Assembly (NCBI RefSeq): GCF_023055435.1 | Contig: NW_025963890.1 | Coordinates: 48,112,001-48,176,000 of the forward strand | Source of the DNA: Haliotis rufescens | Lineage: Eukaryota | Length of the DNA: 64,000 nt | Reading direction: 5' to 3' | Shown here: one piece after another, positions 1-64,000 of the stretch | Position numbering within the stretch: the stretch's first letter is position 1 | How the letters are laid out: every line of letters begins with the position of its first letter | Position numbers and translations under genes: made by a program | Notes under the pieces: generated by a model | What the model saw: only the letters and a program-made list of their open reading frames with translations | Told to the model about the DNA's origin: nothing | Databases searched by the model: none

Positions 1-742
1 TGTGAGCCCTCAACCCCAACACCTTGGTGTGGCATGCCTACAACCCAGTACCTAGTTATCGTGGGCCTACAATCAAATACCTAAGTGTGCCACGCCTACA
101 CCCCAGTACCTAGGTATTGTGGGCCTACAACCCAGTACCTAGGTATTGTGGGCCTACAACCCAGTACCTAGGTATTGTTGGCTTACAACCCAGTACCTAG
201 GTATTGTGGGCCTACAACCCAGTACCTAGGTATCGTGGGCCTACAACCCAGTACCTAGGTATTGTGGGCCTACAACCCAGTACCTCGGTATTGTGGGCCT
301 ACAACCCAGTACCTAGGTATTGTGGGCTTACAACCCAGTACCTAGGTATTGTGGGCCTACAACCCAGTACCTAGGTATCATTGGCTTACAACCCAGTACC
401 TAGGTATTGTGGGCCTACAACCCAGTACCTAGGTATTGTGGGCCTACACCCCAGTACCTAGGTATCATTGGCTTACAACCCAGTACCTAGGTATTGTGGG
501 CATACAACCCAGTACCTAGGTATTGTGGGCCTACACCCCAGTACCTAGGTATTGTGAGCCCTCAACCCCAACACCTTGGTGTGGCATGCCTACAACCCAG
601 TACCTAGTTATCGTGGGCCTACAATCAAATACCTAAGTGTGCCACGCCTACACCCCAGTACCTAGGTCTCGTGGGCCTACAACCCAGTTTCTAGGTATCA
701 TTGGCTTCCAACCCAGTACCTAGGTATCATTGGCTAGGTATC
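1..742. repeat. 29-bp minisatellite
   Basis: Unit CTACAACCCAGTACCTAGGTATTGTGGGC containing palindrome TACCTAGGTA; a variant block at 1-130 recurs at about 553-680. Confidence 0.95.
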
Positions 743-827
743 ATCCCCACTATTTGTTGTTTGTAAGCATTAGTTATTGTAAAGGTTTTTACGTTTGTCA
801 CTGAACAACAGTATCATACTAAAGACA

Positions 828-989
828 GTGAGTGAGTTGGTGAGTGAGTATCGTTTTACGCCGCTTGTAGCAATATTCCAGCAATATCACAGCGGGGGAC
901 ACCTGAAAGTGAGCTCCACACATTGTATCGAACCCGGGCCTTCGGCGTGAAGAGCGAATACACAAACCACGAGCTGACCCAACTGCCCC
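828..989 (-). mobile_element. tRNA-derived SINE family A
   Basis: B box GGTTCGAT, body GTACAATGTGTG-like, tail GCTGGAATATTGC...GCGGCGTAAAAC + (ACTC)n. Confidence 0.75.
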
Positions 990-1025
990 AACAAAAGACA
1001 AACTGATACAGCAAAGTGTTCTTAC

Positions 1026-4000
1026 CGCACTACTATCTCGTGTCATTAATCCAAACATGAATTTCAGATGGGCCCAGCCTCCACAATGTTTGGTCAAGAA
1101 AACCGTAAAACTGTCCGCAGAAGGGCGCATCACCATCTTGTCTTGAGTAGTGTCTAATTTGCATATAAACATCATCATGTCCATATACTCCATGGCTTCC
1201 AGTCTCCGCCAGCCTGCAACATCGACACATACTTTGTCAGGAGCAAGACACTTCAACTTAATAGAATACCTACATAATAAACATGTCATAACAGCAAGAC
1301 ACTTCAACTTAACAGAATACCTACATGACAAACATGTCATAACAGCAATACACTTCAACTTAACAGAATACCTACATGATAAACAACCGCTGTCATAAAG
1401 CGGGAGTATTTCTGAGTGTGGCGTTAAACAACAAACAATCAAACAAACATGATAAACATGACCTAACAGCTTTTTACTTCAACTTAACAGAATACCTACA
1501 TGACAAACATGTCATAACAGCTATACACTTCAACTTAACCGAATACCTACATAATAAACATGTCATAACAGCTATACATGTCCCCTATCTGATGGTAACT
1601 TAACAGAATACCTACATGACAAACATGTCATAACAGCTATACACTTCAACTGTAGCAGAATACCTACATAATAAACATGACATAAGAGCTATACACTTCA
1701 GCTGTAGCAGAATACCTACATGACAAACATGTCATAACAGCTATACACTTCAACTTAACAGAATATCTACATGATAAACATGCCATAACAGCTATACACT
1801 TCAACTGTAGCAGAATACCTACATAATAAACATGACATAAGAGCTATACACTTCAGCTGTAGCAGAATACCTACATGACAAACATGTCATAACAGCTATA
1901 CCCTTCAACTGTAGCAGAATACCTACATAATAAACATGACATAAGAGCTATACACTTCAGCTGTAGCAGAATACCTACATGACAAACATGTCATAACAGC
2001 TATACACTTCTACTGTAGCAGAATACCTACATGGTGACATAACAGCTATACACTTCTACTGTAGCAGAATACCTACATAATAAACATGTCATATCAGCTA
2101 TACAATTCAACTGTGGCAGAATACCTACATGATGACATAACAGCTATACACTTCAACTGTAACAGAATACCTACATGATAAACATGACATAACAGATATA
2201 CACTTCAACTGTAGCAGAATACCTACATGATGACATAACAGCTATACATATACACTTCAACTGTAGCAGAATACCTACATAATAAACATGACATAACAGC
2301 TATACACTTCAGCTGTAGCAGAATACCTACATAATAAACATGACATAACAGCTATACACTTCAACTGTAGCAGAATACCTACATAATAAACATGTCATAA
2401 CAGCTATGCACTTCAGCTGTAGCAGAATACCTACATAATGACATAACAGCTATACACTTCTACTGTAGCAGAATACCTACATGATAAACATGACATAACA
2501 GCTATACACTTCAACTGTAGCAGAATACCTACATAATAAACATGACATAACAGCTATACACTTCAGCTGTAGCAGAATACCTATATAATAAACATGTCAT
2601 AACAGCTATACACTTCTACTGTAGCAGAATCACTACATAATGACATAACAGCTATACGCTTCTACTGTAGCAGAATACCTACATGATGAACATGTCATAT
2701 CAGCTATACACTTCAACTGTAGCAGAATACCTACATGATAAACATGACATAACAGATATACACTTCAACTGTAGCAGAATACCTACATGATAAACATGAC
2801 ATAACAGCTATACATATACACTTCAACTGTAGCAGAATACCTACATGATACACATGACATAACAGCTATACACTTCAGCTGTAGCAGAATACCTACATAA
2901 TAAACATGACATAAGAGCTATACACTTCATGGGTATTGATGGTTGTATGGTCCCCTGTCTGATGGGTATTGGTGGGTGTAGGGTCCCTGTCTGTTTAGTA
3001 TTGGTAGTTGTAGAGTCCCCTGTCTGATGGGTATTGGTGGGTCTTTGGTCCCCTTTCTGATAGATGGGTTTTGGTGGGTGTAGGGTACCATGTCTGTTAA
3101 GTATTGGTAGTTGTAGAGTCCCCTGTCTGATGGGTATTGGTGGGTGTTTGGTCCCCTTTCTGATAGATGGGTTTTGGTGGGTGTAGGGTACCATGTCTGT
3201 TAAGTATTGGTAGTTGTAGAGTCCCCTGTCTGATGGGTATTGGTGGGTGTTTGGTCCCCTTTCTGATAGATGGGTTTTGGTGGGTGTAGGGTACCATGTC
3301 TGTTAAGTATTGGTAGTTGTAGAGTCCCCTGTCTGATGGGTATTGGTGGGTGTTTGGTCCCCTTTCTGATAGATGGGTTTTGGTGGGTGTAGGGTACCAT
3401 GTCTGTTAAGTATTGGTAGTTGTAGAGTCCCCTGTCTGATGGGTATTGGTGGGTGTTTGGTCCCCTTTCTGATAGATGGGTTTTGGTGGGTGTAGGGTAC
3501 CATGTCTGTTAAGTATTGGTAGTTGTAGAGTCCCCTGTCTGATGGGTATTGGTGGGTGTTTGGTCCCCTTTCTGATAGATGGGTTTTGGTGGGTGGTGGG
3601 TACCATGTCTGTTAAGTATTGGTAGTTGTAGAGTCCCCTGTCTGATGGGTATTGGTGGGTGTTTGGTCCCCTTTCTGATAGATGGGTTTTGGTGGGTGTA
3701 GGGTACCATGTCTGTTAAGTATTGGTAGTTGTAGAGTCCCCTGTCTGATGGGTATTGGTGGGTGTTTGGTCCCCTTTCTGATAGATGGGTTTTGGTGGGT
3801 GTAGGGTACCATGTCTGTTAAGTATTGGTAGTTGTAGAGTCCCCTGTCTGATGGGTATTGGTGGGTGTTTGGTCCCCTTTCTGATAGATGGGTTTTGGTG
3901 GGTGTAGGGTACCATGTCTGTTAAGTATTGGTAGTTGTAGAGTCCCCTGTCTGATGGGTATTGGTGGGTGTTTGGTCCCCTTTCTGATAGATGGGTTTTG

Positions 4001-7000
4001 GTGGGTGGTGGGTACCATGTCTGTTAAGTATTGGTAGTTGTAGAGTCCCCTGTCTGATGGGTATTGGTGGGTGTTTGGTCCCCTTTCTCATAGATGGGTT
4101 TTGGTGGGTGTAGGGTACCATGTCTGTTAAGTATTGGTAGTTGTAGAGTCCCCTGTCTGATGGGTATTGGTGGGTGTTTGGTCCCCTTTCTGATAGATGG
4201 GTTTTGGTGGGTGGTGGGTACCATGTCTGTTAAGTATTGGTGGGTGTAGAGTCCCCTGTCTGATAGATGGGTTTTGGTGGGTGGTGGGTACCATGTCTTT
4301 TAAGTATTGGTGGGTGTAGTGTCCCCTGTTTTATGGGTATTGGTGGGTTTAGGGTCCCTTGTCTGATAGATGGGTTTGGGTGGGTGGTGGGTACCATGTC
4401 TGTTAAGTATGGTAGGTGTAGAGTCCCCTGTCTGATGGATATTGGTGGGTTTAGGGTCCCCTGTCTGATAGATGGGTTTTGGTGGGTGGTGGGTACCATG
4501 TCTGTTAAGTATTGGTGGGTGCAGTGTCCCTTGTCTGATAGATGGGTTTTGGTGGGTGTTTGGTACCATGTCTTTTAAGTATTGGTGGGTGTAGAGTCCC
4601 CTGTCTGATGGCCTCCTGGAGGGAGATGATGTTGTCCAATTCATCAATACTTGCCATGCTCAGCACAAAACATCGCCTGAACACTACACGTTGTGAATTG
4701 AACAACACAGGTCCAACATTAGTATTCTCTCCACAGACTGTAATGGGAATGTCTTCTTTGATAAATTTGTTTGTTTGTTGTTTAAACGCCGCACTCAGCA
4801 ATATTCCAGCTATATTACAGCAGTCTGTAAATAATCAATTCGTGACCAGACAATCCAGTGATTGACATCATGAACATTGATCTACGCAATTGGGATACGA
4901 TGACATGCATCAAGCAAGTCAGCGTGCCTGCCTACCCAATCCCGTTAGTCACCTCATATGCCTGGCATAGTCGTCTTTTGTGGCAAGCATGGGTTGCTGA
5001 AGACCTATTCTAACCCAGGTCTTCCAGGTATACTGCAATATGTATTTATATGATTTATGCTTCATCTAACACTTAGAAAAGGAAGGTTTCTTGCTGTTCA
5101 CAGTACCTTTCTCAGGGAGGGAGGCAGCTGCTCCTTCTGAATCAGCTCTGAAACATACAATGTTGCAGCGTGAAGCATTAAACACAGTGTCGTACAATGT
5201 TTATAATTTTATACAAAATGTTACAATAAGAGGCAAGAAATGCAAACTGTTATCCAAAATGTTGCACTAAGAGGTCTGAAACACAGTGTCATACAAAGTT
5301 GCAATAAGAGGCCTGTTCAACCAGGAAAATTAATTTTGCTTCCCTACAGTTAGAGGTTCAGAAACAGAGTAGCTCACCAACACTTCGTCTTGTCAGAACT
5401 TAAAGTTGACACAATGATGATTTAGTGGTCATTGTTTACTGTGACATGGCTGTTTTGCATTTCACATTTCCTCAATAATATTGAAACCTGATCATGCATT
5501 TTACCTCCAAATTACCTGGGACTCGATTATTTACTGTAAATCGTGAAATTAATGCGTCTCCAAAAGAATGCGACCGCTGGCCCCTAGTCAATAATGCGAC
5601 TCAATATGAATGCGACACCCCCTCCTCTCAAGCATCAGTGGATTTATATCTTAACAAAATGTCCTCTGTCAGGTTTACAGGAGAATCCTCACCCTCATCC
5701 AACCTTACATTAATCCAATCACACACCAAATAGCACCGCTCATTAGCACTGATTAGAGTACTTCCGCTAAAACAATACATGTGCGCTGGCTCGTGTCGGC
5801 ATTTGACGCAGTCGCAAAGAACAAAGACACCGTGTTGCGTGGGTGGCGTCTGTCTGGACTTGCAGGTGTGATCAACGATGACCTAAGTGTGTAGAACTCT
5901 TGTCTTGACCCCAGCAGGGACAATTCACAGGATGTACCGTATTCGACGTAATAAGCGCCCCGCTCTAATAAGCGCCCACGGCGATATCTGCTAATATATT
6001 GGCTCGTGAACAATCCCAATGTGCACCCTTTCCGATTGATCAATGTACACAATACTTATTTATTCGCGTATACTACGCACTCGTGTGTTATATGCACCCT
6101 TAATTATGGGCAATTAAATTCTGGAAAAATATATCTCTCGTATATAAACATTCCAGGCTGTCAGCATAAACCACGAAATTTATCTTTCAACTCAACTCAA
6201 CAAAATAATATTCTAATGAGAGCCCCATATTTCTAATTTTGAGAGCGCCCTGGGCGCTTATTACGTCGAATACGGTAATTACTGTTTGAATGGAATTGTT
6301 TATATACTTGTTACAAGTGCTGCTCAATAAACAGTGATGTGAAATACATAGTTGTTCGTTTTCAGCGTATGTCTGAGTTGGTATTTCTGCTATCCAAAAT
6401 GTCTTATTGTTGATATAAATGCGTTGTTTAATAATGCGAGCAAAGACCACTCGCATTTTTGCATTTAATTCATGCTCGCGTTAATTTCAAGATTTAGAGT
6501 ACATGCAGCCTTGATATCACTGGGATATTGCTGACTTGCATTTTGACAACAATCACTCACTCACACAATATAACTTGGTCCTTCATGCTCGGTGAGCTAA
6601 ACAACCAATGCCTTCATCTTTGATATTTCGACATTATTACACATCACTTACTTTTCTTGGCTGTCATCTCCAACTGTCTTTTCCATCACATGGATTTCTG
6701 GTTCATAAACTGACTTCTTGCTGAACGAATGAGTCAATATCACATCTGGAAATGTTTCAACACAGAAGTATCAGCTCATTTTCTCTTCTGTACCAGGAGA
6801 CTTTCTCTCAAGCTGATTTGTTTAGTGCCATGGTTACTACTCTGCAAGTCAGAGAACAGTGAATATCTCTAAGGGCTAGTGGGGCACGGGTGACCCAGTC
6901 GTCTAAGGCGCCGAGATTTGTTGTGCAGAGTTGCGTCCCTATGATTGTGGGTTCGAATCCCCGTTTTCCCCGATAATGTTTCTAGGTTTGTCAGCACCAT

Positions 7001-10000
7001 ACCCGTGCTCGTGGGTTTCACCGAAGTGGTAAACGTCTGAGACCTGCATCACTTCGGGCTTTCCTCCCACATTAAGCTGACACGCCGTGATATAACTGGA
7101 ATACTGTCAAAAGCTGCGTAAAACCCAACTCGCTAACTCACTCACTACGGGCTAGTTCCATGGTTACAGATTATAAATATGGTATTCACATCACTGGACA
7201 AGACATCTTCCCGAGGCAAGGGAGTTAACTGACTTTAGAAGTCCAGTTTCCACCCTTGCCGAACTAGGCTGGAATTCCTGGGCTCGATCGTAGTGCCACC
7301 AGTGGTTATTACGAGTTATGTCCCTTCTAAGCCTCTCCTATGGACCAATCAGATTCCACCTCTTGTATAAATTCCATTTGTTTCAAACAAAATGGCGGCG
7401 CCTAGTCAAGACAATCTGATCGATAATCAAGATCTATATTGTGCATCAAATCACGTGAGCACCTTGATAAAAAACATGAAAAGATTTGGAAAATATCTGT
7501 TGATGAATTGGAAGTGCACATGCTTTGCAAATCATGCAATTGACCGAAATCTGCACAACAGTTTACTAACCGGATTTCGATGTCGTTGCACGATTTTGAT
7601 TGGACTATGCATAGACTCGTTAGTCTAGCCAAAATGTAACTCCATAATACCAGCCTATTTCGACAAGGGTGGAAACTGGACTTTTGTAGTCAGTTAACTC
7701 CCTTGCCTCGGGAAGATGTGGACAAGCAGGTTGTGACTGATGGTCTCTGGTTTTTAACAGTAAGTAATGCAGAAAACTGGAGCCTCAGAGCCTCAGAGCC
7801 TCAGAGCCTGTTTTAATGTTGGGAAGTTGGCTTGCCACATTCCACATGGACTCACTAGCAGAGAAAATGTAAAACAGTAGCATTGTCACGAGGCATCACA
7901 AAGTTTCATCTAAAAAGTTACCTGAATAACTTTAATATGCGTATCATTCAAATAATGAATCTGTATCCAAATTCAAACAAGTATTTACATGGTGTTCATA
8001 ATCAAGACGTGCTACAGATATGACTATTACAGAGTCACAGACATCAAACAGACATCAGACATGACTCAGAGACATTAAATATGACTCACAGATACCAGAC
8101 ATGACTGCAAACACCAGACATAACTCATATACAAAAGATATGACCGAAAGACCACAGACATGACTCACAGACATTAAATATGACTCACAGATACCAGACA
8201 TGACTGCAAACACCAGAAATGACATTACTTACAGACACAAGAATAGCTTCAGACATCAGACATGACTACAGATCTCATGACTTTGACATCAGACATGACT
8301 CACCGACACCAGACTAGAATCAGACACCAGACATGACTCACAAACATCAGACATGACTCCGACACCAGACATGACTCACAGACACCCGACATGACTCAGA
8401 CACCAGACATGACTCACAGACATAAGACATGACTCCGACACCAGACATGAGTCACAGACACCAGACACGACACACAGATACCAGACAAGACTCACAGAAA
8501 CCAGGCATGACTCCTACACCAAACATGACTCACAGACATAAGATATGACTCACAGACACCAGACATGACACAGACATCAGACATGTCTCACAGACACCAG
8601 ACACGACACAGACATCAGACATGTCTCACAGACACCAGACATGACACAGACATCAGACATGACACACAGACACCAGACATGACTCACAGACACCAGACAT
8701 GACACACAGACACCAGACATGACACAGACACCAGACATGACACAGACACCAGACATGACACACAGACACCAGACACGACACACAGACACCAGACATGTCT
8801 GACAGACACCATACATGACACAGACATCAGGCATGACTCACAGACACCAGACATGACACAGACATCAGACATGTCTGACAGACACCATACATGACACAGA
8901 CATCAGACATGACTACTGCTGTGTATCAGATATCAGATAACTGATCATCACTCACATGGATATCGGAAAGTTTTCATCCATCTTTTCTCCTCCGTCTTCT
9001 TAATCACTGCAGAAGTGAAGCCGTGAGCAAACAGTAGGCCACTGTAAGACAGCAACTTGCCGGGCTCGTAGATACCAAATATATTGAAACCAGTTGTCTC
9101 CCCTGAAGAAGACGTTTTTCTTAAAGTATCGATAAAATCAAGGAGAAAAGAATGACAATGTTATGTTTTGTTTTGTTTTGTTTGTTAGCTTGTTGTTTAA
9201 CGCGGCACTCAGCAATATTCCAGCTATATGACGGCGGTCTGTACATAATCAAGTCTGGAACAGACAATCCAGTGATTGACATCATCAGCATCGATCCACA
9301 CAATTGGGACAAGATGACGTGCATCAACCAAGTCTGCAAGCTTAACCACCGATCCCGTTTTTAGCCTCTTACGATAAGTATGGGTTGCTGAAGACCTATT
9401 CTAATCTGGATATTCACGGTTGGAATGAGGTAGAGATATCAAGGCATATCAGCTTCATGTGGAAGGACAGCCCATGTTGGTCACACCCATGAGTAAGGTA
9501 CAAGGTATCTATTAAATCAAGACCCGTGAAGGTCCTGGGTAGAATAGGTCTTCAGCAACCCAAGTTTGCCGTAAAAGGCGACCATGCTTGTCGTAGGAGG
9601 GGACTAACGGGTGGTCAGCCTCGCTGACTTGGTTGAAACATGTCATCGATCCCAATTGCGTGGATTGATGCTCGTTATATCAATCACTGGATTGTCTGGT
9701 CCAGACTCGATTATTTACAGACCGCCGTCATATAGCCTATTAAATCAAAGATAACACAGAAGAATGTTGGATTTGTTTCTTGTTAAACATGCACTCAACA
9801 ATATTCCAGCTATGTGACTGGACCAGACAATCCAGTGACTGACATCACAAGCATATAATGACATGCAATCATCCAAGTTACCGATGTTGACTTGATTATT
9901 TCCCAGATAGCTGAATATTGCTGAGTGCAGCGTTAAACACCAAATAAATAAATAGATAAACACTGGCAGTCACTGTTGAATGGTACTATGGAAGAAAGAT

Positions 10001-13000
10001 GTTCGTTTAGTTTCATCACGTACCTCTGATAACATGTAATATTGCTGTCTCTATGTCTATCACGCCTGTTGCCATACCACAAAGTCCATTGCCAGTGCCT
10101 GAAGATATCACAAGAACATGTACATCACATCACCCCCTTGAGTAAAACTCTCCAGCACTCTAGTATTGACCACATCTTACTAATTTAACACCTACATTTC
10201 TCATTGTAACACGCTCCAATAACAACATACAGCAAAGGCATCAAGTCTTGTAACCACGGTAACATACAAGACCTGAAAATATATTTATTGAAGTTTTGAT
10301 TTCTGGTTAAAAATTATTTTTAGACATATTTTTATTCAAAATTAGGTCCCTTTACACAAAGCGATCGAAAGCCTATCTTAAAGTGTGGGTGTCACGATTA
10401 TTATTAATTGAAGACAATGTAAACAAGCATGAAATACTCACATCCCCTGCCATTATGACATGTCCGGTTGTGTGCAAGGCATTAGACCTCCGGAAACAAG
10501 CACTACCACCATTTTTAGTCTAAGTCAAAGTCATTGCTCTTGAAACTCGAAAAATAAATTGTTCAAACATCCCAAACTAACCAAAGGCACCAATTTACCA
10601 CTAGGCCTATCAATGTGCCAAGTTTGGTGAAGAAATATTGTACGGTTTTCAAGATCTGCTCCAGAAAAGAGCACTAGCACGATTTTCAGTCTAAGTCAAA
10701 GTCGTTGCCGTGGAAACTCAAAAAATACATTTTTTTTAAATCCCAAACTATCGAAAGGCACCAATTCTCCACTAGACCTATCTACGTGCCAAGTTTGATT
10801 AAGTTATCTCTCATGGTTTTTGAGTTCTGCTCTGGAAACGAAACTTGACGGACACATGGATGGACGGAAAGAAGGACAGACTGAAAGACAGAAGGATGGA
10901 AGGATGGATGGACAGCACCCATTCCTATATCCCCCTTCCACTTTATGGCGGGAGATAATAATATTGTTACGTATCACAAGAGAAATTGCTCTGACTTAAC
11001 AATATAATATATTACGTGTTCCATACTGTACCAATGAAAACATGATGTACACTCTTTTAACAAGACACAAGGTAATACATCTCAGTCACACTAAGCCTGT
11101 CATTGTGTCTGTGTAATACAAGCAACAAGCACCTGCTGGAATGATGCCAAACTTGATATCTAACGGCTTGAGGACAGACTCTGGATTATTGACGTCGATG
11201 CCAGCCTCTTTCTGGTTCCGTTGGATGAGCGTGTTGAGTGCCTCCTGGTACATCCCGTCTCCTCCCACTGTCACGATGCTGGACACACACAAAACTGCTG
11301 ACATGAGAAATCAACCTCTGGACACCTCCTCGACACAGGCTCTGGTGTACATGTGTCATATTGAAACTTTTTTCACAATTTAAAAAAAAAAATGTATTTC
11401 CCATATACATGTACATATACAGCAATAAGTGTCGTATACATCGCAGAGTATTCATACCACCATAACCATTTTCATGTAGATTAGAGGGTATTTGTACCAA
11501 CATACCAATAGTGTTCATATACACATACAAGCTTATTCGAAACTTGTTTAGGTCAATATATTCCATTTACACATATACATTGTGTAACGCTCAGTGTAGA
11601 TCCCAACTTTTAATAATTATTGTTATAAAGTTCATATTTCTTTTATCTTAATATGGTAACACCATGAACATTTGTCATACTCTCACCCTTCCACTTTAGA
11701 GAAGTCAAAGTTATTTATGATTTCCTCTGTATGTTTTGCCCTCTCTGTTACTGCAATAGAGAATGTTTTTAAAAAATAATGTACCGGTAGTCTCCAGCAA
11801 AGTCAAGGCAGTAAACGGAAGTTTGATAATGCCTCCAGAAAAACATTATAATTACTGCAATTTCTGAAATTGTTTCACATTTCCTTATTATGCATGATGA
11901 GTGAGTGAAATGGGCTTTACACATTGTACCCATGTCGGGATTCGAACCCAGGTCTTCGGCGTGACGAGCGAACGCTTTAACCACTAGGCTACGGACCGCC
12001 CCTATGCATGATGAGAAATCCAATCTTTCATTAGCTCTTAAATAAACACCTTTATAAATAACAATTATAGTAACATTCTCTGCCTTGACCAACCAATACT
12101 ACATTGAGATAGATGTGGCACTTTGTCAACTATTCAACATATACTAAAGATCAACCAGTGTTACACTCTGATATGTGTTTGTTACAATTATTGTTCAGAT
12201 ATTTCCCCATTCACAAAGATTGCATATATCTATGACACCCCCTGTCCAGATAATTTTTCGTCAGGCCAATCATTACTACAGTTGTTTAGACATTGGTATA
12301 ATACCCAGCTGTTCAACACACTATATGCTTCACAATGAAAGTATATTATTTACCAAAAAAACTATCTAGCTTCATATATTAAAATGACATCATAATTCTG
12401 TAATGGGGAACATGAATATCTTCATAGACTTGAATGTTTAAATTAAAAGGAATGAAAATTTCTTAATTCTGTTTAAAATAAAACATGGTACTGACTGAAA
12501 ACATGAGTATCAATCCCTGCCGTCTTGAAGAAGCCAGCCACCTTCTCCTCATAGATCTGTCGACCTTGACCCTTGCCCCCGATTGGGTTCACTATCACAA
12601 GCAGGCTTTTAGGGGTCGCTGAACAAAACAGAACAAACAACAAATTATATTGGAAGTGTTGGTATTCATCTTTCATCAAATTCTGTCATGACGTCCACCA
12701 CAAGCAGAGAAACCCACCTGGTCGATACTTGGCTTGTATCTGGACAACCCATGCACTGACGTCACCTTCCTTCACATCAAACTTCTTCTCAGCTGCTCTC
12801 CACTTCATATCCTTTCTGCGGGATATAAAGTGGATGGTGAAGCTCTTGCCCTCACCATTCACCTGAGTTGTCTCCCCCAGGCCATCTGTTCCCAGGCCGT
12901 AGATGTCACTCCACGGGAGGCTGACCTCTACATTGAAGCAGGGTATATGATGATTCATTGAAAGGAATGTTTGTTTAAATTAGGAAATTGCATGTGAATT

Positions 13001-13871
13001 ATGTGAGCCACATGTTTAAGACACACAAATACTGGGATCATCAATATGATATGCACAATATTTCTTTATACACCAAGGTAATGCTGAAAATACAGAACAT
13101 ACCGTGCTTCCTCGATTAAATGCCGGACTGCAAATACATATCGAGATCTCGAATAAACACCAGGCCTTTATGAAGTTAGTTTTTATACACACAATTCTCC
13201 CATTATTATCTTTGCGATTAAATGCTGGGGGTAAAGAGTGTCTTAAAGATATATGCGCCTGGGCGTTTAATTGAGGAAAAACTGTACTTAAGATTTTAAT
13301 GTTTGAGACCATGTACTTTCCTAAACTGCAATATGATATATACCGTAAACTAGAGTGAATGTGTGAGTGAGAAGTATGTTATTTTCTGTAAAAAAAAACA
13401 CAACAAAGTAAGATGTACTGATAAGTTGTGCTTTATGTCATGGGCTTTCTGCTACCCTGGACGGAAGCCCATTTATGTAACAGGTGCATCTTTCTAAAAA
13501 CAATAAAAGAAAGAAAAAAAACACACACAAAAAATTGAGGAAAAACGGTAGTAATGTGGTTTGTTGTTTAATGCTGCACTCAGCAATGTTCAAGCTGTAT
13601 GACAGCGGTTTATAAATAGTCAAGTCTGAACCAGAAATTTCAATGATTGACATCATGAGCATCAATCCACACATTTAGGATTATCTCCCTTGAACTGCTA
13701 GTGTCTGGCATGAAGGGAACAGTGTATACCATCTAGGGGGCAGCAGCTACCTGTGGGTTCCTTCTTCTGATTGGTCAGCTGCCAGCGTAGGCCGTCAGGT
13801 GACAGGTGTACACTGTATTCCTGTCCACCACTCAGCAGATCCCCACTCAACAACTCAGGTGCCTCCGCCAT
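1026..13871 (-). CDS. Ceramide kinase-like protein, copy A (PH + DAGKc domain); 3' end lies beyond the window start
   Basis: Ten GT-AG exons with consistent phases: 13871-13751, 12927-12718, 12618-12496, 11750-11687, 11278-11133, 10098-10024, 9102-8956, 6745-6652, 5147-5107, 1213-1026. Motifs: VIVNPIGGKGQG, TERAKH, VTVGGDG, GIIPAGTGNG, EKRWMKTFRYP, typical of the CERK/sphingosine kinase family. Confidence 0.88.
1240..2928. repeat. 51-bp minisatellite
   Basis: Unit CTTCAACTGTAGCAGAATACCTACATRATAAACATGACATAACAGCTATACA with length variants. Confidence 0.95.
2929..4610. repeat. 103-bp G/T-rich higher-order minisatellite
   Basis: About 12 near-identical 103-bp units, each made of three related subunits. 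Confidence 0.95.
5937..6275. mobile_element. Tc1/mariner-pogo-type MITE (TA TSD)
   Basis: Perfect TIR CCGTATTCGACGTAATAAGCGCCC with TA flanks. Appears nested in an older MITE at about 5533-6500. Confidence 0.8.
6881..7146 (+). mobile_element. SINE family C
   Basis: Same sequence as 17793; TSD gggctagt. Confidence 0.85.
7203..7719. mobile_element. MITE with long TIRs, 7-8 bp TSD
   Basis: ACATCTTCCCGAGGCAAGGGAGTTAACTGACT... with its reverse complement at the right end; flanks (t)ggacaag duplicated. Confidence 0.8.
8020..8915. repeat. About 18-22-bp CAGACATGAC-type minisatellite
   Basis: Repeated CAGACATGACTCACAGACAC variants. Confidence 0.9.
10420..10960 (+). mobile_element. Helentron/HINE (DINE-1-like) non-autonomous element
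   Basis: Tandem core repeats, GGAC/GGAT microsatellite, and a 3' hairpin ATCCCC...GGGAGATAA followed by A/T. Similar structures at about 51063-51450 and 59090-60090. Confidence 0.5.
11900..12002 (-). mobile_element. SINE family A (internally deleted)
   Basis: A/B boxes; TSD tatgcatgatgag. Confidence 0.75.
13102..13294. mobile_element. Degenerate TA-MITE
   Basis: taccgtgcttcctcgattaaatgcc ... ggcgtttaattgaggaaaaactgta imperfect TIR. Confidence 0.5.
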
Positions 13872-13879
13872 TACCACAC

Positions 13880-14165
13880 AAGTCGACTCCTGTCTTCCTG
13901 GGCTGGAGGAGAAACATATCCATGTAGCTACAGCCTATTATATGTGACACTTACCTCCACACAAGTCGGCTGCTGTCTTCCTGGGCTGGAGGAGAAACAT
14001 ATCCATGTAGCTACAGCCTATTATATGTGACACTTACCTCCACACAAGTCGGCTGCTGTCTTCCTGGGCTGGAGGAGAAACATATCCATGTAGCTACAGC
14101 CTATTATATGTGACACTTACCTCCACACAAGTCGGCTGCTGTCTTCCTGGGCTGGAGGAGACACA
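13880..14165. repeat. 83-bp tandem repeat containing acceptor and donor motifs
   Basis: Unit starts at 13898, 13981, 14064, 14147; degenerate homologue at 21250-21440. Confidence 0.9.
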
Positions 14166-14921
14166 TACCCAAGGTTACAACATGGCTTTCATATGACATT
14201 TACAGTTGAAGTAATGTACAGCTAAACTGTTAATATCTCTTACAGACAGTTGAAACAAAAATATTCAATAAGTCCCAAGAATGTCTTCAATAGTATCTAG
14301 ATTTCTTCAGATTTCAGAAAATACTCTTTAGTCTCCTTTCTATCATATGTGACCCACCAGGATTTGTTTGTTCGTTTTTCAACGCCGCCCTCACCAATAT
14401 TCCAGCTATATGATGGCGGTCTGTAAATAATCGAATCTTGACCAGACAATCCAATGATTGACATCATGAGCATCGATCCACGCAATTGGGATATGATGAC
14501 ATGCATCAACCAAGTCAGCGAGCCTGACACCCAATCCCGATAGTCGCCTCTTACGACAAGCATTGTCGCCTTTTACGGTAAGCATGGGTTGCTGAAGATC
14601 TATCTAGGATACAATTGTGCTATGACGTCATAAAGACGTTTGACGTCAACTTACTTCCATGAAGATTGATATGTGTGATATCATGCATCTCTGTAATAAA
14701 TATTAATTGAAGCTTGTGAATTGCATATTTGTGTTCCAAAGATGCTGTAGTTCTAAAATATAATGAAAAGTCAAGTCCCTTATCAAATGGTTGGTCACAT
14801 ATATTAATAGACAATTTAACAAAACAATATTGAAATATGTTATAATTTCAGAGACTAAATACAAATATTGTACAGCATTGCTTAAGTCAGTCATATAGCA
14901 ACAATGGTGACCAGAGTAAAA

Positions 14922-15191
14922 AGTTGGTTGGTTGGTTTGTTGTTTAACGCCGCACTCAGCAATATTCCAGCTATATGACGGCGGTCTGTAAATAATCGAA
15001 TCTGAACCAGACAATCCAGTGATTGATATCATGAGCATCGTTCCACGCAATTGGGGTCGATGACCTACATCAACCAAGTCAGCGAGCCTGACCACCCGAT
15101 CCTGTTAGTTGAATTTTACGACAAGCAAAGTCGCCTTTTACAGCAAGCATGGGTTGTTGAAGACCTATTCTACCCCGGATCTTCACGGGTC
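14922..15191 (-). mobile_element. Retroposon family B, full length
   Basis: Same 5' start and tail as 27445. Confidence 0.8.
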
Positions 15192-16447
15192 TATATATGT
15201 GTATTGGATATCAAGGACATATTCTGCCAGTGAATTCTTAGAAGGTTACTGAACTTATATAAATTACATCCAAACCACAATTTCCCATTTCGGTGAGTCT
15301 TACTTCAGGTAAGGGGTACATTAAGGACCCATTCTGTCTCTGAAATACTAGAATGCCAAGACTATGCCCACCAAAATCAGGAAATCTCTTATGTATGATT
15401 GTCTGAATACTCAATCCTTAGGGCTGAGACGAGTCCAAATTTATTACCTGGGTACCCAACCCCCTATTACCCGACCCTACCCGGGTACCTGCTGTAGGTC
15501 TCAGCAGTTGGGTACAAAATGTCTGAATGGGAATAATTTGAATGTAGCCCTGGCAAAATGTATTCAGATGTATGAATAAAACGATGTGGTCATGCATACA
15601 CTGAAGTTGACTGAAGCATTATCATTATTCAAACATATGAAAGTCAGAAGGAATTGGTGCATAGTCAGAAAGAAATGCTAACATTAGTGACTTGTAGTGT
15701 ACCCATGGAGTTCTAGATACTTTCTGCCATTAAACAATATATTACTTGACTAACCACGGTCCGGGTAGTGCTGTAGGCACCCGGGTGCTAGTCAGTACCC
15801 TGAGTACCCGAGTTACACGTCCCAGCCCTACTATCCTTGTACCAAGTCTACCACAAGCAAAACCCAGACCTCTCAAATCAAAACCAGTCATAATCCTGAA
15901 GCACAGGAAATCATGTCAATTTTGGACTGAGGTAGGTAGGGCAAAAATCCATGAATAAGAGGACAAGTTGAAATAGCACATAAATACACCCACTTTATAA
16001 GAATGTGACATATACATATCACCCTGAGATTTACCCCCTAGTCTCTGACAATGTATAATTTTGATAGAAACAAGCAACTACATTTAAATTTAAAAGGAGC
16101 CCCAGTGAGATGGGAACCTATGGAAATATCTAGACTTGCTTCATCTAATGCTATGGCATCACAGTGCTGGACGAAAGTGAAAATAAAATGGTCAAGGGAC
16201 TGTTAGACAGACTAACATCTCCCTACCCCAGTGCCACGGCAGGGTCTGACAATAGGGTTTTATGCCCTGACTGTCGGATCCAATCGCGACTGTCAGCTAA
16301 CATCACAGCTAACAACCCTGTTACCGAAGCGTCCCAGGCAGGGCCAGCGAGGTCTGTCGATGAGGTTGAATGAGGGGCCATACTGATCGGTATATGGTCT
16401 CTGGTTGAAAGCAGCAGAATCAGGGTTTTAGCTGCTTCAATACATTT

Positions 16448-16883
16448 CTGTGACATTCTGTATCGATACCGTAGTGTCCAGGTTATTCACGGAATAGGAT
16501 TTTAAGTGTCATTAGACAAGACCAGTGTGCGGCGTATACTTACTATTTGAAGACTGTTATCGCGTGTTATTCTTTCCTTGTCAAGCAGTTGAAGACCGTG
16601 GGAAAGTGCCAGCCAGCGCCTCGCTGCGCCCTTTGACCGATGTTCGGGACTCCCCACCCAGTCTAGCTGCAATCCGATGTTTTCCCCTCGAACGGGGTCA
16701 GTACAAGAGAACCCTGCCCCACAAGCTACAGCACAAGCTCAGTGAGTCTACGGTATATGCATTCACTCTCCGTCTGACAGATAGGCAACAGTGGCTCTGT
16801 AAACAGCGTTATAGCGAGGTTTCTAGGCTCGTGAAGCTGTCCGGGGGTAGTGGTCGGGGAATACCTGTTGGACACCCGTAACA
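16448..16883 (-). mobile_element. Possible LTR with adjacent internal fragment
   Basis: Minus strand TGTTAC...GTCACA bounding a GC-richer block, followed by a degenerate PBS-like tract. No second LTR seen. Confidence 0.3.
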
Positions 16884-17354
16884 TAGGGCCACTCGGTTCC
16901 TGGCTACCGTGACAGCTGGATCATTCAGTCATTCGACTGCATGTCTCGTCACACGATAATACGTGTCTGCCCAGATATGGCATATATTCGTAATCATTAT
17001 CAATTACGGGGAGTTGCGTACCTTGGGAGTGACAGGATCCTAAGATCGTGAATCCGAATGTCAGACTTTCACCATTGCCTATGATCTTAATCACTTGATA
17101 CTTTTCAAGGCCGCGTTACACCTAGCCGAGAGCCCCAATGGGGGAACCCACTTGACTCAACCAGCCACATAGATCAAGGTACACGTGAGATAATTATATC
17201 AAGTGGTTAATGCAGATATTATTACATTCGTCTTCATGTGTATCTTACCTATTTACAAAACCTCGGTCAGTACTGATGTAGTTACATCGCTCTCACTGAC
17301 ACTCGTGCGTTGTCATGGAAACTAGTTTATATCAGAATCCTTTGATATGACATA

Positions 17355-17538
17355 CAGTAAACTACGGTTATAACGAACACGCTTATAACGAACTTACGGA
17401 TATAACGAACTTACTGTTTTGGTCCCAACTATTTGCTGTAGTTATGCTGTATATGTATATGTATATGTATAACGAACCACGGTTATAACGAACTAAAATT
17501 AGTAGTCCCTTTGCGTTCGTTATAACCGTACTTTACTG
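17355..17538. mobile_element. Tc1/mariner-type MITE (TA TSD)
   Basis: TA|CAGTAAACTACGGTTATAACGAAC...GTTCGTTATAACCGTACTTTACTG|TA. Related copies at about 35200-36155. Confidence 0.75.
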
Positions 17539-17791
17539 TATATCTTTAGAAGAAGAAGAGGAGGAGGAGCCGTTTACTATTAAATTATACTTCCGTGGTG
17601 CACTGGCCTGTTTTACTGTTTATTGCATTTTCTAAGATGTCCACATTACAATTTGTGATCGTGGCATGGATTATCGATGTTCCTGACAGGGCGTGGCTCA
17701 TCTGACACACAGATACACCCACTGCATGCACACTGTCATCACAATGCTGCCTCCCAGCAGAGTCATGCCTCCCATTATAGCCTTATGTCGA

Positions 17792-17792
<1 letters not shown>

Positions 17793-17824
<32 letters not shown>

Positions 17825-18096
17825 GGGTGGCCCAGTCGTCTAAGGCGCCGCGATTCGCTGTGCAGAGTTGCGTCCCTTGGGCACGCCAGAAACCTATGAT
17901 TGTGGGTTCGAATCCCGGTTCGCCCCGATTATGTTTCTAGGTTTGTCAGCACCATACCTGTGCTCGTGGGTTTCACCGAAGTGGTAAACGTCTGAGACCT
18001 GCATCACTTCGGGCTTTCCTCCCACATGAACCTGACACGCCGCGATATAACTGGAATACTGTTAAAAGCGGCGTTAAATCCAACTCACTCACTCAC
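17793..18096 (+). mobile_element. tRNA-derived SINE family C
   Basis: A box GGTGGCCCAGTCG, B box GGTTCGAATCC, shared tail; TSD cttatgtcgaagg; 29-G run at 5' end. Confidence 0.85.
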
Positions 18097-20574
18097 TTAT
18101 GTCGAAGGCCGAGACGATTCCCCTCATTTGCGTGATAAAAGCGTAAAACCCAACTCACTCACTAACTCACGGTGAGCGAACACCGGGGCCTCTCATACCC
18201 AAAACGTGTCTGTGCCCTCCTGGAATTCAAGTTCATGTAGGCCAGTCTACAGCAGGTGACAAGTCTGTGACACCCTGGCAGAATGGTGCTAACCTGTATT
18301 CAGTCCCTCATCAGCTATTCAAAGGTCGCGTCTTATTAAATATGAGGTTTCTCCGTCTCTTCACAGATATATTCTAACAAGGTTAGAAACGGACACCCAC
18401 ATTTCTAAGAACCGTGATATTTGGTTGTATGCATATTAGGTGATACATTTTAACACAACAAGAAAGAAGCATAATATATTTGTATGAGAAGCTCTTTCTT
18501 TGGATTTGAAAAATTATAAATTTCGACAGGACAAATAAAAAAAGTAGCCACTGTTAACTCTTAAAATAACTGATCACATACATTATAATTATATAAGCTT
18601 TGGTTACCGCATACACCTAATAATGGAACCAGTTACCCCGGGGATGGGCGTAAATACAGGTGCATTTTGCTGTAAAACTTTAAACATCCTTCACTTTAAA
18701 AAGAATTTATATTTTTACCCATTAATCTGACCGGCCAAAGAAATAAATCTTGGTTGAATAAGAAATGTCAATGTGTTATTTACTAAACACAACTGTATGC
18801 TGATTTCATATTGGGATGATGCATATATTTTTTTCCAATTGGACAGACCCCAACCGTTTTTGTTTGTCAGCTTGTTGTTTAACGCCGCACTCAGCAATAT
18901 TCCAGCTACACGATGGCGATCTGTAAATAATCGAGTCTGGACTAGACAATCCAGTGATTGACATCACGAGCATCGATCCACACAATTTGGATACAATGCA
19001 TCAACATGCATCAACCAAGTCAGCGAGTCTGACCACCCAATCCGTTAGTCGCCTCTTAATCACAGAAATATAAAAAAATACTGTATTACTTGCCCGCAGA
19101 TACCATATCGTGAAGAGATCACCCGTTTAATAAACATACAGCTGTATTGCACAATGTGTAATACCAAAGCGCGTGTTGATGTTCAAGTTTCACGAACAAA
19201 TATTGAAAACTCTCAACATCCCTGGACTTATTCAACGACATTGCGTATAGAGATGATAGATCACTGAAAGGAGCTTATACACACACGATGACCCTAACAA
19301 CCCTGTTGCTAGGCTGACGTCACATGGCATTGTTTCGCCGGTGGATCTTGCAAATTACGTCATCGGGTATTGTGATCAGGCTTTCACTCGTCAGATACCA
19401 GAACTATTCACTCGTTTCATAAAACTGGTACTACACGGGAGCTCGTTTAGTATTCTATATTATATCCGCTGCAAAGATTACATTGACTACAGCGGCTTTC
19501 AATTTTGTAAGACTAGCTGTATTTATGATGATGTTAGACAAGATTATCGTTCCGTACGCTCTGGTCGGAGCTACTGCACGAACCTGTGCGTAACTGACTG
19601 GTCCTTGATAGCAAGCCATACGTAGTTACCTCCCTTTGAATAGTTATCGCCACTTAGCCTGTTCGGTAAGTTTCTCAGTTCAAAGCACAATATTTGTCAA
19701 TCATGATCTGATTATGTTTACGAAGTTTCAAATTAAGGTTACTGACTGTTTTTAAAGATCTGGATTTCCGCAGATGCATGCATACTATCCAATCAACAAC
19801 GGTATGGGCGCATCTGCCTCTGTTATGAACGACAGGTTATAGTGACACCTTCAGGAACTCGATATACCGCTTCTGTCGACGTGACGTCGGACTCGTAATT
19901 TATAACTTTTTGGCAATCCTATTTTCACGAAATTGACATTGAAATTGACGTGATGTCGGATGCGTCATTGTTTTTCTGACCCCAGCGAAGTGAAATGTCC
20001 ACACTATTTCGTCCACATTGAGGTGTCATTGCCAGAGACTGATTAAGAGACAGACACCCACACTAACTTCCTATATACCTCAGTGATATCAGGTGTTACA
20101 CAGCACAGGTAGTTAATTAAACCAGGTAGCACTAATCAAGTAACTGACACTCACTGAGGAGATGTAATATGGATGATGTCTGTCTTGTATACAACATATT
20201 GTTAAAGCATACATGCATACATATTTTTGTGTTATTTCAATCATACTTGTGTAGAACATAGGTGGCCCAGTGGCTTAACCAGCCAAAACTTGCTGTGCAG
20301 AGTTGCCTTCCCTTACCTTGCTAGGATCTGCTGATCATTGGGTTGAATCCCAGATTCTCCCTGAATTGGTTTGTCAGATACATACCCATGGTGATGTATT
20401 TCACCAAAGTGGTAACTGGTATATAAGTGTTTAGGTAGCCTGCTTCGTGTTGTGCTTCCACCGACACTGCGATCCAGAGATCTGGACAATCAATAACCTT
20501 GACCACTTGGCCCAGCCCAAAATGAAGGTGCAGGGTAGAACAGGTCTTCGGCAACCCATGCTTGCAGTAAAAGG

Positions 20575-21140
20575 CGACAATGCAAATGTACAAGTATAAA
20601 TTTATCACTTCCTTACTTAGTTCTTTTTTCACGACTGACACTGAAAACATCCTCCATTTACTATGTGAATGTACACATGTAAAAATGTTGTGGCAACATC
20701 AGATGCAATGGATAGAGAAAAGAACTGGCACTATACTGAGTATAGATAAGAATCACAATATTTTTGGTTTAAAGAAACACATAATGACATCTTGAATTTA
20801 ATTTATATTGCAACAAAGCAAATATACACAAAATGAAATGCTGAAACTCCCTCCCTAATATTACCAAACTAAAAAATATCTCTAAAGCTTATATCATAAG
20901 CAAAAATATATCTAATACACGAAATGTGAATACGATAAATTATCATGCAACAACAATTTCGCATAACCATCCTGAATTGACAAATTTGCCTATCCTATGT
21001 GTACTGTATTAAATATGTATCACAATAGATTAACTTCATATACTCATATTGAACAACAATGTAATATATTAATGAAATAAAATGGCCTATCGGTATCTGT
21101 ACCCAAGAAAAGAGAAATAAAGTGATAAACAAAAAAAGAA
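20575..21140 (+). mobile_element. L1/Tx1-like LINE 3' remnant
   Basis: ENILHLLCECTHVKMLW...NIFG zinc-finger remnant, then AATAAA and an A-rich tail. Confidence 0.55.
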
Positions 21141-21441
21141 GTTCGGACTGGGAGAATATTGTTCAGTACACTGTCGTCAGTGTTACAGCTGGGTCATGGA
21201 CAATGTTAGTAAAAAAAGTTGAATCAGACAAACTAGTGGTTGATGGCATGAGCACCATGTATTGCCACCCAGGAAGGAAGCGTCACATATAATAGACTGT
21301 AGCTATATGGATATGTTTCTCCTCCAGCCCCGGAAGAATGCAGCTGACTTGTGTGGAGGTAAGCGTCACATATAATAGGCTGTAGATACATGGATATGTT
21401 TCTCCTCCAGCCCAGGAAGACAGCAGCCGACTTGTGTGGTA

Positions 21442-24400
21442 ATGGCGGAGGCACCTGAGTTGTTGAGTGGGGATCTGCTGAGCGGTGGACAGGAATACCG
21501 TGTACACCTGTCACATGACGGCCTACGCTGGCAGCTGACCAATCAGAAGAAGGAACCCGCAGGTAGATTAAAAATGGATTCATATGTTAATAATTTTTAA
21601 TTTGAAGTTTACATGATGTATAGCTTTTCAAATGGACGAGAGGTCCATCACATGACTGCAAAATTGGCGTTCATAAGTGCATGGACAACACAATTTGATG
21701 TCAGTTGTTTTTGAAGAGTAATTTGTGCATACATATGCTCATGTCAACTTTTGAGCAACTATTTTATTCTGCCATACAGCTGGTTGTTGTGTGGCTGTCA
21801 GTGTAAACATGAAGTCACAGGAACTAAATAAAATAGTGTATAGATTTAGGCCTCCATCCTTTGAGGTAAAATATTGTGATAAAAAATTATAAGAACTGGC
21901 TTCATAGAGTGAGGGCCCAACATTGTGTGAACGTCGTCGCAAGCTCTGATGTTCATACAGTTTGACCATCACTCTATGAAGGTTCATTCTCCAATGAACT
22001 CACACAAAGTGAAAGTCAATTCTTAATGGTACATGTAGTTCACCCAATAGGCACCAAATCTTTCATCTAAACGTTGCAATTTGAAAATAAGACAAAAATC
22101 AGGTGCACTGCAGTGGCATTAATTTCATTGAATACGACATTTCAGCTAAACTCCAACGTCAAACATCTCTTTTTACGTTTTCCCTTCTTGATAGCTGAAA
22201 ATACCACTGAATATAGTTCCACCACACAGTATCTAAGGGTTGTCGGGTAACCTAGTGGTTTAAGCCTTCACTCGTCACATAGACCAAAAGAATGTGTTAA
22301 AAGTATATGCATTTACTGTTGTACACGTCAACATGTTATACAGCTTTTTACTGTAAAGATAAAATAACATGGTTGCAATTCAGTATCTGGCTTGATATTA
22401 GTTATTGTGTCTTTAGTTGCCATATATGGTGTCATATTAGGCTGACGCCTCGCCCAATATTTTTCTTCTAAACTAATATGAAACCGTATATGGCAACTAA
22501 AGACACCATAACGAATATATTATGCCGAAAGCAATTGACAGCCATTGATGATGTCAAAGGGAGACCACTCTTTAAACCTTAGAGGCCAAACCTTGTTGAA
22601 AATTTAAACTATAATTTTTATCAATAAAGTCACGAAAGTGATCTAAAAGCAGATTAACGTCCTTGCACGTCACAATTAATTATAGTAAAACACAAAACAG
22701 TTTCAAATAAAGAATATCCATGTGAAATATGTGAAGTGGGTGTTGGAAAATCCAAGATGGCCGTTACGGACGGTATACGGTCTCATATTAGGTCAGTATC
22801 AACCATCTTGTTTTTTTACTGACGGTATACGGGCTCATGTGGGGTCAGTAGTTCTGCTCTCTGATTGGTCAATCTCACTTTGAGGCATAATAAAGGCTCC
22901 TATGGGGTTAATAGTTCTGCGCTCTGATTGGTCAATCTCACTTTGAGGCATAATAAAGGCTCCTATGGGGTTAATAGTTCTGCGCTCTGATTGGTCAATC
23001 TCACTTTGAGGCATAATAATTGTCAATATTTCACTTGTGTGTAGAAATAGTTGAGCCCAGCATGTGACTGTTTGTTTGCAGCTATTTGAACTGAATGTGG
23101 ATTAGAAATGCAATTGACCAACTTCAAAACTCCCACCATGATGCAAACTGGACCTTGTTGTTTTAGAAATCTCTGACAACTCGGATTTCATTCTAAAGAG
23201 AATGTTTGTATGATCAGATTAGTTTTTTAAATCAAAGAAAAGATCAATGCATCAGTGTTGCTTTCAATTCTTCAAAATGATATTCTCAATCTGTTGTTTC
23301 TTTAAGCACAAGGCTGAAGGGGGAGGTGGGGTAGCCTAGTGGTTAAAGCAGTCGATCATCACGCCGAAGGCCTGGGTTCTCCATATGGGTACAATGGGTG
23401 AAGCCCATTTCTGGTGTTCCCTGTCGCGAGATTGGTGGAATATTGCTAAAAGTGGCGTAAAACCATACTCTCTCAGAGTGCGATCGTAGTGCTACGACTG
23501 TCATAAGTCTATGTTAAAGTATTTGAGTTACAATCATCTTACCACCACGATCGCTTTGTCGAACAGGGTCCAGACCTGATGGTATGTAAGTCACAAGTTC
23601 CATTTTGAAAACAATTAGATACATCCAATGTTAACATTGTGTTGAATACACCATCTTGTTAGTTACGACTGTATGGGAAATGTGAGACTTTGCCCAGGTT
23701 TGGATGGTGGGAAACGATAAGGATTACAGGGTTGGACACAGCCACAAGTCCACTTGTCTATTAGGCCTAGATGAGTGACAATCCAGGACTTGTAGTTTTC
23801 TAGCCAAATGTTTTATTCAAACCACTGGTCTAAAGTGAGCTGCAGACTGTTTGGATTTGACCAATGTTATCTGATGCTGGATTCAGTGTTCCTGTTTACC
23901 GGTAATTGCCAGTTTTGTACTGGTAAAATTAGGCTTGGACCAGTAATTCATGTGACTGCCAGTCCCTGTGGACTGGCAAATAGAGTACCTTATATATCTT
24001 TGTTGTTGAATAAAAGATTTGCTCTCGGTTTTTCAAAAGTCAGCTTGTCTGTTTCCATCAGGGTTTCCTGTTGTCTATTGTCAGTGCAAAGAAACAACAT
24101 TTCACTTTGCTGTGAGGTTAAATATGTATTTGTAGTGACTTCGTCTGGAATTATTTAAAAAAAGGAGAAAATTGTGACTTACCTTTGTGGTAATGATGTG
24201 CAGATCTAAGTTACTTCGGAGATGACGTCTGTGCAATCAAACATGTTAAAAGAATTTAAGCCAGGTCATTTTCATGCATTTTTTTATTTGTTGAAAGTTG
24301 GGACTGACAAAAATTAGGGGGGACTGGTCATTTGTACAGTTGCCCAGTCCCAACTATGAAATTGTCAGTCCCAGGGACCCTTGGTTCGTTGGGAGTAGTC

Positions 24401-27400
24401 CCTAGTTTTCCACATTATAAATTGGTTATCACATTTGGTTTCCTAAGGTGACAGGCAAGATTTAGTTGGTCAGTATTTATCTAACTTTGAGGGGATATGT
24501 TGAACCCTTTGCTCACTGTTTTATTGTAGAGGTCAGCCTCCCGTGGAGTGACATCTACGGCCTGGGGTCAGATGGCCTGGGGGAGACAACTCAGGTGAAT
24601 GGTGAGGGCAAGAGCTTCACCATCCACTTTATATCCCGCAGAAAGGATAAGAAGTGGAGGGCAGCTGAGAAGAAGTTTGATGTGAAGGAAGGTGACGTCA
24701 GTGCATGGGTTGTCCAGATACAAGCCAAGTATCGACCAGGTGGGTTTCTCTGCTTGTGGTGGACGTCATGACAGAATTTGATGAAATGAATACTAACACT
24801 TCCAATATTATTTGTTGCTTGTTCTGTTTTGTTCAGCGACCCCTAAAAGCCTGCTTGTGATAGTGAACCCAATCGGGGGCAAGGGTCAAGGTCGACAGAT
24901 CTACGAGAAGAAGGTGGCAGGTCTCTTCAAGACGGCAGAGATTAACACTCATGTTATCTGTAAGTACCACATTTTCCTGTATTGTGCACACTTTTTCCCC
25001 AATATTACAGCCGAGTAGAGGGGTGTGATCATAATACATGCAGACAATGAATTTTGATTTTATTTCCCAATGCAAAGTTATGACCATGAGCATGTACCAC
25101 TGGATCCATACTGAAGAATGCAAATTAGTTCTGGATCGGTGAAGATCCAGGGTAGAATATGTCTTCAGTAACCCATGCTTTCTGTGAAAGGTGACTATGC
25201 TTGTTGTAAGAGGCCACTAACGGGATCAGGTGGTTGATGCATGTCATCGATCCTAATTGTGTGGATCGATGCTCATGATATCAATCACTGGATTGTCTAG
25301 TCCAGACTCAATTTTTTACACAGACTGCTGTCATATAGCTGGAATTTTGCTGAGTGCGGCGTTAAACAACAAACAAACAAACAACAAACATTAGTTCTGT
25401 TGTTACACTATCTGGATATAAAAGGAGTTCATTGTATATCTGGACAAAGTAGACACAATTTATGGAAAAGCAACTTCTTCTTTGTATATATGTGGACTTA
25501 AGTTTGTAATCCAGCTCTGGAGGCTGATATATAATGGAGCACAAGTGGGCCTGCGGTCTACTTCACTGCAGTCTACTGTGCAGAGTTGCCTCCCCTAGCT
25601 GTGTCAGGATCCACTTGATCCAGTAAGTGGTGAATAGAAGATGACAAGGTTATGTACAGGAGGTTCACCCATTTTTCTTGGAACTGTAATAATTGGCTAT
25701 AGTCTCCGTTTTGCAGTAAACGTGAACGTGGACGTGAGCATATTGGATCGGAATAGGTCATGTTTGTGTGACTCTGTCACTCTGTGACTCATTCCTTTTA
25801 GTCACCGGTTTCCCTGGTCTAAAATCAAATTGTTCACATGCCACCTTGATGTTGCTTGAATATAGGTGACTGAATTGTTTGTTTCAGTGGTGGAAGCTGT
25901 TTGCTCGCCAGGTCTTAGATCCATGTTCGACACTCGCTCGCTCGCTCACTCACTCACTCACTCACTCACTCACTCACTCACCCACTCACCCACTCACCCA
26001 CTCACTCACTCACTCACTGTTGCAGTGACAGAAAGGGCCAGACATGCAGAAGAAATTATCAACAACTTTGACTTCTCTGATGTGGAAGGGTTAGTAATCA
26101 CAATGATTTCTACAGAAAAGGTTGTTCTAATACGAAGGAACCTGCATGCTGATTTTCAGATATCTAAAGCACAAAGGTCATGTCACTGAAAAACTCGTTT
26201 CAAGGTTATTGTTGTCACAGGATGATTTGCTTTTACGAAGTCTGCTACGAGAAAGCTAGCCCTCCATGAAGGGCTATAGGTCCCATTCCCTCTACTGAAC
26301 AACTGGCCAACAGGTGTTTGGGCTTGAAGCAGGAACTGACACTCTTCTAAAAGGAGTGAAAATGCTGGCTGGTATCTCTGCACAGCTTAGACCTACTTGA
26401 ATTTATACCACAACATTAAGGATGGAGAAACTTGGCCTGCACCTTCCTATTGACAGTCTCTCCTAAACCTGCTTAACTGTTTCTGTTTGATGTTTTAATA
26501 GTTTCCATTGTAAACATTTGTATCGTGGATCTAAGATATCTTTTCCAGTTTTGAAGATACTTTGATTTTTATTGCCCATGCAATTTCACTTTGGTGACAC
26601 ATATTTAAGGAATGAAGTTTTCTCTACCCCTATGTGTAGTGTCTGTAAAGCATAGTTTTGGACCCACGAAGTCCGGGGTAGAATAGGTCTTCAGCAACCC
26701 CTGCTTGTAAAAGGCGACTATGCTTGACGTAAGAGGCGACTAACGGGATCAGGTGGTCAGGCTCGCTGATGCATGTCATCATATCTCAATTGCGTTGATC
26801 GATGCTCATATCAATTACTGGATTGTCTAGTCCAGACTCGATTATTTACAGACCGCCGTCATATAGCTGGAATATTGCTGAGTGCGACGTTAAGCAACAA
26901 ACAAACAAACAAACAATTGGAACAGTGCCATGGCGTCCGTCCATTATAACGTATAGTGTACTTTATCCCAGATTGTTGATGCCTTTGATCTTTTCACGAA
27001 GCATGTTAGAATCCATTGTCAGGTGAGCTAACAAACATACGGCCAGTGGTGAATGGTGGGTGTCATGTTGGGGAGGTGTCCAGAGGTTGATTTCTGATGT
27101 CAGCCGTTTTGTGTGTGTCCAGCATCGTGACAGTGGGAGGAGACGGGATGTACCAGGAGGCACTCAACACGCTCATCCAACGGAACCAGAAAGAGGCTGG
27201 CATCGACGTCAATAATCCAGAGTCTGTCCTCAAGCCGCTAGATATCAAGTTTGGCATCATTCCAGCAGGTGCTTGTTGCTGTGTACCGATTAGTTTCACA
27301 AATTTGTAATATCTGTAAAAGATGTAAGACATTTGTATCATTAGTTTTGTTTGATTTTACTGTAGGAAAATTAAGGTTCTGGCCTTATGGTGTCTGTTAT

Positions 27401-30400
27401 GGTCTCTGATCTTACTCTATCAAGGTACAGTCAATGGTGCCTTTGACCCGTGAAGATCCAGAGTAGAATAGGTCTTCAGCAATCCATGCTTGCTGTAAAA
27501 GGCGACTACGCTTGTTGTAAGAGGCGACTAACGGGATCGGGTGGTCAGGCTCACTGACTTGGTTGATGCATGTCATCGATCCCAATTGCGTGGATCGATG
27601 CCCGTGATGTCATTCACTGGATAGTCTTGTCCAGACTCGATTATTTACAGACTGCCGTCATATAGCTGGATTATTGCTGAGTGCGGCGTTAAACAACAAA
27701 CAAACAAACAATGGTGTCTTTAATGCTCTCTCATCTTCTCTATCAAGGTACAGGCAATGGTGTCTTTAATGCTCTCTCATCTTCTCTATCAAGGTACAGG
27801 CAATGGTGTCTTTAATGCTCTCTCATCTTCTCTATCAAGGTACAGGCAATGGTGTCGTTAATGCTCTCTCATCTTCTCTATCAAGGTACAGGCAATGGTG
27901 TCTTTAATGCTCTCTCATCTTCTCTATCAAGGTACAGGCAATGGTGTCGTTAATGCTCTCTCATCTTCTCTATCAAGGTACAGGCAATGGTGTCTTTAAT
28001 GCTCTCTCATCTTCTCTATCAAGGTACAGGCAATGGTGTTGCAAATTGGGCTTGTGGTGTTAACGATGTTGAGACTGCAGCTCTACATGTAATACGAGGT
28101 AAGTTTTTATTGGACATTTGCTGCTATAACATTGTTGTTTAACATTTAAAGAATATTACAATGATATATTCCTTACAGACACCATTTATTATAAAAATCA
28201 TGTAACTAAAATATAGGCAAACATGCATTCCTTACATAACGTCTATTTCTTAGTATACATGCAGTTAGAATGTCTGTTGTGTGGAAACAGTTAGAATGTC
28301 TGTTGTGTGGAAACAGTTAGAATGTCTGTTGTGTGGAAACAGTTAGAATGTCTGTTGTGTGGAAACAGAATGTCTGTTGTGTGGAAACAGTTAGAATTTC
28401 TGTTGTGTAGAAACAGTTAGAATGTCTGTTGTGCGGAAACAGTCAGAATGTCTGTTGTGTGGAAACAGTTAGAATGTCTGTTGTGAGGAAACGGTTAGAA
28501 TGTCTGTTGTGTGGAAACAGTTAGAATGTCTGTTGTGTGGAAACAGAATGTCTGTTGTGTGGAAACAGTTAGAATGTCTGTTGTGTGGAAACAGTTAGAA
28601 TGTCTGTTGTGTGGAAACAGTTAGAATGTCTGTTGTGTGGAAACAGAATGTCTGTTGTGTGGAAACAGTTAGAATTTCTGTTGTGTAGAAACAGTTAGAA
28701 TGTCTGTTGTGCGGAAACAGTCAGAATGTCTGTTGTGTGGAAACAGTTAGAATGTCTGTTGTGAGGAAACGGTTAGAATGTCTGTTGTGTGGAAACAGTT
28801 AGAATGTCTGTTGTGTGGAAACAGTTAGAATGCCTGTTGTGTGGAAACTTGTGTGGAACCAGTTAGAATGTCTGTTGTGTGGAAACAGTTAGAATGTCTG
28901 TTGTGTGGAAACAGTAAGAATGTCTGTTGTGTGGAAAAAGTTGGAATGTCTGTTGTGTGGAAACAGTTAGAATGTCTGTTGTGTGGAAACAGTTAGAATG
29001 TCTGTTGTGTGGAAACAGTTAGAATGTATGTTGTGTGGAAACAGAATGTCTGTTGAGTGGAAACAGTTAGAATTTCTGTTGTGTAGAAACAGTTAGAATG
29101 TCTGTTGTGCGGAAACAGTTAGAATGTCTGTTGTGTGGAAACAGTTAGAATGTCTGTTGTGTGGAAACAGTTAGAATGTCTGTTGTGTGGAAACAGTTAG
29201 AATGTCTGTTGTGTGGAAACAGTTAGAATGTCTGTTGTGTGGAAACAGTTAGAATGTCTGTTGTGTGGAAACAGTTAGAATGTCTGTTGTGTGGAAACAG
29301 TTAGAATGTCTGTTGAGTGGAAACAGTTAGAATGTCTGTTGTGTAGAAACAGTTAGAATGTCTGTTGTGTGGAAACAGTTAGAATTTCTGTTGTGTAGAA
29401 ACAGTTAGAATGTCTGTTGTGTGGAAACAGTTAGAATGTCTGTTGTGTTGAAACAGTTAGAATGTCTGTTGTGTGGAAACAGTTAGAATGTCTGTTGTGT
29501 GGAAACTTGTGTGGAACCAGTTAGAATGTCTGTTGTGTAGAAACAGTTAGAATGTCTCTTGTGTGGAAACAGTTAGAATGTCTGTTGTGTGGAAACAGTT
29601 GGAATGTCTGCTGTGTGGAAACAGTTAGAATGCCTGTTGTGTGGAAACTTGTGTGGAACCAGTTAGAATGTCTGTTGTGAGGAAACAGTTGGAATGTCTG
29701 TTGTGTAGAAACATTTAGAATGTCTGTTGTGTAGAAACAGTTAGAATGTCTGTTGTGTAGAAATATTAAGAATGTCTGTTGTGTGGAAACAGAATGTCTG
29801 TTGTGTGGAAACAGTTAGAATGTCTGTTGTGTGGAAACAGCTAGAATGTCTGTTGTGTGGAAACAGAATGTCTGTTGTGTGGAAACTTGTGTGGAAACAG
29901 TTAGAATGTCTGTTGTGTGGAAACAGTTAGAATGTGTGTTGTGTGGAAACAGAATGTGTGTTGTGTGGAAACAGTTAGAATGTCTGTTGTGTGGAAACAG
30001 TTTGAATGTCTGTTGTGTGGAAAGGTTTACTTTTTTTCATGCCTGTTTATTCTTGTATGATATTAAAATGAAGGTCGAGTCTGTGTTTTTGTGTTTTGTC
30101 AGGCGAGGTAAACAATTTCAACATTTTCGGCATCTATGAACCAGGCAAGCTCGTGTGCTTCAGCGGCCTTCTCTTTGCCTATGGATTCTACAGCGACATG
30201 GTTAAAAAGACGGATGAGAAGCGATGGATGAAAACATTCAGATATCCTTGTAGGTTGCCATTCTTTCTCCTGTATCTCTCAAGATTGTTAGTGTCCGGTA
30301 TTTCACACTATGAATAAATACACATTTTAAGATTTTCACCCATCAGTAGCATAGTTTACATTGGTGTCTGTGGATTTACAGAGTTACCTCCCTTGGCTGT

Positions 30401-33400
30401 GCCAGGATCCTGGATCAGTATCCTGGTCTCTTGGCATAACATCTGTACTCATTGGCTTCATCAATGCAGAAACATCTGAACCACTTTTCAAGTTAAGCTG
30501 ACATGACCTATGAGTAAAATATTGTGAAACACAACTCTCTCACTCACTCGAAGCATCTGCTTGTCCCAGGGCAGTTTTTGAAATTGCTTTCTGCTAGATA
30601 TCATGTGATACATGGGCCAGGAACCCACCATCAAAGACCCTTGAGTCTTGTAATATTTCTTCACCTCATTCAACTTAGTTTCTGAATACAGTCAAGTCCC
30701 GTTAATCCGACATCGATGGTTGCATATGATTATGTCGGATAAACGAGTATGTCGGATAACCGAAATTAAGTAGTATCAACGTTCGTCATCGAAAATCGGA
30801 CAACTACACGATAGATAAGGATTCAAACATGTAATAAAAAATATGACATAAATATTCATATTGTTATGTTACATTGTTGGCAGAATATTTTTTCTAATCA
30901 TGCAACCTCTAAAGTTTAACACCAAACAACTGTTACGGACTGTATGACTTATTCAAAATACTTTAAAAAGCATAGTCTGGAATGAAAGTCGCAACTTTGA
31001 AACTGGTACCTAAAGCTTAAGAAAGCTGCTTTCTAAGTGGCTAATGTCGACTTCCTGTGGGTCATTTCATTGGTAGGTCATAGTTCGCGAAAGGTTGTTC
31101 TGACATGACCTGTAATGGGATGTCCTCGTCGATAGCGAGAACTTGTATCTGATTTGAATTAGATTGAGGTAATCTAAGCATGTGATTTATCCTGTTTTCT
31201 TTATTTAAAGCATTAATTGTTTATTGTTAAGCAAGTTTATTTCTGCAGATGTTGTAATATGCAGCTATCAGTTGATTTATCTTGCATCAAAACACAGGCT
31301 GTGTACTCTCGGGCAGATGGCCACAGAGTACGCTGATCACTGTGTTGGATTAATGAGACTGATTTCGGTAATTCGTTGCAAATTAGGTGTGTCTCAGTCG
31401 GGGTGCGAGACTGTCGGATTAACAGGTCTAAATAGCACTGATTGAATTGGTTCCCATCATTGGTGTCTGATAAAGCCGATTGTCGGATTAACAAGTGTCG
31501 GATTAACGAGACTTGACTGTATATTGGTGAATTTGAACCGTGTATTTTTCCATAAATAATTTTTGACTCCTTTGTTAAAATCATTCACCACCTCCGAACA
31601 ACACACCTTTGCTTGCACACTTGGGGTTCAACATGCATCCAGTGTCAATCAGTGTTGGCTAGGACTGTCTCCCTGGTCTAGAGGTAGAGCATCCGCCCGG
31701 AAGGAAGGTTGGTGGTTCGATCCACGGCCATGTCATATCAAAAGACGTTTACAAGATGGTACTTGTTCTTACCCTGCCTGGAGCTTTAGCATTAAGGGGC
31801 TAAAACAAGGACTGGTTGGCTCAGAGCCAATATACTGTATCTGAGTGGGGTACTCATATTAAACTGCAGCATGGTATCTCAGTGGGCAAGCACTATGAAA
31901 TCGGCATTAGTTCAGGCTAGTACGAGCAGTCACACATAAACACACACGTGCATGCACGTCCCTATATAAGAGCAATAACCTTGGACGCGAAGTTAAACTA
32001 AATTTCACTTCACCTCACCTCACCTCACCTCACCTCACCTCACCTCACCTCAGCACACCTCACCTCAGCACACCTCACCTCACCTCACCTCACTTTACCT
32101 CACATCACCTCAGCACACATCACCTCACCTAATTTCACCTCACCTAATTTCACCTCACCTCACCTCACCTCACCTCACCTCACCTTGGCTAGATATCTTT
32201 GTTGCCCACTTGGAGAGCTGCTCGTCATCTGACCCGTTGCCGGAGAGACCTATGACAAACACTGTCCGAGGGTAACACAGCCAGTGGAATACCCATAGCA
32301 GCAGTGTGTTGGTGGATGATGGGTGACACTTGTGGTGGGTGACATTTCGGTTTACATTTCCAGATGTGCTGCTAACCAGTATGTTGGGCAAGAGGCGTGT
32401 TTATGAGGCGGACATCCAGGTGCTCGAGGCACCGAGTCTTGAGAACAACGCACAGGACAAGCGTGGGTAATAGTGCTTTGTGTAGACATAGGCAGTGGGA
32501 TAAAGAGTGCCCGATGTAGCTGTGGAGTGCTCGATGTAGATGTAGAGTGCCAGATGTAGAGTGCCAGATGTAGAGCGCCAGATATAGAGTGCCAGATGTA
32601 GAGTGCCAGATGTAGAGCGTCAGATGTAGAGCGTCAGATGTAGAGTGCCAGATGTAGAGCGTCAGATGTAGAGGGCCAGATGTAGAGCGTCAGATGTAGA
32701 GTGCCAGATGTAGCTGTGGAGTGCTCGATGTAGAGCGTAGAGGGCCAGATGTAGAGAGACAGATGTAGAGTGCCAGATGAAGAGTGCCAGATGTAGAGTG
32801 CCCGATGTAGAGTGTCAGATGTAGAGTGCCAGATGTAGCTGTGGAGTGCTCGATGTAGAGCGTAGAGGGCCAGATGTAGAGCGTCAGATGTAGAGCGTCA
32901 GATGTAGAGTGCCAGATGTAGAGTGCCCGATGTAGAGTGTCAGATGTAGAGTGCCAGATGTAGATGTAGAGTGCCAGATGTAGCTGTGGAGTGCTCGATG
33001 TAGGATGTAGAGGGCCAGATGTAGAGGGCCAGATGTAGAGCGTCAGATGTAGAGTGCCAGATGTAGAGTGCCCGATGTAGATGTAGAGTGCCAGATGTAG
33101 CTGTGGAGTGCTCGATGTAGAGCGTCAGATGTAGAGCGTCAGATGTAGAGTGCCAGATGTAGAGTGCCAGATGTAGAGTGCCAGATGTAGAGTGCCAGAT
33201 GTAGAGCATCAGATGTAGAGCGCCAGATGTAGAGCGCCAGATGTAGAGTGCCAGATGTAGAGCGCCAGATGTAGAGCATCAGATGTAGAGTGCCAGATGT
33301 AGAGTGCCAGATGTAGAGCGCCTGATGTAGAGAGTCAGATGTAGAGTGCCAGATGTAGAGTGCCAGATGTAGAGTGCCAGATGTAGAGTGCCAGATGTAG

Positions 33401-36400
33401 AGTGCCCGATGTAGAGCGTCAGATGTAGAGTGCCAGATGTAGCTGTGGAGTGCTCGATGTAGAGTGTAGAGGGCCAGATGTAGAGGGCCAGATGTAGAGC
33501 GTCAGATGTAGAGTGCCAGATGTAGAGTGCCAGATGTAGAGTGCCCGATGTAGAGTGCCAGATGTAGCTGTGGAGTGCTCGATGTAGAGCGTCAGATGTA
33601 GAGCGCCAGATGTAGATGTAGAGTGCCAGATGTAGCTGTGGAGTGCTGGATGTAGAGTGTAGAGGGCCAGATGTAGAGGGCCAGATGTAGAGCGTCAGAT
33701 GTAGAAAGCCAGATGTAGAGTGCCCGTGCCAGATGTAGCTGTGGAGTGCTCGATGTAGAGCGTCAGATGTAGAGCGCCAGATGTAGATGTAGAGTGCCAG
33801 ATGTAGCTGTGGAGTGCTGGATGTAGAGCGTAGAGGGCCAGATGTAGAGCGTCAGATGTAGAAAGCCAGATGTAGAGTGCCCGATGTAGAGTGCCCGATG
33901 TAGAGTGCCAGATGTAGCTGTGGAGTGCTCGATGTAGAGCGTCAAATGTAGAGCGCCAGATGTTGAGCGTCAGATGTAGAGTGCCAGATGTAGATGTAGA
34001 ATGCCAGATGTAGCTGTGGAGTGCTCGATGTAGAGCGTCAGATGTAGAGCGCCAGATGTAGAGCGCCAGATGTAGAGTGCCAGATGTAGAGCGTCAGATG
34101 TAGAGTGTCAGATGTAGAGTGTCAGATGTAGAGTGCCAGATGTAGAGAGCCAGATGTAGAGTGCCAGATGTAGAGCGTCAGATGTAGAGTGCCAGATGTA
34201 GAGTGCCAGATGTAGAGTGCCAGATGTGGAGTGCCAGATGTGGAGTGCCAGATGTAGAGCGTCAGATGTAGAGCGCCAGATGTAGAGTGCCAGATGTAGA
34301 GCGCCAGATGTAGAGTGCCAGATGTGGAGTGTCAGATGTAGAGTGTCAGATGTAGAGCATCAGATGTAGAGCGCCAGATGTAGAGAGCCCGATATAGAGT
34401 GCCAGATGTAGAGTGCCAGATGTAGAGCGTCAGATGTAGAGAGTCAGATGTAGAGCGTCAGATGTAGAGTGTCAGATGTAGAGAGCCAGATGTAAAGCGT
34501 CAGATGTAGAGTGCCAGATGTAGAGTGCCAGATGTAGAGCGCCAGATGTAGAGCGCCAGATGTAGAGTGCCAGATGTAGAGCGCCAGATGTAGAGTGCCA
34601 GATGTAGAGCGCCAGATGTAGAGTGCCAGATGTAGAGTGCCAGATGTAGAGCGCCTGATGTAGAGAGTCAGATGTAGAGTGTTAGATGTAGAGTGCCAGA
34701 TGTAGAGTGCCAGATGTAGAGCATCAGAAGTAGAGTGCCAGATGTAGGGGTAGAGAGGTGTATCTGCTCCAGATGTTGGTGTATCGACTCACTCATGCTG
34801 CAATTGTGTGTGACACTGTGTGTTTCAGGGCAGAGTCCGAAGGAGCTGCCGCCTCCCCCACAGAGCTAGGTATGCAGTCACAAGGCTTGTTACCAAATGA
34901 ATGAAATGTGGTAGTATAGAACCTTCATAGAGACTGTGTTGTACCAGTCCATGCTATCACTGCATTGTATCATGGTATAGAACCTTCATAGAGACTGTGT
35001 TGTACCAGTCCATGCTATCACTGCATTGTATCATTGTATAGAACCTTCATAGAGACTGTGTTGTACCAGTCCATGCTATCACTGCATTGTATCATGGTAT
35101 AGAACCTTCATAGAGACTGTGTTGTACCAGTCTATGCTATCACTGCATTGTATCATGGTACATAACAGAAAAAACCCTTGCTTAAATCTTGCTACAGGAG
35201 CGTTGTACCATTTATGACAAAGTCACTTATAACAAACTGACGGATATAATGAACTGGGTTTTTTTTGTCCTGACCATTTGCTGTAAATATGATGTATATA
35301 CAGTAAACTACATTTATAATGAACACGCTTATAACGAACTGACAGATATGAATTTATTTTTGGGTCCCAGCCACTGCTGTTTATATATGCTTTACATATG
35401 CATATAACAAAGTAATGTTAAGATAAACTCAATCTCATTAAAATCAGACCTGAGTTCTCGCTGCCGCTAAACAAAGATCTGAGGTCATCCCATTACGGGT
35501 CACGTCAGAACGACCTTTCACGAACTTTGACCGACGACTGAAATGACAAACAAGAAGTAGACATCAGCCAATGAGAAAGCAGCTTTCTCGAGCTTTACTG
35601 CAGTCGTTTCAACCTGGCGACTTCCATTTCAGATTACGCTTGAAAAATATGTTGAAAAAGTTCTCGATTAAAATTTTGAAAACTGAACAAACGAACATTC
35701 CGGAATGTCTAATATATGGTTGAGATTGTATAGCAATGCTTCCCACATACTGTTCAACGCCTCCTCTGTTGAAATGTTTATCCCACTGAAGCGAGATTAT
35801 TTTGACAAATGAGTCGTACGGGTCGTAACTGTCGTTCAGAATACCCCGTGTTGACATTTTTGAGGTTGCATGATTAGGAAACACATTCCGACTGTCACTA
35901 TTATGATCTGGTAAGCGACGTCCTGATTGGTCAGATGAAAGGTTGTTCTGACGTGACCCGTAATGGGATGTTCTCATATCTTTGTTTAGCGGTAGCGAGA
36001 ACTAGGATCTGATTTTAATGAGATTGAAATAAACTAAAATTAGTGGCCCCTTTGAGTTCGTTATAACCGTAGTTGACTGTAAGCTTATTACGAACTACGG
36101 TTACAACGAACTAAAATTAGTAGTCCCATGAGTTCATTATAACCCTAGTTTACTGTATATGATGGCGGTCTGTAAATAACCGATTCCAGACCATACAAAC
36201 CAGATATTGTGAGCAACGATGCACTCCATCGGGTTAAACTGACAGACAGATGTCGCCTCGGTATGTAGCCTTGTTCTTGTGTCGCAGGATGGCGGAGACT
36301 GGAGACGAGGGAGTACATGGATGTCCTCATGTTTGTCTGTGATCTCAACACTGCCGGGGAGCAGCTCGTAATGGACCCATCGTCACAGACCATCACCGTT

Positions 36401-39400
36401 CTGCTGTCTAAGCACTGTGGAAGAATCAGCCACCTCAAGGTGTTTTTGGGGGCGATGACAGGGAAGAAAGAGAGTGTAAGTCTGGTTACATTATATTCCA
36501 TGCATTGGTTACTGTATACTCCATGCATTGGTTACATTATATTCCATGCATTGGTTACTGTATACTGCATGCGTTGGTTTCTGTATACTCCATGCATTGG
36601 TAACTGTATACTCCATGCATTGGTTTCTGTATACTCCATGCATTGGTTACTGTATACTCCATGCATTGGTTACTGTATACTCCATGCATTGGTTACTGTA
36701 TACCCCATGCCTTTTGGTTACTGTATACTCCATGCATTGGTTACTGTATACTCCATGCATTGGTTACTGTATACTGCATGCATTGGTTACTGTATACTGC
36801 ATGTGTTGGTTTCTGTATACTCCATGCATTGGTTTCTGTATACTCCATGCATTGGTTACTGTATACTCCATGCATTGGTTTCTGTATACTCCATGCATTG
36901 GTTACTGTATACTCCATGCATTGGTTACTGTATACTGCATGCATTGGTTATTGTATACTCCATGCATTGGTTACTGTATACTCCATGCATTGGTTACTGT
37001 ATACTCCATGCATTGGTTACTGTATACTCCATGCATTGGTTTCTGTATACTGCATGCATTGGTTACTGTATACTGCATGCATTGGTTACTGTATACTCCA
37101 TGCATTGGTTTCTGTATACTTCATGCATTGGTTACTGTATACTCCATGCATTGGTTACTGTATACTCCATGCATTGGTTACTGTATACTCCATGCATTGG
37201 TTTCTCTATACCCCATGCATTGGTTTCTGTATACCTCACTCACTCACTCACTCACTCACTCACTCACTCACTCACTCACTCACTCACTCACTCACTCACT
37301 CACTCACTCACTCACTCACTCCTAAATGTGAAAATTACAGCCTACCTAATACCTATTTTCATTGGAGCTCACAAAACTTTGTGCTAACAATCTTTCCGTG
37401 CTATTCCAGCTGCAGGCTCCACAGTTGACTGTCCTGAAAAATGTCACAGCATTTAAGATCAAGGTCAAGGTCTGTGATGAGAACTCCTCGAAGTCTGAAA
37501 AACAGAAGGAACTGGAACACTTACTGGACGTCGATGGGGAGGTGTACCGAGCAGAGACCATGGATCTCGAGATACGGTATGCAAACCTTTTAGTTGGAAC
37601 TGTGACAATGTATACAGTATGCAAACTTTTTAGTTTGAACTGTGACAATGTATACGGTATGCAAACTTTTTAGTTCAAACTGTGACAATGTATACGGTAT
37701 GCAAACCTTTTAGTTGGAACTGTGACAATGTATACAGTATGCAAACTTTTTAGTTTGAACTGTGACAATGTATACGGTATGCAAACCTTTTAGTTGGAAC
37801 TGTGACAATGTATACAGTATGCAAACTTTTTAGTTTGAACTGTTACAATGTATACGGTATGCAAACCTTTTAGTTGGAACTGTGACAATGTATACGGTAT
37901 GCAAACTTTTTAGTTCGAACTGTGACAATGTATACGGTATGCAAACTTTTTAGTTCGAACTGTGACAATGTATACGGTATGCAAACTTTTAAGTTCAAAC
38001 TGACAATGTATACGGTATGCAAACTTTTTAGTTCAAACTGTGACAATGTATACGGTATGCAAACTTTTTACTTCGAACTGTGACAATGTATACGGTATGC
38101 AAACTTTTTAGTTCAAACTGTGACCATGTTTGTTTCAAAACCGTTAATTTTTAAAGAGTATATTGTGTCATTCTGTGCAATCCAGTCACACAAACATCTC
38201 AATTCCTTGGAAATAGAAAAATGCAATAGCATATCTTATGCAGTGAGGCCTTGTAGTCCTGTTGACCATCAAAGGAATATGAAGTTCTGCATAAGTCAAT
38301 ACAATCAGACCAGCATGTGGATAAGGATTCCGCAGGGCCATGAAGTTACATTGTCTTCATCGGTATAGCGAGCTAAGAGTTAAAAAACTTTAACTGTGTA
38401 ATTTTCAACCTCTAACATATCAGGGGCGGTCGGGTAGCCCAGTGGTTAAAGTGTTCGCTCGTCACGCCGAAGACCCGGGTTTCGATTCCCGACATGGGTT
38501 CAATGTGTGAAGCCCATTTCTGGTGTCTCCCATCGTGATATTGCTGGAATATTGCTAAAAGCGGCGTAAAACCATACTCACTCACTCACCCACTCACACT
38601 TACATATCAATTATTATTTTATTTTTTAAACGTTTTTATTGTTGTTGTAGATTAATACAGTATTCCGTCAAAGACATATTTTGGATTGCATAGAATGGCA
38701 TAATACACTCTTTAAAAAATAACATATCAATTATTGATATATGATGTTTTATCTTACCTGTCGCTACACAGTGCTACATTTTACAAACAGACAGTCCTGG
38801 AACAGAGAGACAGTTGAAACAGACTATAGCCTGTGCACCGATACCCACGAGTTATAAGCCTTGGCCTGTAATTCCTTATATTCTTCTCTGTCTGCTTTGC
38901 ATCTTACAGAAGGGCTGTTGTTAAGCGCACAAGACAACTTGCAAAACAGAAGATAATGCCAGGCCTTCCTCCTCTGGTTCTCAACCCCTCCTCCACCTCT
39001 ATGCCTTCGGAGTCTTCCTCTATGTCATCGCCGGCACCCCCGGGTCTTCCTCCCAAGTCGATGTCCTCCACCTCTATGTCTTCAGAGTCTTCCTCTATGT
39101 CATCGCCGGCACCCCCGGGTCTTCCTCCCAAGTCGATGTCCACCACCTCTAAGCCTTCGGAGTCTTCCTCTTTGTCATCGCCGGCACCCCGGGTCTTCCT
39201 CCCAAGTCGATGTCCTCCACCTCTATACCTTCGGAGTCTTCCTCTATGTCATCGCTGGCACAACCGGGTCTTCCTCCCAAGTTGATGTCCTTCACCTCTA
39301 AGCCTTCGGAGTCTTCCTCTATGTCATCACCGGCACAACCGGGTCTTCCTCCCAAGTCGATGTCCTCCACCTCTAAGCCTTCAGAGTCTTCCTCTATGTC

Positions 39401-42400
39401 ATAGCCGGCACCCCCGGGTCTTCCTACCAAGTCGATGTCCTCCACCTCTATACCTTTGGAGTCTTCCTCTATGTCATCGCTGGCACTCCCGGGTCTTCCT
39501 CCCAAGTAGATGTCCTCCACCTCTAAGCCTTCGGAGTCTTCCTCTGTCATCGCCGGCACAACCTGGTCTTCCTCCCAAGTCGATGTCCTCCACCTCTAAG
39601 CCTTCGGAGTCTTCTTCTATGTCATCACCGGCACAACCGGGTCTTCCTCCCAAGTCGATGTCCTCCACCTCTAAGCCTTCGGAGTCTTCCTCTATGTCAT
39701 AGCCAGCACCCCCGGGTCTTCCTACCAAGTCGATGTCCTCCACCTCTATACCTTTGGAGTCTTCCTCTATGTCATCGCTGGCACTCCCGGGTCTTCCTCC
39801 CAAAAAGATGTCCTCCACCTCTAAGCCTTCGGAGTCTTCCTCTGTCATCGCCGGCACAACCGGGTCTTCCTCCCAAGTCGATGTCCTCCACCTCTAAGCC
39901 TTCGGAGTCTTCCTCTATGTCATCGCCGGCACAACTGGGTCTTCCTCCCAAGTCGATGTCCTCCACCTCTATGCCTTCGGAGTCTTCCTCTATGTCATCG
40001 CCGGCACAACCGGGTCTTCCTCCCAAGTCGATGTCCTCCACCTCTAAGACTTCGGAGTCTTCCTCTATGTCATCGCCGGCACAACCGGATCTTCCTCCCA
40101 AGTCGATGTCCTCCACCTCTAAGCCTTCGGAGTCTTCCTCTATGTCATCGCCGACACAACCGGGTCTTCCTCCCAAGTCGATGTCCTCCACCTCTAAGCC
40201 TTCGGAGTCTTCCTCTATGTCATCGCCGTCACAACCGGGTCTTCCTCCCAAGTCGATGTCCTCCACCTCTAAGCCTTCGGAGTCTTCCTCTATGTCATCG
40301 CCAGCACCCCCGGGTCTTCCTCCCAAGTCGATGTCCTCCACCTCTAAGCCTTCGGAGTCTTCCTCTATGTCATCGCCAGCACAACCGGGTCTTCCTCACA
40401 AGTGGATGTCCTCCACCTCTAAGCCTTCGGAGTCCTTCTCTATGTCATCGCCGGCACAACCGGGTCTTCCTCCCAAGTCCATGTCCTCCACCTCTAAGCC
40501 TTCGGAGTCTTCCTCTATGTCATCGCCGGCACCCCCGAGTCTTCCTCCCAAGTTGATGTCCTCCACCTCTATGCCTTCGGAGTCTTCCTCTATGTCATCG
40601 CCGGCACAACCGGGTCTTCCTCCCAAGTCGATGTCCTCCACCTCTAAGCCTTCGGAGTCTTCCCCTATGTCATTGCCGGCACCCCCGGGTCTTCCTCCCA
40701 AGTCGATGTCCTCCACCTCTAAGCCTTCGGAGTCTTCCTCTATGTCATCGCTTGCACCCCCGGGTCTTCCTCCCAAGTCGATGTCCTCCACCTCTAAGCC
40801 TTCGGAGTCTTCCTCTATGTCATCCCCAGCACAACCGGGTCTTCCTCCGAAGTCGATGTGCATCACCTCTATGCGTTCGGAGTCTTCCTCTATGTCATCG
40901 CCAGCACAACCGGGTCTTCCTATAAAGTCGATGTCCTCCACCTCTATGCTTTCGGAGTCTTCCTCTATGTCATCGCTGGCACCCCCGGGTCTTCCTCCCA
41001 AGTCGATGTCCTCCGCCCCAGTGGATTTTTTTAATCCAGCATCCATCCATGCTTTTTTAGAACAACTGCTTCAATTGATGCAGCAACCTTGGTCTGGCAC
41101 CTCCCTCCGTCAGTTTCCTCTGTCCAGCCATCTTCTGTAGGAGGGAGGCTTCAAACTTACTGGAGGCTTTGGGAGTTCCTGCAGGATCTGTGACTGGGAT
41201 CCTCCGTCGCGGGTTCCGCCCGCAGTTTCGTGCCATTCCTCCTCTCACTACCAATCAGTTGGAACCTAGATACTGGCCTCTAGATCTGCTGGGCTCTGCA
41301 GGCCAATGTCAACATTCTGATTGCCAAGGATGCGGTGGAAGCCCTGGATGCCTCTACCATCATGCCAGGATTTTACACCCTGTCTTCGTGGTGCCCAAGA
41401 AGAGTTCAAAGATGCGAATGATTCACAATCTGGCGCTATTCAATTAACACTACCTCGCTCCTCCGCTGCATTTCCCAATGTTCTCCGTACACTTCGCCAC
41501 ATGATCCAGCCGATGGACCACCTCATCAGTCTGGACCTGCAGGATGCCTACCTGCATGTTCCCATTCATGCAGCGCATCGTCGATTCCTCTGTTTCATCT
41601 CCAGGTGGAAAGTGCTTCCATTTCGAATTTCCACAGCCCCGTGGTTGTTCACTTGTACCATCAAGCCCATCATTGCGTTCAACGCATTCATCGACGACTG
41701 TATCCTCAGCCACATCATCCTGCAGGTCCTGACACGTCAAAGGGACTTAACCCTTCAACCCTTGGCTTGGTTGGGTGGTCAACTTGGAGAAATCAGATCT
41801 TACTCCTTCTCACAACTCATCAGCAGCCTCTTTCTAACAGAATGCAACTTGATACAAGTTCCGCCAGATCGGTTCCAAGCCATCCAGTCCGGGTCCAGAT
41901 AGCACTCTGTCAACCCTTCAACCTCCAACAGTCGCAGACTTTACTAAGTCGTTTGCCTTCGGCTCAAGATCTTAGGGGCGGTCCGGTAGCCTTGTGGTTA
42001 AAGCGTTCGCTCGTCACGCTGAAGACCCGGGTTCGATTCCCGACATGGGTACAATGTGTGAAGCCCATTTCTGGTGTCCCCCGCCGTGATATTGCTGGAA
42101 TATTGCTAAAAGCGGCGTAAAACCATACTCACTCACTCACTCACTCAGGATCTTACCTCAAGGGGTCACCCTCAAGTACATCCCCTTCAGTGGTTTCTCC
42201 TACCGTTTCTGCGCTTACACCTGACAGGTACCCCCCACTCTGCCTGTAGAGTTCGGGCCGTTTTTGGAGTCGTGGTTAGCCCCATCCAATTTCATGAGTG
42301 GTACCTCTATATTTAGGTTCAAGGCCACCCACCATGTATTTGTAGACACGTCTCTCCAAGGAAACAACATGCGTTCTTTGGACGCTGACCAAACGTTCCT

Positions 42401-43339
42401 TACATGTCAACAACCCAGAGTTCAAAGCAGTCACACCAGACGGTCTCTGGCATGTTTCCAAAAGTCCCCGAGGCTCATTGTTCCTCAACTCCTTCCTGAG
42501 TTACCCGTCCCAGTCCTAATTGGGACCATATTTCCCCTCTCTCAAGCCGTTGGGTGTTTGGGTAGCCTAGTGGTATACGCGTTCGGTCACCACGCCAAAG
42601 ACCCGGGTTCGATTCCCGACATGGGTACATTGTGTGAAGCCCATTTCTGGTGTTCCCCGCGGTGATATTGCTCTAATATTGCAAAAATCAGCATAAAACC
42701 ATATTCACTCACTCCCTCAGTCACTCTCTCAACACACCTTGCTTTTGTCCATTGTCAAGCGTTGTTCTCTCTACCTTCGGACAACTGTTCTGTTCCAGGA
42801 TGGCTGGAGCTGCTTCTGGAGGGAACCTTGGATGATGCTGTCGCTGTGCTTCTTCAGCGTGACTGGCACTTATCACAATAAGCCCACCTTCCATGTCAGT
42901 CGAAAATGTCACTGTGTAGTATCAGGTGTGGTAAAACTCGAGCATTTCAGGATAAATGCAATGTTTTTATACTTACCTGATGCTACACCTGTAGTCCCAC
43001 CCAGACTTTGTCCGCCTCCTCTGCTTACCGCCCCAGCGCCACTGTCTACACTGTGCCTGCTGCCATACAGTGAAGAATATGAGGGAGTACGGACCAAGGT
43101 TGATAATTCAAGGCACAGACATGTTATAGTCTGTTTCAACTGTCTCTCTGTTCCAGTACTGTCTGTTTGTTAAAAGGTAGGGAAGCTAAAGCACTGTTGT
43201 GTTGGGTAAGTACAAAAACACTGCATTTATCCCGAAATGCTCATATTTTATTTATTTCTTTTTCAGTTTACAGTCACAGTTTGTTCCCATGTTTTCCTCC
43301 CCTGTTGAAGTGCCCTGTGTGCCAACGACAGAGATATGA
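21442..43339 (+). CDS. Ceramide kinase-like protein, copy B (485 aa, complete)
   Basis: Twelve phase-consistent exons: 21442-21562, 24530-24739, 24837-24959, 26026-26089, 27123-27268, 28024-28098, 30103-30249, 32364-32466, 34829-34869, 36288-36475, 37410-37576, 43267-43339 (1458 nt, TGA). Motifs: NPIGGKG, VGGDG, PAGTGNG, AYGFYSD, DVDGE, and C-terminal RLQSQFVPMF matching the CERK RVHCQLVRLF strand. Confidence 0.88.
22848..23020. repeat. About 66-bp tandem repeat with CTCTGATTGG, next to a 22400-22515 inverted repeat
   Basis: About 2.6 copies; probably part of a non-autonomous DNA element. Confidence 0.7.
23319..23473 (+). mobile_element. SINE family A
   Basis: GGTAGCCTAGTGGTTAAAGC head and conserved tail. 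Confidence 0.75.
27445..27708 (+). mobile_element. Retroposon family B (Nin-domain-like, no tRNA head), representative copy
   Basis: Starts GACCCGTGAAG, has TGTCGTAAGAGGCGACTAA-type core and (AAAC)n tail, TSD caatggtgYcttt. Other copies at about 4766-5030(-), 9165-9420(-), 9521-9736(+), 13558-13680(-), 14362-14600(-), 14922-15191(-), 18855-19060(-), 25135-25390(+), 26661-26915(+), 43796-43950(+), 53640-53800(-), 53805-54055(+), 56088-56195(-). Confidence 0.8.
27709..28038. repeat. 46-bp tandem repeat of a splice acceptor plus exon start
   Basis: Seven copies of ...CTCTCTCATCTTCTCTATCAAG|GTACAGGCAATGGTGT. Confidence 0.95.
28262..30023. repeat. 26-bp minisatellite
   Basis: ACAGTTAGAATGTCTGTTGTGTGGAA, more than 60 copies. 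Confidence 0.95.
30689..31519. mobile_element. TA-MITE containing a fragment of the CAATCTC-TIR family
   Basis: TA|CAGTCAAGTCCCGTTAATCCGACA...TGTCGGATTAACGAGACTTGACTG|TA. Confidence 0.7.
31661..32183 (+). mobile_element. tRNA-derived SINE family D (Meta-domain-like) with expanded (CACCT)n tail
   Basis: tRNA head, body GGACTGGTTGGCTC...CAGTGGGCAAGCACTAT, CACCT tail. Confidence 0.75.
32504..34747. repeat. 14-bp minisatellite
   Basis: GATGTAGAGTGCCA and variants. Confidence 0.95.
34915..35160. repeat. 61-bp tandem repeat
   Basis: Four copies. Confidence 0.9.
35430..36026. mobile_element. MITE with long TIRs, about 9-bp TSD, nested in a TA-MITE
   Basis: CAATCTCATTAAAATCAGA...TCTGATTTTAATGAGATTG; flanks agataaact / aaataaact. 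Confidence 0.75.
36482..37321. repeat. 25-bp minisatellite followed by (ACTC)n microsatellite
   Basis: TGGTTACTGTATACTCCATGCAT-type unit (period estimated by eye); (ACTC)n at 37236-37321. Confidence 0.9.
37572..38125. repeat. 40-bp tandem repeat starting at a splice donor
   Basis: ATACG|GTATGCAAAC... about 14 copies. Confidence 0.95.
38423..38598 (+). mobile_element. SINE family A
   Basis: Full length; TSD acatatca. Confidence 0.85.
38960..41015 (+). repeat. 81-bp (27-codon) tandem repeat in the DIRS 5' ORF region
   Basis: About 25 copies encoding MSSTSKPSESSSMSSPAQPGLPPKS-type units, with some frameshifts and stops. Confidence 0.95.
41976..42146 (+). mobile_element. SINE family A, inside DIRS
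   Basis: Full length, tRNA-Asp(GTC)-like head; TSD gatctta. Confidence 0.85.
42552..42715 (+). mobile_element. SINE family A, inside DIRS
   Basis: Diverged full-length copy. Confidence 0.8.
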
Positions 43340-43959
43340 CTCCCCAGGACCAGCCAGCTGTTTCAGGGGGAGCAATAGATTCCCTGTGGAACACCTGTTT
43401 CAGGGGGAGCAATAGATTCCCTGGAGAACACCTGTTTCAGGAGGGACCAGGGGTCAAGGAAAGTACCCAGCATTCAACACTCAGATCAAGAAAATGCTAC
43501 CCTCCATCACCCAACTGTGCCTTTATCCTGTGGAACTGTGTTGCCATCCAGCTGAGCACGACCACCAGCTTGTGGTGTGAGGTAACATATGGCAGCTACT
43601 CCACTGTAACAAGGAACAGGGCATGTCTTGCATGGCGGAGATGACTTTCAAAACGTACGCTATGTATGTTTTTACCTGTTGACTTAAAGATGTTGTACAA
43701 CTTCTTAGTTTGAACTTTCCTAGTCTGTGGATGTATATGTGTCTGTAACTGAACTTATATACCCAGAAGAATATGTCTTGTATCGACCTACCATAAACCC
43801 GTGAAGATCCAGGTTAAAATTGGTCTTCAGTAACCCATGTTTGTTGCAAGAGGCGACTAACGGGATCTGGTGGTCAGGCTCGCTGACTTAGTGGATGCAC
43901 ATCATTGTATACCAATTTGGTAGATCGATGCTCGTGATCACTGGATTGTCTGTGTTCTT

Positions 43960-44632
43960 CCCAGTTGATCAAAATTGTCTGTTTACTGATGTCACAGACA
44001 GCTCTATATTTACCAATTGGTCCATATTGCCTGTTTACTGATGTGACAGACAGCTCTATATTTACCAGATGGTCCATATTGCCTGTTTGCTGAGGTTACA
44101 CACAGCTCTATACTTACCAGTTGGTCCATATTGCCTGTTTGCTGATGTCACAGACAGCTCTATATTTACCAGTTGGTCCATATTGCCTGTTTACTGATGT
44201 CACAGACAGCTGTATACTTCCCAGTTGGTCCATATTGTCTGTTTACTGATGTGACAGACAGCTGTATACGTCCCAGTTGGTCCATATTGCCTGTTTGCTG
44301 ATGTCACAGACAGCTCTATATTTACCAGTTGGTCCATATTGCCTGTTTACTGATGTGACAGACAGCTCTATATTTACCAGATGGTCCATATTGCCTGTTT
44401 GCTGATGTCACAGACAGCTCTATATTTACCAGTTGGTCCATATTGCCTGTTTACTGATGTGACAGACAGCTCTATATGTACCAGTTGGTCCATATTGCCT
44501 GTTTGCTGATGTCACAGACAGCTCTATATTAACCAGTTGGTCCATATTGTCTGTTTGCAGATGTGACAGACAGCTCTATATTTACCAGTTGGTCCATATT
44601 GTCTGTTTGCAGATGTCACAGACAGCTCTATA
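43960..44632. repeat. 52-bp minisatellite
   Basis: TTGGTCCATATTGCCTGTTTRCTGATGTSACAGACAGCTCTATATTTACCAG, about 12.5 copies. Confidence 0.95.
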
Positions 44633-47600
44633 GTTTCTGATTGATTCTGTACACCGATGTCAATAGCCAAAATGAAATTGACAATCGTTTTTCTCGTTTT
44701 TTATGCTGGAATGTTCATGGGTTGTTTAGTAAGCTGTCAAATGACAACTTTAATTCGTATTTGGAAACATTTGACGTTATTTGTTTATTTGAAACATTTC
44801 TTGACTCAGTCGACTTCGATTGGTTACCTGGATTTAAAGTCTTCTACTCCCCGGCGGTAAAGCTGTCCGGTCGTGGGAGAAAATGTGGTGGTGTTTGTTT
44901 TGCCATTAGAAATGAGTTTGCTCAGTTTTGTAATGTATTTAATAGTAATTCCGGTATTGATAATTTCTTGTCAATTATATTGAAGAAAAACCTCTTTGGA
45001 ACGCCTAAAGGTGTATTGTTTTGCCCCTTGTACATACCACCAGAAAACTCTACATACTATGACAAACATCAAAATATTAACATACATGATAAATTCGATG
45101 AATTCTTTCTTGATAGAGCAGACCGTCTCTCTGAATACACTGTGCTTCTTTGTGGAGATTTTAACTCTAGAACAGGTTGTGAAAATAATTTAGTTGATCA
45201 AGAATCGACCACAAATGATCCCGATATTTTCCCTGAAATTGACATTGTAGATGCATGTATATCTTGGCTTGACAATGTTATTAATAAGTTTGGACGATTT
45301 CTAATTAACTTCTGTTATGTTTTCAACTTGTTCATACTAAATGGCAGAGTTAATGGCGACATGAATGGTGAATATACATTCATTAGTGGTAATGGTAGTA
45401 GTACTATTGATTCTTTTATTGCCTCATCTGATTTCTACAAGTTTGTTTATAATCTTACAGTTGCCGAGAGTCTTGACTCGGACCACTGCCCTCTTGAACT
45501 GAGTTGTTCATTTCCACGAGAAAACACAAATAGATTTTCACAATCTAATAGCACTAACTCGGCAGGTAGATTTGTATGGAATGAATTGCATAGAGATGAA
45601 TTTGTACACTGTCTTAGTGATCGTTTGGCTGAAACTTCACAGACTCTTCTGACTACGCTAAACACTAACATAAACGATGCAGTTGATCTTTTTGTAAATC
45701 TACTACTTGAGTCAGGGCAGTGTATGAAAAAAACAGTTCTTGGAAATAAACCACGTAAATATACTTTCAATTTAAACAGCGAGTGTAGAGAACATAGGAG
45801 ATCAGCAAGACGAACGCTAAGAAAGTTCCGTAAAAATAGATCTGAATCTAATAGGAAAACTTATTGTCAGTTACGCAACAAATATAAAACAGAATGTAAA
45901 AGCTTTTTAAAATCCCTTAAACTAACCAAATTAAATCATCTAAATGCCTCATTATCAAACCAAAAACGGTTCTGGAGAGAAATTAATTCTCTACGCAGTC
46001 CATCATCTGTTCAGAATAATATCACAGGCACAGAGTGTCTGACTCATTTTAAGCATGTGTTTAGCAATGATCTTATATTCCATGATGTTATTGAACATGA
46101 GCATGACGATATTGCTGTTTATAACCCATCAGATGTTGAGTTTGACATTCTTGAGTCCGAAATAACAAGAAAGGAAATTCTCGATGCTATTGACTCACTT
46201 AAACCTGGAAAATCTCCAGGCCCTGACAATATCTTAGCGGATATGCTGAAGAGTTTCAAACACATAACTGTTCCATTTTTGCATTCTCTCTTTAACGACA
46301 TATTCAACAAAGGTATATTTCCGTCAACTTGGTCAAAATCTATCATTGTTCCTCTATTTAAGAAGGGTGATACAAGCGATCCTGATAATTATAGAGCAAT
46401 TTCATTGACAAGTATTTTAGGTAAAGTTTTTGCTATAGTTTTAAACAAGCGTTTAACGCTCTGGTCTAATGTTTATGATAATATTCCAGAAAATCAGGCA
46501 GGCTTCAGACGATCATATTCACCTATCGACCATATTTTTACACTTTATTCTATTGTACAAAAATATCTTGGATGCCGGGAACGAAAACTGTATGTTGCAT
46601 TTGTGGACTTCAAAAAAGCTTTTGATAGTGTTAATCGTTGTAAACTTTGGGATTGTTTGAGAAAAACGGGCGTTGGGGGTAAAATGTATAAAATGTTAAA
46701 ATCTATATATGCAAATGTCAAATAATGTGTTTGTCACAAAAATGGTGTCACTGATTACTTTGATTGCCCTATCGGTGTGAAACAAGGCTGCATTTTTAGC
46801 CCTCTCCTTTTCTCTTTCTTTATCAACGAATTGTCCCTTGAAATCCAACAAAACGGAAAACATGGTGTCCAACTTTATCCAGATATGTATGAATTGCTAA
46901 TATTACTTTTCGCAGACGATGTTATACTAATTTCTGATACTGTTAATGGGCTTCAAACACAAATAGACATATTGTTTCAGTATACTATCTCCTGGAAACT
47001 GACCGTTAATACAGATAAAACGAAAATTGTTGTTTTTAGAAAGGGGGGTCCTCTTGCATCCAGGGAAAAATGGTATATAAATGGGCAACAAATTAATGTT
47101 GAAAAAACTTATAAATACCTTGGTGTCATTTTTCCTTTTAATCTGAAACTAAATCACCTCGTCAACGATATTGCGCTACGAGCTAAGAGAGCCCTCATTA
47201 CTTTATTTGTTGTTCTTGATAAACTCCATGTGTCTTCCCCGTCTGTTTTCTTCAAACTTTTTGATTCTCAAGTTAAACCAATTCTGTTATATGGTTCAGA
47301 GATTTGAGGTCTCGAGAAATATCACATCTTGGAAAAAATTCACTTAACTGCATGTAAACGATTCTTAAATGTTGCCAAATCTACCCCAAATTGTATGGTG
47401 TATGGTGAATGTGGAAGACATCCCTTATATATCTGTTCTTATGTACGCGGTCTAAAATATTGATTAAAAATTACAGAAATGTCACCTCATCGTATTCCAC
47501 GTAAATGTTATGAAATGCTGAAATACCGCGACAATGTTGGTTATATAACATGGGTCACTAAAATCAGACAACTTTTATTTCTTCATGGATTTGGATATGT

Positions 47601-48322
47601 TTGGATTTACCAAGGTGTTGGAGATAAGACAGTACTTCTTAGTGTATTTAAACAAGTTGCATCTGATATGTTTATCCAAGAATGGAGAGCTACATTGGAA
47701 AATAGTTCAAGATACGACCTTTATAAAACATTTAAATCCTGCTTATCTCCAGAACAGTACTTAACAGAAATAACAGACAGAAAACTCGTGTGTTTTTTAC
47801 GCGATTTAGATTAGGTTTGAACAATTTAGTATGTAATACGGGTCGTTTTTCCTCAGTTTTAAAAAAAATGCGTTTTTGTCCTTTTTGCCCGACATTTATT
47901 GAAAACGAATACCATTTTATGCTTGTCTGTCCATGTTATGAATCGCTCAGAACAAAATATTTCCAAGGTTTACCCCAAAACATCAATACACTAATCAAGC
48001 TCCTCCGTTTTGATGAAATATCTAACGAGCAACAAAAGAATACTATCCTATACATTAATTATGGTTTACGACTTCGCAACCGTCTTTGTACAAATGATGT
48101 TTAATTATTCTTGAGGTTATTTGCCTTTATTAATCAAATGCTTTAATCTCCTCTTGTTGTGTTGTGATGCGATTTATTTTTCACAAAATTGTACACGTGC
48201 ACATCTCTGTGCATATAAGTCTGCATGTTTATACTTGTACATGTACAAAATCGTATATATATATAATATTATTGTATGTATATGGGCCTATGGCCTGAAT
48301 ACAAAAAATGATGATGATGATG
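44633..48322 (+). mobile_element. Non-LTR retrotransposon (APE endonuclease + RT + C-terminal CCHC), decayed; possibly RTE-X-like
   Basis: WNVHGL, CGDFNSR, SDH (APE); KSPGPD, NYRAISL, QAGFR, FVDFKKAFDSV, KQGC, LLFADD (RT); CPFC..ENEYHF..CP. In-frame stops at 46723, 47305, 47461 and a frameshift near 47795. (ATG)n tail after AATACA. Confidence 0.9.
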
Positions 48323-48629
48323 ATTGGTCCATAGTGTAATGCTACTGTGGTATATAGGCTTTTTCATAATCATATAGTATAGTTCAGTAGAGGGGTGCAC
48401 AATATAGTCCATTTGTATAACATGATCTGTGGGCTGGAATCTCTTTCTTTTGCAACTGCACCTATTACCTGCTGGGGTGACTTGAAGGGTCTGCTGTTTA
48501 TATTCAGTAAGCATCATAGCCTTTGAATTGTTCACATAACCAGACTATTTCAAACGTCATTCACCGACATCAATTCCTTTCTAAATGTGGCCACTGACGT
48601 GCAACATCTAGTGTAGGGAGAGGATAACG

Positions 48630-49796
48630 CAATCTCATTAAAATCAGATCTTAGTTCTCACTATGCTAAACAAAGATCTGAGGACATCCCATTAAGGGTC
48701 ACGTCAGAACGACCTTTCATCCAACCAATCAGAGCGTCGCTTACCAGATCATTAAAGTGACAGTCGGAATGTGTTTTCTAATCATGCAACCACGAAATAT
48801 TTAACACGGGGTATTCCGAACGACAGTTACGGGTTTTATGATTATATCCATACAATCTAGGCCATCTATAAGCCATTCCAGAGTGTTCTTCTTGTCAGTT
48901 TTAATTTTTTTAAGTGAGAATATGTCAGAATATGTTTCAAAGCGTAGTCGCCAGTTGGAAACTAGTTTCATAAAGCTCGAGAAAGCTGCCTTCTGATTGG
49001 CTAATGTCAATTTCTTGTGAGTCATTTCATTGGTCGGTCAAAATTTGCGAAAGGTTGTTATGACGTGACCCGTAATGGGATGTCCTCAGATCTTTGTTTA
49101 GCGGTAGCGAGAACTAAGATCTGATTTTAAAGGGCAAGTTCACACGGAAATGAACCAATTTTTCTTGTACTTTTTCCACATTAAAAGTGTTAACATAGAA
49201 GTGTCATAGACAAAAATATAAAAACATCATATTTAATTAACATATTTTTTGCATTAAAACGATTTATATTTTTCACATTTACTAAGTGTTCTATTTCCAT
49301 AACAAAAACACCATGGCTTATGCCCCTTGCAATATGACGTCATTGGTGCCAATTGATAAACATTATGACGTCATCATGCTTTGTTAGAGCCGCTTCACGT
49401 GGTGTAGGTACAGTTTTGTGATTTTAGCGTCTCAGATGCCAGCCAGAATTGTGTTATACTGAGTCACCACTGCGCCGGAGTGTGTCGTAGACCATGTTGT
49501 TTTACATAAAAACTGGTCCTTGATATCTTTTGCGTTGAGAATAGACAGGGACCCAGTTGAATTAGCACCAATTACGTCATAATCTAAGGGGGATAACTCA
49601 GGCCTATTTTGCTCGTAAAACGAAGGCCTTATAACGACATATCATTTTAACACTATTGTGAGCTTCCTACTTTCACTGTGAGAAAAAATGAGTGTATATT
49701 TTCAAACACAGATACTAACTAATTCTAAAATTGCGTTTTGTTTAGAAAAAGAAAGAAAGTGATTTTTGCGTGTACACTTCCCCTTTAATGATATTG
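48630..49796. mobile_element. MITE with CAATCTCATTAAAATCAGA TIRs
   Basis: TIRs at both ends, flanked by gaggataacg / gaggataaag (about 10-bp TSD). Same family as 35430-36026. Confidence 0.75.
49131..49784. mobile_element. TTAA-targeting non-autonomous DNA transposon (Kolobok-like)
   Basis: TTAA|AGGGCAAGTTCACACG...CGTGTACACTTCCCCT|TTAA, inserted into the right TIR of the 48630 MITE. Confidence 0.7.
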
Positions 49797-50374
49797 GAGG
49801 ATAAAGATTCTCCCTTGTGTGTTCATCTGGTAGAGATACCTTCAATGAGCTGTTGAAGGCTCTCACTTCAAGTTCATTAATCTTCTTGCTGATAACTGAA
49901 GCTTTCCTAGAAGTCATGGTTGACAGTATTGGTTTAGTACTTGGTCCATCAACATTCAGGGCTTAGCAATACTGTCTGTCACAAACATTGTCAGATTGTG
50001 CATTGAGGAGTGTATACAAGCCTTGCAGAGTTAGGGTTTGGCCCAATGAGACACACAGACTGGTACTATCATGGAGCACTTGCTCGATGTGCATGGAGGT
50101 TGGATGACACTTCGTACACTTCCTACATGTCCCTCATTTTTGGCAATCCTTGCAAATGTCCCTGTTCCAAACATCCAAAGCAGAGACTTCCTTTCATGAC
50201 AATATCCCTCCGAAACTGTAGTCTTTAGCAAATTGACAATCACATATATAACATGAAATATGGAATTAAATGTCACTTCCCTACACACCTACATACAATG
50301 TATGTATAATGCAGAAGACAATCTGTCAACGACCTAAATTATTCATTAATCCAAGACCCTTATAATGATCATAA

Positions 50375-50537
50375 GGGGCGGTCGGGTAGCCTAGTGGTTA
50401 AAGCGTTCGCTCGTAATGCTGAAGACCCGGGTTCAATTCCCAACATGGGTACAATGTGTGAAGCCCATTTCTGGTGTCCCACGTCGTGATATTGCTGGAA
50501 TATTGCTAAAAGCAGCGTAAAACCATACTCACTCACT
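50375..50537 (+). mobile_element. SINE family A
   Basis: TSD tataatgatcat. Confidence 0.85.
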
Positions 50538-52687
50538 ATAATGATCATCTACAGTGTTCCTCCAACTGGTTTTAGAAATCGATGTTTGTGACCAACCAGA
50601 GATAAGGGTCCTTATGGGTTCTCATTATATTTTAAAACGACAGTATATTACGGACACAGGAACCAAATTCTCAAGCTTCAATTCATATTTGTTAAAAAGA
50701 TGTACGGCATGAAACATTTTGAACTCACTTTCTGCAATGTCCCATTTTTAGACTTGTGATACATTTAATAATTAAAAGTAAACATGTATACTGAAATGTT
50801 TTAAAATGTTTTGATTACATTGTGAGTGAACATGAAAAATGTTATATTTGTTGAATTGAATTGAATTGAACAGGTGAATTTTACAGAAGTAAGTTGAACG
50901 TCTTTCATTATGACGTCGCAACACAATATTGTATCCTGGCACCCCTTAGGTCCTCTATCTCCTGCCGAGTCACTTGTTTTGTTTAGTTTAGTCTTTCTTG
51001 TGACATTGTTATGGTGTGCTGCAGAGATGTGTGACCAGAATAAGGGAGTGCATTAGAAAAAAACTAGAATGTGTTTTACTCAAAAACATATGACTTCCCT
51101 CGCCTTATTTGGATACATTAGTTCCAGTTGTTACTGTAAATCTGTTGTTTCCATGGAAACAAAAAACATAAAATTTAGAAAGATTTGAAAATAGCAAAAG
51201 GCATCAGTGAAGCTGATGAGCAATGCATATGCCAAGTTTCATTGAAATATGTCAGACAGTTTTCAAGTTAAGACCTGGAAACAAACACTACCCTTGTTTG
51301 AGACTAAGTTGAACATGTTTCCATGGAAACATAAGAAAATAAAATTAGGAAATATTTCAAAATAGCAAAAGGCACCAGTTTAACTGATGAGCAATGCATA
51401 TGCCAAGTTTCATTGAAATCTGTTGAAAAGTTTTCAAGTTATGGCTTCATTACAGTGCCTTTATAATATGTGATAATGTCAACACTCTAAATACTTTAGC
51501 ATTTTATCAATGTCATGTCTTCAAGAGATCTGATCTCCCATTTGCCTGTATATACATCTACTGAGATAATGTCTACTGATAATGTCTACTGTGATAATGT
51601 GCACACTCTAAATATTTAATTTTATAAAACATGAACGCCAGAGAAGAAACAGTCTTGATTATCCACCAAAACAGATTCCATTGGGCGTAAAAGGCAAAAT
51701 ACCGGGTAGTGGTAAAAATGAATCATTTGGGAAAATGGATCACTGGGGAAAATGAATCACTGGGGAAAATGGATCACTGGGGAAAATGGATCACTGAACA
51801 TCAGTGATGGCATCAGGTGTTCCTGACAAGGTAAGCCTGTCCTGCTCTACTGGTAGCACCCGCCATTCACACAATTTACATAAAAAAGTAAATATTTGTT
51901 GCCTGATGCCGGCAAGGAGTCATCCTGTCATGTGGCAGCAACCTAAAAACAAACAAGACAATCAACTGATCAATAGACCAGAAAATATAGTGACACGATA
52001 GCACCTTTCTTGTTTATTAACTAAAATTGATGTTAATTTTGAATTACGTCTGATGTGTTACAAGTGCAGAGATTCCAGCAATATATCAATGTCATTTTTT
52101 CAAGAGCAGGAGATGTGATCTTTAATCTGCCTGTATGTACATCTGGTCCATGTGTTACAATATTGTCAGATAAACTTTCTTATTCCTGAACAGAGGCATC
52201 ATTGTCCATCTGAACAGTGAATGACCGATACGGAGAACGCTGTGCAGTGTGCTGTGCCAGGAATCTGCTGTGTGCATGTTGTATGTAATACCCACATGTG
52301 CAGTATTTTGTGATCATTAAAAATTCAATGTCAAATGCATTTGTATTCATGATCTTGTTGGTTCAAATCAGCATCATATATTGCAATAGAGTAATGTGAA
52401 ACCACCCTGTGTATGCCTTTGTGTTTTAGAGCTATCTTTGTGGGGCTTTTTCCACCTGAAATAGTTTTGTAATCTTTTACATTGTTCTTGTTCATGTGTA
52501 TATATATATTCAAGTCAATTGTGGTTTAATATTTTGTTCACATTGAGCTTGATATAACTTTAACTTTATGAACTATTTTTGTTTTTGTAACATATTTATG
52601 ATTTATGGAAAGTACAATTATATATCTTATGAAAATTACTTCTGTGATTTCTAAGTGAGTGGCGTGTAAACCGTGACTTCAAACAGA

Positions 52688-52853
52688 GTGAGTGAGTGTG
52701 TATGGTTTTACGCCGCTTTTAGCATTATTCCAGCAATATCATGGCAGGTGACACCGGGAATGGGCTTCACACATTGTACCCATGTCGGGAATCGAACCCG
52801 GGTCTTCGGCGTGACAAGCGAACGCTTTAACCACTAGGTTACCCGACTGCCTC
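52688..52853 (-). mobile_element. SINE family A
   Basis: TSD gacttcaaacaga. Confidence 0.85.
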
Positions 52854-53105
52854 CGACTTCAAACAGAAGAAACACCAATGCCGTTAGATGATGACATGCA
52901 GTCAGCCACATCATAGAGCTCATCTGACAAACCAAAGCATTGTCCAGCATGCAACAAACGAGGGGGAATCCATCGTAGTATTTCTTCTTTGTTTAATGAT
53001 GCATTCAGCAATATTCCAGATGTCACTGCAGCCTTAATCTATCACACAGTCCCTTGACCATATTATTTTCCAGCCCTTACTGAAATGCCATAGCCCTAAA
53101 CAAAG

Positions 53106-53533
53106 TGTAGCAGGGCGTGGAGTCATCCTACAGATGACATCCTTACCTTGTCAGCTTGCTGACAGGGTTAACCTCTTTGCTCATGTGGACAAGACGTTCG
53201 ACCTCGGATCAGAAGGTCCATGGTTCAAATCCCATCACGGACTCGAAAATTTTGTTGGCCGCTACATTGGCGCCCAACGTGGGGCTGAGCACGTTCATAT
53301 TATATTTGAGCAAAATAAGCCTCAGTACCCTACAATGCGGCCCGGGGCGTGCCTTCTGTTGACGGGGGAGTATGTAGCAGGGCGTGGAGTCATCCTACAG
53401 ATGACATCCTTACCTTGTCAGCTTGCTGACGGGGGTAACCTCTTTGGTCATATGGACAAGGTGTCTGGCCTCGGATCAGAAGGTCTGTGGTTCGAATCCA
53501 ATCACAGGACTCGGAAATTTTATCGCCGCTACA
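53106..53533 (+). mobile_element. Miniature non-autonomous LTR retrotransposon (TRIM) with tRNA-derived LTRs
   Basis: Two 161-bp LTRs, TGTAGC...GCTACA (53106-53266, 53373-53533). PBS TGGCGCCCAACGTGGGGC at 53268-53285 (tRNA-Lys CTT 3' end). PPT GGGGGAG at 53364-53370. 4-bp TSD AAAG. Each LTR contains a tRNA-Arg(TCG)-like sequence. Confidence 0.9.
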
Positions 53534-54466
53534 AAAGCAAGTCTACATGTTCCACAGGTTCATCTCACTGGCACTCCTTTTCAATTTAAATGTAGCTGAT
53601 TGGTATTAGCATATATTTTCAGAGACTAAGTGTGAGTCTACTGCAGCCTGTAAGTAATTGAGTCTGTCCAGACATTAATATCATGAGCATCAATCCACAC
53701 AATTGGGATCGATGACATGCATCAACCAAGTCAGCGAGTCTGACCACTCGATCCCGTTAGTCGCCTCTTACGACAAGCATGGGTTGCTGAAGACCTATGA
53801 TCCAGTCTGTGAAGATCCGGGGTAGAATAGGGCTTCAACAACTCATGTTTGCTGTAAAAGGTGACTATGCTTGTCGTAAGAAACTAACGGGATCGGGTGG
53901 TTAGGTTCGCTGACTTGGTTGATACATGTCAATGTATCCCAATTGTGTAGATCGATGCTCATGATATTAACCACTGGATTGTCTGGACATGATTATTTAC
54001 AGACTGCCATCTTATAGCTGGAATATTGCTGAGTGCAGTGTTAAACAACAAAACAAACTGTCCTGAGACCCCCTTTTATACATGACAAGTCCTATATGAC
54101 AAGCATAGGTTACTAGGCACCTATTCTCCCCTCGGGACCTAGGACAACAAACAGCGACTATTCCGAGTCGCATTAATATTGAGTTGCATTTTTTGCTAGG
54201 GGTCAGTAGTCACATTTATTTGGAGACGCATTAATTTCAAGATTTACAGTAGACATTTCTTATTTTATTTACATTGTAATAAAGAATGTTATGCATGCAC
54301 ACACCAAACCAGATACAGATCTGTACCACATCTTGGCCACCTGTTGGCTAAAAGTGCTGAGCTTGCTGTGCAAACCACCACCAGAGTCAGATCAGACCCT
54401 GGATTCCCTCCCAGGTAATAACAATACCTTCACAGTGTAGTATTTATACCAGCAACAAACAAGAAA

Positions 54467-54818
54467 AGGTGAGGTGAAATTGGGTTTAACGTCGCGTCCA
54501 AGATAATTGCACTTATATAGCGACGTGCATGTACGTGTGTGTTTGTGTGGCTGCTTGTACTAGTCCGGACTGATGCCGATTTATAGTACTAGCCCACTGA
54601 GATACCATGCCACAGTTTAACATGAATATCCCACTCAGACACAGTATACTGACTCCGAGCCAACCAGTCCTTGTTTTAGCCCCTTAATGCCGAGCGCCAG
54701 ACAGGGTAACAACAAGTACCATCTTTAAACGTCTTTTGGTATGACGCGGCCGGGGATCGAACCCCGGACCTTCCGCTCACCAGGCGGACGCTCTACCACT
54801 AGTCCACGGAGGCGGTCT
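54467..54818 (-). mobile_element. SINE family D
   Basis: Full length; TSD caaacaagaaaag. Confidence 0.8.
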
Positions 54819-55009
54819 CACAAACAAGAAAAGAAATTGTTCATGATATTTTATTAAACGAACAAACATTTAAATAAAATAATCATTTTGTAAAAGCCTG
54901 CATAAAACATGCCATACGTATAGATCATAACATAACTGACAATGCACACACATAAAATTGTTTCAATTTAAATCGAAAAGGACAAAGTGAGTCCTGACCA
55001 AACATCTAC

Positions 55010-55232
55010 TCCGGGATCATTCAAACTATCACACACTGTCCAACTGTCTAAATCTCAACTAGAGTCCCTGATCATTCAAACTATCACACACTGTTCAGCT
55101 GTCTAAATCTCAGCTAGAGTCCCGGATCATTCAAACTATCACAAACTGTTCAGCTGTCTAAATCTCAGCTAGAGTCCCGGATCATTCAAACTATCACACA
55201 CTGTTCAGCTGTCTAAATCTCAACTAGAGTCT
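55010..55232. repeat. About 56-bp tandem repeat in the TCEANC2 3' UTR region
   Basis: Four copies of GATCATTCAAACTATCACACACTG... Confidence 0.85.
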
Positions 55233-55464
55233 ATCTTCACCAACAACAGCTACACCGGCACCATCAGTGTTACTCTCTGCTACACCCAGCCTTAGCATGT
55301 AATGGAGACCCAGATGTGTCGCTGTTGTAGATAAACCATGCATAACCCAGCTGAACACCACTGTACTTCTTTCTCGCTCCGGGCAATTATTCCACGCTAA
55401 CACCTATACACACAAATTTGTTTCTGACAGGGAATCCTCACATGCTTAATCCACACACACCATA

Positions 55465-58400
55465 TCATTTCTGAAATGTCTTCACAAATTCTTCAACAGG
55501 CATTTCTCTGGCTTTAACTTTGTTTTTCACCTCTTCTTTATTCCTGAGAGTGAAGACTACCGTGCGCATTGTCCTTCGGTAGTGGACATTAATCAGCCTC
55601 TTGCTCACATAGAACACTTCTCTCTCTATTGCCTCAGGAAGACTGTGGGACAGCTGAGAATCAATCAGAATGACATATTTAACATATCTCACAAGCTGCA
55701 ATCCTAATTCTAAAATGCTTCCCTAAAAGATCAAAGGCGCTGACTGTACTTCATCCTGCGATAAAGTACACTTTGTGGGTTACGTTATAATAGACCCGCA
55801 ACCAACGTCATGGCACTGTTCAAACTACCTCCCCCATGATCTAACGTATCCTTGGTAACATCGTTCTTTCATTACTGAGAGGCAAGATGGCACATCGACA
55901 TCAAATTTCGGAGAAATAGTTTGTTTAAACTCGTCAAATATTTTAATATTATTTCCTGGAGAGAATTAAGGGCAATATCATAAACAGGACCCATAATGCG
56001 GTGTCCTGAGATCTTGTTTAGAAGTAGTGAGAGTGAAGATCTGATTTTAATGAGATTGATACTCTAAGCATGTGATGATGCTGAAGATGTTTGTTGTTTA
56101 ACGCCGCACTCAGCAATATTCCAGCTATATGATGGCAGTCTGTAAATAATCAAGTCTGGATCAAACAATCCAGTGATTGACATCAGGAGCATCTGAGCAC
56201 AATCAGTTACCTCTAGAGAAAGGGCGTCTGCGATGAAACGTTTTCCTGATGCTCTCATTTTTTCTGTCTTTGCATCACATTTCACTTCAATTTGTGGCCG
56301 ATCAAGATGATCCTTGAAGTGACGCCTCCACTTGAGGTACACCCGTCGCGCTTCACTCGAAACTTGGTTATCTTCATGTTTGCGGAATCGATTTACAACT
56401 TTTCCTTGAAAAGTAAGAACAAACAGAAAAATAATTGATATACAACAATAATAACACAAAATTGACCGCTCAAAATCGTTTCCGCTAGATAGTTTGATAA
56501 AACAAAGTCATTTGTCCCTGACCTCATTTATGCAGACAATACATATAATGACAAAAAGAACAAGCTTCAATCAAATGGTTAAAAACATTGATATTTCATC
56601 TATTTCCGCAAGATAGTTTGAAAGGTTTAGCAAAGTGTTACAAACAAATGCTTGAATAGTTTGATTGGTTTAGCAAAATGCTAAAGACAAATGCTTGAAT
56701 AAAAACATTGATATTTCATCTATTTTGGTAGACAACAAACTAGATCCTCACCTATTTTGGAGGACAACAAGACTAGATCCTCACCTATTTTGGAGGACAA
56801 CACGACTAGATCCTCACCTATTTTGGAGGACAACACGACTAGATCCTCACCTATTTTGGAGGACAACACGACTAGATCCTCACCTATTTTGGTAGACAAC
56901 AGGACTAGATCCTCACCTATTTTGGTAGACAACACGACTAGATCCTCACCTATTTTGGTAGACAACATGACTAGATCCTCACCTATTTTGGTAGACAACA
57001 GGACTAGATCCTCACCTATTTTGGTAGACAACAGGACTAGATCCTCACCTATTTTGGTAGACAACAGGACTAGATCCTAACGTATTTTGGTAGACAACAG
57101 GACTAGATCCTCACCTATTTTGGTAGACAACAGGACTAGATCCTCACCTATTTTGGTAGACAACAGGACTAGATCCTAACGTATTTTGGTAGACAACATG
57201 ACTAGATCCTCACCTATTTTGGTAGACAACATGACTAGATCCTCACCTATTTTGGTAGACAACATGACTAGATCCTCACCTATTTTGGTAGACAACATGA
57301 CTAGATCCTCACCTATTTTGGTAGACAACATGACTAGATCCTCACCTATTTTGGTAGACAACAGGACTAGATCCTCACCTATTTTGGTAGACAACAGGAC
57401 TAGATCCTCACCTATTTTGGTAGACAACAGGACTAGATCCTCACCTATTTTGGTAGACAACACGACTAGATCCTCACCTATTTTGGTAGACAACATGACT
57501 AGATCCTCACCTATTTTGGTAGACAACAGGACTAGATCCTCACCTATTTTGGTAGACAACATGACTAGATCCTCACCTATTTTGGTAGACAACAAGACGT
57601 GTCTAGGGGGTATCTTCTTCCCAAGTTCCTTCAAACAGTCCACAAGAACATCCTTTGACTGATTTTCTAGTTTCAGCTTGTTCTTGAGACGCTGGATTTC
57701 CTCGATGACCACGACCCCCTGGAACAACAACAGGTTCAAGATGCAATAACTTGTCATGGTTTTCAACACTATTTGATTTGGTTGGACTGCTGGTTAAAAT
57801 TGATGGTGCATTATGACACTTTCTGCCAAAATATGAGAAGCTTATTTCATATCAAGATGTGTCTTGATCATCACTTGACATGTGTCAAAATTAAAATGAT
57901 ATAAACATATACGTTATATGAAAATATATTGTTAAATACTACTTTCGAATAGTACATGCATTTGCATGAGTGATACGAAGCTATTGTTGATATACCGACA
58001 CTCGGAATCCTCAGCCCGATAAGTGTTGAGATTTCATCATATTGAAACAATAAAGTGTAATACAGGAACATAGATGATAAATAACTGTACTTATCCACTC
58101 AGTAATGCCGAGTTGTTGTCGACACAGGCACTACAGACATCTACCCCATTCTAGAGAAAATGTGAAGAAAAAACCCATTCACAATCACAAGGTCTCAAAT
58201 ACGTTCTCGTCATCTCGAGACAGACTTCTACCTTTCATTAGCTCCACAAAATATAGCTCATGTGTAGCATCTATTATTCACGTGTAATCAATTGTATGCT
58301 GTGAATTTGGGGCCATGGCCTACATTCTTGCGAAATACACTACATATTAGTCCAGTGCTATATATGTCTAACGAGGCTAATGGCTTTGTTCGGTTTGTCT

Positions 58401-58553
58401 CATTCTCAAGATGCATAAGGTGATGTGTTAGTGTGACTCGATCGTTTCCGTTTTCACCTGCAAAGATTCAATTGTCGCCTGTCTAAACTGTTTTTTCTTC
58501 CCTGGGGAAGATTGTCCACCCTGTTTTCTCGTTCTGGTCACAAATTTGTCCAT
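55465..58553 (-). CDS. TCEANC2: Transcription elongation factor A N-terminal and central domain-containing protein 2 (206 aa)
   Basis: Exons 58553-58458, 57718-57577, 56404-56211, 55653-55465. MDKFV...[53 protein letters not shown]...[12 protein letters not shown] all match TCEANC2. Confidence 0.93.
56714..57598. repeat. 33-bp tandem repeat spanning the TCEANC2 exon 2 donor
   Basis: About 27 copies of TTGTCTACCAAAATAG|GTGAGGATCTAGTCVTG (minus strand). Confidence 0.95.
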
Positions 58554-58599
58554 TATGAAAACAGGTCAATTTTATAAGTTGACTTGTCAGTTGCAACTG

Positions 58600-58800
58600 T
58601 AGCTTTGTTTACTGAGGGGAGGGAACTCCGGTTAACAACTTTTAAACCGGTATCCTGTCCTTCTGGCGACTGCACTGTACTGCGGCGATGGGCGCATGCG
58701 CTCTAGGCCATGCAAACCAGTCTATATCTATTTCGGAGTACTTCGGGTAATTTCGGGATTACCGAGTATTTTCAAAAGAGGGTTACCTCCCTTTCACCGC
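58600..58800 (-). promoter_or_regulatory. TCEANC2 promoter region with NRF1-type site
   Basis: GCGCATGCGC at 58692-58701, about 140 bp upstream of the ATG, in a CpG-containing patch. Confidence 0.55.
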
Positions 58801-59089
58801 TGGCCACTGCTGCGACTCTTTGAGGTGCAATAGATTTGTCTTTTTCTTAGCCATACGGTCGATGGTCATATTACAATTGCATATTGAATGAAATAAATTT
58901 GAATATAAAACATGATTCTTTGAGTGATCCTTGGCTCAGATGTGCGTTCTTTTCCACATCGATCTTGTATAAAATTGTTTATGAATGGAATTTTACAACA
59001 GATCAAACGATAAGAATGTGGGAAAGAAAATCATTCTTTCTAAATATAATTCGACGTGTGAATTTTGTTATGGACCAAGAGCTATAACA

Positions 59090-60092
59090 AACATTAGGAA
59101 ACTTAAACTTTTAGGGTGGGTGTTTTGTACGGCCTATATCTTTTTTAACTATGCACCCTAGCTTCACCAAACCTGCTACACACATTAACCACAATGAGTA
59201 CTTGTGTCTTTGCTAGTTTGAAGATTCTGAACTTTTTAATTTTTGCCATTTCCATGGAAACATTAGAAACTTAAACTTTTAGTGTGGGTGTTTTGTACGG
59301 CCCATATCTTTTTAACTATGTATCCTAGCTTCATCAAGCTTGCTACACACATTTACCACAATGAGTACTTGTGCCTTTTGCTAGTTTGAAGATTCTTAAT
59401 TTTTTTATTTTTGCCGTTTCAATAGAATCATGGTGTAACATAAATTTTGGGTAGAGTTTTTGTACGATCCATGTTTACAATATTATGTATCCTAGCTTCA
59501 GCAAACTTGCTACATTAACCAATATGATTGTTGTTTTTTTATCTTTTATAAGATTCTGAAAGTTTTCTCTTTTGCTTTTTTCATGGAAACATGATGGAAT
59601 TTAGAAATTTTGATGACTGGTTTTGTATAGCTAATATATGTTCCAAAATTGTTTCCACTCATGTAGATCATCATAAGTATCTGTGCTTTGTGTTACTTTG
59701 AATTTATGAATTTTTTACCATATCTGTTAAGGCTAGATGGAAATTATTAATTTATTGATTTTCTTATATGATATTGTTCCATTTTTTATGTGTTTTTATA
59801 TCAACAATTTTTGGTCCTTTTGATAATTCTTCTTATGTAACTCCTCAATCAAATTTTATTCAAAGGTGTTCATGGTGATCACCTTCCTCGTAGTGAACAC
59901 TGGTAACATGGGAGATTTGGGGGGGGGGGGGGTCAATTGTCACTGGTACTCAATCTTAGTTTTTTAAACATTGAAGTTAAAATCAGTTAGAAATATGTAA
60001 TATTTCATTAATTAATAAACTATTTACTATTTGTTGTTGACCAGCGGGGGGATAACGGGGTATGTGAGCTTTGCTCACTTCTTTCTTGTTTT
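59090..60092 (-). mobile_element. HINE-like element with about 170-bp core repeats
   Basis: Three to four diverging about 170-bp units and a terminal gtgagctttgctcac hairpin followed by tcttgttt. Confidence 0.45.
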
Positions 60093-60279
60093 GTTTGCAC
60101 CCAGTGTCCATGGTTTTAAATAGATACATAAGGATCCGTTGCTGAGAGACACAAAAGAATGTGATTCAGCATCACCATCTGATACCCCCAACCCCAGCCT
60201 TGAGTGCCAATACTTTTTTGTGATATGAAAATATTTGAAACAGTCTAGGGGTCTACAAAATATTCTTTCCATAATTGTT

Positions 60280-60551
60280 GGTTGGTTGGTTGGTTGGTTT
60301 GTTGTTGAACGCTGCACTCAGCAATATTCCAGCTATATGACGGCGGTCTGTAATAATCGAGTCTGGACCAGACAATCCAGTGATTGACATCATGAGCATC
60401 GATCCATGCAATTGGCATCGATGACATGCATCAACCAAGTCAGCAAGCCTGACCACCCGATCCTGTTAGTTGCCTTTTACGACAAGCAGTCACCTTTTAC
60501 GGCAAGCATGGGTTGCTGAAGACCTATTCTACCCCGGAATCTTCACGGGTC
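60280..60551 (-). mobile_element. Retroposon family B, full length
   Basis: TSD ccataattgtt; 5' end GACCCGTGAAG. Confidence 0.85.
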
Positions 60552-61138
60552 CCATAATTGTTAGAAAACTTGGTATGGGTGCTGTGATTTTATCGGTGAG
60601 TGTAGGTATCATGGTGGGTTAATGTGAGGTGTGGCAGGTATATGAAAATGTTCCAGCTATGGCCTCTATGTACATACTGAGTGTGTTATGGTATAGAAAG
60701 GACAAAGTGTTTCAGTCTCCATCTATTCACTTAATCCATATCCTGACTGCCAAAACACCTTAAAATATTCCAGAGTTAATTGAGTGTGGCCGCTAGTCTG
60801 GAATCAGAAGCTTAATGAGCTACACCAGTGGGGCCCTAATGAATTCCTGACTAATTATCAAACACCAGATTAACTAACAATATCTCATTTGCATCCAGGC
60901 ATGACCTGCTGACCCTTGCCAAACGTTTTTTGAAGTCTCAAATCAACTGTGACCACTCATTATTGAATCCTTCATGCATGAATAACTTGTTAATCATGCG
61001 TTTCTCAAATTGCAACGATTACATACCCTCGGTTAGCCATAAATCACTGTATAGTGGTATTGGCAACTTGACATTTTTAAAAATATAGAATAGCATTCTA
61101 ATGCCTTCACTTTTTTAAAAATGATTTAAGATAGGAAT

Positions 61139-61302
61139 GTGTGTGTGGGTATGGTTTTATGCCGCTTTTAGCAATATTCCAGCAATATCACAGCTGGGGA
61201 CACCAGAAATGGGCTTCACACATTGTATCCACTTCGGGAATCGAACCTGGGTCTTCGGCATGATGAGCTGACGCTTTAACTACTAGGCTACCCGACCGCC
61301 CC
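61139..61302 (-). mobile_element. SINE family A
   Basis: Full-length diverged copy. Confidence 0.8.
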
Positions 61303-61407
61303 TTTAGATAGGAAATATTCCAATGTGGAAATAACCATTTTATGTACGAGTACAATTTAAACAAACCTCTCATTCATCTGATAACTCTAACACTGTTCAG
61401 CCCCTGT

Positions 61408-61700
61408 GGTGAGGTGAAATGGGGTTAACCTCGTGTTCAAGGTTATTGTACTCACATGGTGACGTACATGCAAATGTGTGTGTGTGTAGCTGCTTGTACT
61501 AGTCTGGAATAATGCTGATTTTATAGTGCTAGCCCACTGAGATACCATGCCAGTTTTTCACATGAATACCCCACTAAGACACAGTATACGGATACTGAGC
61601 CGACCAGTCCTTGTTTTAGCCCCTTAATGCCGGGTAACAACAAGTACCATATCTTAATGTCCTTCTGCACTCTGGGCAGACGCTCTACCAAAAGACCTCA
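61408..61700 (-). mobile_element. SINE family D, internally deleted
   Basis: Homologous to 54467-54818. Confidence 0.7.
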
Positions 61701-61856
61701 GAGCAGTCTCAGCCCCTCTGTAACGATCAACCAGTCCAAACAAAAAAATAGCACACACAAATTTCAAAGCAACATTTTTAAATATCTGAAATATACCACA
61801 GTAACAATACATTAAATTGAATGGCTACATACTCATAGGATTCCTGTCCTTTTTTT

Positions 61857-62678
61857 TTATTCTTCCTTGTTCTTAACACCTTGAAGGAAAAATCGACAGA
61901 TAAAGGTTGTCCACAACGACAGTACTGCACACAAACTGAGTACAAACCGTAGTCCCTTGAACCATGGTGGGTACCCAGGCACTACAGTGTCGAAATATGC
62001 AGACCCTGCAATACCAGCCATCACAGTGAACACAGACACAGGGTCTGGGAGGAGAAGTCCCGCCCACGCCACCAGAGAGGGGGTGACGCTGTAGCCCAAA
62101 TTGAACCAGTCAGGTTTATGATAGCTCTCTTCAGGTACCACAAACCCCCATCGCACCCCTCCGAGAAAAGACAGAATGACAGCGCCATAGGCCAGCTGAG
62201 CAAAAGCAATCTGTGGCATGTACAGTTGTGACATGGTCATATACACTGGTGCTGACACAAAGGGAATTAAACCAGAAAATCCAAGAACTAAGGCCGGGAC
62301 TGGGGATGATCTTAGTTCTTTTAAATTTGTCCACACGGTGAGAGCGCGGGTTTCTCTGTCTTCTGAAATGAATCGTTTCTGGATGCCAATTTCATGTGAT
62401 TGTGTGTGCACACGGCTCCATGCTGGAACACAGAATGTAGACAAAAGGAATACACTTCTGTTGCAGAAAACAGCATTATTGTGTTGAAAACTCTTCAATC
62501 TTTGACAGTGTTGAAACACATTTGTGTGATGTGTGGACAGTGTTCTTGAAGCATATTCTGGGTCTGCTCTAACCAATCCATGAAAACGTCTTGCTGCTAT
62601 ATATCTGCAGCAGGCTAACTGTGTGACAGCAGGGAGTTCCCGGGAAGCTCTTTGTAAAGATGTCAACAGGAGTTTCAT
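61857..62678 (-). CDS. TMEM69: Transmembrane protein 69 (DUF3429), 273 aa, single coding exon
   Basis: Acceptor ttttcag at 62711, ATG at 62678. SPVPALVLGFSGLIPF, QLAYGAVILSFLGGVRWG, PDWFNLGYSVTPSLVAW, YPPWFKGLRFVLS. Basic N-terminus resembling a mitochondrial presequence. Confidence 0.92.
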   Translation of the reverse strand: MKLLLTSLQRASRELPAVTQLACCRYIAARRFHGLVRADPEYASRTLSTHHTNVFQHCQRLKSFQHNNAVFCNRSVFLLSTFCVPAWSRVHTQSHEIGIQKRFISEDRETRALTVWTNLKELRSSPVPALVLGFSGLIPFVSAPVYMTMSQLYMPQIAFAQLAYGAVILSFLGGVRWGFVVPEESYHKPDWFNLGYSVTPSLVAWAGLLLPDPVSVFTVMAGIAGSAYFDTVVPGYPPWFKGLRFVLSLCAVLSLWTTFICRFFLQGVKNKEE

Positions 62679-63189
62679 GATTGGTTGTATATGTAGGAAC
62701 AGTTTCTTCCCTGAAAATTTGAGACAGGCATTAAATAACAATATTTGCATACATACCCAATGAAAGCCAGTAAGATGAATGCATGTACCAGAAAATGTAT
62801 GAAATAGCATTACTCTTCATAAACTTATTTGCTTGATTGTATAATACCAATTGTTTCAATGGTGGTTTTTTTTATCTATTCTTGCTAACAGTTTCCAAAT
62901 TATCTTTACTTACTAATATTAATTTTATTATATGCTATCTGCTATTCTTTGTTACGTAAAAATCAATAGTTCTAGCTGCCTTACAGGCTCCACATAGTAA
63001 GTGCAAATTTGAATGAAGATGAAACTTCACATGGCGAAGTTGCACTGCAATGACAATGCATTGATTACAGTTAGAAATGTTACACACGAAATAATTAAAT
63101 GATATCATTCAATGCAGTCTTTACTGAAAGTGACAGGCCTATAAATAAGATATAACTTTCAACAACCTTGCCGAGGACTACCTCTCGGG

Positions 63190-63470
63190 AAACTTTACCG
63201 TTGATACTGTTGGTTATCTCCCTTTAGTATTTGACCTGAAAGTTAACCTTTTGCCCTACATTGAATTGACCAATGAATGCCACGATAACAATAGCAGTAT
63301 AAAGATAAACCAATCACATGCCTTGTTACACACAAAAAAGTACGTCATTTGCATAGTCTCGCGCGAGATTGTTCGCTAACGAGAATCCGCTCGCAGTTTC
63401 GTTACTTGACGTCATTGGCAGTCGAGAGTTTCTACCCAGATGTCAGTGCGTGTTCCGATCCCGTACAATG
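63190..63470. promoter_or_regulatory. Probable bidirectional promoter between TMEM69 and MED26
   Basis: CpG-rich. CCAAT near 63270 and 63310, palindrome TCTCGCGCGAGA 63357-63368, CRE TGACGTCA 63407-63414 with overlapping ATTGG, and a candidate minus-strand donor at 63198-63197 for a non-coding TMEM69 exon. Confidence 0.6.
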
Positions 63471-63554
63471 TATGGACGTCCGCCATTCTGGTGGCACAGT
63501 CTACGAAGCTCTGCTGGCGCAACTCCCCTCACATAGGAGATTCTGGCCGGCCCC

Positions 63555-63617
63555 ATGCAGTTCACTCCTCTTCAGATAAAAGAGAAACTTCTGAAGGCAC
63601 TTGATGATCAAAATAAT
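63555..63617 (+). CDS. MED26: Mediator subunit 26, first coding exon (gene continues past window end)
   Basis: MQFTPLQIKEKLLKALDDQNN followed by a phase-0 gtaag donor; resembles the human MED26 N-terminus SPQQIRDRLLQAIDPQSN. Only 21 aa are visible. Confidence 0.75.
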
Positions 63618-64000
63618 GTAAGATTTTTCACCTTTTCGAAGGTGAAAACAGATCACCATTTCGTACCTATGACCGACTTCGCTCAACAACGATGTCTGGT
63701 GCGAAGGAAATGGGTGATCAGTAAACAACGTTCAGCCTTGCAGTTTCGCGATATGTTTCATACCGTACATAAATCTACCTATCCTAGTGGTATGAATATG
63801 AATATTATTTCATATATCACATCTTATTTCAGTATTTGATCTCATTTAGCCGTTATAAAGTCCTGCTGAGTTCGCATTTCGGAGACGCAATCTCCCAAAT
63901 TTGGCCTGATTGAATCCCTGTGAGTCTCTGTAACAGATTGTTTTTTATGCGAAGCACGGTGTTAGTAGCCAAATACTCTCTCAATTATATATTTTCTTTG

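What the first reader, a model, noticed from the sequence alone, without database searches (positions are those of the whole stretch)
53106..53533. Complete 428-bp miniature LTR retrotransposon whose LTRs carry a tRNA-Arg-derived Pol III promoter
Seen directly: two 161-bp LTRs with TG...CA ends and 6-bp terminal inverted repeats; an 18-nt PBS matching the 3' end of tRNA-Lys(CTT); a PPT; a 106-bp non-coding interior; and a 4-bp TSD (AAAG). Each LTR contains TGGTCATATGGACAAGGTGTCTGGCCTCGGATCAGAAGGTCTGTGGTTCGAATCC or a variant, which aligns with tRNA-Arg(TCG) (TGGCCTAATGGATAAGGCGTCTGACTTCGGATCAGAAG...GGTTCGAGTCC), including A and B boxes. Inference: a SINE/LTR hybrid parasite, transcribed by Pol III but primed and integrated by a Gypsy-type machinery (4-bp TSD). 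It parallels plant Cassandra TRIMs (5S in the LTR) and, from memory and to be verified, the tRNA-LTR 'Helenus' group. Such elements are rarely described and this family may be unannotated in this lineage.
Basis: partly seen in the sequence, partly recalled or inferred. Interest (0 to 1): 0.85.

Follow-up and report, generated by a model that had tools for sequence, protein, structure and literature searches.

The report
Abalone mini LTR retrotransposon with tRNA-like LTRs
This is an old copy of a 428-bp non-coding LTR retrotransposon, abundant and recently active in an abalone genome, whose repeats carry a relic of a tRNA-Arg gene; it is a new family, in a new host class, of the "Helenus" type described in 2024.

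Summary
There are two 161-bp LTRs with TGTAGC...GCTACA ends, an 18-nt PBS, a PPT, a 106-bp non-coding interior and an AAAG target-site duplication.

The family is real and mobile.
- 31 of 32 other full copies have perfect 4-bp duplications.
- Most copies are about 98% alike, and many have identical LTRs.
- The genome holds about 1,570 LTR cores and about 580 LTR/PBS junctions, plus 267-bp tandem arrays.
- The window copy is old: its LTRs are 89% alike.

LTR positions about 73-127 align to this genome's own tRNA-Arg(TCG) gene (z about 15). The A-like and B boxes are kept, and a single T4 run sits where a tRNA terminator would be. The tRNA covariance model and ARAGORN find no tRNA, so this is a promoter relic, not a gene.

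The host is a Haliotis species. A Ty3/Gypsy family shares the 6-bp termini, the PBS and the PPT type. Two chimeric Gypsy/TRIM insertions with 4-bp duplications indicate that both pass through the same reverse-transcription and integration machinery.

The element fits Kojima's Helenus/TRIMp3 group. That paper lists no gastropod, and motif searches found no tRNA-Arg-type family in its sequence file. Pol III transcription remains an inference; small-RNA reads gave nothing.

First-stage readers flagged miniature LTR elements with tRNA-like LTRs in at least eight other windows of this genome.

The parts
53102..53105 (+). Left copy of the 4-bp target-site duplication (AAAG)
   Evidence: Read directly. 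31 of 32 other copies have perfect 4-bp duplications.
53106..53266 (+). 5' LTR, 161 bp, ends TGTAGC...GCTACA
   Evidence: It shares 144 of 162 aligned columns with the 3' LTR.
53178..53232 (+). tRNA-Arg(TCG)-derived segment of the 5' LTR. The A-box-like motif is at 53178-53188. The B box at 53222-53232 is decayed to GGTTCAAATCC.
   Evidence: Local alignment to the genome's own tRNA-Arg gene (L034:1472-1546, minus strand) gives z = 9. blastn hit at 53187-53215.
53250..53253 (+). T4 run, the only sense-strand run of four or more T in the 5' half. Inferred weak Pol III terminator and R/U5 boundary.
   Evidence: Present within the last 30 nt in 64 of 66 LTRs, at LTR position 146 in most copies. 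There is no other sense-strand run of four or more T in the element.
53268..53285 (+). Primer-binding site, 18 nt, complementary to the tRNA-Lys(CTT)-type 3' end plus CCA
   Evidence: It is identical to the PBS of the candidate partner Gypsy family.
53267..53372 (+). Non-coding interior, 106 bp (spacer T, PBS, 75 bp, PPT)
   Evidence: 97% identical to the interior of young copies. It is too short to hold gag or pol.
53361..53372 (+). Polypurine tract region (GACGGGGGAGTA), directly before the 3' LTR
   Evidence: The Gypsy partner has the same type of tract, ending GGGGGTGTA.
53373..53533 (+). 3' LTR, 161 bp
53445..53499 (+). tRNA-Arg(TCG)-derived segment of the 3' LTR. The A-box-like motif TGGTCATATGG is at 53445-53455. 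The anticodon-arm relic still contains TCG. The B box GGTTCGAATCC is at 53489-53499.
   Evidence: Alignment to the genome's tRNA-Arg gene gives z = 15.8. blastn hit at 53454-53498.
53518..53521 (+). T4 run of the 3' LTR. Inferred 3' end of the replicative transcript.
53534..53537 (+). Right copy of the target-site duplication (AAAG)

Best explanation
Window 53106-53533 is an old, decayed copy of a high-copy, recently active terminal-repeat retrotransposon in miniature (TRIM) of an abalone (Haliotis) genome. It belongs to the Helenus/TRIMp3 kind.

Shown:
- It has the full LTR-PBS-interior-PPT-LTR anatomy, with no coding capacity.
- It integrates with 4-bp duplications, preferentially at ATG-NNNN-CA sites.
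- Its LTRs carry a segment homologous to the host's tRNA-Arg(TCG) gene, from the D loop to the T loop. The acceptor stem and the tRNA fold are lost.
- A Ty3/Gypsy family with RT followed by integrase shares its six terminal bases at both LTR ends, the 18-20 nt tRNA-Lys PBS and the PPT type.
- Two complete integration events are Gypsy/TRIM chimeras joined at the PBS.

Inferred:
- TRIM RNA is co-packaged with Gypsy RNA, reverse-transcribed from a tRNA-Lys primer and inserted by the Gypsy integrase.
- The tRNA relic works as an internal A/B-box Pol III promoter. Transcription would start about LTR position 60-66 in the 5' LTR. It would have to read through the weak T4 at LTR position 146-149 and stop at the same T4 in the 3' LTR. 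That gives U3 of about 60 nt, R of about 85 nt and U5 of 12 nt.
- The module was probably captured from a tRNA-Arg-headed SINE or a tRNA gene.
For: - Anatomy.
- Family size: 1,936 first-look candidates; 1,569 LTR-core and 584 LTR/PBS-junction matches at up to 2 mismatches.
- Duplications: 31 of 32 copies.
- Youth of the family: copies are 97-98% alike, 12 of 33 have identical LTRs, and the window copy is 92% like the others with LTRs 89% alike.
- Arrays of 267-bp period at C112:51216461-51220626 and on C583.
- tRNA-Arg homology: z = 13-16 in young copies, with none of 2,000 shuffles as high. Related LTR variants contain a 19-nt exact match to the tRNA-Arg anticodon arm.
- Motifs: exact B box in 59 of 66 LTRs, exact A-like box in 57 of 66, T4 in 64 of 66. 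This is the only sense-strand run of four or more T. There is no TATAAA or AATAAA.
- The genuine tRNA-Arg gene ends 2 nt before a T7 run. The LTR's T4 lies about 7 nt after where the tRNA body would end.
- Partner: L082 has an 852-bp LTR with TGTAGC...GCTACA ends, the same PBS, and RVT_1, Integrase_H2C2 and rve domains in that order. There are 26 such LTR/PBS junctions and about 16 copies 96% identical to L082's RT-integrase region.
- Chimeras: L094 has duplication CACA and L088 has CATT.
- Host: TMEM69-like protein 95% identical to Haliotis cracherodii.
- Kind: Kojima 2024 defines Helenus, and animal Helenus make 4-bp duplications and pair with Gypsy.
Against: - Rfam's tRNA model (E up to 10) and ARAGORN find no tRNA in the LTRs of the window copy or of the 10 to 13 other copies each tool scanned.
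- The segment does not fold better than shuffles (z = -1.7).
- Two size-fractionated small-RNA runs of the same species laid no read on the element. This is a weak negative, because such libraries select about 20-30 nt RNAs, and one run may not have been a valid test.
- A T4 inside the 5' LTR would stop many Pol III transcripts after about 85 nt, before the PBS.
- Motif conservation among copies about 98% identical carries almost no information about selection.
- No similarity to the Gypsy element was found outside the termini, PBS and PPT.
Confidence: 0.8

Rival explanations
1. It is an ordinary Pol II-transcribed TRIM, and the tRNA-Arg-like segment is a passive relic of an old SINE or tRNA insertion into the LTR with no promoter role.
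For: - No tRNA covariance match or fold.
- No small-RNA reads.
- The T4 in the 5' LTR would terminate Pol III early.
- Conservation among young copies does not show selection.
- The partner Gypsy LTR is 852 bp, long enough for an ordinary promoter.
Against: - The LTR has no TATAAA and no AATAAA; the only ATTAAA is in the interior.
- The B box is a perfect GGTTCGAATCC in 59 of 66 LTRs.
- The single T run sits where a tRNA terminator would.
- There is no other T4 between the putative start and the 3' LTR terminator.
- The element's length fits Pol III products, as argued for the whole Helenus group.
Confidence: 0.17
2. The resemblance to tRNA-Arg is chance, or the segment is a later SINE insertion present only in this copy.
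For: The tRNA covariance model and ARAGORN are negative.
Against: - None of 2,000 shuffles reach the alignment score (z up to 15.8).
- Both LTRs of all 33 full copies analysed carry the segment.
- 1,569 genome matches to a 26-mer that spans the B box and its LTR-specific downstream sequence.
Confidence: 0.01
3. It is a 267-bp satellite unit, not a mobile element. The apparent LTRs would be two neighbouring repeats of a short array.
For: - Arrays of 267-bp period exist.
- The first part of the LTR is also amplified in arrays with 49- and 98-bp spacing.
Against: - 31 of 32 dispersed two-LTR copies on many contigs have different, perfect 4-bp duplications and a shared target motif.
- A PBS and PPT sit at the canonical places.
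- Arrays are a known by-product of TRIMs (LTR-11_DR).
Confidence: 0.01
4. The LTRs spread functional tRNA-Arg genes, so the element is a vehicle that expands the tRNA pool.
For: Kojima found a few bivalve and fungal Helenus families predicted to encode a tRNA.
Against: - There is no acceptor stem.
- Position 33 is C instead of U, and the anticodon stem has a mismatch in young copies (sequence).
- No covariance-model hit.
Confidence: 0.01

Closest known systems
Helenus (TRIMp3) non-autonomous LTR retrotransposons, Kojima 2024 (PMC10886601). Examples are the scallop families Helenus-2_ArIr (LTR 160, interior 105, total 425 bp) and Helenus-3_MiYe.
   Same: - TRIM with a tRNA-like A/B-box segment in each LTR.
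- tRNA-3'-end PBS (Lys is one of the bivalve types), and a PPT ending ...GGGGGAGTA as in several listed families.
- TG...CA ends and 4-bp duplications.
- Gypsy-type partner, tandem arrays and solo LTRs.
- Similar size (161/106/428 bp).
   Different: - The host is a vetigastropod. The paper's molluscan hosts are all pteriomorph bivalves, and the words 'gastropod' and 'Haliotis' do not occur in it.
- The relic is tRNA-Arg(TCG)-like, with A box TGGTCATGTGG. The listed LTRs that I saw have the TAGCTCAGT-GGTAGAGC type.
- Motif searches of DataS1 found no 'ggatcagaag' and no LTR starting 'tgtagcagggcg'. Line breaks in the file make this test imperfect.
- Here the partner is supported by shared LTR termini and by chimeric insertions, not only by PBS similarity.
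Cassandra (plant TRIM with a 5S rRNA gene in the LTR) and Ajax (nemertean TRIM with a 5S promoter)
   Same: A Pol III-type small-RNA gene relic, with promoter and terminator, lies inside each LTR of a TRIM. The proposed transcript runs from the relic in the 5' LTR to the terminator in the 3' LTR.
   Different: - They carry 5S rather than tRNA.
- They make 5-bp duplications.
- They occur in plants or nemerteans.
- Cassandra transcription has been shown experimentally; here it has not.
MESC-type SINEs of gastropods and bivalves, including Haliotis, whose heads derive from tRNA-Arg (Matetovici et al. 2016, PMC4758252)
   Same: A tRNA-Arg-derived Pol III head is present in the same lineage. This makes them a plausible donor of the LTR module under Kojima's model of a SINE inserting into a TRIM LTR.
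   Different: - SINEs have no LTRs, PBS or PPT, and end in simple repeats.
- I did not compare sequences, so donor status is only a lead.
- No independent tRNA-Arg-headed SINE occurs in this window.
biv-TRIM of bivalves (Satovic et al. 2019, PMC6934838)
   Same: A small animal TRIM that forms tandem arrays in molluscs.
   Different: biv-TRIM has no canonical PBS, and no Pol III relic is reported for it.

Membership tests
Helenus / TRIMp3 (Kojima 2024) | TRIM anatomy: two short LTRs flanking a short non-coding interior that starts with a PBS and ends with a PPT | tested here: met
   LTRs of 161 bp, a 106-bp interior, an 18-nt PBS one base after the LTR, and a PPT abutting the 3' LTR.
Helenus / TRIMp3 (Kojima 2024) | tRNA-derived sequence in the LTR with box A (TRGCY...YGG) and box B (GGTTC) | tested here: met
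   Alignment to the host tRNA-Arg(TCG) gene gives z = 13-16. The B box is GGTTCGAATCC. The A box is TGGTC...TGG, one base off TRGCY.
Helenus / TRIMp3 (Kojima 2024) | Animal members generate 4-bp target-site duplications | tested here: met
   31 of 32 copies, plus the window copy.
Helenus / TRIMp3 (Kojima 2024) | Animal members pair with Gypsy-superfamily elements through a similar PBS region | tested here: met
   A Gypsy family has an identical PBS of 18-20 nt and the same 6-bp LTR termini, with RT followed by integrase. Chimeric insertions L094 and L088.
Helenus / TRIMp3 (Kojima 2024) | Transcription by RNA polymerase III from the LTR relic. The paper proposes this for the group but does not show it for Helenus. 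| tested here: inconclusive
   Motifs and T4 position fit. Small-RNA reads gave nothing, and the RNA status of the other runs is a guess.
Helenus / TRIMp3 (Kojima 2024) | Sequence identity with an already named Helenus family | tested here: not met
   No match to diagnostic motifs in the paper's DataS1, and no family of 161/106/428 bp in Table S1. It is therefore a new family, not a named one. Repbase and Dfam could not be searched.
tRNA gene (Rfam RF00005) | Cloverleaf scored by the covariance model at or above the gathering score | tested here: not met
   No hit in the LTRs at E up to 10, in the window copy and 10 other copies. ARAGORN was negative in 14 loci.
SINE (tRNA-headed, LINE-mobilised) | Single unit with a tRNA head, a LINE-derived or simple-repeat tail, and duplications of variable length | tested here: not met
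   Direct LTRs, a PBS, a PPT and a fixed 4-bp duplication; there is no A-rich or simple-repeat tail.
Cassandra / Ajax | 5S rRNA-derived sequence in the LTR and 5-bp duplications | tested here: not met
   The relic is tRNA-Arg-like and the duplication is 4 bp. There was no 5S hit in the Rfam scan.

The most novel reading that the evidence does not exclude
An independently born, Pol III-driven LTR retroelement lineage in gastropods. A tRNA-Arg head, perhaps from a MESC-type SINE, was captured into a TRIM LTR together with its terminator, which now defines the R/U5 border. The element parasitises an identified Ty3/Gypsy family, and the chimeras joined at the PBS record co-packaging. This would give the first Helenus-type element with a concrete autonomous partner, and a testable case of how a leaky Pol III terminator is tolerated in an LTR life cycle.
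Probability: 0.45. Interest if true: 0.6.

Novelty: new member of a known kind. Interest (0 to 1): 0.45.

Why it matters
Helenus-type elements were named only in 2024, and none has been shown to be transcribed by Pol III or tied to a specific helper.

This abalone family extends the group to gastropods and to a tRNA-Arg relic. It is young and abundant enough to be studied experimentally. It also comes with a candidate helper family and natural recombinants that point to shared particles.

Practically, about 1,600 tRNA-like LTRs can confuse tRNA, SINE and repeat annotation of abalone genomes. Young, possibly polymorphic insertions could serve as markers in these fishery and conservation species.

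Tried and rejected
- **tRNA detection in the LTRs:** Rfam cmscan at E up to 10 and ARAGORN were negative. RNA folding of the segment gave z = -1.7, so there is no tRNA-like fold.
- **First partner candidates:** two non-TRIM loci with the same PBS (L060 and L062, extended as L064 and L065) have no long open frames downstream and were dropped.
- **Reciprocal recombinant:** a pattern for the TRIM LTR joined to the leader of the 96% Gypsy family found nothing in the genome at up to 1 mismatch.
- **Expression:** the small-RNA runs X21 and X22 laid 0 and 5 reads, none on the element. The tool notes that a run with 0 laid is no test unless the organism is shown to be in it. Contigs of runs X9 and X19 show only that the family is abundant in two other coded organisms. 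Their RNA status is a guess, and contig ends say nothing about transcript ends.
- **Orthology in another species:** one X9 contig crosses the 3' LTR/flank border with only 25 nt inside the LTR. That is below the tool's 31-nt rule, so I make no claim.
- **A tRNA-less ancestral LTR:** the first part of the LTR is 2.5 times more frequent than the B-box part. This is at least partly due to arrays with 49- and 98-bp spacing derived from it, so no conclusion follows.
- **More Gypsy copies and their 3' ends:** The tRNA-Lys array could not be cut out either.
- **Mitochondrial COX1 for host identification:** not present in the assembly.
- **Per-column majority state:** inside one script I used the majority state of the 428-bp non-coding element, only to count CpG changes in the window copy. 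It was neither printed nor saved.

Full report
**Observation**

- Two 161-bp direct repeats lie at 53106-53266 and 53373-53533. They share 144 of 162 aligned columns, and both begin TGTAGC and end GCTACA.
- One T follows the 5' repeat.
- The 18-nt TGGCGCCCAACGTGGGGC follows at 53268-53285.
- The interior (53267-53372, 106 bp) ends in GACGGGGGAGTA, directly before the 3' repeat.
- AAAG flanks both sides, at 53102-53105 and 53534-53537.
- The quoted tRNA-like string is at 53445-53499.

**Is it a mobile family?**

Yes.
- The window's own genome is 1.33 Gb in 615 contigs. A search with the element gave 1,936 first-look candidates, and 60 scored full-length matches at 92-94% identity.
- I extracted 33 dispersed two-LTR copies. 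Of the 32 with both flanks, 31 have a perfect 4-bp duplication, different at each site.
- The other copies are 97-98% identical to each other, and 12 of 33 have identical LTRs. The window copy is only 92% like them, with 89% LTR identity. The family was therefore active recently, and the window copy is an old member.
- Eight of the window copy's 31 differences from the majority state are CpG transitions. It carries CCTACAG where the young copies have CCCACAG.
- Exact-pattern counts at up to 2 mismatches give 1,569 LTR cores and 584 LTR/PBS junctions. There are more LTRs than two per junction, so solo or fragmentary LTRs exist.
- Arrays of 267-bp period (LTR plus interior) occur, for example at C112:51216461-51220626.
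- The pre-integration sites show a marked preference. A, T and G occupy the three bases before the duplication in 24, 26 and 21 of 31 sites. C/G then A follow it, giving roughly ATG-NNNN-CA(W).

**The tRNA-like part**

Rfam's tRNA model found nothing in the LTRs at E up to 10, in the window copy or in ten young copies. ARAGORN found nothing in 14 loci.

The genome's genuine tRNA-Arg(TCG) gene settles the question of descent.
- I found the gene with a pattern search (L034:1472-1546, minus strand).
- LTR positions 81-126 align to tRNA positions 17-62, from the D loop through the anticodon arm (with TCG retained) to the T loop.
- Scores are 13-16 standard deviations above shuffles in young copies. 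In the window copy, z is 15.8 for the 3' LTR and 9 for the 5' LTR. None of 2,000 shuffles came close.
- Related LTR variants elsewhere match the tRNA anticodon arm exactly over 19 nt.
- There is no acceptor stem, and no fold beyond chance (z = -1.7).

So the segment is a tRNA-Arg relic that keeps the internal promoter motifs.
- The A-like box TGGTCATGTGG sits at LTR 73-83 and is exact in 57 of 66 LTRs.
- A perfect B box GGTTCGAATCC sits at LTR 117-127 and is exact in 59 of 66.
- One T4 run sits at LTR 146-149 and is present in 64 of 66.
- That T4 is the only sense-strand run of four or more T in the whole element. It lies about 7 nt after where the tRNA body would end.
- The real gene is followed by T7 after 2 nt.
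- The element has no TATAAA or AATAAA.

**Host**

A single-exon TMEM69-like gene in the window (61857-62810, minus strand) is 95% identical to the Haliotis cracherodii protein and 78% identical to the H. asinina protein. The genome is therefore an abalone, close to but not identical with H. cracherodii.

**Helper element**

Patterns for the same PBS in a non-TRIM context led to a Ty3/Gypsy family.
- Copy L082 (C556:44903300-44913299) has an 852-bp LTR starting TGTAGG/TGTAGC and ending GGCTACA.
- It has a 3-nt spacer, the same PBS, and a PPT ending GGGGGTGTA.
- Its open frames, broken by stops, carry RVT_1, then Integrase_H2C2 and rve.
- Less decayed copies begin TGTAGCCGGGTG, against TGTAGCAGGGCG in the TRIM. 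They share 20 nt from the PBS start with the TRIM.
- The genome holds 26 such LTR/PBS junctions and about 16 copies 96% identical to L082's RT-integrase region. A second family at 75% identity is also present.
- No other LTR or leader similarity to the TRIM was found. This is as Kojima expected for a Pol III element with a Pol II helper.

Three loci are chimeras.
- **L094:** a Gypsy 5' LTR, the spacer AAA, the PBS, the TRIM interior and PPT, then a 49-nt palindromic stub made from the first bases of the TRIM LTR. The whole unit is flanked by CACA/CACA at an ATG-CACA-CAT site.
- **L088:** a Gypsy LTR, a single PBS and an inverted TRIM LTR, flanked by CATT/CATT.
- **L083:** part of a TRIM LTR plus the PBS, joined to the integrase C-terminal region of a Gypsy 74% related to L082.

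The joins lie at the PBS. That is the only homology the two elements share, and it guides plus-strand transfer. The two flanked chimeras are complete integrations. I infer that TRIM and Gypsy nucleic acids met inside the same particles and were inserted by the same integrase.

**Mechanism**

Shown: the anatomy, the mobility, the tRNA-Arg descent, the shared termini, PBS and PPT, and the chimeras.

Inferred:
- tRNA-Lys priming and Gypsy-encoded reverse transcription and integration.
- Pol III transcription from the relic, starting about LTR 60-66.
- Read-through of the weak T4 in the 5' LTR and termination at the T4 in the 3' LTR.
- This gives U3 of about 60 nt, R of about 85 nt and U5 of 12 nt, and a replicative RNA of about 350 nt.

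The early terminator is the weak point of the model. It parallels the retroviral problem of ignoring the 5' poly(A) signal. A bare T4 is a much shorter terminator than the T7 of the native gene.

Expression data did not help. Two small-RNA runs laid no read on the element. Contigs from two other coded organisms only show that the family is abundant there too.

**Comparison with what is known**

[quoted passage not shown] Animal members make 4-bp duplications and resemble Gypsy elements at the PBS. Pol III use is proposed, not shown.

All tested defining features are met here. The paper's molluscan hosts are pteriomorph bivalves only, and gastropods are not mentioned. Its Table S1 has no family of 161/106/428 bp. 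Its sequence file has no LTR with the Arg-type anticodon-arm motif or this LTR start; this was a motif search, limited by line breaks.

tRNA-Arg-headed SINEs (MESC) are known from Haliotis (PMC4758252) and are a possible donor of the module. I did not test this.

First-stage readers flagged miniature LTR elements with tRNA-like LTRs in at least eight other windows of this genome.

**Verdict**

The element is a new family and new host class of a recently described kind, not a new kind. The added value lies in three things: the tRNA-Arg origin tested against the host gene, the terminator geometry, and the identified Gypsy helper with recombinant insertions. Pol III transcription remains to be shown.

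Noticed in passing
L094 (G000:C45:295012-298036, reverse strand), about 654-1664 in oriented coordinates: A chimeric insertion: a Gypsy 5' LTR, the PBS, the TRIM interior and PPT, then a 49-nt palindromic stub of the TRIM LTR start. It is flanked by the duplication CACA. It looks like a snap-back product at the hairpin in the TRIM's U3 that was still integrated.
   Followed up: partly
L088 (G000:C24:24987288-24990312), about 661-1694: A Gypsy LTR and an inverted TRIM LTR face each other across a single, nearly palindromic tRNA-Lys PBS, flanked by the duplication CATT. One possible origin is two plus-strand strong-stop DNAs annealed through their PBS ends.
   Followed up: partly
G000:C79:3579314-3579780 and G000:C279:3663037-3664042: Tandem arrays with 49-, 98- and 147-bp spacing contain the first part of the TRIM LTR. 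This 26-mer occurs 3,939 times, against 1,569 for the B-box part, so a satellite seems to have grown from the LTR's 5' end.
   Followed up: no
Flanks of 31 TRIM copies (loci L002-L053): Strong integration-site preference: A, T and G in the three bases before the 4-bp duplication (24, 26 and 21 of 31 sites), then C/G-A after it. Roughly half of the Gypsy 5' flanks I could read show TG at the same place.
   Followed up: partly
G000:C79:12688373-12803913: The 3' end typical of tRNA-Lys(CTT) occurs 197 times, all on one strand, listed in a 297-bp tandem array. This is probably a large tRNA gene cluster and the likely source of the primer. The sequence could not be fetched.
   Followed up: no
window 53654-54000, with further partners at 52705-53019 and 54004-54048: Just right of the TRIM lies a long foldback, with arms at 53667-53761 and 53883-53978 that are 88-90% complementary. 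It is extremely abundant in the runs of the related organisms (word depth up to 1.6e7). A tRNA-like sequence (27.8 bits, minus strand) lies at 52777-52848. The TRIM sits in a patchwork of other repeats.
   Followed up: no
window 54743-54814 (minus strand): ARAGORN calls a tRNA-Thr(GGT). This is probably the head of a tRNA-derived SINE rather than a gene.
   Followed up: no
window 44641-46725 (plus strand): A 694-aa open frame with endonuclease and reverse-transcriptase domains, which is a LINE fragment.
   Followed up: no
L083 (G000:C334:41463000-41471000), 1-820 and 1897-2716: An 820-bp stretch is repeated at 100% identity, 1.9 kb apart. It ends in a Gypsy-like LTR end plus PBS. Part of a TRIM LTR and a Gypsy integrase tail lie between the repeats. 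This is a complex nested or recombinant structure.
   Followed up: no

Follow-up and report, generated by a model that had tools for sequence, protein, structure and literature searches.

The window, i.e. the whole stretch of 64,000 nucleotides from Haliotis rufescens that was analysed, carries on its minus strand a TCEANC2 gene of four coding exons (58553-58458, 57718-57577, 56404-56211 and 55653-55465), which encode 206 aa when spliced through the first donor of exon 2 (donor 1). The resulting protein, of about 206 aa, combines a TFIIS N-terminal bundle (PF08711) with a TFIIS central domain (PF07500), and is identical to a public TCEANC2-like protein (P0026) from a cluster of five with a representative labelled Haliotis. 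Exons 1-2 are single-copy in the genome. Donor 1 falls in codon G80, within the motif S76-T77-K78-I79-G80 that is invariant and gap-free in all 17 homologues aligned (17 of 22 search matches). The AlphaFold model of another abalone protein (P0001, mean pLDDT 84) places STKIG as a turn between helices 71-77 and 79-86, and the nearest solved relative is a TFIIS N-terminal domain (7cnf, E 6.5e-4). The exons are as follows, with contigs taken from the runs compared below.

58458..58553, minus strand: TCEANC2 exon 1, coding part, ATG at 58553, with the transcribed 5' end reaching at least 58634 (joint 57717/58457, CT..AC, cut +1, in X2, X5 and X10; X10 contig to 58634)
57577..57718, minus strand: TCEANC2 exon 2, 142 nt, with the authentic donor 1 at its end (contigs over 57576-57717 show 0 differing letters, the loose end being the exon 3 start)
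56211..56404, minus strand: TCEANC2 exon 3, 194 nt, carrying the second half of the Pfam PF08711 TFIIS helical bundle (parsing, contigs, Pfam)
55465..55653, minus strand: TCEANC2 exon 4, coding part, with Pfam PF07500 TFIIS_M, below the curated cut-off on exon 4 alone (joint 55653/56211 in four of four runs; Pfam)

The 3' region of the gene holds a tandem repeat of four 55-bp units (55010-55231), and its upstream neighbour on the same strand (61857-62816) is a long exon with a DUF3429 domain (E 4e-38), which we take to be TMEM69-like.

A minisatellite at the exon 2/intron 2 boundary

Tandem Repeats Finder reports an array at 56716-57598 with a period of 33, 96% matches and 0% indels, its 26.8 copies being those of one assembly allele. 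On the minus strand the unit consists of 22 nt from the end of TCEANC2 exon 2 followed by 11 nt from the start of intron 2, such that the first unit straddles the authentic exon 2/intron 2 boundary and the donor signal is repeated head to tail within the intron. An exact 32-nt unit pattern matched the 1.33-Gb genome 20 times, in all 20 cases at this locus (control 0). An assembly artefact was considered for the array and ruled out, repeat contigs being present in independent runs.

Sequence parsing finds the exon-side part of the unit in 27 copies, 26 of them followed by GT; these comprise 24 intact donors (AG/GTGAGG) and two variants (AC/GTTAGG, copies 13 and 16), whilst copy 27, which carries a 1-nt deletion, is followed by ATGAAA and has no donor. 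The array and unit anatomy given in the original prediction are therefore real, with its count of about 27 donors amended to 26. Its statement that the first 12 donors are identical and in frame to exon 3 agrees with our parsing: donors 1-12 descend in 33-nt steps from 57577 to 57214, and all are in frame to the acceptor, exon 3 beginning at base 56404. The frame stays open through the array until a TAG at 57178-57176. The original prediction had also described a unit near 57180 in which a damaged donor and a TAG cap the ladder; the weakened donor and the TAG are both present, but since the TAG lies 3' of that unit's GT, splicing at variant donor 13 would likewise leave the frame open. The same variant unit occurs twice, as copies 13 and 16; judged from the sequence of the units, the stop in copy 13 seems to stem from normal turnover of the repeat and not to act as a cap. 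The parts of the array are listed below.

56716..57598, minus strand: 33-bp junction-spanning minisatellite, 26.8 copies, made of the last 22 nt of exon 2 and the first 11 nt of intron 2 (TRF, parsing, genome pattern match)
57214..57544, minus strand: pseudo-donors 2-12, with a 9-nt donor identical to donor 1, in frame and stop-free, no use seen (parsing, contigs)
57176..57181, minus strand: variant unit 13, a weakened donor followed by the in-frame TAG at 57178-57176 (parsing)
57077..57082, minus strand: variant unit 16, with both changes of unit 13 and a TAG at 57079-57077 (parsing)
56752..56872, minus strand: distal block of copies 23-26, sharing a two-base variant that turns Ser-Thr into Ser-Ser in the exon frame (parsing)
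56720..56741, minus strand: terminal copy 27, with a 1-nt deletion and no GT; the sister-species run X17 also has a copy with its deletion at the corresponding place (parsing, contigs)

A 26-nt stretch from the distal end of the array (56700-56725) recurs 120 nt deeper in the intron (56580-56605), and the array may on this account end at a microhomology junction.

Minisatellites are very dense in the window as a whole (56 TRF rows). An 83-bp unit with a near-perfect donor consensus, for which no exon is shown, occurs in 3.6 copies on the minus strand at 13874-14171, and two related copies lie 7 kb away in the opposite orientation (21278-21439). A 75-bp array of 27 units at 38989-41014 contains open frames of up to 537 aa with no Pfam match; at 43961-47307 a 52-bp array directly precedes a LINE-like frame that encodes endonuclease and reverse-transcriptase domains and is interrupted by a stop at about 46723.

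Donor choice in assembled contigs

Of 24 listed runs, 20 contain the locus, in every case as assembled contigs. Six of the runs (X2, X5, X9, X10, X12 and X17) were compared by way of these contigs, which derive from short reads by a procedure in which rare forms are lost. The runs are not recorded as RNA, and RNA origin was read from spliced joints: on the exon 3-4 side, a contig skipping intron 3 (in which an interspersed repeat is present) was found in four of four runs (X2, X5, X9 and X12), whose contigs are therefore RNA-derived. On the exon 1-2 side, one contig each in X2, X5 and X10 skips intron 1 and exits at 57576 with the letters of exon 3, at depths of 99.9, 27.7 and 11.4, respectively. 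At contig level, donor 1 (57577) is joined to exon 3 (56404) in all three runs with exon 2 cover, representing three studies, and in X2 and X5 positions 57577 and 56404 occupy adjacent letters of one record (902 and 913 letters). In the X9 contig, the 140 letters ahead of exon 3 are the exact remainder of exon 2 expected with donor 1, which fits the same junction and is not decisive.

Among all records of X2, X5 and X10 (1, 2 and 6, respectively; contig level), none connects exon 3 to a donor beyond the first, as the spliced contig is the only one partly aligned in each of these runs; the comparison on the exon 1-2 side spanned donors 1 and 2 only, and sequence across a later-donor junction may be too short for alignment. 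Exon 2-3 junctions carrying extra 33-nt units, proposed in the original prediction, were thus absent from the contigs, and 57577 was the sole donor seen, the outcome that the prediction itself had named as a refutation, here at the level of contigs, not of reads. The accompanying proposal of a splice-tunable protein repeat finds no support, the contigs of the three runs with exon 2 cover using donor 1 exclusively.

X2, at a depth of about 100, has one unbroken contig and no repeat contig. X5 has a single 63-letter repeat contig of depth 11, lacking intron-1 cover and unspliced at its donors, whose five differences fit copies 25-26, beyond the stops; X10 has two repeat contigs of depth 2-3, alongside intron-1 cover. 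The repeat contigs of both X5 and X10 keep intron letters after each donor, and we infer that they represent pre-mRNA or DNA summed over many copies. The contig data may leave room for rare transcripts from later donors, either longer and of small share or degraded by nonsense-mediated decay (NMD).

This bears on a leaky ladder, in which donor 1 dominates while low, unregulated use of donors 2-3 yields minor isoforms that carry one 11-aa insert or two, as in human IFI6 and CBS. The donors are identical in sequence, contigs lose rare variants, only donors 1 and 2 lay within the compared stretch, and the two human genes offer precedents in the available text of a study of human F7 (PMC1557585); against this, X2 at a depth of about 100 yields a single unbroken contig with no repeat contig, and no insert isoform occurs among the proteins found. 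We regard such leakage as possible, if somewhat doubtful; should it amount to no more than a per cent, it would be compatible with later donors that are otherwise silent.

Our preferred explanation, which we consider very probable, is that a minisatellite lies across the TCEANC2 exon 2/intron 2 boundary and that the assembled mRNA uses the first donor only, the other 25 being likely silent and removed with the intron. The array is then likely to be a tolerated intronic repeat rather than a tuner of protein length. Donor 1 would win because it is transcribed ahead of the others and lies closest to the acceptor of exon 2, defining an exon of 142 nt, as opposed to 175-967 nt via later donors. If splicing occasionally slipped to donors 2-13, the products would contain in-frame inserts, probably misfolded, within STKIG, the motif that is invariant in 17 of 17 homologues; with donors 14-26, a stop would come 222-618 nt ahead of the last (exon 3/4) junction, and NMD would likely remove the transcript. 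Principles of exon definition and NMD underlie the first-donor and decay steps of this proposed mechanism, which draws on the human F7 case and general knowledge of these two processes.

The decay step could itself be the point of the array if donors 14-26 were appreciably used and their products degraded, so that array length or composition set the dose of TCEANC2. Products with a stop 222-618 nt ahead of the exon 3/4 junction would be invisible in steady-state RNA, and X5 does have a repeat contig of distal type at depth 11. That contig is, however, unspliced at its donors, the spliceosome would have to bypass 12 identical open donors for which no use is seen, and in F7, according to the available text, exon skipping rises as the first usable donor moves downstream (PMC1557585). 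We consider such dosage control very unlikely.

Two further observations concern the intron 1 side. A relative's shorter isoform (P0023) begins within intron 1 (57719-57883), where the frame is open in the window; X10 contigs cover this part, the X9 contig starts at about the start of exon 2, and an alternative start or intron-1 retention is possible. X10 also shows two intron-1 haplotypes (57725-57809), one with three variants common to X17, possibly reflecting mixed ancestry or pooled animals.

Reading frame, turnover and codon 74

In a crude simulation of donor-spanning duplications, 33% had lengths that were multiples of three and 65% of those were stop-free, giving about 21% overall. Whilst the array is far beyond chance, its in-frame and stop-free property is not, and the unit length being a multiple of three is likely to be chance. 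The 25 units hold seven variant types, of which two are synonymous, four change a residue and one creates a stop; two of seven, against 27% expected at random, indicates no synonymous bias, with few events and low power. The open part varies by L/M/V changes only. A query made of exon 2 plus 12 units of the array, run over proteins of 98-314 aa (7998 candidates scored), found the repeat in none of 22 TCEANC2 relatives and none of the five members of the P0026 cluster (0 of 26 proteins in all). Pfam matches of the read-through frame (DUF3903, Apolipoprotein and Cmr2) were below cut-off and were discarded as repeat artefacts. Nothing points to coding use of the array.

The variants within the array cluster in blocks, with copy 13 equal to copy 16, copies 23-26 alike and copy 27 degenerate. 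Since variants lie in blocks and the last copy is degenerate, turnover has probably proceeded by slippage or unequal crossover, and the array presumably arose when 33 bp spanning the exon 2/intron 2 junction were duplicated. X17, a DNA-sized run from a sister species, differs at 33 of 962 letters of intron 1 and has no contig cover over exon 2; among the records listed (8 of 19), it contains contigs of the repeat, a go-back joint and a last copy in which a 1-nt deletion of that kind recurs. The array is therefore likely to be older than the split of H. rufescens from this sister species. Gain of the intron itself by tandem duplication was rejected, the intron position being apparently old and the unit lacking a polypyrimidine acceptor. 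An unrelated record (P0022) diverges from its family immediately 3' of STKIG, a break consistent, on sequence alone, with an old intron at that place.

These data also bear on the possibility that regulated choice among the 12 donors sets how long an insert the TFIIS N-terminal domain receives, the copy-13 stop serving as a cap. Such tuning would draw on the unit length being a multiple of three, on the 12 identical open donors and on the persistence of the array in the sister species. Set against it are the sole use of donor 1 in three of three runs (contigs), the lack of synonymous bias with only L/M/V variation in the open part, the invariant and gap-free insertion point, and an open frame expected by chance in about 21% of cases; taken with these, regulated tuning appears extremely improbable.

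A different kind of contribution to the protein is hinted at by codon 74. Two of 206 residues separate the window protein from P0024, its nearest relative; one of them is residue 74 (window 57595), Leu here and Met in three other abalone proteins (P0024, P0025 and P0001). The codon 74 base is the most variable site of the array (of 26 copies, 11 have C, 8 A, 5 G and 2 T, a count that includes the T of the exon itself); copies with A keep the Met codon, and T occurs otherwise at the distal end only. The chance that one of two changes falls in the unit's seven codons is about 7%, and residue 74 is Leu in more distant homologues. The change hints at exchange between array and exon, which a point mutation would explain equally well. 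A fuller proposal, in which the array acts as a reservoir whose recombination or gene conversion rewrote codon 74 from Met to Leu, together with a minor ladder of in-frame isoforms of allele-dependent reach, seems to us unlikely; were array-exon exchange to be shown, repeats within introns would count among the origins of amino-acid changes in conserved domains.

Relation to known junction-spanning repeats

The abalone array is a junction-spanning minisatellite of the F7 or mirage type, an architecture already known. At the protein level TCEANC2 offers no departure from its family (PF08711 plus PF07500), the array being intronic. By title and abstract opening, no report on the TCEANC2 array locus was found in the literature on abalone or mollusc minisatellites and splice sites, or in that on TCEANC2 among the matches listed.

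The closest parallel is the 37-bp minisatellite in intron 7 of human F7, where, in the available text of Borensztajn et al. 2006 (PMC1557585), 50 constructs used the most upstream functional donor alone, which was preferred even over in-frame pseudo-sites. The original prediction correctly saw the abalone locus as a test case for how the first of several identical donors is chosen, and the same architecture had already been tested there (PMC1557585). In both genes the first unit lies across the exon-intron boundary, identical donors extend into the intron and the most upstream is used. The two differ in that F7 has 5-9 copies with 4 exon bases each and the abalone array 26 copies with 22 exon bases each, in that the first 12 abalone donors are all in frame, unlike those of F7, and in that F7 was tested with minigenes and the abalone locus with contigs, as far as the F7 text available describes its system. 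The same text cites junction-spanning minisatellites of 10-26 units in IFI6 (6-16) intron 2, CBS intron 13, LMNB2 and PDGF intron 4 (PMC1557585). IFI6 and CBS splice at two pseudo-donors in addition to the true one, LMNB2 and PDGF at the true one only (PMC1557585); the latter pattern is the one seen at the abalone array, from which IFI6 and CBS differ, although IFI6, with 25 pseudo-sites, equals the abalone array in their number.

Among invertebrates, the lancelet 'mirages' of the Adh3 and globin genes are boundary-crossing minisatellites that leave splicing undisturbed, in the portion of that report available (PMC3087553). They resemble the abalone array in occurring in an invertebrate at an exon-intron boundary, in their concerted evolution and in ends that are less homogenised, whilst length instability is shown for the mirages (PMC3087553) and only hinted at for the abalone array.

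Set beside these systems, the abalone array extends first-donor selection to a mollusc, and is otherwise of little consequence as it stands. At 19 nt before the junction, donors 1 and 26 have T and donors 2-25 have A, C or G; with the first 12 donors in frame and their products escaping NMD, this diagnostic base would make the locus a clean natural assay of donor fidelity in counts of raw reads.
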